Source of the DNA: Octopus sinensis
Lineage: Eukaryota
Reading direction: 5' to 3'
Assembly (NCBI RefSeq): GCF_006345805.1
Contig: NC_043018.1
Coordinates: forward strand, 29,264,001-29,328,000
Length of the DNA stretch: 64,000 bases
A program made the position numbers and the translations under genes. A model generated the notes under the pieces. It was not told the DNA's origin, did no database searches, and saw only the letters and a list, made by a program, of their open reading frames with translations. Positions 1 to 64,000 of the stretch are shown piece by piece. The stretch's first letter is position 1. Each line of letters starts with the position of its first letter.

Positions 1-455
1 AAGAAAAAAGTCAATAAATACTTGCCATTACATTGTCAATCAACCAAATATGAACCATTTTGTTGCACAATGCTTCTCCATCTTTACTTAAACTTGAAAA
101 TACCATCTTCCCAGAATTGAGGTGGTTTCATGACAAAGAATGCATCGAGGCATCTTTTTATGTCATCCAAGGAATTGAAATTTTTACCATTAAGACTATT
201 TTGCAGAGACCTGAATAAGTGAAAATCCGAAAGAGCAATATCTAGTGGATATAGAGGGTGGGGTAACATATCCCAGCCGAGCTGCAGCAATTTTTGTCTG
301 GTTCCCAAAGCATCAAGTGCCGAAAATGAACTTTCTCATCTTCCGTTTTAAAGGGTTACAGAATTAACACAGGTTATAGGAATATAAACCTTCTTCCACG
401 AAAAGATAGAAGGTAAGCTACTATAAATCGGTATGAACTTTCCGGACAACCCAAT
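1..455 (-). mobile_element. Internally deleted mariner element (transposase N-terminus fused to C-terminus); 3' TIR probably outside the window
   Basis: ORF 84..308 gives GWDMLPHPLYPLDIALSDFHLFRSLQNSL, a decayed PYSPDLAPSDFHLF motif. 305-346 on minus reads EDEKVHFRHLMLWE, a mariner N-terminus. A TIR-like end (minus TATTGGGTTGTCCGGAAAGTTCATACCGATT) at about 425-455 runs into (TA)n. Confidence 0.85.
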
Positions 456-1098
456 ATATATGCAAATATATATATATATATATTATATATATATATTAAT
501 ATATATATATATAACTATAAAATATCGATGATTAAGTAAATTGTAAAAAAATAATAAAAACGTATATAATTGGTAGGTGTTTTTTCTAATTTTTATATAT
601 ATATGTATTATATTCTGTGAAATTTGATTTAGTATTTCTAAATTGAACCCTGTAAGTTAGGATTAATTTTCCCTCAAATAATAATTATATATATATATAT
701 GTGTGTGCGTATGTATATATATATATATATATATATATACGCGCGCACGCACACACACACATTCACAGAGTCCCATATAAACATATAAATATATTGGTTG
801 GTCTATTGTTATGACAGTGGACACTTGACTGAGTTGGCGTGCACTGAGATTGATGTAGAGACCCTAAGGTTGTAAAACCTTTTTTTCCCTTTTTATTAAC
901 TACAGTCAGAAACATGCCGTATGTTTGTCCAAATATATATTTAGAAAAACATCCCTGAGGATTTACACTCACCAACATCGTTGCCACCATTGTAATCATC
1001 AGACACCATACTGTTTCCACTTTACGTCTTTCACTACCAAACCATCTTTCCAATAACAATTAACATCAAAACTACCAAGAGCGTCAAGCAACATCATG

Positions 1099-1450
1099 TC
1101 TACCACCGCCGCCACCGCCACCACCGCCGCCGCCACCACCACCACCACCACCACCTCAATCATCATCATCATTAGAATGATCCTCATTGACAGCATCGTG
1201 GTCGTCGTCATCTTTTACTTTTGCTATCTTAACGTGAAGATTTTCGCGAATAAGCTTCTAAAGTTTTAAGTCTTCTAATATCATGAAGAAACTTGATAAA
1301 TGTATTCAAATACCATCGCTACTTTCATCACCAGCGACACCATCACCATCATCATCACTACTTTCATAAACACCAACACCCTTATCATCTCAGCCATCTC
1401 TACCATCGACACCACCATCACCACCACCACCACCACCACCACCAGCATCA
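1099..1450. repeat. (ACC/ATC/GCC)n trinucleotide low-complexity tracts
   Basis: Directly visible; they explain the poly-H, poly-T and poly-V ORFs. Confidence 0.9.
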
Positions 1451-2188
1451 CCGTAGCCAAGATATTAGAAATATCAATATGAACAGCATGCTCTTTAAGA
1501 ATATTTCATTATGCCAGACAGTTGGCATTATTCTTTCCAATATTTCGCCCAAAAATCTACAAACATAAGTGACAATGCTGCTCTTCTGGTTTTGCAATAC
1601 GAGACATTTTCATTTTTATCTTAATCTTCTTCTAGCCTCGAGACACGAACAAACACTAAGTTTTACATCAAGATGGAGTTTCAACAATTTTTCGTAAGTC
1701 TGGCGAATTTTTAAAGTCTGAATTGAATTGATTTCTCCTCCAGGAAATTGAATAATGTTGGAGAAAAGTAAGTCTTTTTATTGTTGTTGTTGTTGTTGCT
1801 GCTGCTGCTGTTGTTGTGGTTCTTGTTATTTATTGTTGCTTCTGTTGTTGACGTTATTAACTGAAAGGAAATTGAACAACGAAAGACAGTTTTACTTCAG
1901 TCTTTTAATATTTTATCTATGAAATCATAATTATCAATCTTATATAATAGCGGGTTGTATACGCCATTGTTTTTCAGATTAAGGGATAAAATCTCAGAAG
2001 TATTGAACTCTTCAAAATGGAGAAGCCATTAAGGAAAAAAGAAATCCTTTTGACTTGATACAATTTACCACCTACCTATCTCTAGAGGCCGAGAAAATTT
2101 CTTTTGTATGCTATTAAATATGCTCCTTATCGATTCTGTTGTTTAAACACATACACACACATATATATAAATATACATACACACACAT

Positions 2189-2219
<31 letters not shown>

Positions 2220-2239
2220 CATACATACATACATACATA

Positions 2240-2365
2240 TATACATACAAAAATACCCTCTTGTTGATGTTAAAATTCCAATGAAAGAGCCTTGGATGTA
2301 TGTTAGAAACTGACTCTTTCGCTAATAGCATGATATCTTGAAATAAAACTGAATAATGACATACA
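2240..2365 (+). mobile_element. 3' end of an unassigned retroposon family with a (TACA)n tail
   Basis: Homologous, as reverse complement, to 51600-51725 and 61078-61325. Ends in AATAAA...GACATACATA followed by (TACA)n. Confidence 0.6.
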
Positions 2366-2989
2366 TATATACCTACATACATAATACATACATACATATA
2401 TACATAATGCATACATACATACATACATACATACATACATAAATACATACATACATACATACATACATACATACATCATACATACATACATACTTACATC
2501 ATACATACATACATGCATACGTACGTACATAGATACATGTATGCATCTATTTATATGTACAGACATAAATAGAAACAGGTATTTCATATTTGGCCTGAAC
2601 CTAATTCATTGAACCTCATCTGATATATGTCTATTAAAGAATTGCTAAAAATATTCGTAGCACACGCTCCGGATGCAGCTATAACAGCGCTTATTGATGT
2701 ACATATATTTGATGCACTTCGCAGTGGCAGATTTCATACAAATGTAATAGATTAGAATTATTTTGAAGTTTCACCGAATTCCAAGAACTTATCGCTTTTG
2801 TATGGTGAACGTATACAATAATTTGAATCTATTCAAATCACACTTTTTATAAATCGGTTGACACAGTCACTGATTGCTTCTAATGAGTCAGTCACTTCTC
2901 AGAGACGTGACGTGTCCTAGTAGGATAAATGTACTATATTTTTACTTCTTATGTTTTAAAATTAACGTCATGAACTTTTTCCGAAAGTA

Positions 2990-3136
2990 TAGGCGCAGTG
3001 TTAGCTGTTTGGTAAGAAGATAGCTGGGTAAACGACAAAACTGGCATCCTCGGCTCTTATCTACTGCTACAGCCCACGGGCCGACTATAGCATTTTGAGT
3101 GGATCAAGTGGACGGAAACTGAAAGAAGCTCGTCAT
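2990..3136 (+). mobile_element. SINE family C, decayed 5' part
   Basis: GGCGCAG..GCTGTTTGGTAAGAAG head and GGACGGAAACTGAAAGAAGCTCGTC, shared with the copies at 23176 and 60012-60397. Confidence 0.65.
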
Positions 3137-3366
3137 ATATATATATATATATAAATTAAATTAGAGATAACACCACTATTAGGTAACTCAAACAGTGATA
3201 GACATAATCATAAGTTTGGATATACTCCCTAATGTTATTATTATTATTTTTATTATTATATATATATATGTGTGTGTGGTGTGTGTGTGTGTGTTTGTGT
3301 GTATATATATGTATATATATACATACATATATATATATATATTATATATATATATATATTATATAT

Positions 3367-3420
<54 letters not shown>

Positions 3421-3466
3421 GTGTGTGTGTGTGTTTGTGTGTATATATATGTATATATATACATAC

Positions 3467-3546
<80 letters not shown>

Positions 3547-3769
3547 GGTGTGTGTGTGCATATGTATATGTACACTTAGTTATAAATTGAATAGTGTTCA
3601 CTTCCGGATTCTCTCACTCTGTGAAAGTTTCTAGTTCGAATCAGACGTGTCTCGAGATGTGCCGAAGATTTTCTATTTTGGATATATTTGGGGTACTTAA
3701 GTCTGCTCAAGACTTAGTACTTGCTTTTTCCATGGGTATGAGTAAGTATTTCACTTATATCTCACGTAT

Positions 3770-3831
3770 TTATCGCTGAAGAGGGGAAAATTCTTATATG
3801 ATTAACCCCGAAATTGGGACCAATTCGGTAA
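3770..3831 (+). ncRNA. Type I hammerhead ribozyme, copy 1
   Basis: TTATCG-CTGAAGA-GGGG-(19 nt)-CCCC-GAAA-TTGG-GA-CCAA-TT-CGGTAA. Stem I TTATCG/CGGTAA, canonical core, stem II G4/C4, short stem III, AUU cleavage triplet. Confidence 0.85.
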
Positions 3832-3986
3832 TGACAGATTTTTTAGAAATTTCTATCGGTTTGTTTCGAGACGCATAAATTATAATGTTTATTGACAATT
3901 TCTGTCTTTTTTTCGGCATATTTGGCATTAGAATTTTTCTTTTACCCTTATCTTGTAAATTATTTATATATATATATATAACCACG

Positions 3987-4027
<41 letters not shown>

Positions 4028-4249
4028 GTGTGTGTGTGCATATGTATATGTACACTTAGTTATAAATTGAATAGTGTTCACTTCCGGATTCTCTCACTCT
4101 GTGAAAGTTTCTAGTTCGAATCAGACGTGTCTCGAGATGTGCCGAAGATTTTCTATTTTGGATATATTTGGGGTACTTAAGTCTGCTCAAGACTTAGTAC
4201 TTGCTTTTTCCATGGGTATGAGTAAGTATTTCACTTATATCTCACGTAT

Positions 4250-4311
4250 TTATCGCTGAAGAGGGGAAAATTCTTATATGATTAACCCCGAAATTGGGAC
4301 CAATTCGGTAA
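4250..4311 (+). ncRNA. Type I hammerhead ribozyme, copy 2
   Basis: Identical to 3770-3831. Confidence 0.85.
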
Positions 4312-4466
4312 TGACAGATTTTTTAGAAATTTCTATCGGTTTGTTTCGAGACGCATAAATTATAATGTTTATTGACAATTTCTGTCTTTTTTTCGGCATA
4401 TTTGGCATTAGAATTTTTCTTTTACCCTTATCTTGTAAATTATTTATATATATATATATAACCACG

Positions 4467-4507
<41 letters not shown>

Positions 4508-4729
4508 GTGTGTGTGTGCATATGTATATGTACACTTAGTTATAAATTGAATAGTGTTCACTTCCGGATTCTCTCACTCTGTGAAAGTTTCTAGTTCGAA
4601 TCAGACGTGTCTCGAGATGTGCCGAAGATTTTCTATTTTGGATATATTTGGGGTACTTAAGTCTGCTCAAGACTTAGTACTTGCTTTTTCCATGGGTATG
4701 AGTAAGTATTTCACTTATATCTCACGTAT

Positions 4730-4791
4730 TTATCGCTGAAGAGGGGAAAATTCTTATATGATTAACCCCGAAATTGGGACCAATTCGGTAA
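4730..4791 (+). ncRNA. Type I hammerhead ribozyme, copy 3
   Basis: Identical to 3770-3831. Confidence 0.85.
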
Positions 4792-5330
4792 TGACAGATT
4801 TTTTAGAAATTTCTATCGGTTTGTTTCGAGACGCATAAATTATAATGTTTATTGACAATTTCTGTCTTTTTTTCGGCATATTTGGCATTAGAATTTTTCT
4901 TTTACCCTTATCTTGTAAATTATTTATATATATATATATAACCACGTATATATATATATATATATAGACACACACATGCACGCACGCACATGCACACACA
5001 TACGCGAGCACACACACATATATATAAGAGAATGCTGAAATGAATACCAGGTTTTTAAAAGAAGCTTGGGATCGAACCCTTAACCAAACTCCTTGTAGGC
5101 GTATGCTAGCATAATTGCAGTCCGATGCCCGACACAAGAAAAAATTAAAACATACGTTATTAACCACACCGCATATGTCGCGTTCGGTCGCTGAACAAGA
5201 CTCGTACATTTATCTTATTTTTATTGTTTTCTATTTATATGGCACAATCACTTAGCCGACAGAGATACGATTACTGTAGTTATTGTTGACAGACACTCAG
5301 ACATATAAACATATTCTTTGTTTTTGACCT

Positions 5331-5418
<88 letters not shown>

Positions 5419-5549
5419 CAGTATGTTGAAATATGAATGGAAGCCAAAATTTAAGAGGAAAACATTTGTAAGTCAAGTTTCAGTGTCTTAAGAGACCCTT
5501 AATCAAAATAACGTGCTCCTGCGTATGCTTGTATATGTTTTGAGCGCTC

Positions 5550-5595
<46 letters not shown>

Positions 5596-6169
5596 AGGCA
5601 CACATACATGGAGATTCATACAGTGACTCACACACAAGCGCGCGCGCAGAGTTAAATATTCTTATCTATACATGCAGAAATATACTCATCTATATAATTT
5701 TATATGCATGTTTGTGTATATGTATATAAGTATGTGTGCTTGTGTGTGTGTGTGTGCGAGTTAGCACGCGTGTGTATGTGAGTGTATGTGTGCGTATGTG
5801 TGAGTATATGTGCGTGTATGTGAGTGTATGTGTGCGCATGTGTGAGTATATGCGCGTGTATGTGTGTATGTGTGTGCGTCTGTGTATGTTCTTTGACTCC
5901 GTGTAGTCGTTTGAACAAGAATGTTTCTGATTACAATTTCATTTGAACGACCAATGCTGAACTTCTAGCAGCATACCAAACTTAACGCCCCTATAGATAC
6001 TGCAATATTGCAATACCAGGCCAATCCCGTGGCAAAGGCGGAGCAAACCCTTAACTCTTCGCCTCATTTTAAAAATCAGTTTAATATCGATCGCCCCAAA
6101 TATAGACGATATCAGCTATTAAGATGATAAGAACGGATACTACACTTTGATCTTAGCCAAAAAGGGGGC

Positions 6170-6395
6170 ATCCTTCTCGTGTCATACAGTCTTATATGAC
6201 CGGTTTTCCGGTTTCCGTGGCGGATATATATCTCATCTGGACAGGATAACTGACTTTTGTCAGCTGAGTGGACTGGGGCAAAGTGGAATGAAGTGTTTTA
6301 CTGAAGAATAGAACACAGTGTCCGTTCCGCGAATTAGAACCACAATCTTGCGATCATGAGTTTAATACACCAACCACTAAGCGTTGCCCCTCCAC
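6170..6395 (-). mobile_element. tRNA-derived SINE, decayed
   Basis: On minus: TGGAGGGGCAACGCTTAGTGGTTGG A-box-like head, then GGTTCTAATTC, then the CCAGTCCACTCAGCTG domain. Confidence 0.6.
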
Positions 6396-6484
6396 GAATC
6401 CTTATATACAATACTTAATATCCTCGCTACATTTAAGATAGAGTGTTCCTTCCTGAGTGCGTATGCATCACAAGTTATATATAT

Positions 6485-6546
<62 letters not shown>

Positions 6547-7620
6547 AGCACATTAAAAAATATAAGCAAACACACACGCGAATATACGTACGCACACGTG
6601 CGCAAGCACTTATATATAGACCTATATATACACAAACATACATATATACACATATGTGTATTTACGCATATATGAGAGGGAATGTGAAATTATTCATCGT
6701 TTAAGATGGAAGCCATAAGAACATTCTTCAATTGCCTCAATTTACATTTTTCAAGTTCTTTTTATATTTCTTCATCCCACTTATAATGAGAATATTCAAA
6801 TAAATACTTTAGCTTCACGATTTCGAAGTATCTCTTTTATTTTAATATATTCCCTCGTTTTACTGTTTGACCTATTTTTCCCCCGATTTTCTAAGTAGAA
6901 TTTTCAATATGTAGGATAAAATAAACTACCACTAATGATTTAGCGACTTTTCAAGTAGTTACTTTCAGTTTTGAATTGATTTGTAAAAGCTACTTGTTTG
7001 GTTTAAGTATGTTTGTGAAAAACTAAAAGGACTCTGAACGGTTTTAAGCGAATTGCCTGTATAAACCACTGCAGAACTGCAGTATAAACCCCGTGTTCTG
7101 TTTTTAATGACGATCAATAATGTTGAAATCGCCATAATAACCTATTGATTTATAAGGGTTGTTTTTATTCGTAGTGTTTTCATTATTGATGTTATTTCAT
7201 TTTTTTAAGGTGTTAGTATTGTTGCCATTGGTTGTGACGATATTAATGGTGGTGATGATGGTGTTTGAAAGGGGAGATTTAGAAAATATCATCTCTAAAT
7301 AATTATGTAGCAATTTTGGACACAATAATAATTTCCTGCTTCCAACAATGGAGTGCTAAAGGACGAACAAAACTAATTCATTTTTCACTAAGATGCACCA
7401 CGATGCGATTAAAGACGAGAATCGCTGCGAAGATTCTTAGACACAGCAACAGAGAGGAGAATTTGTCAAAATTATGAAATGAAAAACGTAAACTATATAA
7501 ACGTGCGCGTGAAAACACGAGAAAAATAAGAAAAATGCCAATAAATCCACTGTATTGGATGAATCCAATCAGTAAACACAACAGGAAGTATTAAATGACT
7601 AGTTTCTAGTAATAGAAATA

Positions 7621-7872
7621 TGTGAGACTCGCGGCTTAGTGGTTAGCGTGTCAGCATCATGATCGTAAGATTGTGCTTTCGATTCCTGGACCGGGTGACG
7701 CGTTGTGTTCTTGAACAAATCACTTCATTTCACGTTACTCCAGTCCACTCTGCTGGCAAAAATGAGTAACGCCACGATGAACAGGCGTCTCGTCCAGCTG
7801 GGGAACACATACGCCATTGAAACCGGGAAACATGGCCCATGAGCGTGGCTAGGCTTTGAAAAGGGCGCATTT
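7621..7872 (+). mobile_element. tRNA-derived SINE (related to family A)
   Basis: GGCTTAGTGGTTAG A box, TTCGATTCC B box, tail GAAACCGGGAAAC...GGCTTTGAAAAGGGCGCA. Confidence 0.8.
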
Positions 7873-7877
7873 ATTTG

Positions 7878-8178
7878 TGGAGGCCCAGTGGCTCAGTGGT
7901 TAGGGCAGCGGACTCGCGGTTGGAGGATCGTGGTTTCGATTCCCAGACCGGGCGTGGTGTGTGGTTACTGAACGTAAACACCTAAAGCTACATGAGGCTC
8001 CAGCAGGTAGCGACCCCTGTTGTACTCTTTCGCCTCAACTTTCTCTCACTTTTTCTTCCTGTTTCTTGAGTAACGCTGCAATGGACTGACGTTCCGTCCA
8101 GCTAGGGGGAACGCATACGCCATAGAAACTGAGAAACCTGGCCCCTGAGCCTGGTTAGGTTTGAAAAGGGCGCACAAA
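7878..8178 (+). mobile_element. tRNA-derived SINE, family A variant
   Basis: TGGCTCAGTGGTTAGGGCAGCGGACTCGCGG...GGTTTCGATTCC; same tail as the adjacent SINE. Confidence 0.85.
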
Positions 8179-8870
8179 TAATAAAAATAAAATAGAAATA
8201 TGATCTCATCAAGGAACATCTTATCGCACCACACGTCTTATCATCAGGCTCGAGTTGCACATTTCGTTACCATGACAAGCAATTTATAAGATGATCAGCT
8301 CAGCTTGCTGAGGACTTTGATATTGCTATGGTGAACTTAGGGCTGGTACTTGATGGTCTCACTTGATTAGTCTTCTACGGCCGTTGCCGCATCCAGACAT
8401 GATAATCAGGGGCAATGTGATAGAAAAACTTAAAATACTTACAAGATAACAGTAAACAACGACGAAGAATTTTTTTAAGAGTAACAAATTTCGAAAAATA
8501 TAATCAATTTTTGGAAATTTATATAAATTTTAAAAATATTTAAAAACATTTTGTTCCATTGATATTCAAATTCAAATATGTTTTTTAAATCATTTTCATA
8601 AAAATAAGAAATATGTTTTCAAATAATAAATTTGGTAATGATAAATTTTTAATACCTGATTCGATAAATCTATCAAATTTTAATGTATTTTTATATCCTT
8701 TTGAATAACTTTTAGTTACTTGTAATTTTGAATAATTAATTACTTCAAAATAAATATGTTATAGTTTATATTTCACATATTTTAGTCATTAAACTGAGAC
8801 CATGTTGGAGCTCTGGTTTGAAGAATTTAGTCGATTAGATCGACACCAGTCTGGTATATCCTATATACTT

Positions 8871-9106
8871 AAGGCGGCGAGCTGGCAGAAACGTTAGCGC
8901 ACCGGGCGAAATGCTAAGCGGAATTTCCTCTGCTGCTACGTTCTGAATTCAAATTCCGCCGAGGTCGACTTTGCCTTTCATCCTTTCGGGGTCGATTAAA
9001 TAAGTACCAGTTACGCACTGGGGTCGATATAATCGACTTAATCCGTGTGTCTATCCTTGTTCGTCCCCTCTGTGTTTAGCCCCTTGTGGGTAGTAAAGAA
9101 ATAGGT
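8871..9106 (+). mobile_element. SINE family B monomer, nested in a minus-strand family C tail (about 8780-9200)
   Basis: AAGGCGGCGAGCTGGCAGAA head, GAATTCAAATTCC, and the conserved GCCTTTCATCCTTTCGGGGTCGAT..AAGTACCAG domain. Confidence 0.9.
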
Positions 9107-9690
9107 ATATGTTCTATCGGTCACCTTTGCCGAAGTGTTTCTTTACGGGAACGTAAACAAACCACCAACACTGGTTGGGTATCGCTGTGGTGGTGATGAA
9201 CAGAAAGGAAACGTGCGCATGCACACACACACACAGACGCACACATGCACACACATAAGATAAAAATATTTAAATTGTGTTAGAGTATGGTGCAGATAAT
9301 TTAATTCGACCAGCACCTGTTTTTCAGGCATCGTTCAACCATTGTTGCTCTATAGAATACACAAAGTGCTGTACAACGATAACCATAGCCAGGCTTCAAA
9401 CGGTGATCTATTTCACTCTGATAGTGAACTTGGCCCTGCAACCCATCACCGAGTCATTCGTCAAATTGTCGCAATTACCGTTTCTTCATGAAACGAGATA
9501 GAAACCTTCATGTCGTCCTACATTAAACAAGGAGAAGTGTGATATCAGAGGTATTTCGTTACTGAAACAAGCAAAGATGGTGTCAAATAACAGTTCTCGT
9601 TAGTTTCCTGGATATAAGATACACACAGCCACAACGCACAATGAAATACGTTCTGTAAAACTACACATAGCGTCTCAATGCATGTAACAG

Positions 9691-9973
9691 TGGAGGAACA
9701 TGGCCTAGTGGTTAGAGCAGCGGACATGCTGTCGAGAGATCGCCAGTTCGAATCTCAGACCGGGCGATGTGTGTGCTTATGAGCGAAAACACCTAAACTC
9801 CACACGGCTCCGGCAGAAGGTAATGGCGAACTTCTACTGACTCTTTCGCCACAACCTTCTCTCACTCTTTCCTCCTGCATCTTGCAGCTCACCTGCGACG
9901 GACCGGCGTCCCGTCCAGGTGGGGAACCTATACACTAAAGAAACCAGGAAACTGGCCCTTATGAGCCAGGCAT
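9691..9973 (+). mobile_element. tRNA-derived SINE family A
   Basis: TGGCCTAGTGGTTAGAGCAGCGGAC...GTTCGAATCTC; closely matches the copies at 29637 and 52826. Confidence 0.9.
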
Positions 9974-10258
9974 ACAATAGAAACACAATAGAAACAAACA
10001 CAATAGAATTATACATTGTAACATATGTCATTTAAGTTCAGAATTAGATATTAATGTTTAATTTACACTTAGCAGAGAATAATGTCAGCTGTGTTATGAG
10101 AAACATATAAAGTTGGAGGCATCTTTTTCTTTAATTTACAATTCGGTTCATACACTATTTCAATCTCACTGTTTCTCTCCCACATTACTCTATGTCTCTC
10201 TTACTCAGCCTCACTAAGAATCAAAGGCATTTGTGTCTGTAAGTAAGAGCGTTTACGT

Positions 10259-10316
<58 letters not shown>

Positions 10317-10412
10317 TATGTATATATAGTATATATATATAGTATTATAGTAAGTAGAATATATACATATACAAACACATATATACATATACAAACACAT
10401 ATATACATATAC

Positions 10413-10456
<44 letters not shown>

Positions 10457-10508
10457 TATATATGTATATATAGAATATAGTAAATAGTATATATACATAT
10501 AAAAACAC

Positions 10509-10550
<42 letters not shown>

Positions 10551-10605
10551 TATATATTATATAGTATATATATATATATTATGTAGTATATATATATATT
10601 ATACA

Positions 10606-10693
<88 letters not shown>

Positions 10694-11203
10694 ATATATA
10701 TACATATGAATATTATATACATATATGCAAATATACAAATATGTACGTATATACATTTATATATTTACGTGTGTGCGTGTGTGCGTGTGTGTAAATAATT
10801 AAATGTAATGGAGATTTTTCAGACATCAATTTCCTAAAGTATATTACTTATTTCACTGGAGTGAGTTTTGTTCTCGACACGCCGCGTGATCATCTTTCTT
10901 GTCAACAGGTATTACAAAGCGTATAAACGTAAAGTACATATGTCTATATATCAATCATAAACACACACACACACACCAATACACACACAAACGCACACAC
11001 ACTAACAAGGACATACATATATATATACATACACATATTTGTATATACAGAAACATAGATATAGCAATGTATACATATATTCTTTATTATATTTGTATAC
11101 TTGCGTACAAAAAATTGTATATATGTTTATGTGTGTATAGATGTAAATGTGTACCTGTGTGCTTGTGTATGTATGTGCATGCGTTTGTGTATGAGTGCAC
11201 GTA

Positions 11204-11235
<32 letters not shown>

Positions 11236-11358
11236 TAACTGACTGCTTTCTCCTTTATTCTTCATTTATATTGTCTTCATAATTTCGACATAATTACTTG
11301 ATTTCCGTAGCCAGGAAATCTTCATATTTCCTGAGGAAGAGAAATCTGTGTGTGTATT

Positions 11359-11418
<60 letters not shown>

Positions 11419-11571
11419 AGAGAGTTGAAGGAGAGATAGAGAAAATGAGAAAGTGGTTGCAGAAAGTGATTGAAAGAATATGAGAGGTTTGAAGATAATG
11501 TTTAAGAATATGAGTGAGTGTACTTTTGGTCGGAATATATATATATATAACAAAGTGGTGTTGTAAGGAAT

Positions 11572-11653
11572 TATATACGAAGAAGGTTTGAAAATACAAT
11601 TTTAAAAGATGTTTATAAACATCTTTTAAAATTGCATTTTCAAACCTTCTTTC

Positions 11654-11660
<7 letters not shown>
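11572..11660. repeat. Near-perfect loopless palindrome, about 89 bp
   Basis: TATATACGAAGAAGGTTTGAAAATACAATTTTAAAAGATGTTTA|TAAACATCTTTTAAAATTGCATTTTCAAACCTTCTTTCGTATATA. Confidence 0.92.
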
Positions 11661-11726
<66 letters not shown>

Positions 11727-11883
11727 ATACTTGCCATCTCTGTATGGTTAACCACTAAGGGTGGGTGTTACTGTAGCTTGTAGCCGCGGGAAAACATCGT
11801 CTCCAGCTGGCTTTAGGCACACTTTCTGTGCCCTTATGGTTTTGCAAAGGGAGGTCACCTTTCCCTCGTCAACCTAAGTGATA

Positions 11884-11928
11884 CGCACGGACTGCAGTTT
11901 CTAGGTTTTGACCTTTCATCAGCGTACG
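11884..11928 (-). ncRNA. Minimal type I hammerhead ribozyme
   Basis: On minus: CGTACG-CTGATGA-A-AGGT-CAAA-ACCT-A-GAAA-CTGCAG-TC-CGTGCG. 6-bp stem I, palindromic stem III, GUC site. The stem II closing pair is an A.A mismatch. Confidence 0.85.
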
Positions 11929-12062
11929 ACAATCACCGGTTTTCGATGAATTTATCTTTATTATGATCAAGTGGGTACCTTACAGGACAAAACAATTACA
12001 AAAATGCTATGCGAGTTCGAATGAAATTATAAAAATTACAAAAATTAAATTTTATGTAACTT

Positions 12063-12150
12063 GAACGAAAACTTGGCTTACTTTGCCTTCAAACGAAACC
12101 TTGGCTTACTTTGCCTTCAAACGAAACCTTGGCTTACTTTTGCCTTTATC
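12063..12150. repeat. About 30-bp tandem repeat x3 in the LINE 3' UTR
   Basis: AACGAAA(C)CTTGGCTTACTTTGCCTT repeated three times. Confidence 0.85.
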
Positions 12151-12305
12151 ACGAGAACTTTTAGCGCGTATGTTTTCTTTTTTTTTATTATTAATTCTTT
12201 ATTTTAAACAGTTATGTACAGTGAAAGGTAATGGGAGGTACCAGTCTCAATTTTGAACCCGGCAGCCTATAAATCCCAGCAGCTGATTTTTCCTTTCCTC
12301 GATGA

Positions 12306-15300
12306 TTAAGCTGGGTTACTCTCACCCACCTTTCTCATCACATCCTTCCAACGTTCCATATACTCTTTCTTTGGCAGGCTCCTCTTCTGCAACCCCATCT
12401 TGCTCTTCAGATGATATCCGAAGTATGTTAACAAACCGGGGCCAGAGATAAAGGACCCTTTCACTAGACCTTCCACTCTAGTTCTCCATACACACTCTTT
12501 CAATACTGCCACCGTACAGTAAAAACAAGCCTTACCTTCCTTTGAGAGTCCAGTTGGCGGTATCATCTTAATCATAGATCCAGCCGACAGCTGTACTCGT
12601 CCCAGATGCGACAACACGTGTTCCACGTAACTTATCAAGCCTGACAGCTCCCGACATTGTACAAAAGCGTGTTGAACGGTTTCATCGTCCAACCCACATC
12701 TTGGACACGTCGGTGGCACTGACATTCCGTGTCTGGATAACTTCTCGCGAACAGGTAATGCATTCCTATAGCACTGCCAGGTCAGGGATATTTAGTAATT
12801 ATCCAAATACCCCGACCTGAAAGTCTTCTTAAACAGGTTGGAGAGTTGATCCTCATCGAACCCCAGAGCCTTTCCTAGGACGTCGTCATTTTCCCTTCTA
12901 CCAGCCCTTTACCGAGGTGGTATTCCCGCTGCCGGTTTTGCCCATCTTGTGGATCAGCCAGAGTGCCTGTCGGCACTCCTTCTGCCATGAAGTCAGGTTA
13001 CGTCCTTTAATGAGACTGGGTGTAAATCCCTCCATAGAGGCCGGTCGCGGGAAGAATTCCTCTGCCAGCGAACTCCACACCTTATCATCCTCCAGGTAAC
13101 ACCAGAGGTGTCTCAGCCTCAACGCATGCTTGCGCATCATTAGCCAAGGCATCCCCAGTCCACCCTTTAGCGGTTCCTGGCAACACACGGAGCGTCTCAC
13201 AAGTGGCTTTCCTCCTTTCCACAAAAAGCGGAAAAGGAGTCGTTCCAACTTGTTTAACCACGAATCGGGGCACGGCACGACGGTCAGGCGGTAGGTGACG
13301 ACAGAGGCTATAAACATCTGTGCCACCTCCGCTCTCCCTTTCAAGGAAAGATGCCTTCCGGACCACTTCCGGACCACTTCCGTGCTATGGCATCCACCTT
13401 GCTCGTTACCTCGCTCCAATTCTTCTCCGTCTGGGAGTCTGGACCAAACCAGACTCCGAGCAATTTAACAGGACCATCCGTCCAGTGTCCAACAACACTG
13501 GACGGTATCGGGTTGTTCCTCCAGGTGCCGAAGCGCAAACCGATGAACTTGTCCCTGTTAACTTTTGCCCCTGCCACCGCTTCGTATCTATGGAGAGCAC
13601 CTGGTAACCGAGGTAGCTGGGTTCCGTTGGACACGATGAGGGTGACGTCATCCGCATAGGCAGAAACAGACTTACCGCATCCGATCTCATTAGGGTTGCC
13701 TCCCAACTTCTCCAGCTTCCGCAGCAATGGCTCAAGAGCCAAAACATACAGGAGCGGGGACAAGGGGCACCCTTGACGAACTGAACGCTTGATCGAAAAC
13801 GGCTTCGTTAGGTAACCGTTTATCTGGACTGTGGACTTGATGCCGCTATACATAGCTGAGATCCACCCGCAGAAGCTAGGGCCCAGCCCAGCCGCTTCGA
13901 GGACCGCCGCCAAGTACCGATGGTCTACCCTATCAAACGCTTTACTTTGGTTTAAATGGACCAATGCCCCTCCTTTGCCGTCTAATTTCCCGACCCTATC
14001 TATAGTGTAGCGGAGAAGGTGAAGATTATCCTGGATCGACCTGCCTGGGATTGCACATGTCTGTGCCTTCCCGACAAGTTTCTCCACGACAGCCGTCAAC
14101 CTTTTTGCTAACACCTTGGCCAAAATCTTAAACTCTACATTAAGTAGAGTTATGGGCCTGTAATTACTAATACTGTCCCCCTTGCTCGGGTCTTTCTGGA
14201 CCAGCGTCACAACTCCCCGACTCACAGAGCTGGGAATCCTCCCATTCTGTTGCCAGTTTGCATAGACGCTTGCCAGTATGTCCCCGAACAAGTCCGGTAT
14301 ACAACAATAAAATTCATAGAGCAGACCATCCAACCCCGGCGACTTTTCCCCGGCGCACTCGGCCATAACCCCTCTTACCTCTGCGGGAGAGATCTATCCT
14401 TCACAGCACTCCGCCTCAGCTGCCAAGAGCCGAGGCCCACCAGCTAGGAAGTCCTTTAAGGTCTCCCCACGCTCGAGCGGACCACCGCCCCCAAACAGCC
14501 GTGCGAAATGCTGGTGAAGGACCTTCTGCATCTCCTCCTGTCCATAGATCTTGCGGACCTGCTCGTCGGTTAAGAACATAATACAGGACTTTTTGCCCTT
14601 CTGACTCTCCTCACGACGGGCCCATCCGGCAACGTTAATACCTTCTCGTTTTCCTGCACGTAACTTAGCTCTGACTCTACACTCCTCGTGCTTGGCGTTG
14701 AGGTGACGGTACAATACCGCTCTCGCTGCCAACACTCCGGATGCACAGCCAGATTCCATAGCCTCGTCGAAGTTCTTAACTAATTCGCCCTCTATTCTAG
14801 TCCTATCTAAACTTAGCTGCTTGCTAAATCTAATGGACTCCAAACGGATGGCTATTTTGAGGGCGAGCCACCATCTATTATCAATGATGGTGCCACATAA
14901 TGCCCTCTGTACTAATTCCTTAATCCGGGTACGGAAAGCTTCACAAGTCAAAATAGACTTGTTCATTTTCCAGTACCCGGGACCTTGTCTATGGCATTTA
15001 TCTACCTGTACCTCACACGTCACAAGTTTGTGATCCGTGTAAGGCACAACAGAGAATTGTGGACAGCTAACACTATTCCTATCTCGTTCCTTAACAAATA
15101 CTCTATCTATGTACGATCTGCGTGAGCCGTCATTATTACTCCACGTCCACTGTGGAAAGTTCGGCTCATCCAGTCGAAAACGGTCTACTAGATTAAAGCC
15201 CGCTAGTAGAGCCTTGAGGCCAGGATTCCCCTTCCTATCGCTCGAGCCTACACCATCCACCCGCGCATCGAGAATGGTGTTGAAATCCCCTACCAAAACT

Positions 15301-15698
15301 ACCGTTTTGGACGTCACTAGAAAGTGCTCCAGTTCCCGAAAAAAACCGGTCTGCCCACGTCCATTAGGAGCGTAGACAGCCACCAACCTGAAGGACTGCT
15401 TACTCACGTGCGTCACATCTAGGACAACCAGCCTACCTTCTGGGTCCAGAAAGACAGTACTTACCTGTAAGTCCAAGTTCTTCCTGAAAAGAACTGCCAC
15501 GCCTGCACCTCCCTCTCGGCTAGGAGAAATAAATTTCTCGTAACCATTGAGAAGTGGTGAGAACGCTTGGGGTCGTTTCATCTTGGACTCGGTAACAATA
15601 GCTACATCGATTCTATGTGAAATGAGGTCGTCCCGAAAACAAGCCTGTTTCTATTTCGATCCCATTCCACGCACATTTATACAACCTAACTTAATCAT
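12306..15698 (-). pseudogene. Tx1-like ORF2 (APE endonuclease, reverse transcriptase, C-terminal CCHC), disrupted
   Basis: ATG at 15698 (MIKLGCINVRG). Motifs VYAP, GDFN, IDRVF, TDH, KSPGLDG, YRPITLLN, KAFDRVDH, RQGCPLSP, YADD, CPRC..ETVQHAFVQC. Premature stops near 15651, 14394 and 12795; an 11-nt duplication frameshift near 13356-13381; a further frameshift near 12900. Confidence 0.95.
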
Positions 15699-15721
15699 CG
15701 AGAAAAAAGAAAATTATTTAC

Positions 15722-17245
15722 TCACGGTTGCGAGAGGGAGCCTGACAGATTCCTTCTGCCTGTCTCCCCCCCACTCGCCGTTGCTGCTGGGTGTTTCACC
15801 GGCGTTGCCACCGGGCTCTGGGTTGGTGTGGCTGCCAGGCTGACGTATAATTTCCCAGTTGTCACCTCCTGGGTGACATCCTTAATGAAGCCGCCTTTTG
15901 CGAGGTCTTGTAAGTTTTTTTCCTTTCCATCCTTCTTCGCCGCCCCTGTCAAATCGCCACTCCGCTTCCTTCTCGGTCGCTTTGTAGCATCTGATCTGCG
16001 TACTTGCTTGCACAAATTTTACTGCTCTCTCGTTCCTTGTGGTGTATGCTATAATTTTTTTCATTGGGTTTAAACCCTTTTACAGTTGGGGGGTGGGGTT
16101 TGTTAAAGTGCTGGCCTATAAATGTAGTACCGCCGGGGTGGGATTGGAGAATATTTTTAATTTGTTCGTCTGCGTTGTTTTTTTTTTGTTACGGGTGGGG
16201 ATTCAGGGGTGATGGATTTTTTCCTTTTGTTCGACACGTTCGTGAATTCCATCTCTTCTTGTATATTTGTTTTTGTTGTATTAATTTCCTCCGCCTTTCC
16301 TTTCTCATTTTGCATTTCGTTCTTGTCTTCCTCCTTTTTGGAGTTCGACCTGTTTATTTTTTCCTCCTTGCTTTCGCCAGTCGTTACTTTGTTCTCCACT
16401 TTGCTGCTTTCTGCGTTCTTCACAGCGTTTTGTGGGGGGGGGGCCTTGCCCGTATTATTTTTCTTTTTGCAAACGGAGCGCACGTGGCCCTTTTGCCCGC
16501 ACTTAAAACATCTGGGCCTGCGTCCTTCCACCGAAACTCGTATGGAGTGTCCCTCCCCCACGAAGACTCTGTCTGGTAAGCTTTCCAGCGTCGCATTTTC
16601 CGCCTGGATAATCATCTCCACCTGCTGGCCTCTCCAGTGTTTTGCAATTTTCTTCTTCATACTCAAAATTGTCAATTTTGATTCAACATCAAAAATGACC
16701 GCTGTTGCCGCCCACATCACGTCGTAGCCCCTTGGTATATCTTCTAGGGTCACTTTTGCTGTTCTGCACCCTAAATATAAGGGTAGCAGTATTATATTCT
16801 CGTTTTTCAACGTTTGCGTCGAAATTTGCCTTGCTTCTTCCGCCGTTTCAAAATGCGCCTCCATTGTAGCGCTTCTTGCACCTCGGTTGACATGACGAAC
16901 TTTACTCCATATTGGTGCCATACACTTTTCGACCATTTCGTTTTTTACGTCGGTCATTCGTTTTTCTTTTATATTGTATACCTTATAGGTGACCATTTTT
17001 TCCCTTATTGCCTGTATAGTCTCAGGGGGCGGTACCAATCGTGTTTCTTCACCACTTTTTTGCACTAGCGGTCTGAACTTGAATAGTCTCTCCATTGACA
17101 CCTCCATTTCTTCCACTTCGCCACCTACGACGTCTGAAAAACTGGGTTTTGCTTGTGTTTCCTTTTGTTTAACAGTTGTTATACCTTCACCCATCTCGGG
17201 AAAGTCTTTTTTTGAACTTAAGTCTAATTCCATATTAGACAACAT
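15722..17245 (-). pseudogene. Tx1-like ORF1 with zinc knuckle; C-terminal part probably frameshifted in homopolymer runs
   Basis: ORF 16157..17251 contains EGRRPRCFKCGQKGHVRSVC; first ATG at 17245. The 3' boundary is inferred. Confidence 0.85.
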
Positions 17246-17628
17246 TTTCAAAAATAACCTATACAGGTTAAGATTTCACACAAAAAAAAACACACAGAAA
17301 TTTTCTACCCCGAAAGGCGAAAATTACTGGGTGAAAAACAGTTCAACAATTATATTACGTGTAACACAACAAAGTAGTCAAACGGAAACGAACTCATACA
17401 ACGATTTACAGCAACAGAAAAATATTTGATATACTCCGAGGAAAAATTAAAAAAACAGCGGTTTTCGATGAAAATGTGTTCCAATGCAAATCCTTATATC
17501 GTTTATCCAGTAACTTTTCGTCACTCATCTCGAAAAACTGTATGCAAGCAATAATAAATCTGTGAACGAGGTATAAACAGTAACAGCACGACAATGTGAG
17601 GTATACTTGCTATCTCAATATGGCTAAG

Positions 17629-17683
<55 letters not shown>

Positions 17684-17843
17684 ATATTAAAATAACTAAG
17701 TCTCTCTAAAAGAGAACGCGGCAGCGTTCCCGGAAAATATTTGTGTATCAAATAGCTAACTTAAGGCGATGGCCTCATGGAGCTAATAAGGGGACAGCTT
17801 TTTTCTTATTTTTATAAGAATGCCATATTAGTATGGCGATAAC

Positions 17844-18053
<210 letters not shown>

Positions 18054-18468
18054 CATATGCGGACCAACGATTCGTAAGAGAGCGAGTAAAACTCAGAGAA
18101 AATTGGTGATTGTCCCATAAATAAAGGGGGACCTTATACTGAGGCTGCAATAAAAGGTGAAAAAAGGGGGAATAAGGCAATGTGAGTATGTGTTAGAGAT
18201 AAGGAAGCAATGAAATATTCAAAGAAGTTAGAAGAAAGATATTCAGATATATAATAACGACGCACACAGCTACATGAACAGAATGAAACGTCCAGACACA
18301 GGCAGACGTTTATTCATGTACCCATGTATGTGTGTGCATATGTGTTAGCGTTACACATATATACATACATATATGTATATATATATATATATATACATAT
18401 ATATATACATGTATATATATATACATGTATATATATACATATATATATACACATACATATCTATATCT

Positions 18469-18513
<45 letters not shown>

Positions 18514-18600
18514 ATATATATATATATATATATGTTATATGGGCATATATTCACAGACGTATATATAGATATATATTATGAATTTATATATAAAATATTG

Positions 18601-18646
<46 letters not shown>

Positions 18647-19162
18647 TATATATATATATATATATATGAGTGTTAGTCTGTTGGGGCTGTTTTAAATGTT
18701 TAACTTTGATGTTTCTTCCTTTCAGTGTTTCTCATTACCTTATGAATAATTCATGTGGAGTTCAGAACAATCAGGTTCCTCTATCTGTCGTTTATTAACG
18801 TTCCTAAACCATCACAGTCCCATTTCGAAAATGATGCAATGCCGAGAGTGGCGGCGTTTTCTTGTGCGTTTTACAGTAAGTCGTAAGAATTTGGGTAACA
18901 ACTTTGTAAATGATACAATCAGGAACCGTGTTCCCATTGATAATTTATTTTGATAAATGGAATTGTTAAAATGTTGAATGGGGATACATTAACGGATATA
19001 TTTTAAAACTATTCTTTCAAATTGGGAATAAATTTTATAATGTGAGATGCTACGAGAAAAAAAAAACAGAATTGAAATTGAATATCTGGAACAATTATCA
19101 CAACGATTCAAAAAAACACTGTATACTATATACAAACACACTTACATACATATATGTATATG

Positions 19163-19225
<63 letters not shown>

Positions 19226-19268
19226 ATATATATGTATGTATGTATGTATGTATATATATATATGTATG

Positions 19269-19425
<157 letters not shown>

Positions 19426-20345
19426 TGCATGTATGTATGGTAGTGGGGCCAATAACCTTGCTTTACAATCACGTACTCCCGCCTAAAGTCTCGTTGCCCA
19501 CCCGAACATCGAAAAGCTTGTGCGTAAATTGTGCTAGACTGAAACTGTGTGGAGGTTCTAGTGCTACTTCTGTTTCATTTACACCCACACGCACACACGC
19601 ACATACACACACACACAAATATATATATATATATATATTATATATATTGGTGTGTGTGTGTGTGTGAGTGTGGGCTTCCCTATATATACGCCGTCCCAGT
19701 TTGATAAACGGTGTTAATATATCTACGTCGCTGTAAGATACTTGTTCGCCAGAATAACCGATGGAATAAGTACAAGCCGTAAAAATAGTTAGCCCCGGCA
19801 AAAGATTTTGTTTCTGACAGGAAAATGTTCACCAACGTTTGATGAAGCCTTCACCAGAAGACATTTTGTACCGCATTAACCCCCATCTCCGCTATTATTG
19901 TACAATTTATGCCTGGCTTTACTAACCTCTGCTTCTGTGACAATCACTAGGTCACATTAACTGATGTTTTAGCGACCGTCGCATTCTCATTGAGAACCAT
20001 GACTAAGTAAGCCAAAGGTCTAAGTATGCCAAAGTGTGACAAAAAAGATGAAGCGTATAGCGATCAGGCTCTTGCACTCATGGTTACAAAGTCGCAGTTT
20101 CTCCGGTCCACCGATGCAACGTGAAATGAATAACCCATAATTATTTACCCTTTAAATAAGTAATTTTGCCCTTTAATTTACCCTTTCAATAAGGAATCTT
20201 GCCATTTTATTTACACCTTAAATAAGTCAAATTCCCCTATGAAAGGACGTGAGAATTTTGGGAACTAGGTCACTGATACGCCGTTGAAATCGCGTAACAT
20301 TTAAAGACTGGAACTCAAACCAGTAAAGAACAGTACTCGATGATG

Positions 20346-20763
20346 AAGGCGGCGAGCTGGCAGAAACATTAGCACACCGGGCGATATGCTTAGCGGTATT
20401 TCGTTTGCCGTTACGTTCTGAATTCAAATCTTGCCGGGGTCGACTTTGCCTTTCATCCTTTCGGGGTTGATTAGATAAGTACCAGTTACGTACTGGGGTC
20501 GATGTAATCGACTTAATCTGTTTGTCTGTCCTTGTTTGTCCCCTCTATGTTTAGCCCCTTGTGGGTAGTAAAGAAATAGGTATTTCGTCTGCCGCTACGT
20601 TCTCAGTTCAAATCCCGCTGAGGTCGAATTTGCCTTTCATCCTTTCAGGGTCGATTAAATAAGTATCAGTTACACACTGGGGTCGATATAATCGACTTAA
20701 TTCGTTTGTCCGTCCTTGTTTCTCCCCTCTATGTTTAGCCCCTTGTGGGTAATGAAGAAATAA
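20346..20763 (+). mobile_element. SINE family B, internally duplicated (dimeric) form
   Basis: One head followed by two copies of an approximately 184-bp body joined at AAAGAAATAGGTATTTCGTC. Confidence 0.9.
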
Positions 20764-21159
20764 GAACTTGATGATGATGTGTGGTGAAACACTTCGCGTT
20801 TGGAGTGACGAGTATGATAATAAGACTCCTCTGTAGAGATAGCGAAAATTAATTCAATAATACCGAGCGTAAGGATGAAAAGCTTACAAGAAAAAAAAAT
20901 TCGGCATATCAAGTCACGAGTGACGAATTAGCTTGAGCAGAGAAACAGCTGCAGCAAAGTCTAGTTAAATAATTGAAGATATACGCATGCGTAAGAATTA
21001 TATCAGCGTAGTCAGGAATAAACCAATAATTGACGTTGTTTGGTAAGAAGTGGGTAGTTATTTAATATATGATGAGAAGACATTTCTTATTTCGATCTAT
21101 AAAGCCACAAGTGCATTTCTGTTCCGTTTATTGATAAAATAATCAGCATAGAACTCTCT

Positions 21160-21690
21160 CATGTATGTATGTATGTATGTATGTATGTATGTATGTATGT
21201 ATGTATGTATGTATGTATGTATGTATGCATGTATGTATATCTGTATGTATGTATGTATGTATGTATGTATGTATGTATGTATGTATGCATGTATGTATGC
21301 ATGTATGTAAGATGTGTATGTGTATGTATATGTATGTATATCTGTAGGTATGTATGTATGTATGTATGTATGTATGCATGTATGTATGCATGCATGTATG
21401 TATGCATGTATGTATGTATTCGTGTATGTATGTATGCATGCATGTATGTATGTATGTAAGCATGTATGTATGCATGTATGTATGTATGTATGTATGTATA
21501 TATGCATGTATGTATGTATGTATGCATGTATGTATGTATGTATGTATGTATATATGCATGTATGTATGTATGCATGTATGTATGTATGCATGTATGTATG
21601 CATGTATGTATGTATGTATGTATGCATGTATGTATGCATGTATGTATGTATGTATATATGCATGTATGTATGTATGTATGTATGCAAGTA
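21160..21690. repeat. (TATG/CATG)n microsatellite
   Basis: Directly visible. Confidence 0.95.
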
Positions 21691-21742
21691 TGCATGTTTA
21701 CATATATACATAAATATGTGTAATAAGTATGTATATATATAT

Positions 21743-21790
<48 letters not shown>

Positions 21791-22301
21791 ATGTATGTAT
21801 ACACATATATATACATGCTCACATACACATATGTATGTTTACATATATTCATATATATGTGTAATAAGTATGTATATATGTGTGTGTGTGTGTGTGTGAA
21901 TACGAAGTTGCATGTATGCATCTGGTAGCGCGTTTCTGTATGTTGTGTAATTTGTGTGTACACCCATGCGTTTCCGTGTCCGCCTGTGTGCTTTTGTAGA
22001 TTATTTGGGAGGGAAAACTAAAACTTGTCATCAAGACGTTCAGATTTCCAAAGTAATTAATGGTTACTCTATAAATTGATAAGCAGAAGAGATGTGTTTA
22101 CCATTCCTGCGAAAATAGCATAGCCTCAAATACATATATGTATGTATTACTTACCTAAGTCGCTGATACTTGTACCATAAAACTTCCTTTCACTTAAATA
22201 ATTCAATTAATGTGGCGTTTTTACGAGCTATCCAACTGGCGTACACACATACTCACACAAAAAAAATACACACGCATACATATATGCATATATAAAATAT
22301 A

Positions 22302-22360
<59 letters not shown>

Positions 22361-22540
22361 GTATATGTATGCATCTGTATATATGAATACATGTGCATAT
22401 ATTTATATATGCTTACATAGGTATATGTGTATGCATATGGCTATATATATATATACATATATATATATGCCTGTGTGTGCAGGCATGTATGCATGTATAT
22501 ATATATATATATACAGACATACCTATATATATATGTATTT

Positions 22541-22603
<63 letters not shown>

Positions 22604-23175
22604 TATATATATATATATATATGTGTATATATATATGTATATATATGTGTGTGTATATATATATGTATGTATATATGTATACATATGTTTATATATATGT
22701 ATATATATATATGTATATATATATACACACATACATGTATATGCACACAGACAGACATGTATGTGTATGTGCGCGCGCGCGTGTGTGTGTGGGTGTATTC
22801 GTATGTGTGCGGGTGTGTGTTCCTCTTTCTGTGTGATCGTATTACCGATAAGCGAACGCTCAATTCTGGCGCATTTAATCGATGGAAAATATCCGTGTGT
22901 AAATCTCCACACCCGAATTAACTATTCATATAACTTTTCATAATCACATTGATATACGTCTATGCACGCGCATCTGTTTAAACATTCATTTCTCTTCCTT
23001 GTGTGAGGAACAAGTTTTCCTATTAGTGAAGTTACATTTTTAAGGAAAGTGTTCCATTTTTTTTTTTTAATGTTAGTTATGTTCTCGTGAATCTCAGGTG
23101 ACCAATTTCTGTGATGCAGTTGTTGGAATGAAATGCCGTTCACCCTTCATGTTAAAGGGTTAATACTATTGAATA

Positions 23176-23950
<775 letters not shown>

Positions 23951-24460
23951 GTAATATGAGAGATCTTCAAAAGCTCGAAAGTCTCTACGTCACAAAAACC
24001 TCCGGCCCTTTACACCTACCCCTATATTTTATACAGTATGGTTCTGATTCTGAAATTAAGTTCAGAAATTAATGATAGGTGAGCATAGCAAAATAAAGAG
24101 TGTAATGAGGTGGGAAGACTACCTCCGAATCGAATTAACCGTTCCTATTTTCTTTCGCACTGAATCGAATTATCTTCTTTTTAAGCCGTTAATACCCTCA
24201 GGGAAGAAAGGCAGAATTAATTCAATCCTCTTTTTCCTCCCATTTCAGGTCAATGCGATTCGTATTTCTTAATAGTAAGAGCTGATTACATATAAAATAC
24301 ATTTGATTATATCTTTCCGATTTTTATCCAAAGGTCAGCTGCCAATAATTTGTTTTAATGTTGAGACAGGATTGGTAAATAAACAATAATTTCAAGCAGT
24401 ATTGTCGTTATTAGTTTTGTCTCCGACTGTTTGCCCTCTTCTCGGTAGGTTACACAACAT

Positions 24461-24880
24461 AAGACGGCGAGCTGGCAGAATCGTTAGCACGCCGGGTGAA
24501 ATGCTTATCGGTATTTCGTCTGCCGCTACGTCTGTGTTCAAATTCCGCCGAGGTCGACTTTGCCCTTCATCCTTTCGGGGTCGATAAATTAAGTACCAAT
24601 TACGCACTGGGGTCGATGTAATCGACTTAATACCTATGTCTGTCCTTGTTTGTCCCCTCTTTGTTTGGCCCCTTGTGGGTAATAGAGAAATAGGTATTTC
24701 GTCGGCCGCTACGTTCTGAATTCAAATTCCGCCGAGGTCGACTTTGCCTTTCATCCTATCGGGGTCGATTAAATAAGTACCAGTTACGCGCTGGGTTCGA
24801 TATAATCGACTTAATCTGTTTATCTGTCCTTGTTTGTCTTCTCTGTGTTTAGTCCCTTGTGGGCAGTAAAGAAATAGGTA
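24461..24880 (+). mobile_element. SINE family B, dimeric form
   Basis: Same structure and junction as the copy at 20346. Confidence 0.9.
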
Positions 24881-25019
24881 GGTTCCACAGCATACACACG
24901 CACGCACGCACGCATACGCACATATGCAAAGAAACACATACACACACGCACAATCAGAGAGAGAGAGAGAGGCAGAGGGTGAGAAAGAAGTGAGAGTAAG
25001 AGGAAGACAGAAAGATTGG

Positions 25020-25350
25020 CTGGTTTAAGGGGCGTAACTGGCACTCTGTCGGTTACGACGACGAGCGTTTTAGTTGATCTGATCAACGGAACAGCCTGAT
25101 CGCGAAATTAACATGCAGGATACGTGTACCCTTAAGATAGTTCTCAAGGAGAGTCAGAATGAAGTGACTCAGAATGTGACAAATCCAACCCTATAAATAA
25201 CGGGTAGAACTCAATTTTGCCAGCTGAGTGGACTTCAGTAACGTGAAATTAAGTATATAGCTCAAGGACACAACAGGTCGACGGGTTTCGAACTCACGAC
25301 CTTAAGATGGCGAGCTGAGTACTTGAACCACTAAGCCACGCGCCTTCACA
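25020..25350 (-). mobile_element. tRNA-derived SINE
   Basis: On minus: GTGAAGGCGCGTGGCTTAGTGGTT...GAGTTCGAAACCC head and the GTCCACTCAGCTGG domain. Confidence 0.75.
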
Positions 25351-26448
25351 AAGGGACGTAGCATTTTAAGGAATAATGCCACAAATTATAAATGACTTTA
25401 GTATTGACTTTTAAAGAAAAAAAATTGTCACAACGTAATACTTGTTGGTAGATCGTCCACGGAGAGGGCCATGTTTGGCTGTAACAGTGAATGGCAATTA
25501 CTATATGTGATTTAAGTACTAACTCTGAGTTGTAGCTTCTATGAATGATATCTTCTGACTGTGTGTGTTAAAATCTCTAACGCGTATTTTTCTTAAAGTG
25601 GGTTATAGTGGCATGAAATTCTCAAGAGAGATGAAGAGCAGATCTTCCGAGAAGAACCTCACTCAAGCATGTGTTTCGGTCGTTAACTTTCGAAACTCTA
25701 AGAGGGGTGGATCGTATCAAGTGGGTGCCATTTTGCTGACACCTTTTAGGATCTCTAACATGGAAGACTTGTGCATTTAAACCGCCTCGAGATTTCATCT
25801 AGTTGTAATTCCTAATAATTGACTCATCTTTCAAACTCATACTTAAAGAAGAAATACCACTGGTTGCCATGGTAGTAGTGATACGCCAACGCTATCACAA
25901 CGACTCGAGTTATTTTCCTTAGCTTTAAAACCCCAAAATAATGCCTTCAAATGATATAGAGGTATGGAGTTCGTTTTTCTTCTTCCTCGACCAAATGTGA
26001 AGTATAACTGGCAACATGTAAATGGGAAACTGCAACTGCAGTAACTGTAAATGGTAGATTATATCTCATCATATGAATCTTAGAACAGAATATGTAATAT
26101 CTAAATATACACATTTAAATGTTCACTTGGATAACAGAAAGTATTTTCTCTATGCAATATAGCATACTCGCTCCTGTTTACCTGCATATCATAGCAAAAA
26201 AGACCACATTTGCAAGATATTATATAGCATGATACAATTTTCTCCTAGATATTAATAACAGAATGTATCATAAACCAATAAATACGATAACATGATCACT
26301 CATGTTTACCTGGATAATATTTCGAAAAGATTCATATTTGCTAAATATTGTCATAAAACAATGTGTTAATGGCTATCAATAACAGAGCGTATCATATTCC
26401 ATTCAATATGATAATATACCCAATATAATATACACACAGCAATTTTAG

Positions 26449-26680
26449 ATTGGCCCGGCTCACCGATAATCGGTGGACCCGAGCAATTGTCGAGTGGTAC
26501 CCGCGCGAGCGGAAACGACCACCCGGAAGGCCTCCACGACGGTGGAGTTACGATTTCAGGAGGATGATTGGGATCACGTGGATGAGAAAGGCGCGATCCA
26601 GAGAGGAGTGGACAGCGTGCTGTGACCAGCGGTGTCAAATGGATGCCTGACGGATTGATATGTCAAGGTGAAGATGATAA
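26449..26680 (+). mobile_element. 5'-truncated RTE-clade LINE 3' end
   Basis: ARLTDNRWTRAIVEWYPRERKRPPGRPPRRW...ARSREEW is a typical RTE ORF C-terminus, followed by a short 3' UTR. Confidence 0.88.
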
Positions 26681-26691
26681 TAATATAAATT

Positions 26692-27115
26692 GAAGGCAGC
26701 AAGCTGGCAGGATCGTTAACGCGTTGGACAAAATAACGGTATTTCGTCCGTCTTTAGGTTCTGCGTTCAAATTCTGCCGAGATCGGCTTTGCTTTTTTTT
26801 TCTTTCAAAATCGTTAAAATACGTGCCAGTCGAGCACCGGGGTCAACGTAAGCGATTTATTTCCTCTCCTGGAATTACTGGTCATGTGCCAAAATTTGGA
26901 ATCAGTATGATAACATAAGCTGAAAAGTTAACGCCCTAGGCAAAATGCTTAGTAGGATTTTGTCTGTCTTTATGTTACGAGTTCAAATTCCGGCGAAGAT
27001 GGCTTTACCTTTCAGACTTTGGGGATCGATAATATAAGAATATAAATACCTGTGGAACACAGGATTCGACTTAATCGTGTAGCCCTGTCCCCGATATTAC
27101 TGGCCTTTGAATCCA
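26692..27115 (+). mobile_element. Two decayed family B-related SINEs
   Basis: AAGGCAGCAAGCTGGCAGG head; GTTCAAATTC boxes at about 26765 and 26981. Confidence 0.7.
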
Positions 27116-27329
27116 ACATGATAACATAATTTATTGTCATCTAATTGCTTTGTGCACCCTGGAGAAAATGCCAAAAACTGAAAACTATATCGTGTAGCAT
27201 TTCGAAAATCAGATTTTCTTGTTACCAAACCTTCCTGTGAAGAATATATCGTAAGAGTATGGTCTGCCATGTGATTGTTTGATCTGATAGAAATAAGATT
27301 GTTACCCACTCCGAAGAATAAAATCGCAT

Positions 27330-28523
27330 AAAATCTAGCACATCAAATTCCTTCCATCTGTTTACAAGCTTTTTAATACCATCAATGTAAAATTCTTTTG
27401 GTTTCAAAGCGAAGAACTCTGAAATGTCAGATTCGACTTTCTCTTGGGTTGCGAAAGTTATGTCCCACAAATGATTCGGTAAACTACGAAACAAATGGTA
27501 GTCTGAAGGAGTAAAGTCGGAAGAATAAGTTGCATGAGGATTTTTTCCCAACCAAACCCTTCGATATTCTTTGATGTGATCTTTGCAGTGTGCGGTCGTG
27601 CATTGTCCTGATGAAACATCGCTCTTTTTCGATTCACTAAAGCGGGTCATTTTTTCTTCAAAGCTTGGTTAAAACGCTATAAATGCTGACAGTTCTTGAG
27701 CATTGATTGTTACATTAGGTAGTAACAATTCAAAGTGAATTACTCCTTTGCAATCCCACCAGATAGGGAGAAGAATCTTTTTCCCATGAACTTCCCTTCT
27801 CGTTTATGGTTCAGCTTTTTCCCTTTTACCAAGCCACTGTTTGTGACGTTTAACATTTCGATAGAAGATCCATTTTTCGTTACCAGTCACAAGCCTATGC
27901 CAAAAGGGTGAAATGAGTTCGCGAGAATGGAGAAAAATGCAGATGTTAACTCGTGATTTGCGGTTGCTTTCGGACAATTCATGAGACACCTATTTTCCAA
28001 TTTTAGGAATATTTCCAAGTTATTGAAGAGGACGATGAACAGTTGTATGGTTTGAACTAAGCTGTATTGCCAATTCTTGAGCTGATAATGCAGGATTTCC
28101 TTCTAGTAATGCCTCAAAGAGCTCATCACCAAACTCAACTGGACGTCTTGTTTGATCTTCATCTTCAAAGCTGAATTCTCCACTTCTGAATTTTACAAAC
28201 CATCTTCTGTAAGTTCTTTCATTCAAACAGTCTTTCCCATAAACTGAGTGTATGTTTCGAGTCGCTTCAGCTGCAGAGTTTCCTTTCTTGTACTCATAAA
28301 GCATTATGTGCCTCAAATGCTCTTTGGATACGTCCATGTCAGAAAGGATTTTAATCAAAGTAATTTTAATTCTATTATTTTGTAAAATAATAATTAATTA
28401 CTTTAAATGTACATAAATACACAAAAACAATTTTCAATTCCATTAGACATTCTAAAATACTATTAAATTTCATTCAATTTAAAAAATGGGAAAATCGGAC
28501 AGAACTTATGGTATGATCTGATA
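27330..28523 (-). mobile_element. Decayed mariner (Mos1/Hsmar1-like), near full length, 3' TIR not found
   Basis: MDVSKEHLRHIMLYEYKKG; VSHELSE; LVTGNEKWIFY; YSSDFTPSDYHLFRSL. 5' TIR-like TATCAGATCATACCATAAGTTCTGTCCG at about 28496-28523. Confidence 0.9.
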
Positions 28524-28604
28524 TTTAAAATAGGTTTTAAATAAGGACAGAAGAGGAGGGTCTTTCGATTGAGCTCAACAGACGACATATGAATAAGTAT
28601 ATGT

Positions 28605-28828
28605 TTTTTATTACCCACAATGGGCTAAACATAGAGGGGACAAACAGGGACAGACATTAAGTCCATTACATCAACCCCAGTGCTTAACTGGTACATAATT
28701 TATCGACCCCGAAAGGATGAAAGGCAAAGTCGATCTCGGCGGAATTTGAACTCAGAACGTAGCGGCAGACGAAATACGGCTACGCATTTCGCCCGGCATG
28801 CTAACGGTTCTGCCAGCTCGCCGCCTTA
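28605..28828 (-). mobile_element. SINE family B monomer
   Basis: Reverse complement of the 8871 element. Confidence 0.9.
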
Positions 28829-29636
28829 CATATAAATAAGTATATTCTCTACTAACAGATGCCACGTTACATACTCTAGGACATATTCTCTTCATTTGTG
28901 ACGAATAAGCAACGTGAATCACATGAATTAGTTTATTTGTTGCTGTACGATGGTGATGGAAGAGGTGGAGCTGGGAAGTACAAGAAATAATAAAACTACA
29001 AATGGATCATTTGAAATTTACTAACAGAACTAGAATATTTTTTATTTGTAATTCTGAAACCAATGATTCGAAAGATAAAACAAAATACTGCTTCATATTA
29101 TATTTGCCGTGATAAACATAGACGTTATTAAAAACACCATTTTTGTTTTCGGTATTTTTCTATTTTCCCTTTGGTAATTATTATGTAATATTGAATAAAT
29201 ATATTAATTGAAGAAATTACATCAAACACCAGAAACTTTTAATGTTAGAACGCCAATATTAGTTGTATGTAAGAGAAATATTAAAACATTGGAAATGAGA
29301 AAATAATTGTAACTGGACTTTGATATTTAATGTAGCATGGCTGTGTGGTTGGAAGTTTGTTTGGCTAAGCCGTGGTTTCGAGTTCGATCTCACTGTGAGT
29401 TGCTTTGTGTATTTTCATTTAAGGTTATCTCACGTTTATCAATGTCTCTTTAGAGAAATTTGGTAGATAGAAACTTCGTGGAAGCTCTACGGGAGAATTC
29501 GTTCATGTTGATAACTGGCGTGTATCTGTGAAGACTCTTGTTCTCGTCTTTAGTGTGTTGTACTCACAAGAATACGGTTTCGATTCCCGGAGCGAGTGGT
29601 GCGTTGAATATTTTTAGTAAACTATTACATTTCACG

Positions 29637-29930
29637 TAGAGGCACATGGCCTAGTGCTTAGAGCAGCGAACTCGCGGTCGAGGGATTGCAGGTTCGAATC
29701 TCAGACCGGACGATGTGTGTGTTTATGAGCGAAACACCTAAGCTCCATGGGGCTACGGCAGAAGGTAATGGAGAACTTCTGCTGACTTTTTCGCCACAAC
29801 TGTCTCTCACTCTTGTAGTTCACCTGCGACGGACCGGCGTCCCGTCTAGGTGGGGAACCTATACGCCAAGGAAACCGGGAAACCGACCCTATGAGCCAGG
29901 CGTGGCTCGAGAAGGAACAAACAAAACAAA
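29637..29930 (+). mobile_element. tRNA-derived SINE family A
   Basis: GGCACATGGCCTAGTG..GGTTCGAATCTCAGACCGG..GAAGGAACAAAC. Confidence 0.9.
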
Positions 29931-30673
29931 ATACATTTCATAAAGGAGTAACCTTCCAATAGAATGGAGCCCCTTTCGGCGGATGTGTTGTGATCACGGT
30001 CACTTATACATCACAGATGGCGGGTAACCGGCCCTATGAGACTGAAGACACGAGAGATTATTGCCCAGGGGTATTATTTAATCCGGTAGAGTCCATATTC
30101 TAAGTTGGTTTATCAGCAGTTCTCTAAACTAATGATAAATTTCTATCTTTCTGCTATTAGTCATGAAGTCTCCGAAATAGCAGAACCGTTGTTTAAGACA
30201 TTGAAATTAAATGGGATGATCTCACATAAGTACCCCGCTCCCTATAAAGAAACTGAGCCTAGTCATTAATAACAAAAGTAACAACATGAATAAGTCTGGT
30301 GGCTATAGCAACACCAGTCTGCACCTGTCAGCTTCCTCTTTTCTGCTTCTTCCCAACACATCTGAACATCGACTTTTCAATCCCTCGCTTTTTCCAATGG
30401 CCTTACGAAGAGATTATATCCCTGAAATATAGAAACACAAGTTAAATTTGCTACTTCGTTTTTGTCTTCGTTTCCTTTTTTAGTTTACTCACAACCGTCT
30501 CGCATTCTACCGGCCTAACACAGCAAACCTCTTTTTAAGTAATAATACCACACCGATTCACGAAAACTGCTCCGTTTTAATTCCTAATTACAAATATGGA
30601 TACTTCATTCTTTATAGCTGGAATTCTTTCTAAATATTTACTCCGTGTATGATAGATAACCTTGTTATTTTAT

Positions 30674-31211
30674 ACGAGCAAAACGCCCTCTACCCCCGTC
30701 CAATGGACGGTGCTGAATCATATCTGCTGAATAAAAAGCAATCAGTGTTTTCTTTTCATTAAAAAATAATTAAGTATGCCTTTATTTCAATAAAATTTTT
30801 CGTTAAAAAAAACAAACAAACTTCTTGAGAAACCAAATAGTCTTTCCTTCCTTCATGCCAAGTTTGAAGAAAATATCTCTTTTGAATCTTATTATTTTTT
30901 TTTGGTCTCATAAAAATACTGCATTTTGTGGCATTATTTCAAGCCAGCCGGCTTTTTTTCTGTGCAAACTGCGCGTGCACTTTTCTCGCGTAAGCGTAGT
31001 ATCGATCGCAACAGCTGATGTACTTACGCGTTCTCATGGCTTTATCGATCGCATTCTCACCTGGAATCGATTTTTGTAATTTTGTCAAGACTTATACACG
31101 CCCTGATACCGTCGGTATATACATATCAAACTTGAGCGCAATCGGATGGAGGATGCCCGAGATCCTAGAAGACACGCATACAGACAGACAGGACGGATTT
31201 TATATAATAGA
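30674..31211 (-). mobile_element. Non-autonomous Helitron-like element
   Basis: On minus: 5' TCTATTATATA..CCGTCCTGTCTGTCTG microsatellite; 3' hairpin CCGTCCA-T-TGGACGG followed by ...TTTGCTCGT. Homologous to 43247-43590. Confidence 0.65.
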
Positions 31212-31835
31212 TAGACCACATACACTGGAAGAAAGAACCAGTACCAACACAGGGCGACAGGTTTATATGAGATTTAGTAACATGATTTCATGCTGTAGAC
31301 ACAAATATATGCTACCGTTTGTAAGTTCTCCAGTTCGGATCCAGGACGAGTACCTAATATAATAAAAACAATTATAATGATTATAATAACAATAGTTAGT
31401 ATTACATTCACTAGAATAATAAGCTACTGGCTTAAAATGGTGAATATTTAAAAGTGCCATTAAAATTTCAATTAGGAAATGCTATTGCTCTGATAAAGTG
31501 AGACTAAAGTATGGCAATATCTATTGGGAGTAGAAAGCATCGGCAATCATGTATCAATGGTTAATTAATATTCATGAAGCGATCTAAGTCGGTAGTTAAA
31601 GTCATTACAATTGAAATGAAAGCAATTAGTTTATAAAGTTGTCTTGCTATCAACAGAGCTCTCCATTCAATCAGCAAAGTCGTGCTGCTTTGGTTATAGA
31701 AATTTGTATCGTGTGACGGCGATGATTCTGATGCCAGATCGTTAGTTCATTGTGAAGAGAACTATACACACCATTGAACAGAAACCCACACAGATATGAT
31801 TATAGAAACATGGATGCATATGTATGTATATAGAC

Positions 31836-31879
<44 letters not shown>

Positions 31880-31909
31880 CGTTTTATATGTCTATATGCT
31901 TTTCATTTT

Positions 31910-32272
31910 ACTTCCTTCGGTCATCAGGCGGCGGCCAGGCAGGTGTACTGTCTTGAAGTGTTTATTCGAACAAATTGACACCTAACTATTCACTTTTTTT
32001 ACACAAGATCTTATACGATCGGTCTTGTTCCCACAGGAATCGATAAATTACATGGTCTAAACAAACGAACACCGGTTGTCAAGGTTGTCAAGTGGGACAA
32101 ATACGAACACAAGTACGGGCTTCTATCGGTTTCAATCTATCGATTCCTCAAAATGGTTTTGGTCTTACCGGGAGTAAGATGAGAAAATTTGCTCAATTTA
32201 CCTGGAAGTGTCACAGAAGCCTGAACCATTATGATTATGAGGCAAGCTGTTATCACACGGTCATGCCTGCAC
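31910..32272 (-). mobile_element. Decayed SINE family C
   Basis: Partial match along its length to 60012-60397. Confidence 0.6.
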
Positions 32273-32479
32273 AAACTCTTACCACATTGTTTATATTCCA
32301 GTAAAGCGAACACGGGGTTGCCCTTCAGAAAAATTTCGCTATCGATAAATTAAGTAACATTGAAACGCTGGGGTCGATGTCATTGACTTGTCCCCTCCCA
32401 CAAAAAATTTCAGGCCTTGTTCCTTTAGTAGAAAGGATATGTGCATATACAGACATGATAAAAGGTACTTGCCCAAGGT

Positions 32480-32782
32480 ACCATGCAGTGGTTAGGGCAG
32501 CGGAGTCGCGGTCGTAGGTTTCAATTCCCAGACTGAGCGAATACACATGAAACTCCACGATGCTCTGGCAGGGCGTGGTGATGAACCTTGCTGTACTCTT
32601 TCACCACAGCATTCTCTCACTGTTTCTGTTGTACCTGTATTTCAAAGGGGCTAGCTTTGTCACACTCCGTGTCACACTAAATCTCCCTAAGAACGACGTT
32701 CAGGAGAAGCGTGTCTGTGGAGTGCTCAGCCACTTGCACGTAAATTTCACGAGCAGGATGTTCCGACGGAGCGCCATGAAAC

Positions 32783-32785
<3 letters not shown>
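32480..32785 (+). mobile_element. tRNA-derived SINE (family A-like head, different tail)
   Basis: AGTGGTTAGGGCAGCGGAGTCGCGGTC..GGTTTCAATTCCCAGAC. The tail matches the reverse complement of 25020-25190. Confidence 0.7.
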
Positions 32786-32820
<35 letters not shown>

Positions 32821-33624
32821 TGAGTGTTTGTGTGTGTGTGGTGTGTGTGTGTGTGTGTTTGTGTGTGTGTGTCTATATACGTACATACCCACCCATATAA
32901 CACGTATGTCTTAAAATTAATTTAGGCAAATAGTTGAAAGGTTACACTAAATTTGATGGTGGGATATTGGCTAACTGCAATTCATGTTTATTCAGCCAGA
33001 ACTCGGCTTTTATTGGAAAGGACGATTAAATTATTACCATTATTTTCTCTCTGTGCTGTTGTTATACGCCAATCTGTGTAGTACAAAATATTTACCAAGA
33101 CACACACGGCCATGTGTACATCTTTACACACACACATACATACACACACATACACAGACCAACAAACACATATGAATACATATTCATATATGTCTAGTAC
33201 AATTATTATACATATGTATATACAGATGAAGACATGCATCTCTCTATATAAATATATATGTATATACATATATACACATCCGTATATATATGAATATATA
33301 TATATATGTATGTATGTATATGTGGGTGAGTGTGGGTGTATGTACATGTGTGTGCATGCGTGTGTGTGTGTATGTGTGTGCGTATGTGTGTGTGTGTGTC
33401 TACATACGAAATGAAACGTTGAATTTATAGTGATTCTGACACTAATTTTTTATCTCGGCTGCCGGCTAATATTTCTTAATCATCATTTTCTATACCAGTA
33501 GTCTGTAAATCGGATACGCTTACTGATGACGATTAAAAACTCAGAAAAATGTAGGTAGCAAGTCCATCACTCCTGTTAGATATCTCATGTGTTACTGATT
33601 TATATCTTTGTTCCCTTAACACTA

Positions 33625-34480
33625 TATGAGGGGCTACTCAAAAGAAACCGGAATTTTGCAATATTATTTTATTCATTTGGTCTTAAACGTTTACAATTTT
33701 ATCGCCTTCAAATCATTCTCCCTTTGAAACAATGTATCGGTCCAGGCGCGTTTTCCACGGGTCGAAGCAGTGCTGGAACTCTTGTGAAGTGATGCCGTTT
33801 AACGCCTCCGTTGTTTTGCTCTTCACTTCTTTCACATCTTCAAATTTCGTAGCACCAGCTTTCGTCACTAGTGATGACCTTTGAAAAGTCATTTCAATTG
33901 ACGGCACGCATTTAGTTGTGACTGCCTTTAATATTCCGCGAGCTAGCGTGGCACAAATTTTGCTGGAACTCTTCTCATTCGCAATTCCTCGTTCAAAACT
34001 CGTTGGGTGGACCTCCAGGACACACCATTCAAATCAACAAATTTGTCAATTGTTCGGTGATAGTCTTCCAAGATCAGTTCATGAATTTCCATGAGGTTTT
34101 TATTCGTTCAGGACGCCGGAGGCCTTCCTGAAAGACGTTGGTCCTCAAGCAACAAGTGACCATTCCTAAAGCGTTGAAACCACTTGTAAACTTTGTGCTT
34201 GTTCATGGGCAGCGGCCTTGTAAGCTGTATGAAGCATGATAACTGTTTCGGCCGCTGTTTATCCCAGCAAAAACATAATTTCACCGAAGCATGTTTCAAC
34301 CTTCGTTTCAACCTTCGCAAAAAAATTGACGAAGAGGAGGGAAGCATTGCAAAACAAAAACGCACCACATAACAAATTGACCTTAACGGACAATGCCGGT
34401 TGGCATACTGCAGAAGTCTGAATTATAACAGGGCTGTCCCACAGAGAACGTTTCTTGTCACTTTTCGGTCTCCACTCGTA
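33625..34480 (-). mobile_element. Decayed, internally deleted mariner
   Basis: KVYKWFQRFRNGHLLLEDQRLSGRP and KFEDVKEVKSKTTEALNGITSQEFQHCFDPWKTRLDRYIVSKGE. Imperfect TA(T/C)GAG-GG...AAAAG termini. Confidence 0.85.
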
Positions 34481-34759
34481 TGTATATACGAAATAATTTT
34501 GCGAAACGAATTCCACAATTTACAAGTTCCAACAGTACGAAGATGAGTCAGAAAGTAATATAATGGTTATTGGATTATTTTTTAATCCTCTTGCATATAC
34601 GAGAGAGAGAAAGAGAGAGTCAGACAGACAGACAAAGACAGTGAGAGAGAGAGTGGGTAAAAGAGAGAGAGAGAGAGAGAAAGGGAGAGGGACAGTCAAA
34701 TTATAAAGCAAATAAATATCTTATCATATTCTCGCAGACCAGAATATATATCTTTTCTT

Positions 34760-34981
34760 TTTTGCTTACTACAGTCAATTAAAAGCGGCTATGGTGGGGC
34801 GCCGCCTTCCAGAATTGTTAGTAGACCTCACTGCATTTTTAAAGCGTTATACATATACTATCATTTTCTTATGCTGAAATGCTAAGTTACAGGAACATAA
34901 GCAGAACAAAACCAGTGATCAAGCGGTAATGAGGGACAACAAATCGACACGGTGACACACATATATATATAAATGTATATA

Positions 34982-35027
<46 letters not shown>

Positions 35028-35215
35028 TTATACATATATATATATATATGTATATATATATACGACCGTTTCTTACAGTTTTCGTCTACAAAATTCATTC
35101 GCAAGGCTTTGGACGGTCAGGGGCTATAGTGGAAGAGAGCAGTCCAATGTGCCATGCAGTGGGACTAAACCCGAAATGATGTGATTGGGAAAGAAGTTTC
35201 TTATCATACAGCCAA
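34760..35215 (-). mobile_element. SINE family C, decayed
   Basis: Head at about 35060-35215 (GCAGTGGGACTAAACCCG on plus); tail at about 34760-34930. Confidence 0.7.
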
Positions 35216-35420
35216 ACATACATGTATATATATAGATATATATATATGTGTGTGTGTGTGTGTATGTATGTATATAATACATATATGTGAATGTGTGTGT
35301 ATATATGTGAGAGAGTTAAATAAAATGAGACATCAAAACCAGGGTGGATAACATGGTGGTCCAGGCCAGTTTAAGCTACCCTACTACTCAAATGTAAACT
35401 TTTTTGAACTTATAATATTC

Positions 35421-35466
<46 letters not shown>

Positions 35467-35862
35467 TAAAATACCAATACTCCACTGAACTTTTTAATAA
35501 TTCCTTCTGGAAACTATCTTTAACATCTTCCTGAGAATGTATATGTATGTTGTAATCTTTTGTGCCCAATATTTTAATGGACTTGTTAAACATTTTTATA
35601 TTTTCCCAAGATTTTCCCTTGTAAGCTGTTCTTAACATGTTCTTATTATCAAGGAATGTATTTGTATACTGTAATATTTTATCACAACCAGTACCTGGCA
35701 CAACCAAGCTTTTGTGCCCAATATTTTGATGAACTTTTTTTTTATTTTCCTAAGATTTTCCCCTGTAAAGTGTTCTTAACATGTTCTTGTTACCAAAGAA
35801 TGTATATATGTATTGTAGTATTTTGTGACAATCAGTAATTAACACAAACAAACTTTTACATG

Positions 35863-35907
35863 TTACTTTTGACAATCTTTTTCTAAAAAGTGAAACCGGT
35901 AAAGTAA
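35863..35907 (+). ncRNA. Minimal type I hammerhead, U3:A8 core covariant
   Basis: TTACTT-TTGACAA-T-CTTTT-TCTA-AAAAG-T-GAAA-CCGG-TA-AAGTAA. 6-bp stem I, palindromic stem III, GUA site. The stem II closing pair is mismatched. Confidence 0.65.
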
Positions 35908-35949
35908 ATAAACATCTTTTAAAATTGCATTTTCAAACTTTGTTTCATA

Positions 35950-35988
<39 letters not shown>

Positions 35989-36668
35989 GTATGTATGTAT
36001 GTATGTACGTTTGTATATAGATGTATATATATAAATATATATGTATATATATATATATAATGTATGTGAAATAAGGTATACCTTATATTGTTTCCTGTAC
36101 ACGTTTTACCAATGTGCTTAATGAATCCATTGCAGTTCTCCATGGATGCATTGTATTCTAAGCCACCAAAAACGATTGTGGTGCTGGAGTAACGATAGTG
36201 GTGGTTCTCTAATCTTATCTGTGGGAGTCATACATTTAGCTGTATACACAACAAATTCTATATGTGTGAGTATGTGTGTTTGTATCTTTTGCGTTTGTGT
36301 ACATGTGTGTATGTGCTTCCATATATTTCGTTGATAAGGATAACCACAAGAAGAAGGAAACATTTCAAAGAAGAAACAAAAACACATTGAATATTCATAG
36401 ACTTAATGTAGAAACCAAGACAGGCTTTGCCAAAAAACATGATTCCAGACCATAAATCTTTGACAAAATTTATTGCTAAATTTCTTCGTTTCCTAATTAT
36501 TTTGTTTCCAATCTTTATAACTCCTGAAGTAAAACTCCGTATCAAAATTATGCATCTGGTGATATGGTGTCCAGACATAGCATGGACATGTAAATGTACC
36601 GTTGTTATCTCCAGGTTGTTAATACCTATAGTTAATTTAATTCACCATATGTAATTAGAAAATAGCTC

Positions 36669-36701
<33 letters not shown>

Positions 36702-36795
36702 CATACATATATACATATATACATACATACAAATAAACAGATATCTATATACATACATATATATATAATAAAAATAAATTAGAAAAAAAGCCATC

Positions 36796-36830
<35 letters not shown>

Positions 36831-36832
36831 CA

Positions 36833-36870
<38 letters not shown>

Positions 36871-37506
36871 CATTATATATATATATTTAATATATATATA
36901 TATAATATATATATATATATCTACATATATTCATACATACAGATAAATGTATATATAAATATGTATGTGGCACATAAAAGGTATGTGTATATATGTTTTA
37001 TTATATAGATACATATATATGTATATATATTGTATGTATGTATGTATATATGTGTGTGTGTGTGTGGTGGAGTGTGTGTGGTATATATACATATATCTAT
37101 ATATATATATATATATATATCTATATATATAAATATAACACCATTAAATGTGTTTGTTTTCTTGATAATTTTTGTCTCCATATCTGTCGTTAATGTATTA
37201 TTTTGTTGTCATGGAAACTTGTAATTTCCGATTATTCTTATGCGCGCCCGGCAGGTATTGGAAGAGGATTAGTTCAATAACATACACGGAGTTACCAATA
37301 TGAACGGCACTTGTTTACATTGAACACTGATCGAACATCAATATGATTTATTATATATGTGTGTGCCTGTATGAATGTGAGTGTCAATCGTTCCTCTGTG
37401 TGTGTGTGTATGTGTGTGTGTGTGTGTGTGTCAACACACATGTAAATAAATACAGATTGTCAAAATGCTATGAAATTTTACTGACTTGATCGCATGTTTA
37501 TTTTTA

Positions 37507-37606
37507 NNNNNNNNNNNNNNNNNNNNNNNNNNNNNNNNNNNNNNNNNNNNNNNNNNNNNNNNNNNNNNNNNNNNNNNNNNNNNNNNNNNNNNNNNNNNNN
37601 NNNNNN
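37507..37606. other. Assembly gap (100 N)
   Basis: Run of N. Confidence 1.
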
Positions 37607-38068
37607 TCTCTTATTCTCTCTCTGGTTGGTCACACGTGACCATCGTCCATCTTTCCTTTCCTCACGTGACTATCTTTCCTTTCCACAACAACGTCCCAAA
37701 GACTGGACATCTATCTCTCTCTTCTATGTTTTCTATTTTCAAAGAAAATATTTCTCTCAGCGTTCGCTATACATCCCTCGTCCTGGCCTACCGACCCTCC
37801 ATGATTGTTTTACTTCGGTTTCTTTGTATATCCCCACTGTCCTGTTTTTATTCCCAACTTTGATCCTCCATAAATCCAATATTCTATTGTAGTGTTTATG
37901 GGAGCAACTGTCTTTGAAGACTGCTATTGAGGAGTAGACAGATCGCCGACAACAAATGAGGGGTGGTTCTTTATGTTACTTTTCCTGGTTTCCATGTTTT
38001 TCTCTCGTTGTTTACATTTTTAACTCATTTGCTTTCGTATCTCATGTTGTTTACTATTGGTGACGTCC

Positions 38069-38106
<38 letters not shown>

Positions 38107-38253
38107 GTATGTATATATATATATATGTATGTATGTATATACATATGTGTCTGTACATGTATATATGTATATATATTTATGTATATACATATGTGTGTGT
38201 ACATGTATATATATATGTATATATATATATGTGTATATATATGTATATATATA

Positions 38254-38285
<32 letters not shown>

Positions 38286-38812
38286 CGCACACACGCACAT
38301 ACTAGCAAACACAGATATATATATATATATTTACTTGTATATACAGAAAATTCTACATGCTTCCCGTTCTTGTAGCGAAATAATTATTTTATATTGTAAG
38401 ATAAAATTCAAATGTACTTAAATGAACGCAGTATGCGCGAGACAAAGAACGAGAGGAGGAAAGTGTGAGAATAAGGAAATTACATAACCAAAGATACAAT
38501 GACGCCATAAATTTTCCTATGTCGAAATATTTTCTTCTTTGTATTTTGTTCGTGTTTTATTCTCTCGTTTTTCTCTTCTTTCTACACTCTCTCTTTCTTT
38601 GTATCTACGAGTTGTATTACAAAAATTCGAGACATTTTTAGCTGAGACCGTTATTACAGCGCTAGGTTTGTGTAATTTCAGTACACAATTACTATACATC
38701 TAATAAGCTGACGTGCCCGCTTTTTTTAATTGCAGGTTCTAGGATATGGCTGTAACAATCCTTTGAATACACCCTAATAAACACTGCTCCACACAACTGA
38801 CTAGTTTGCAGA

Positions 38813-38965
38813 ATGCAATTGGGACTTAAAGAAAATTTGAAAGCTACCCATGTAATAAAGTTTTGTATTAAACTGAAGAATAACAGAATAGAAACCGATG
38901 GATTGATTCAGATTCTTAGCAATTAACTTGTTTGAGTCGAACATCTGTTTTCCCAAGCACAAAGG
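38813..38965 (+). mobile_element. Very decayed mariner transposase N-terminal remnant
   Basis: Translates to ...HVIKFCIKLKNNRIETDGLIQ and, after a frameshift, CLSRTSVF, resembling the mariner HTH region. Confidence 0.45.
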
Positions 38966-39039
38966 GTATGTTTCCATAGAGTGGCACATGAACTTGACAG
39001 AAATAAGGGTTAATATACATTTATTTATTTATCTTATAT

Positions 39040-39349
39040 ATGTTTCAGTCATTTGACTACGGCCATACTGGAGCAGCTCCTTCAAGGATTTTAGTCGAAC
39101 AAATCGCCCCTAAGACTTACATTTTTAAAGACAAATTCTCTAAAAATTCTATCGGTCCCTTTTACCGAACCGTTATGTAACGCGGACATAAACACACACG
39201 CACATACATATATACATGCATTCATACATATATACATTCAAACATACATACATAGACACATACATATATACATACAATCACACACACACACACACACATA
39301 TGTAGATATATATCCTTGTTTGTTTTAAATCGATGCTAGCCACCGTGAT

Positions 39350-39398
<49 letters not shown>

Positions 39399-39533
39399 AG
39401 ATTCACTCACAAGGCTTTGGTCGGGCCGAGGTTATGGTAAAACACATTTGCCCAAGGTGCCACACAGTGGGACTGAACCCAGAATCATGTGGTTGGGAAG
39501 CAAGCTACTTATCACACAGCCGCGCCAGCGCCT
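39040..39533 (-). mobile_element. SINE family C
   Basis: Head at 39397-39533 (CCCAAGGTGCCACACAGTGGGACTGAACCC on plus); tail at 39040-39190. Confidence 0.85.
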
Positions 39534-40321
39534 AAATCTATTTATTTGTTATATTCTTATTTATCATAGTATTACAGGTTTTTCAGAATAGCTTTTATGT
39601 GCGTTTATGGGTGAATCTTATCAATGGATCGATTGATCGACTGAAAATATAGGGACACAATAGACCGAAGCTATATACCTCAGCGCCAAAACAAATTTAT
39701 AGCAAATGACTAGAAGACAAATGAAAGGAAGGCCTATGGTCAACGTGGTATTTTTTATATAGTAGCTGCTTATCTACATGTGCTCATCAAACTTATCTGA
39801 GGTTCTATTTAAATCTGAAAACATTTTGTTGGCCTGATGTATTTGTGTTTGCAGAGAGATTTCAAACAATTTTGCCCGGATTGTTGTTAATCTCTGATTT
39901 ATAATTATATACACATTATATATATATATAGTACAAATTAAGATAGGGGTTGTGGGTGTAACCCACTATGGGATATCATTTACCCAATATACTGTTGGTA
40001 AAGTACCCAAATTCTTAATACATAAATGCTTTTAATTGCAATGTAATTAATTCATTTATTGTATTAAAATGGTGAAGGTAAAGAAATGAAAATTAGATTC
40101 ACTTTTGACCATAAGCTGAAACAGCTGTAATGAAGTAATTTCTGGATTTCAATAATTTATAATATGACTTTTAAAATCTGTATTTGTATTATTATCTTAT
40201 CGATTTATATAATATTTTGTATGCTTTTGATGTTCTCATTTGTAAAATGAATAAATAATCTAACATTATAACATCCATAAGTTCATGAACAAACTAAATT
40301 TGTTTCTCCAGTTTCTTATTT

Positions 40322-40389
<68 letters not shown>

Positions 40390-40464
40390 TATATATATAT
40401 ATGCATACATACATATATATGTATGTATGTATTTATATGGATAATTTCCGTATGATTATAAAGT

Positions 40465-40500
<36 letters not shown>

Positions 40501-41063
40501 GGGAGTTGGAAACGAACAAATAATGAATCCTAGGTGTTAGGAATTTATTTGTATTTTAGAAAATTTCGCATGATTTAATCAGACATTTATAACTGTTACG
40601 ATGTATCCTGCGCATTGACGATAATATTATGCGCACATCGAAACAGCTATAAAGGTCTGAATATATCATGTAAAATTACGTAACAACTCATGTAAATATT
40701 CCATACGTTTATGATTGTCCGTTCTTCACTGTTTATTGATATTCGTTCAAAGCTCTTCTATCCAAATTCACCTGCTTTTATTTGTGTGTTTACCATACCT
40801 GAAAAAACTGGATTTTTCAGAATTTGAATATCCTGGCATTAATCACAGTGACTATTTATTTCAGAGTAAGCATCTTTATGTCCAATGTATAGACACACGC
40901 AAACCCATATATCATGGATTTTCCAAAGTGTTTGTTTCCAAAACTTTTCGGCATTTACTGAAGTTTTCTAACCAGGGCTATTCACCATGGGCCACAGACA
41001 CTAAATTAAACAAATATTAAATTTACTTAAATAATTCAATCAAATACAGTTACCTAAATATTA

Positions 41064-41256
41064 AGGGAAAGTTTACGAAAATAAACAAAAGACGAAGGCA
41101 GGTGGAGTACAAACAAACAAATGTATAGCGCTTAGGAATAGAAAAAGTCTTTTACGTTTCGAACCTACGCTCTTCGAGAGAAAGATACACAGAAAAAAAA
41201 CAGGGAGAGAAACAAGGAGAGAAAAACATGCGTGTAGGAGCTAACGATCTATCATG
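41064..41256 (-). repeat. About 190-bp dispersed repeat with a hammerhead-like motif (copy 1)
   Basis: Colinear with 50591-50776 (AAAGACGAAG..AGAAAAAGTCTTTTACGTTTCGA..AACGATCTATCAT). Confidence 0.85.
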
Positions 41257-41544
41257 GCGTCCTTAAGGGATAGAAGTGTTTCCGGATTATCAATGTCCAG
41301 AAACTCGGTGTTGTATTCTGCGTATGTCTGTGAGTGTATATGTGTGTGCGTGTGTTTTACTGACGTCACATCTATAGGAGCTGTGATTGGTTACACATGG
41401 GCTGCCTTCATCCTTTTGTATCCAAAAGTTTTTTCAGTCAAATATCCAATGCTTACATGCCATTAATTATAGATTTATAAGCTTCAAGGTCGAGCCACCA
41501 TTCCAAACCAGAATTATATATATAAATATGTATGTACATATAAG

Positions 41545-41597
<53 letters not shown>

Positions 41598-41778
41598 GTA
41601 TATATATGTCGGTATATGTGTACATTTGTGGGTGCGTTTGCATGCATATAAGTATAAGTATATGTATGTATACATTCATATACATACTTCACTGTTTGTT
41701 AATGAGTACCAAACATATTGCATAGAATATATCATGAAAACCAAGCCAAGAGAGGAAGAATACAGTTATACACACACA

Positions 41779-41829
<51 letters not shown>

Positions 41830-43246
41830 ACAAAATTTATGCAGATATTTTTCGAAGTGTATTTCCATACACTTGTGGAACTTTCCTACTTCAGATCATG
41901 TTCCTATCTAGATTTATATTCATATGTATGCATGATAACTTTCTTGGGAAAATGGATATGTTTTTTTTGTTCCTTGATTCTACGTATATATATATGTTGA
42001 TAACAGCGTATGTATTTGTTTATACTCGTGTAAGAGAAAGAAAGTTTGTCTGTGTACGTGGAGACAAGAAAACATATGTTTGGAAGTTTATATGCATATG
42101 TACAGCATATAATATAAAATCCATACATGGATTTATTCATATACTCATGAGCATTACTAGAATCAAATTTATACCCGTTTCATAAAAATCAACCATGCTG
42201 AAAACATCAGGTTTCTTATGTAAGAACAAGCCTCTGCATTGAATGCAACAGACATTTATTCTTAAAAGCGATGTATGTATTAAAAAAAAAATTCCTAAAT
42301 ATTTTTTTCCATATTTTGTACACTTTCAGTCTTTCATATCGTATATGTATTCTTTAATAATTCTACCTCGATATTGTCGTTATTATTGTAGCTGAGGGTA
42401 GATGTGGGTGGGTATTTTCTCTCTATGTTGTTTTATCTGGCTTTGCATTAAAATGTAGCTAAGAGCTTGAATACAGGTTAATATTGAAGCGATCTGTGAA
42501 GGATATTACTGTTATGGCTACGATTACTGAATGACCTGGTATTAATGCATAAAATATCATAAGAAAAAGGCATGAACGTTGAAAAATCCCATTCATTCTC
42601 CATTTGAAATAATTTTCCAACACTGTGTTGTTCTGGTTACGTAAAAGCAAATCAATACCATGTCAGAAGTCTTCAGAATTGGTCGAACATAAAACAGCAA
42701 TGTTAGAAAACTATATATCTTTCACACAGACATGCGATGATGGAAGCACATCTTGGCGTTGTTACATTATAAATCTTACAAACCAATATTCTTTGAATGA
42801 TCTCTGTGGAATGATTTCTCAAACACTGACGTGCGAAGAATTCTTGTCTTCACTGACCATGCCACTTAACATATTGTCTCACTATCTGTACGCTCCTACG
42901 CGTAGCAGCTGTGTGTTTCAATATACGCATATCCAAATAAGAATATATACAGAACTACATATAACGGTTGTGTGCGATTATGTTTATATATGTGTATATG
43001 TATATAGTAATGTATTTATTCCCTTCAGCGGCAACCATATGATGTAATTTTTATATAAACTTTATATTTCTATCTTGTTGCAATTTTTTAAATATATTTT
43101 AATATTTTTCATTCTGTTGCTACGAGTAACAGTATATGAACATACACACATACGTGCGTATGTATGCATATAGGTACGTATATAGATATATATATAGTTA
43201 TGTGTTTATGTATGCATTTGTTCATATATATCTATATATATATATG

Positions 43247-43262
43247 TCTTATATAATATCCG

Positions 43263-43293
<31 letters not shown>

Positions 43294-43590
43294 GTTTCTA
43301 GGATCTCGGGCATCCTCCATCCGATTGCGCTCAAATTTGATATCTAGATACTGACGGTATCAGGGCATGTTTAAGTCTTGAAAAAATTAGAGAAATCGAT
43401 TCCAGGTGAGAATGCGATCGATAAAGCCGTTCGAATAGAAAAAAGTCTATCTTTATTTCTTCTTTTGCTGGTGTCTCAAATTTAGGTTAAATCAGTGTTT
43501 CTCAAAGGAGAGGCCTAGTTGTTTTGAGAAAATTGGTTTAAATGTTTGACAACTCAACACGGTCCATTGCACGGGGAGCGTTTTGCTCGT
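43247..43590 (+). mobile_element. Non-autonomous Helitron-like element
   Basis: TCTTATATAATATCCGTTCTGTG.. start; shared core CTAGGATCTCGGGCATCCTCCATCCGATTGCGCTCAA; ends CGGTCCATTGCACGGGGAGCGTTTTGCTCGT. Confidence 0.65.
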
Positions 43591-43593
43591 ATG

Positions 43594-43646
<53 letters not shown>

Positions 43647-44443
43647 ATATAAATTATAATTACATGTGTGTGTATGTGTGTCAATTTAAAAATATGTCAT
43701 TATCAAAAAATAAGAATATATTCACCAAAAATCACTCACTCTAAATAACTTTTACTCTGATCAGTTGTCCTGGCACACCTTGTTCAACTACCAGGGTGGT
43801 TCGATTAGCTGGTATTATAAAGCGTAGATAGTACAACAGTTATTATGGAATTCTTAACTCGTAGTAGTCTGGGTGGTGTGAGTTAATGATTAGAAAATAT
43901 TAAGAGGGGCTTCTTTTTAAGAAAGTTTACATGAAAGTCTTCAAAATAGGTAGTAAAATAAATTTATAATTATTCTATGTTCATAAAAAATCATGGCTGT
44001 ATAAGAAGCTTTTATACTGAAGGAAATATATTTAAGTATTTATAGAGAATTTTATGGGAATGACCATAGAATTCTGTATAAATACTTAAATCAGATTCTT
44101 TCTGTATATATGCTTCTTTACAATCATGATTTCTGATGAACTTAAAATATTTATGAATATATTTTACTTTACATTTTACTACGTTTTTGAACACTTTTAT
44201 GTAAACTGTTTAAACGAAAAGCCCCTCTCAACATTTTCTTATTGTCAAAGATTATTTTTCTTAACATTTTCTTATCATTATCAAATACTGTATACATGTA
44301 TTATAATACAATTATGATAACCGTTTTTTAACACCAGAAAGCTTATACAAAGCTTTACCTTTTACTTTTGAATTTTTTTTCAATGTGAAACCGGTCAAGT
44401 CAATAAACATCTTTAAATGACGTATGCATTTTCAAATCCTCTT

Positions 44444-44485
<42 letters not shown>

Positions 44486-44525
44486 TATATATGTTTATGT
44501 CTCGTTCAGAGATTTATTATTATAT

Positions 44526-44598
<73 letters not shown>

Positions 44599-44725
44599 AA
44601 AAGTAAAGAGTGAAAAAACTACAGAAGGCTTAAATGTTAAAAAATATATATATTTGCGTCAATATGTCTGAAGAATATTAGAAAATTTTTTTAAAAATTT
44701 TTTCTCTTATAATGACATAACTTAA

Positions 44726-44764
44726 AAGAAAGACCGGTTTCGCGTGTAGCTTTTCAAATTTCTT
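44726..44764 (-). ncRNA. Minimal type I hammerhead (inverted copy)
   Basis: Exact reverse complement of 45063-45101. Confidence 0.7.
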
Positions 44765-45062
44765 GCGACGTTATGTTTATGTTGAATAGAGTTTTCGTTA
44801 TGTTTATGTTCAGGAGAGTTCTAAATAAGCTTTCGGATCATCAACACAAATTAGACTAAACAAGGAAACATTCTTCATTGAAAAGTACAAGCCCAGACTC
44901 AGCTATCCAAACATACTGATGCGAGAACTTCACACCAAGGGAAAGGAAAAAAATTTTAAGCGATTATCTCCCTTACACCGGAAGAAATCACTCACTACCT
45001 TCCCTTATTTAGAACTCTCCTGAACATAAACATAACGAAAACTCTATTCAACATAACGTCGC

Positions 45063-45101
45063 AAGAAATTTGAAAAGCTACACGCGAAACCGGTCTTTCT
45101 T
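45063..45101 (+). ncRNA. Minimal type I hammerhead, U3:A8 covariant with one extra U before the core
   Basis: AAGAAA-T-TTGAAAA-GC-TACAC-GC-GAAA-CCGG-TC-TTTCTT. Confidence 0.7.
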
Positions 45102-45735
45102 TTAAATTATGTCATTATAAGAGAAAAAATTTTTTTAAAAATTTTCTAATATTCTTCAGACATATTGACGCAAATATATATATTTTTTAACCTTTAAGCC
45201 TTCTGTAGTTTTTTCACTCTTTACTTTTTTCTATATATTCACCCACGTGCTTTCACAAACCAACTTTCTTATCTATCTATATATATATATATATATATAT
45301 AACTACATGTACGCATATATATAAATGTATAGATAAATAGGCAGACAGGCAGGCAGGCAGACAGAGATGTAGAAAGATAGATAAATAGATAGATAGATAG
45401 AAGAATGTGAGTGTGTGTGTGTGTTATGCTGTTACTAGACGAGTAGTACCCATTTTTCGGTTGCAGGCTACCAAGCCGACACTTCGGTGACACTCATCTC
45501 TTTTCCTGTGAATGTATAAATAAATATCTACTCTACAAATTGTTCTCTCTAACTCTTCAGTTCAACCTTAAATTGTTTTCGTTTAAACAGAACATAGAAA
45601 CAAACATACATATATATACATGCATTCATACATACATACATATGTGCGTATGTGCTACGTGTGTATGTATGTATGTATGTGTGAATGTAAGTATGAATGT
45701 ATGTATATGTGTGTGCATTTAAATATATAGAAGTA

Positions 45736-45808
<73 letters not shown>

Positions 45809-45820
45809 CTCTCTCTCTCG

Positions 45821-45860
<40 letters not shown>

Positions 45861-47374
45861 GGTTATATATAAGTATATATATACATATATATACAAATAT
45901 GGTTCTCCAAGGACGTAGTTGAGTTTCTTGGAGATTTCATACACGTCATCCAGAACATTGACCACTCGGGAGACATAAAAAGAAATCAAATGTTGATTGA
46001 TTTTCCACACCTGCGATTGAGAATTCGCCTGCTACAAGTGATAAACCACAGGATGAAACATCAAAGAATCGAAATATCCTCTGTTTATTTGAAAGAAACC
46101 GACAACAAGGTGCAGCCTATTTATTTCGAATAATTTCCTTTTATATATGTTCGGTTATATAAACCCTCAACCAATTTATATATTAATGCCATTCCTTTCT
46201 TTTATAATGTATCATGAGAAGCAATTATATTAATGATTCTAATTTAAGTTTTAAACAAGATCTACTACTGAAAACAGATTCTCTATTCTGTCTGTCAGGC
46301 TATTAGCGGTGTGATACTTGATTCGATGCACGGTTCTGGAGCGTCACTTTATTCTGTTGCAGTGATGTTGGTGACTGGAGACGGAGGATATCAATGCTAG
46401 AGCAATATTGACAGCTGAGACACAGTAGAAACTGAATTCTTGTTTGAGTATTTGAAATGTCTACCTTACAAACTTAACGTATACGTGCGACACTATACAC
46501 TACTTTTTCGTAGCTGTCTATGATAACTAGAAGCGATCTTAATTGTACAAATTGAGACGTAATGGTTCCGATGTGGGCGGACACGAACAAGTGCAAGAGC
46601 AAGGAAACAGAAACATTTATGTTTAAGACACTACACTTGATATTGAAATTACTAGCGCTTGGTTATGGTATTACACTCAGGATTATGGTTTCGATTTTCA
46701 CACGAGGCACTACTTTGGGTTATAAAACAAAGTACTTCATTTTACGTTGCGCTAGTCAACTCGGGTGTATTATGTTCCATCAATAGCTCGGGAGTTAGCC
46801 ATGAGGCGGACTGACATCTGGTTCAGGAAGAAGTGAAGAAGGAACCTCAAACCCTCTCACACCATTGGAATCAATCAAACTCCGGCCTTATCAGTTTAGG
46901 GCTCGTGGGTCACGTAACTGACAGTGACAGTCCGTTGTTTCAGATCTTGTATTGTATTTGATTTGAGGTCATTACAGATGCTGCTTTCGTCATAGCAGTG
47001 CTCAACAAGGATCTTGTGCAATCTGATCATCTTCGTAAATGCCACTGTATTTATTCGGAAACGCCTGACGTATGGATGAGTGCGAGAACTAAAATTCTAA
47101 CCATAATTCTAGTTGAGACAAAAATTATCTGCTATTTCAAAAGCGTTCTGCAAGTAATGGTGTATTTGGTACTGAATATCGACAAACTAATAGTGCACTA
47201 ATATTGGTACTAATAACAACAGTTACTGAAAGAACAAACGATGAAAGAATGCAATCCATTTGAAGAATCTCTGAAATTCTTTGGTGATAAATACTCCCAG
47301 GAATGCAACTTTGATGATCATAAAGGTTGAAAGTTGATAAGTGCTGTTTAAAGTCAATTAAATACAGTGTTCTG

Positions 47375-47420
<46 letters not shown>

Positions 47421-47555
47421 TGATGATGATGATGATGATGATGAGAATAATGATAATAATAATATTAATAATATTAATCATAATAATAATAATAATAATA
47501 AAATAATAATAATAATAGTAATAATAATAACAACAACAACAACAACAACAACAAC

Positions 47556-47610
<55 letters not shown>

Positions 47611-47646
47611 TTAAAAATAATAATAATAAAAATAATAATAATAATT

Positions 47647-47690
<44 letters not shown>
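47375..47690. repeat. (ATA/ATG/ACA)n trinucleotide tract
   Basis: Directly visible. Confidence 0.95.
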
Positions 47691-48296
47691 TGTAACGTTG
47701 TATGTTACAAAGTGAAAAAGGACACACTTCAAACGTGAAAGTTAATTACACAGCGATATAGAACAACTGAAGCTACTTCACAATGAAAAGCAGACAACAG
47801 AGGCAACAAGAACAACAGTCAATTGAGCGCAGGGGATGTCCAATTCTGGAGAACTGAGGGTAGATAGTTTGTAAAAAGTGTTACAAGACCAGATGAGAAA
47901 AAAAGCGGGTGTCTTAGTCGCAAGCACACAGAGTGCGAACTGTTGGGAAAATATAGTGGCAATATGAGGAAGGGTGATTTCCTCTCTAAGTCTGGCGAAA
48001 ATGCAATTTCATTATAGCAGCGCAGTCATAAAATAAATTAAATATAAGCGATCAATGGCAATATCTCTCGCGATTAATACGTCGTGTGTTTTGTTCATTA
48101 CTATTGTATGTGTATGTGTACGTAGACATACACACATACACACACATATATGCATATTTATGTACGTATATGTATACGTCCGTATATGTATATGTGTATG
48201 TACGCATATATATACATACATACATATATATATATATTACTCTTAGGAGTGAACAGCCGTCATTTTTGTATGTATGTATGTATGTATGTATGTACG

Positions 48297-48370
<74 letters not shown>

Positions 48371-48881
48371 ACTATCTATCTATCTATCTATCTATTTATC
48401 TATCTATCTGTCTGTCTATGTAGATAGGTAGGTCGGTTGGTAGGAAGGTAGGTACGATGGTAGTTAGGTATGTACGTCTGTAGGTAAGTGATTGGGTATG
48501 TAGGTTTGGTTGTATATAAACGAGTGAAAAAGCGAAGCATATTTTTGAATAGTTTCAAACGCAGTTTTCTCAGCTCTACAAATCTTGTGGCAGCTACAAA
48601 GAGAGACACAGAGAGAGAAGTGATGAAGTAGATAAACACAATTAGGCTTGATACCTATATTTACGTGGAATACGTAAGATATATATATATATATATATAT
48701 AATTCAACAGCAGCATTTGTTTTCGATACAATTTATTAGACCCACACGGGCGATAAATACCCATGCAGTCCAATCGATTGCATACATAGTTGTGATTTAG
48801 CTTCCCCGCCAAAAAGCATGGTAAGACTTAGTGGAAACGAGTACTGCATACAATATTTAGTGCAGTATATTAAATTTATAA

Positions 48882-49100
48882 ATTCATAAATGAGGGTGAA
48901 AAATTAGATATTAATTTAATAATACCATCAGTTTAACACCAAGTGGCCTAGCACATAAAAAACCAGGGGGACAATACAAATTTATACGTAAATATAAGAG
49001 AGTTATTGTTAAGTGGTTAACTTTAGTGCTAGAAAAAGCTCCTTATTCTGGTATAGTCACCATTAAATTAATATCTAATTTTTCACCCTCATTTATGAAT
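48882..49100. repeat. 219-bp segment bounded by perfect 39-bp inverted repeats
   Basis: ATTCATAAATGAGGGTGAAAAATTAGATATTAATTTAAT at 48882-48920; its reverse complement at 49062-49100. Confidence 0.92.
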
Positions 49101-49161
49101 GTATATATATATATATGTATGTATATGCATATATATAAAAAAATACATATGTATATATATC

Positions 49162-49209
<48 letters not shown>

Positions 49210-49233
49210 CATATATATATATTATATGTATAT

Positions 49234-49276
<43 letters not shown>

Positions 49277-49600
49277 ATCTTTAGTTAAATATATTCAATG
49301 AGAATATTATATATTGAAATTATATTGAGTGCTGTATTGTATTAAAGTTTTAATACTATTAAAGTATTTCAGTATTTAATACGAGCGATCATATATTTTT
49401 ATATAAAATATTATTATTTATATCAGGAAATCAGTATTAAAAAATTCTTCAGAATAAAATAATTGTTGTATTAAAAATATAAATATATATATATATATGT
49501 AAATATGTATAATAATAAATATATATATATATATGTAAATATGTATAATAATAAATATATAATAATGACACTTTAAAAGTTTCGAATAAAGTTTTTAAAG

Positions 49601-49692
49601 CATCTTACGATCGTTTCGCAGAAGTGCTGTCCCTATAATGAAGTCCTATATTGATAAATATTTATAGACAACTCTTCTGCTCTTCAGAGATA
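49601..49692 (-). ncRNA. Type I hammerhead ribozyme with extended stem II
   Basis: On minus: TATCT-CTGAAGA-GCAGAAG-A-GTTGTCT-(loop)-GGACAGC-A-CTTCTGC-GAAA-CGATCG-TA-AGATG. Confidence 0.88.
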
Positions 49693-50350
49693 TAAACTGT
49701 GAAATTTGTATAATTTATCGAATGATAGTTTTTTTTCTTTTTAAATATGAAGTAATATAGGAAAACGGTGTTTGTTTGAAATATAAAATAATATAAAAAT
49801 TACTGCCTTTGATTTTGGTAAGTACACTTTGAATATGAGTGTCTTTAAATCCATATATGCTTCCATGGTAATTCTTCTGTAACAATCCATAATAGTTATG
49901 TGTAAAATCCATTATATTGTCTTGTATTCCAAATATAATTCAAAGACTTAGATAATATAGAATAATGGAATCCTATATTGATAAACATTTATAGAGAACT
50001 CTTCTGCTCCTCAGAAATATCAAATGTGAAATTTGTATAATTTAACGAATGGTAGTTTTTCTTAAAAATTGTGAAGTAATATACAAAAATAGTGTTTGTT
50101 TGAAATATAAATTAAAAATTAAGAATTACTGCTTTTGATTTCGATAAGTACATTTTAGTATGACAATCTTGAAAGTCATATATTCCTACTCGGTAAATCT
50201 TCTGTAGTAATCCATAATAATTCTGTATAAAATCCATGATATTGTCCTGTATTCTAAATATAGTCCATAGACCTAAATAATATAAGATAAATATTTTCTA
50301 ATATTGATTCCTGGTAATTCTTCTGTAATAATCCATAATATTTATGTGTA
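49635..50350 (-). repeat. Diverged tandem repeat, about 327-bp period, two copies plus a fragment
   Basis: TCCTATATTGATAAA..CTCTTCTGCTC(T/C)TCAGA at about 49644 and 49971; the downstream segments are colinear. Confidence 0.85.
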
Positions 50351-50382
50351 ATAATAATATATTATATAAATAATATATTATA

Positions 50383-50427
<45 letters not shown>

Positions 50428-50590
50428 TATATATATATAATATATTATATGTGTGTGTGGTGTGTGTGTGGTGTCTGTATACTATATGTTATATATACAT
50501 AATGTATATATATGTATATATATATGTATACTATATGTTATATACATATATATACTATATATTTTATACATATATATATATATATATATA

Positions 50591-50774
50591 GGGAGAGTTT
50601 ACGAAAAACACAAAAGACGAAGATAGGTGGTGTACAAAACAAACAGATGACTTAGTAGAATAGAAAAAGTCTTTTACGTTTCGAGCCTACGCTCTTCTAC
50701 AGAAAGGGACACAGAAAAAAAACAAGGGGAGAAACAAGGAGAGAAAAAATGTGTGTAGTGGTTAACGATCTATC

Positions 50775-50776
<2 letters not shown>
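50591..50776 (-). repeat. About 190-bp dispersed repeat with a hammerhead-like motif (copy 2)
   Basis: Colinear with 41064-41256. Confidence 0.85.
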
Positions 50777-50809
<33 letters not shown>

Positions 50810-50866
50810 TGTATGTATGTATGTATGTATGTATGTATGTATGTTTGTATGCATTTATATATGTGT

Positions 50867-51085
50867 AAACAATTGCAGCGTGGAAGGTGTTTTTAAACCA
50901 TTTAAAAACATACCAAAACCGTTAGATTCAGTGTCCCGTGCTGCACGGAATTTTCTTAGTAATCAGGTCACAGTCTCAAAGCCACGAAAATATTTTGGCA
51001 AATTAAATTTAACTGATGCAGTGAATCTGACGGTTTTTGTCTGTTTTCAATTGCCTTATAAACACCTTCCACGCTGCAATTGTTT
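50867..51085. repeat. Segment bounded by imperfect 64-bp inverted repeats
   Basis: AAACAATTGCAGCGTGGAAGGTGTTT...AGATTCA at 50867-50930; reverse complement at 51022-51085. Confidence 0.88.
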
Positions 51086-51164
51086 TTGCTTCAGTACATG
51101 ATCTCAAATCAGGTCACTTGCGATGCAAGTACATCACCGCAATATATATATATATATATATTCA

Positions 51165-51456
51165 TTATTATTTGTAGGGCACAGTTGATAGAGAGACCAA
51201 CAAAACTCCTGACACCAAAGATTAACTGAAGGCCAGGATTATGGCAGCCTCCATCAACTTAAACACAGAGGCCGCCCAGAAGTGTTGCAGGAGATTCCGA
51301 AGTCGTCTGGAGGCTGTGTTTGATGCCAATGTCGATTTTATTGATTAAATTTTCTCTTTAGTATTTCAGGATATTTTTATGCAATATTGGCAAATATATC
51401 TGATAAAATGAGATGTCATGGTCATTTCTATTTTTGCGTAATTCACCCCACCCAGT
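51165..51456 (+). mobile_element. Tc1/maT-like transposase 3' remnant
   Basis: Translates to *GTVDRETNKTPDTKD*LKARIMAASINLNTEAAQKCCRRFRSRLEAVFDANVDFID*. Confidence 0.75.
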
Positions 51457-51599
51457 GTCTATGTGTGTGTGTATAACATATTAAATGTCGTAATCTCGTG
51501 TGTTTTGTATAGAGTTGATCTAGCCTCCATCTACTGGGACCGTTATCCCGTAGCTCAGCGATTCGTCCAAAAATACTGAGATGATAAGTAGCAGGAAAT

Positions 51600-51731
51600 G
51601 TATGTATGTCATTAATCAGTTTATTTCAAGATTTCTTGCCAACAGGGAAAGAAACGGTTTCTAACCTAGATCCCAGTTCCCTTCATTAGAATTTCAACAT
51701 CAACAACAGGGAATTTTTGTTTGTATGTATG

Positions 51732-51762
<31 letters not shown>

Positions 51763-51975
51763 GTATGTGCTAATTTTTATGTTTTATTTATGTATACTTA
51801 TGCATAGAGTTGCATGTCTAGACTTGCTCATATATATTTAAATGATAAACTTCTGGAAAGTTTTACAGATTTTTACAGTTCCAGTGATGGATTTAATCTG
51901 TAGTCTTAAACCTTTCTGGTATGGAGAAGCCTACTTTCTCAAGATTGGTATTTTGGCAGTGTGTTACACATCCCA
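51600..51975 (-). mobile_element. 3' part of an unassigned (TACA)n-associated retroposon
   Basis: Colinear with 61078-61540 (TTCAAGATTTCTTGCCAA..; AATGATAAACTTCTGGAAAGTTTT). Confidence 0.65.
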
Positions 51976-52825
51976 GTAAGTAAATAAGTAAGTATGTATG
52001 TATGTATGTATGTATGTATGTATGTATGTATGTATGTATGTATGTATGTATGTATGTATGCATGCATGCATGTATTCATGTACGTAGTGAATGAAAATAC
52101 GAAGCGTGTATTTAGATATACTTTTAATCAAAGTTTAACTCAGCTTCGCATCTTTTGTGAGCTCGTAGAAAAAGGTCCGTTTCTTTACATGTTAGTAAGT
52201 CCTAGCATTTGTCGAGATTCACTCCAACTGCTATTAAATATACATCTACACACACACACACACACATACACACACACGCACACATATATATATATATATA
52301 TATTTATGTGTATGTTTATGTATGTATATATACATATCTGAATGTCAATGTATGTATGTATACATATACATGCATATGCATGTACGTATGTATGCATATA
52401 CGTATGTATGTATATGTATGTATGTAATGTCTCCTTTTCATCTTATTCGATTATTTCCTGTAGGTTTGCCTATTTAATAGGTTCATTAAATTTATATTTG
52501 AAATTCCTGGTATCAATATTGTTGTCAATACTGTTGACGATGATGACGAAGTTTTTTGCTGGTGATGATGGTGGTAAGGTGATTCAATTTTTGCTGTTAC
52601 TGTTGTTGTTATCTTTGTAGACATCAAATAATCGACGGCGGTGCCTCTGTTATAGAGACAGTCGATTAAAATCTTCATGGTAAGATGTCTGGCTCTCGAA
52701 TATGTCTGTTTTCTGTTAATAATGTCACTAGAACACAGCATAGCAATACACTGCAGTGCTTTAACCGATTCATTTGAATGCTACATCTGAAACGATTGCA
52801 TTTCACAACACCACACTACGTCAAG

Positions 52826-53125
52826 TGGAGGCACATGGCCTAGTGGTTAGAGCAGCGGACTCGCGGTCGCGGGATCGCGAGTCCGAATTCAGACCGGGCG
52901 ATGTGTGTGTTTATGAGCGAAACACCTATGCTCCACGCGGCTCCGCCAGAAGGTAATGGCGAACTTCTGCTGAATCTTTCGTCACAACTTACTCTCACTC
53001 TTTCCTCCTGCATCTTGCAGCTCAACTGCGACTGACCGGCGTTTCGTCCAGTTGGGAAACCTATAAGCCAAGGAAACCGGGAAACTGGCCCTAATGATCA
53101 AGGCGTGGCTCCAGAAGGAACAAAC
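52826..53125 (+). mobile_element. tRNA-derived SINE family A
   Basis: Full match to the copies at 9691 and 29637. Confidence 0.9.
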
Positions 53126-53155
53126 ACCACGTCAAACAATATTGCTTCACACACC

Positions 53156-53870
53156 AAGGCGGCGAGCCTGCAGAATCGTTAGCACGCCGGACCTAATGCT
53201 TAGCATCATTTCGCCCGTCGTCATGTTCTGAGTTCAAATTCCACCGTGGTCGTCTTTGCTTTACATTAATTCGGGGCCGATAAAATAAGTACCAGTGTCA
53301 CACTGAAGTCTATGCAATCAATTTAGCCCCTCTCCTGAAGTTGCTGGCCATGTGACAAAGTCTGAAACTATTATTATTATCATTAGCATCATCATTATCA
53401 TTATCATCATTATAATCAACATTAGCAATTCGTCTCTTCAAATCCCACCTAGATTGATTTTTTTCTTTCTTTTCAGGCGGAAAGCTGGCAGAACCGTTAG
53501 CACGCTGGGCGAAATGATTAGCGGTATTTCATCTGCCGCTACGTTCTGAGTTCAAATTCGGCCGAGGTCAACTTTGCCTTTCATTCTTTCGAGGTCGATT
53601 AAACAAGTACCAGTTACGCACTGAGGTCGATATAATTGACTTAATCTGTTTGTCTGTCCTTGTTCGTCCTCTCTGTGTTTAGTCCCTTGTGGTTAGTAAA
53701 GAAATAAGTATTTCGTCTGCTGCTACGTTCTGAGTTCAAATTTTGCCGGGGACGTCTTTGCCTTTCATCCGTCCAGGATCGATAAATTAAGTACCAGCTG
53801 AGTACTGGGGTCGATGTAATCGACGATCCTCATCCACCAAATTTTAGGCCTTGTGCCTATAGTAGGAAGG

Positions 53871-53916
<46 letters not shown>

Positions 53917-54385
53917 TGTTATTATTATTATTATTATTATTATGATTCAGGCGGCCAGCAAGAAAAATCGTTATGCTTCGAGGCATTTCGTTCGACTTTC
54001 TTTTCTGAATTCCAAGTCCACCGGGATAGAATTAACCGTTTATCTTTTATGAGGTCGATAAAATATGTAGCTGCTCTGCACTGGCAGCCGATGTTATCGA
54101 CTACCCTACCTCTTCAAAATCGCTGACAGTCTATAAAAAAAAATGAAAACAAAATTATACCACACCATACACCAACAACCACCTCGGTCGGAGAAAATGT
54201 GTAGCGACGTTTCTTCTCAATATTTACGGTTTGAGTTTTCATGTTCAGAGTTCAACTCCCGCTTAGTCCGACTTTGACTTTTATTCTCATCAGGGTCAAT
54301 AAACTAAATCTCAGTTGAAGACTGGGGTCTGTGTGATCAATTCCCACCCAACCCCTCAAATAGTTGGTATTGTGCCAAAATTAGA
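53156..54385 (+). mobile_element. Cluster of family B SINEs (about 53156-53365; 53474-53870 dimeric; decayed copies near 53950-54120 and 54200-54385)
   Basis: Repeated AGGCGG..GCAGAA heads and GAGTTCAAATTC / GTCGAT..AAGTACCAG domains. Confidence 0.8.
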
Positions 54386-54504
54386 AGCCACCGTATAGAG
54401 TTCATGGTTGTGAGCTGCTGAGTATCGTTAGTACATTGAACCAAAAGCTTAAGAGCATTTCTTCTGACTTTTTCTCATTCTGAATTCAAGGAACATTTAG
54501 GTCA

Positions 54505-54720
54505 TGGAGGCGCATGGCTTAGTGGTTAGGTATTTGGACTCATGATCGCAAGATTTTGGATTCGAATCCTGGACCAAAACATCCCATTTCACGTTGCTCC
54601 AGTCCACTAGACTGGCAAAATTAACTAATCCTGCGGTAGACCAGTGTCCCGTCTAAGTGAGGAATATATATGCCATGAAAGAGGGAAACCTGCCCATAAG
54701 AGTCGGTATGATTCGAGACA
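54505..54720 (+). mobile_element. tRNA-derived SINE
   Basis: TGGAGGCGCATGGCTTAGTGGTTAGG..TTCGAATCC..CCAGTCCACT; related to the copy at 7621. Confidence 0.75.
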
Positions 54721-55175
54721 GTAACGTTACTTTACTTTTGAACGCTGAGGTCGCTGGTTTTCATAATTTCGCGAATCGTTGAGATAAAGTACCGATCAAG
54801 TACAACGTTCGATATCATCGATTTACTGCATCACCTCAAAATTTGTCATCTCGAACACAGCAACAGATCAGTGCCTCATTTAGGGCACTATTCTGCTAGT
54901 GGTGACTTATATACCTAGGAAAGTCGGCAGGCGTTCATCTTGTTCATCGTCGGAAACGAAGGAACGACAAACATTTCATGCTCACAGACTCATGTATATA
55001 TGTTTATATACATCCACATATATACTTAAGTATATGTGTTTGTATTTAAGTATTTATGTATATATGCATATAGGCTTGCATGCACGCATCCACAATAAAT
55101 TTTTAAGTAGATGTGAAGAGAAAATTCAGGGTCTGTTATATTGTTCCTTTGCATATGTCTACTAATCTTAAACAC

Positions 55176-55223
<48 letters not shown>

Positions 55224-55329
55224 AACACACACACATACATAAAGGCTGGCACACAGGGGATGCTTATGCACATATATATGTGTGTGTAATTTACAAATAT
55301 ATACATGCATGTATATGAATGTGTGTGTT

Positions 55330-55398
<69 letters not shown>

Positions 55399-56446
55399 TT
55401 GTGTGTGTGTTGTGTGTGTGTGTGGTGTGTGTGTGTGTGTAGTTGTGTATATATGTACACAGAGGCGCAGACATAGACACCGGACTGTGTTCGTGACAGA
55501 AAATTTTCATGTGTTTGTGTTGTATGTCCATGTGGTGAGTGGTATACATTGGTGTAAATGTGTATGCATGCATGTGTACGTACGTGTAGCGAATATAGCT
55601 GGTGCCCAGCCACATCTATTCACCAATTCCATTACTAATGATTACCATTTCATTGGCCGTGGAGTAAAATCAATGAATTAGAAACCCCAACAGAGCAACT
55701 AAGAAAAACCTATTGACCGTTTGAATTTAGTGAAGAAGTCTTGAAATGGACCTCGCTTAGTGGTTAGCGCCATTATTTTGTAGAAAGACAGTGGAGCACA
55801 AGCACATATATTAGACCAGACTTACACAAAGACAAATACACCCACACCCACTAGCTCCCTGAAGACCTGACTCATATATGCTTGTATAAATATATATATA
55901 TATATACTATATATCTATTAATATATATCATATATATATATACATATATATCTATATATTATATATACATATATATATGTACATATATATATTACACACA
56001 CACACACATACACACAACACACACACACCCACCATATATATATATATATATTATAACGCAGAAATATCATTTAGTCTGCAGAGGTCAATATCTTAATTCA
56101 CTGACAGCTTATCGTCCTAAGTTATAATATATCCACCTCTCTCTCTCCCACTCTCTCTCTCTCCTCTTTCTCTCTCTCTTCCTCTTCTGTCTCTCCCTGT
56201 CCCGCACTCTCTCCCGTCTCTCTCTCTCTTATTGTCTGTGCATACGTTTTCGTTTTCTTTAACGCTCTAGTTTTCTCTACTCTACCCTTATATGTGCATA
56301 TATATTAGCATACGGATAGGTTCCACATCCTAAGCGACACACAGGCATACACCTGCCTATATAGACATACATCCAAAGACATTCATACACATAGATATAT
56401 TCATTAACACAGGAACACATGCACACACGTGTATACGTACACACCT

Positions 56447-56448
56447 AC

Positions 56449-56513
<65 letters not shown>

Positions 56514-56636
56514 GAGATAGATAGATAGATAGATAGATAGAATAGATAAGATAGTAGATAGATAGATAGATAGATAGATAGATTAGATAGATAGATAGAT
56601 AGATAGATATATAGATAGATAAAGATAGATAGATAG

Positions 56637-56667
<31 letters not shown>

Positions 56668-56693
56668 TAGATAGATGAATATATAGATAGATA
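56447..56693. repeat. (GATA)n microsatellite
   Basis: Directly visible. Confidence 0.95.
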
Positions 56694-56932
56694 TGTCAGT
56701 ATACTTCTAACCTCGTATGACAACGTCTTATACATATTCGTGAGTAAAACATTTTCTTGTCAAAAAGCTTTTAGGGGAAAAAAATATACTAATACAGAAA
56801 TGAAAGCGACGTCTGACAAGTTTTCACCGGAAGTGACGAACTCAGTGAAGTAAAGTGATGAGCAAGAAGATCAATAGAAAAAAATAAGTAAATGGGACGA
56901 CGATATCACTAACGTCGTTACTATTGTTTCGT

Positions 56933-57344
56933 AGAAGAAGAGGAAGAAGAAGAAAAAGAAGAAGAAGAAGAGAAAGAAGAAGAAGAGGAAGAAGAATGAG
57001 GAGGAGGAGGAGAAGAAGAAGAAGGAGAAGAAGGAGGAGGAGGAGAAGAAGAAGAAGAAGAAGAAGAAGAATGGGGGAGGAGGAGGATAAGGAGAAGAAG
57101 AAGAAGAAGAAGAAGAAGAAGGAGGAGGAGGAGAAGGAGAAAAAGAAGAAGAAGAAGGAGAAGAAGAAGAAGGAGAATAAGAGGAAGGAGAAGAAGAAGA
57201 AGAAGAAGAAGAAGAAGAAGAAGAATGGGGGAGGAGGAGGAGAAGGAGAAGAAGAAGAAGAAGAAGAAGAAGGAGGAGGAGGAGAAGGAGAAAAAGAAGA
57301 AGAAGAAGGAGAAGAAGAAGAAGGAGAATAAGAGGAAGGAGAAG

Positions 57345-57409
<65 letters not shown>

Positions 57410-57448
57410 AGAAGAAGAAGAAGGGGGAGGAGGTGGAGGAGGGTGAAG
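56933..57448. repeat. Polypurine (GAA/GAG)n tract with an internal duplication of about 154 bp
   Basis: GAATGGGGGAGG at about 57068 and 57223; GGAGAATAAGAGG at about 57172 and 57323. Confidence 0.92.
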
Positions 57449-57859
57449 GTTTTGTATATGGTGCGACCGAAACAGTCATTGGTATTGTGTCACGGACAAA
57501 GAGTGTTGTAGAAGACATTGAGTGAGATGACGTCATACAACTGAGAATGTGCCACTTTTGAGAGTGAGAAAATATCTCCTTTATTCATTGACATTGTGAC
57601 CTACACTGAGTGAGGAGAGAGAGCAATGGATTCTCTGGTGTGCAGGCGAAGTCATTCAGAGATATTGTGCCATAGAGTAAGGGCGGAACAGATTTATGAA
57701 GGAGATGACATGACACGGTGATATTGAGCTACAGACCAACGATCCCAGGCTGCAGGCTAGAACTGAACCATGGATCATTTTGTTGACGGTTCGAATAGAA
57801 AGAATAGACTTTTAAAATCTTAATTCTAAGCCTGTAGGATGCTTTTGTCATTATATATA

Positions 57860-59146
57860 CGAGGGGCGTTCAATAAGTAATGCCCCTGACCCACTTCCCA
57901 TAGCAGTAGAGCAACGAAACTTGGCACAGTTATTAGTCTTTTTCTACATAGGAACCACCCAGAGTTACGCATTTCTCCCATCGTTTGATGCGGCTCTGGA
58001 TAGCGTTTTTGTAGAAGAACCCAGCTTGGTCCTCCGACCTCAACGTGACTTCAGAAATCAAGGCTGCATCATCTGGGAAACGCTTTCCTTTCAAAAACAA
58101 CTTCAGGATTGGGAAGAGGTGAAAATCAAGGGTGCAAGGCCAGGAAAGTAGGGGGATGGGGAGGAGTTCATAGCCATACGCCTGTGCTTCTGATCTGGCG
58201 ACAAGCGAGTTGTGGACCGGAGCGTTGTCCCTGCAGGAGGAGGATCCTTTGCTCATCTTGCCCCGCCTCTTGATTTTGATAGCTTCCTTAATTTCCTCAA
58301 AAGTGAAGCATAATAGGCTCCTGTAATTGTGACAAACCCTTTGCCAAGAAATCTGTCATCACTACTCCGTCCTGGTCCCAGAAGACTGTGGCATGACCTG
58401 GCCAGCGGAGGGCTACACCCTTGCCTTCTTTGGAGGAGGTGAGTCACGGTGCTTCCACCGCATTGACTGGGATTTGGTCTCTGGATCATCGTGATGGACC
58501 CAGGTGTCATCCTGTGTAATCAGTCTTTTTGAAAAATTTTTGACTCATCTTCTTGGCACATCTCCAAATTCGCCCTCGAGCACTCGACGCGTTCTTGCTT
58601 CTGAAAGGCGTGATAACCTGGGAATCCATCTGGCAGACACCTTTTGCATATGCAAATGGTCATGAATGATAGTTTCCACAGACCCGGTACTAATCTTGAC
58701 CTCATGGGCTATTTGGCGAATAATTATGCGTCGATCTTCAAAATGGCCAGCCTCAATTTCGGACAAATGCCTCATCAATAGCAGAAGGGGGCGACCAGAT
58801 CTGGGAGCTGTTTCCACAGTGTTCCGACCATGTTTGAATTCACGATGCCAGCGTTTTACAAGGTCATATGATGGGGCATCATCACCATAAGTTACTTTCA
58901 TTTCATCAAAAGTCTCCCGTGGTGTGCGTCCTTTCAAATACAAAAACCGGATCACTGCTCGACATTCAACAGGCTCCATTTCGCACTTGACTCGGTTCAA
59001 ACACCTGTAAATCAGAAACCACAATTAATTCAGAGCTGTAATTTGCCACTTACTCTATAGAGATAGAAACGATTGCACATGCACAATTTCAGCTAGATCA
59101 AACAACTGGAAGTGGGTCAGAGGCATTACTTATTGAACGTCCCTCG
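57860..59146 (-). mobile_element. Full-length mariner (irritans-like), 1287 bp, frameshifted transposase
   Basis: 39-bp TIRs CGAGGG(G/A)CGTTCAATAAGTAATGCC(C/T)CTGACCCACTTCC with 2 mismatches, flanked by TA. Peptides MEPVECRAVIRFLYLKG, KVSARWIPRL, DNAPVH, DFHLFP. Confidence 0.97.
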
Positions 59147-60011
59147 TATATGGTTAATCCAAACATGAAAACACAATAACGCGAGGATGTGGAACAAGTA
59201 TGATGTTATTGGACGCTCATTACAATAACATTATATGTAGCAATTATATAAGTAATAATTCAATCATATATCCTGTGCTTTGTTATGCTTTGTTATGCTC
59301 GTGATCTCTCACTCTGTGGAAAATTTGTCTTGCAAGGAACCGGTTCCAAGAGGTAAGTGTCGGGGACCGCAGCCATATATTGAAAGAGATAGAGATTGGT
59401 GGAGAGAGATGATATCATACAATGATATTGTGCTATAGAGTTAAAGATACGAGCAGATTTAGTGATATTGCGTCACAGATTCACAGAGGAGCAGAATTAT
59501 GGTTGGTATTATATCACACGGTACACCATAGACTGGGAGAGGATGACATTTATGGTGGAGGGTTAAACAGATTGAATAAACTTTAAATTTTATGAGTAAA
59601 AAAGGATCGAATGGCCAAACTTAAATATTGTTGCCCTTTATTTTTGTACATCTCTGTTCACTCATTTAGAGTGAGGAATAGGAAGGAAGAGAATAGGCGT
59701 GACAAAGAAAGACAAATATATTTGTTTAATTAAAATAACTACGAAGGAATAATTAATGCTGTCAAGTTAGTAAACATATTAATTAAACTACTTAGTACTT
59801 CATCCTTGCTACATATTTACTCCATTAACTGGTTAAAAGTTAACTCCTTTTATAGAGGAGATGACACGGTGATATTGAGCTGTCCGTATAGTTATATATC
59901 TTGGGAAACGACGAGCCGAATGAATTCTAACATTACAAAAGAAAGAAGTATAGATACTAACACATAAATGTAATTACTGTATACTCTTTTAAATACTCTT
60001 TTACACTTTTA

Positions 60012-60397
60012 CTTGTTTCAGTCATTTGATTGTGGCCATGCTGGAGCACCGCCTTTAGTCGAGGAAAATCGACCCCAGGACTTATTCTTTGTAAGCCTAG
60101 TACTTATTCCATCAGTCTGTTTTGCCGAACTGCTAAGATACGGAGACGTAAACACACAAGTATCGGTTGTCAAGCGATGTTGAGGGGGGCAAACATAGAT
60201 ACACAAACATATACATACACGTACATATATTTATACATATATAGGACGGGCTTCTTTCAGTTTCCGTCTACCAAATCCACTCACAAGGTTTGGTCCGCCC
60301 GAGCCTATACTAGAAGACAGTTGCCCAAGGTGCCACGCAGTGGGACTGAACCCGAAACCATGTGGTTGGTAAACAAGCTACTTACCACACAGCCACT
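60012..60397 (-). mobile_element. SINE family C, full length
   Basis: On minus: GTGGCTGTGTGGTAAGTAGCTTG..GGTTCAGTCCC head through to the AATGACTGAAACAAGTAAAAG tail. Confidence 0.9.
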
Positions 60398-60944
60398 TCT
60401 GCTTCTATATGGGATTTTCTGTTTTTATTAATATCACATTTTTACAGAAAAAAAGAAAGGTAAAACATTACAAGTATAAAACATTCAATTATTGAGAAAA
60501 TCTTTTTCACCAAGGAGACAAGAAATTTTTTTTTTTTAAATGGTGAGAATAAGCAGTAAAAGATGGATTGCAAAGACGTTACCGTGGAGAATGACCAACC
60601 ACACTGGTTACAGAATTTATCCAATGTATGCAAATTTAGATAAACATATAGACATGTTTTTCAATATCGTATTCAGTTCCTTTCCTGCCTGCTGAACATC
60701 TTCGGCCTTCAGTCAGATGAGGAGCCTAAATCTTAGGTTATATGCAGTATGGTGGATATTCAGGAAGTTGAAAGTTGCATCTTGCGCTACCTAGTGGTTA
60801 TATAAACTTTTTGATCCGCAGCTGAAGTATTCTAGTTTCTTCCTAGTGGATCCATCGGTAATAATGTAAATATTATGAACTGACATATTTCTACGCATGT
60901 ATATATTTACATTATGCATGTATGTATGTATGTATGTATGTATG

Positions 60945-60975
<31 letters not shown>

Positions 60976-61077
60976 GCATGTATATATGTATTTATGTATG
61001 TATGTATGTATGTATGTATGTATGTATGTGTGTATGTATGTATTTATTTATGTATGTATGTATGTATGTATATATAT

Positions 61078-61540
61078 GTCATTTCAAGATTTCTTGCCAA
61101 TAGAGAAAGAGCGGCATTCTCACCTAGATCAAAAGCTCTTTCACTGGAATTTCAACAACATCAATGTTTTTGTATATATGCATGTATGTATGTATGTATG
61201 TATTTATGAATTACATTCAGTTTTCTTTCAAGATTTCTTGCTAATAGAGAAAGAGCCGTTTTGTCACCTAGATCAAAAGAACTTTCATTGGAATTTCAAC
61301 ATCAACAAGGTTTTTTTTGTATGTATGTGTGTATACGTGCAGATTTGTATGTAGTGTTTAATGCATGTCTTCTCACATATATTTGCATATCTAGACATGC
61401 TTATATATATTTAAATGATAAACTTCTGGAAAGTTTTATAGATTTTTACAGTTCCACTGATGTCTAGGATGTGTAGTCTTCAAATCATATTTCTGCTCTT
61501 CTGGTTTTGAGAAGTCTAATTTCTTAAGATTAGCATTTAT
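61078..61540 (-). mobile_element. 3' part of the (TACA)n-associated retroposon, with its terminal module duplicated
   Basis: TTCAAGATTTCTTGC.AATAGAGAAAGAGC occurs at about 61083 and 61227. Confidence 0.65.
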
Positions 61541-61834
61541 GTATGTATGTATGTATGTATGTATGTATGTATGTATGTATGTATGTATGTATGCATGTAT
61601 GTATGTATGCATGCATGGATGTATGCATAAAATGTTCGACAAGTGTAAAAAACTAAATATATTCACGAATTAGAAGTAGTCGCTATACAGTACTCCGGAT
61701 GCAGAACCAGCTACTAAAGTTTCCTAGTGATACAATCTCCCAGTATTTAGTGACAGTACATGGAATTCTGGGGGTCAGGCAGCTCTTAAATTATGCAGCC
61801 GGCATGCATTTTCAATAAACTTGAATAAAGATTT

Positions 61835-62250
61835 CTTATTTCTTTATTGCCCACAAGGGGCTACACACAGAGGAGACGAACAAGGACAGACAATAGGATT
61901 AATTCGATTACATCGACCCCAGTGCGTAACTGCTACTTATTTAATCGTTCCTAAAAGTATGAAAGGCTAAGTCAGCTTCGGCAGAGTTTGAACTCAGAAC
62001 GTAGCGGCAGACGAAATACCTATTTCTTTACTACCCACAAAGGGGCTAAACACAGAGGACAAACAAAGACAGACAAAGGGATTAAGTCGATTATATAGAC
62101 CCCAGTGCGTAACTGCTACTTATTTAATCGTTCCCGAAGTATGAAAGGCTAAGTCAACCTCGGCGGAATTTGAACTCAGAACGTAACGGCAGACGAAATA
62201 CGGCTACGCATTTCGCCCGGCGTGCTAACGTTTCTCCCAGCTCGCCGCCA
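61835..62250 (-). mobile_element. SINE family B, dimeric form
   Basis: Reverse complement of the 20346 and 24461 structure. Confidence 0.9.
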
Positions 62251-62322
62251 AAGATTTCTGCATCCTATGCACTGTATAAAGTCTGTGTATTGACAGACAG
62301 ACACACACACACACACACACAC

Positions 62323-62363
<41 letters not shown>

Positions 62364-63047
62364 CACATACACACACACACACACACTCACACACACACAC
62401 ACAAGCACACAAACACATTGTCGAGGTAACATAGTAAAGACAGAGTGAGAGATACAAATAAAATAATGATTCCATTGTCCCACACTCTCAGTCAGTTTAA
62501 AAGATATCCCTGATTATATCTACAGAAAAAGAAGAAACACAATTGTTGGATTTCAGAATGAAGAAACCAATTTGGTGAAGTTCGAATTGTTTGCAACAGT
62601 ATCAGCCATTTCTGTATTCTCCTTTCTCATTCAGTTCCTCCCACCATATTTCTTTCCCTATCCTCCCTTAACCCTCACCCCGCCCCCGTCCGTCTATCCA
62701 TCTAAGTCTTTTATCTCGTCTCTTTCCTCATATCTCTGCTTCATCTTTCTTTAAATTCTTCAACTTCTAAATTACAGCTTCGATATTTATCTTTGTATTT
62801 GCTTTTCGTTATTAACAATTTGTGATGATCTTTTTGTGTCTTGTTTTGATTCGCATTTTTATTTTCATTTTTTTGTTTTGTTTATTGTTTATTTGTCAGA
62901 AAGTCTGGGAATTAGTTTTGCGGTTTATTTAAGACAGGAAAGATCACCTGGATATGGATTTTGGTATAAACTTCAGAGATTGCAGCAAATTCTTTCATTT
63001 CCAGGAACAGTGGAGATCAAGAACCCGAAATAGAGGAGGAGATGGAG

Positions 63048-63109
63048 AAGTGGTGGTGGTCGTGGTGGTGGTGGTGGTCGTGGTGGTGGTGGTGATGGTG
63101 GTGGTGGCG

Positions 63110-63149
<40 letters not shown>

Positions 63150-63242
63150 AGGTGATGGTGGTGGTATTAGTAGTAGTAGTAGTAGTAGTGGTGGTAGTAG
63201 TAGTAGTAGTGGTGGTGGTGGTGATGGTGGTGGTGGTGGTAT

Positions 63243-63275
<33 letters not shown>

Positions 63276-63315
63276 TAGTAGTAGGAGGAGGAGTAGGAGG
63301 AGGAGGAGGAGGAAG
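63048..63315. repeat. (GTG/GTA/GGA)n trinucleotide tract
   Basis: Directly visible. Confidence 0.95.
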
Positions 63316-63492
63316 AGTGGCGAAGATAAAAACAGAAAAGAGAAAATATTTGCGATGGAAAATTACGAGAATTAAAGACAACAAACGAAACGAGATAAGA
63401 TAAGCGCTATCTTATTCGTACTCTTCTCTTACAATTCTATCCATATCTAGGATGCTTTATAGGAACGTATTTTAATTTATAGGCAGATAGCA

Positions 63493-63672
63493 CAGGCATG
63501 GCCTTATGGTTAAGCAGGTCGTTTTTCTGTCATGCGGTTTCTGGTTCAGTCCCGCTGCGAGGTACGTCGGGCAAGGATGTTTTGTTATAGTCTCTAACCG
63601 ACAGCTGCTTTATTAGCGAATTTAGGAGACGGAAACTTTGTGGGTGTCTGTCATGTGTTTATTTCTATCTCA

Positions 63673-63710
<38 letters not shown>

Positions 63711-63937
63711 GTGTGTGTGTGTGTATCTATCTGAGTGTGTATATATTTGTGTTTGTCCCTGATTGATATCCGACGTCGAATATCAGTGTTTACATCCCCA
63801 TCATTTAGCGGATTTGGAACCGCTGGAATAAGTACTTGGCTTATAAAGAATAACCACTGGGTTCGATTTCTTCGACTAAAACACTTTAAGGTGCTCCAAT
63901 ATAGCCGCAGTCAAATGACTGAAACATGCAAAAGAAA
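63493..63937 (+). mobile_element. SINE family C, diverged
   Basis: GGTTCAGTCCCGCTGCG head; CAGTCAAATGACTGAAACA tail. Confidence 0.75.
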
Positions 63938-63971
63938 AAAGAATAATGTAGAACTATATTCTCAATGTGTG

Positions 63972-64000
63972 TGGAAGCACATGGCCTAGTGGTTAGAGCA
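63972..64000 (+). mobile_element. Start of a family A SINE, cut by the window edge
   Basis: TGGAAGCACATGGCCTAGTGGTTAGAGCA. Confidence 0.75.

Follow-up and report, generated by a model that had tools for sequence, protein, structure and literature searches.

An L1/Tx1-group LINE lineage inserts at a fixed position of a hammerhead retrozyme family

LINEs of the Tx1 clade include several site-specific elements, among them Tx1L in the piggyBac element Tx1D, Tx1-Mar in Mariner-N4, Tx1-9_AMi in Harbinger, Keno in U2 genes, and Kibi and Koshi (PMC4494074); the legend to Fig. 3 of the same paper also lists ‘satellite’ targets, left without names, which may be relatives of the one described here. TRE5 elements are L1-group LINEs as well, and their ORF1 protein contacts TFIIIB (PMC5911963). 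A literature search, with subscription papers and Repbase outside its scope, found no LINE that targets a hammerhead or Penelope repeat.

We analyzed a 64,000-nt stretch of Octopus sinensis DNA (hereafter, the window), for which a sequence-only reading had proposed that a LINE lies inside a hammerhead ribozyme repeat in the same orientation as the ribozyme. This arrangement is borne out by the single minus-strand hammerhead core within a host unit of 354 nt, by the 39-nt direct repeats bounding that unit, which match at 34 of 39 positions, and by a cleavage point (11890/11889) that lies 61 nt beyond the LINE end. The target site duplication (TSD), put at 14 bp (11937-11950 and 17459-17472), is present but extends to 17 nt with one difference between its copies, and the LINE is full length but not intact, with ORF2 stops at residues 16, 435 and 968 and two frame changes. 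The A.A pair reported to close stem II is also present, but as a private change, most A-type hosts having C.A there. The features, all on the minus strand, are as follows.

11719..11950, minus strand: host retrozyme monomer, downstream half, comprising target copy, hammerhead, 3' arm and tail
11719..11757, minus strand: 39-nt terminal extension, a repeat of 17595-17633 (34/39 match)
11884..11928, minus strand: type I hammerhead, with stem I at 11923-11928/11884-11889, core at 11916-11922, palindromic helix III and GUC at 11890-11892
11934..11950, minus strand: 17-nt target duplication, 3' copy, equal to local host sequence; nick at 11950/11951
11951..17455, minus strand: LINE of family 1, A lineage, full length, without poly(A) tail
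11957..11962, minus strand: AATAAA near the element end
12309..15698, minus strand: ORF2 remnant with APE endonuclease, reverse transcriptase (RT) and zinc-binding domain, interrupted by three stops and two frame changes
16157..17245, minus strand: ORF1, 362 aa, with one CCHC knuckle (under the Pfam gathering score)
17456..17472, minus strand: 17-nt target, 5' copy, read as a donor-derived leader; its one difference from the 3' copy, at position 15, is common to loci L127 and L128
17493..17500, minus strand: TATA-like box by motif match, ~25 nt upstream of the nick
17520..17529, minus strand: PSE-like motif by motif match, ~53 nt upstream of the nick, with one base changed in the window copy
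17473..17633, minus strand: host monomer, upstream half, with the 39-nt repeat at its end beside (TA)n

The sequence-only reading rested on this one insertion and proposed that the flanks of other copies be compared. When LINE 3' ends were collected blind to their flanks, 45 of 46 lay at the same host site rather than in unrelated sequence, the remaining one lay at the start of a U2 gene, and a reversed-pattern control for this count returned 0; for multicopy target preference, PMC4494074 sets a threshold of >20% of flanks. At the other end of the element, 25 of 30 LINE 5' ends lie in the host and the remaining five behind another element, and all 10 tandem arrays terminate in a host. LINEs that are 99.2-99.4% alike were found in hosts that are 64-70% alike, and because near-identical LINEs occupy such unlike hosts, the insertions are independent. 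Specificity for a retrozyme or Penelope-type hammerhead repeat is thus strongly supported, both by the 3' ends and by the independence of the insertions. The empty-site joint was seen in assembled contigs of all four sequencing runs (4/4), and a search of metagenome contigs for relatives found none. These findings show that a fixed position of the monomer is the insertion site of an APE-type LINE lineage of the L1/Tx1 group in a large hammerhead retrozyme family (3007 candidate host monomers in the genome at first look).

The same distribution could in principle have arisen from a few chance insertions that were amplified together with their host, by the Penelope machinery or by duplication. 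Within the B group, LINE (median 99.5%) and host (96-97%) are both young, and L127 and L128 resemble one duplicated locus, as such amplification would produce. Beyond the near-identical LINEs in unlike hosts, however, at least five host haplotypes are common to filled and empty copies, inverted or tandem host segments that span the site are empty in the very same loci (e.g. L109, L110, L120, L126 and L143), 5'-truncated copies carry a 16-17-nt duplication of their own (L109, L269), and three element families occupy the site. Hitchhiking is therefore already contradicted, and we consider it very improbable. As a separate observation, LINE and host are uncorrelated among 18 copies of the B group (Mantel rho 0.07, p 0.34); an apparent correlation within this group disappeared under permutation once the outlier L136 was removed.

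ORF2 matches the Pfam domains Exo_endo_phos, RVT_1 and zf-RVT, its closest relative of solved structure is human L1 ORF2 (E 3e-61), and one intact copy of 1129 aa (P0001) was found; by these domains (APE, RT and C-terminal zinc-binding), the element belongs to the L1/Tx1 group. Protein-cluster look-ups assigned names to few of the proteins. The zf-CCHC match of ORF1 (E 0.0014) reaches 19.1 bits, under the cut-off of 20.8. Membership in Tx1 itself is likely, but the trees differ in their support: FastTree joined the RT at 0.99 to a group with two Tx1-annotated proteins, whereas quick and careful IQ-TREE runs gave a placement without resolution, no curated Tx1 family being among the rows in either case. 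RT bit scores are 235-271 against the Tx1-annotated group and 221-249 against L1-like rows, and the RT forms a clade of its own, ~35-39% identical to Tx1-annotated vertebrate proteins. The poly(A) tail and T-tract nick of L1 proper are lacking, with 3' ends that are precise and tailless in the junctions examined, and the only U2 insertion among the 46 3' ends lies 3 nt before the first U2 base.

The host is a 354-nt non-coding unit, partly in tandem, which fits a non-LTR retrozyme (type I hammerhead, short palindromic helix III, 150-450 nt). While an Rfam scan of the window did not detect this hammerhead, we call the structure because of covariation across host families: in 78 distinct host hammerheads, several pair types are found at all six stem I positions, and helix III is palindromic in most. 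The host also bears Penelope-type marks, namely 5' truncation, inverted 5' pieces and a 39-nt tail, the tail of Penelope-type insertions being 30-40 bp (PMC8557442). We thus read the host as a non-LTR retrozyme with Penelope-type insertion marks, for which self-cleavage and circular RNA are predicted. The one Penelope-like family with an ORF that was examined (20 loci) has a different end of its own, and three of its loci carry unrelated antisense host pieces. A Penelope-like ORF beside L092 was rejected as the host's partner, and its assignment to Naiad is opposed by a C-terminal endonuclease and by PMC8557442.

The TSD is taken as 17 nt because identical 17-mers lie on both sides of 16 of 26 simple insertions. 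In the other ten, the 5' and 3' copies are unlike, with differences that recur at host-polymorphic positions; the 5' copy is often donor-derived. The target is doubled at the 5' end, as a leader, in L099, L267 and L268. Donor-type and doubled leaders together indicate clearly that the LINE RNA starts with a 17-nt copy of the target. The ends also differ in host preference, B-type ends lying in B hosts in 26 of 29 cases and A-type ends in A, C or D hosts in 17 of 17, and most nicks share a weak pyrimidine-C-A core.

Two further element families use the homologous site across host types whose 17-mers are unlike and have little sequence in common. LINE family 2 occupies it in 18 of 20 copies examined, with one more in tandem, and family 3 in 29 of 40, with two more in tandem. 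Family 3 encodes ORF1 only, as does the L305 element (both 1.6-1.75 kb; ORF1 ~26% and ~40% like that of family 1, respectively); no ORF2 match was found in L198, L199, L203 or L204 or in a further 17 of 17 family 3 loci, and the sequence common to families 3 and 1 amounts to ~14 terminal bases. All 27 junctions in E hosts belong to family 3 (19 by motif, 8 examined), as do 10 of 11 in H hosts, the last being an empty host. The E-type insertions are recent, because the copies are 99.3-100% alike. A helper LINE for E, F/G and H hosts, sought among 20 junctions, yielded a single family-4 piece of 850 nt, whose 5' flank is not host sequence. A sister family (14 loci) has the same poly(A)-less end but dispersed sites, which have a short core of the same kind, with one flank common to 4/14; a ribozyme adjoins only one of the 14 ends.

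The sequence-only reading had further proposed that the host hammerhead cuts the LINE co-transcript, setting its 3' end ~60 nt past the element and its 5' end from an upstream tandem unit. The ribozyme is indeed co-oriented and 59-68 nt beyond the nick in all eight folded host types, a stem between nick and ribozyme is preserved by the duplication, the LINE ends without poly(A), and such a cut would be useful given that transcripts from snRNA-type promoters are poorly polyadenylated. Tested on DNA, however, this role is not supported. Of 33 full-length copies, only 2 have an intact upstream ribozyme, the leader coincides with the nick and not with a ribozyme cut, and canonical cores are not enriched at filled sites (4/13 filled vs 26/35 empty A/C units, in sets gathered differently). 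B hosts carry a variant core (position 3 U, position 8 G, a GUU site and a 1-bp helix III) whether filled or empty; the youngest lineage lies beside this core in 18/20 filled hosts, and 28/31 empty hosts have it too. Moreover, 13 of 14 sister-family ends lack a ribozyme, AATAAA is kept in every family, and hammerheads with a short helix III cleave poorly as monomers (PMC4209133). A scan of the LINE 5' end in the window for a hammerhead core or Rfam ribozyme found neither. We therefore regard ribozyme-made LINE ends as unlikely, and the hammerhead as mainly a passenger of the host. We also rejected a placement of the nick at the foot of stem I, since in 7/8 hosts it falls within the 5' arm of a longer rod.

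Upstream of the nick, a conserved motif AGTG(A/G) is found at -50 to -56 in all ten representative hosts (10/10) and, for the U2 insertion, at -53, and a TATA-like box ~25-30 nt upstream in 7/10 hosts (0-1 in other windows; 0/2000 shuffles; window chosen after looking), although the host families are homologous and these counts are not independent. With a matrix built from hosts only, the U2 -53 place ranks first in the ~680 nt that precede the gene; scores as high are reached at 5 of 127,956 positions in the window. The motif is present in 31/36 filled and 38/61 empty hosts (p 0.019; two sets gathered differently). The U2 gene at this insertion is full length (183.6 bits). An snRNA-type promoter is known from newt satellite 2. 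The motif and TATA-like box most likely constitute such a promoter, and the nick position is most likely the transcription start of the retrozyme; in snRNA promoters, the proximal element lies ~60 bp upstream (PMC4494074).

On balance, we narrowly favor an explanation in which the LINE inserts, guided by position, at the transcription start of its host and captures the host promoter. The endonuclease would nick the retrozyme at the putative start with a 17-nt stagger, and reverse transcription would begin at the precise, poly(A)-less 3' end, by a chemistry modeled on Tx1L and L1. Duplication of the start site would leave the LINE directly behind the host promoter, so that the 17-nt target copy comes first in its RNA; this leader could anneal to the next target, giving uniform 5' junctions, and would recreate the site, allowing copies to stack in tandem, as they are seen to do. 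The guide is likeliest to be position relative to a bound promoter complex, rather than the 17-nt sequence alone.

Several observations run against promoter capture. The snRNA link consists of one U2 locus, and sequence likeness alone could explain that insertion, because the first bases of this U2 match the B target at 10/14. L133 lies in a host that is cut off upstream of the motif; an intact motif is also lacking from the hosts in the window, L120 and L138. The T run directly after the leader in all three element families would stop polymerase III, which terminates at such runs. Pure position targeting, for its part, leaves the preference of lineages for their own host type without an account.

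That preference bears on two other readings. In the first, which we think somewhat unlikely, the endonuclease alone reads the nick sequence, as in classical Tx1 behavior, promoter-like motifs are kept for the host's sake, and every host type is or was served by a separate autonomous LINE that co-evolved with it and mobilizes the ORF1-only elements as well. Tx1/R1 targeting is generally ascribed to the specificity of the endonuclease (PMC4494074; for the hairpin loop, PMC1950540), and here the loop (183-199) is the same in families 1A and 2, which have common targets, while 44/240 residues differ elsewhere; the B lineage, which prefers B hosts, has R193L, and the weak core at most nicks and sister-family sites fits as well. 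A strict R/L-193 rule was nevertheless rejected, as R193 copies occur in B hosts (L135, L138, L143 and several of family 2) and L105, with L193, lies in an A host, and an autonomous LINE was not found in E or H hosts, though the E copies are recent.

In the second, also rather improbable in our judgment, a weakly specific endonuclease nicks widely and host sequence in the element RNA picks the site that is completed, the 5' leader and 3' read-through pairing with the target so that a lineage ‘remembers’ its host; this would be compatible with promoter capture. Consistent with it, the ORF1-only elements, which lack an endonuclease, group according to host type (on a tree of 36 rows, 9 label changes vs a shuffled mean of 20.1, 0/200 as low), leaders are donor-derived, ends are precise without poly(A), the sister family has dispersed sites, and target sequence in the RNA raises accuracy in R1Bm, SART1 and R2 (PMC7265360; PMC3774820). 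Fine-scale tracking is absent, however, among the 18 B copies, whose hosts differ by few bases only; cross-overs occur (an H-type element in an E host at L204a and in a B host at L236; also L105 and L123), H hosts contain several element clades, and the pattern could also arise from unseen helpers or from divergence of the ORF1 protein.

Tentatively, and with less than even confidence, we propose that the LINE is addressed by position behind an snRNA-type promoter complex, together with host sequence in its own RNA, and not by a fixed DNA sequence, so that one enzyme and its endonuclease-less ORF1-only satellites could follow the ribozyme repeat through near-total divergence of the cut site. 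If true, this would be a four-level nest (Penelope element, retrozyme, LINE and half-LINE) whose target can be re-addressed naturally. Site recognition by target-specific LINEs is generally credited mainly to the endonuclease, whereas here base-precise targeting outlasts target divergence; as endonuclease-less elements keep their own host types, the parts played by promoter-bound factors, ORF1 protein and RNA homology become testable with natural variants, which is relevant to re-addressing retrotransposons for gene insertion. The insertions also point to where animal retrozymes have their promoter and start site, and the literature covered says little about how these repeats are transcribed.

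Like known Tx1-clade LINEs, these elements combine APE and RT, two ORFs, a long TSD, a fixed site in a mobile element, tandem stacking and non-autonomous riders at the same site (SINEU in PMC4494074; ORF1-only elements here), but the target is a hammerhead retrozyme and the site is kept across host families with diverged cut sequence. The U2 entry is at the first bases of the gene, whereas the 3' flank of Keno starts from U2 nt 39 (PMC4640811). A fixed distance from a small-RNA-type promoter, putative here, recalls TRE5-A of Dictyostelium and Ty3 of yeast, which target tRNA or 5S genes, TRE5 40-54 bp upstream and on the opposite strand (PMC5911963); here the site is base-precise and co-oriented, and the putative promoter belongs to a mobile ribozyme repeat. 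As in R2, the RNA would carry upstream target sequence, giving uniform 5' junctions, and the element would live off its target's transcription, but R2 has a restriction-like endonuclease and its own 5' HDV ribozyme (PMC3774820), while the ribozyme in the present case belongs to the host and is located downstream. The host resembles non-LTR retrozymes and Penelope pseudo-LTR derivatives in its non-coding monomer, type I hammerhead and partial tandems (PMC7229834; bioRxiv 10.64898/2026.07.22.740005), and Penelope derivatives in its truncation, inversion and tail; the portions consulted of these accounts and of PMC8557442 mention neither a LINE parasite nor an snRNA-type promoter. Finally, family 3 and the L305 element resemble HAL1 (half-L1; PMC5753468) in encoding ORF1 only, but differ in being site-specific and in the divergence of their ORF1 from that of family 1.

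The sequence-only reading proposed that family 1, the window's LINE, targets a repeat bearing a hammerhead ribozyme. A 19-nt motif from the LINE 3' end was searched across the genome (2.72 Gb) blind to the flanks, giving 46 places against 0 for the control, all of which we read. The host repeat with its ribozyme comes next at 34 of these 3' ends, a host with its ribozyme deleted at one, the target and then another element at ten, and U2 at one; tandem arrays terminate in a host in 10/10 cases. From 101 candidate 5' ends, 40 were scored and 30 fetched, five of which adjoin the 3' end of another element. With 45/46 3' ends at one site and 25/30 fetched 5' ends adjoining the upstream half of a host, the flanks genome-wide bear out the proposed specificity, and we consider the targeting itself shown. 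One copy not among the 46 (L138/L017) has the start of the target and an unrelated 3' flank. Empty hosts are plentiful (3007 A-type and 1373 B-type candidates at first look), and the LINE is absent from 28 of the 30 top A-type loci.

The window holds the following features:

11937-11950 and 17459-17472: duplication at the two ends of the LINE
11916-11922, minus strand: single hammerhead core
5984-6168, minus strand: U2 snRNA copy without its first bases (86.8 bits), upstream sequence unrelated
44492-44521: 30-nt host-repeat fragment flanked by (TA)n runs
3776, 4256 and 4736: 480-nt tandem unit, three copies
44597-44777 and 45050-45230: 181-nt inverted repeat, 98% complementary, spacing 272 nt

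The duplication thus lies where the sequence-only reading had placed it, and the 39-nt direct repeats (34/39 match) and hammerhead that it described are likewise present, but the duplication measures 17 nt rather than 14, with its two copies matching exactly in 16 of the 26 simple insertions and differing in the other 10. The LINE described as full-length retains an ORF1 of 362 aa and remains of ORF2 (APE, RT, zinc-binding), in which three stops and two changes of frame break the reading frame. The U2 copy is probably a pseudogene.

The host is a non-coding 354-nt monomer with a fixed 3' end, variable 5' truncation and a 39-nt tail, and its copies include 5' pieces in inverted orientation as well as partial tandems. 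These features fit Penelope-type insertions as described in the available text of PMC8557442, and non-LTR retrozymes as described in the accessible parts of PMC7229834 and bioRxiv 10.64898/2026.07.22.740005. Across 78 distinct hammerheads, several pair types occur at every position of stem I, and helix III is mostly palindromic. No autonomous Penelope partner of the host was found in an abundant Penelope-like family (L092:1592-2600 and L146-L165; 1731 candidates) that has a C-terminal GIY-YIG-like domain and, near its 3' end, a hammerhead-like motif of its own, unlike that of the host. H-type hosts (L271-L274, L297-L302) show U3-A8 covariation in the core, a feature that the available text of PMC4209133 also gives for Penelope ribozymes of Schistosoma. 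B-type hosts (L166-L195) are young and numerous, and in 28/31 empty copies U3 is paired with a G8 variant core position, the cleavage site reads GUU and helix III is down to 1 bp; either their hammerhead is an active variant or the retrozyme spreads without cleavage.

Family-1 insertions at the site are independent events. Similarity among the 41 full-length copies is 94.5-99.9%, and among their hosts it falls as low as 60-63%; L105 and L123 are 99.2-99.4% like the LINEs in B-type hosts (B copies), yet lie in hosts only 64-70% like B hosts. Distances between LINEs and distances between their hosts are uncorrelated across 18 B copies (rho 0.07, p 0.34; rho 0.01, p 0.47), and truncated copies L109 and L269 each have their own duplication.

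Base-precise parasitism of the ribozyme repeat by several element families is real. Family 2, a 5.3 kb LINE whose ORF2 is about 80% alike to that of family 1, gave 43 motif matches, and the 20 read comprise 18 in the host, one in tandem and one other. Family 3, with ORF1 only (1.6-1.75 kb), gave 58, and 29 of the 40 read adjoin a hammerhead host, with 2 in tandem and 9 other. Its hosts include types E-I, whose monomer is homologous to that of the window's host but unlike it in the 17-mer, and which are nicked 27-35 nt upstream of the hammerhead core; neither family 1 (46/46) nor family 2 (20/20 read) was found in them. Family 3 is present at 27/27 E junctions (19 by motif, 8 examined) and 10/11 H junctions, and of the 16 F/G matches 10 were examined and 2 proved to be chance matches. 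Its lineages group by host (9 changes vs 20.1 when shuffled, 0/200 shuffles, 36 rows), and cross-overs occur. A further ORF1-only element is located in a G-type host (L305), and a chimera in one host (L137) joins a family-2 5' part to a family-1-like 3' end. The sister family, 85% alike at its 3' end, has dispersed flanks at its 14 loci, 13 of which were identified through the motif alone, with 1/14 in a host; four of its ends (contig positions C2:28710334, C11:22361665, C15:11619858 and C8479:20662) have one AT-rich flank in common, perhaps another repeat target.

Mismatches between duplication copies recur at two positions. One is position 9 (L097, L104 and L112), which is polymorphic among hosts and at which the 3' copy agrees with the local haplotype; the other is position 15 (the window, L127 and L128). 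At L099, L267 and L268, a local duplication is followed by a second target copy. Because 5' and 3' copies are unlike and targets are doubled, the element RNA carries the target as a 5' leader, upstream of which the host agrees with the local haplotype (compared by eye). In this it resembles the RNAs of R2, which include 28S sequence from upstream (PMC3774820, available text).

The sequence-only reading had the host hammerhead cut the LINE co-transcript and thereby set its ends. Although ribozyme orientation and distance from the LINE are constant and the LINE ends without poly(A), an intact ribozyme lies upstream in only 2/33 copies, the youngest lineage (median 99.5% alike) has a variant core alongside in 18/20 filled hosts, as do 28/31 empty ones, and the sister family has the same kind of end with no ribozyme. 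This model was not upheld, and we judge it unlikely.

As conserved features of the site, the cut sequence was rejected, its 17-mers being unlike between host types, as was the foot of the stem, by hammerhead comparison. All 10 host representatives have a motif at -50 to -56 from the nick, and in 7/10 there is also a TATA-like box, at -22 to -36. The one U2 insertion lies 3 nt ahead of the first base of a full-length gene, and the motif recurs there at -53. A matrix derived solely from hosts ranks this occurrence top, and its score is reached at 5 of the 127,956 positions in the window. The proximal element of snRNA promoters lies about 60 bp upstream (PMC4494074, available text). Together, this U2 locus and the homologous hosts suggest that the motif may be a PSE and the nick the host start site. 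The motif is kept in 31/36 filled vs 38/61 empty hosts (p 0.019), sets that were gathered differently and in which L099 was wrongly scored as lacking it; L133, L120, L138 and the window copy have no intact motif. TATA boxes are a sign of U6-type promoters, and T runs stop polymerase III. The TATA-like box therefore suggests a U6-type promoter, and the T runs that follow the leader argue against polymerase III. Newt satellite transcripts are apparently polymerase II products (PMC6765202, available text). The best mechanism, to which we give a slight preference, is that the element would insert at a captured snRNA-type start site of the host. Targeting by the endonuclease alone seems rather improbable, and we are equally doubtful of RNA-guided targeting, which would be compatible with start-site capture.

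By its sequence, family 1 is certain to belong to the L1/Tx1 group, its closest named RT being that of Argonauta hians (65%). Tx1 grouping had a support of 0.99 in one tree, and two others gave no resolved placement; the trees held 71, 33 and 29 proteins picked from matches, two of them Tx1 by annotation only. The literature searched, including the available text of PMC4494074, describes no LINE in a hammerhead or Penelope repeat; the available part of PMC13282606 counts active L1-Tx1 elements in an octopus and gives no targets, and that of PMC8869645 concerns DNA transposons. Known Tx1 targets include DNA transposons, LTR elements, U2, microsatellites and unnamed satellites (PMC4494074, available text), and parasitism of ribozyme repeats by LINEs is a new variation among target-specific LINEs.
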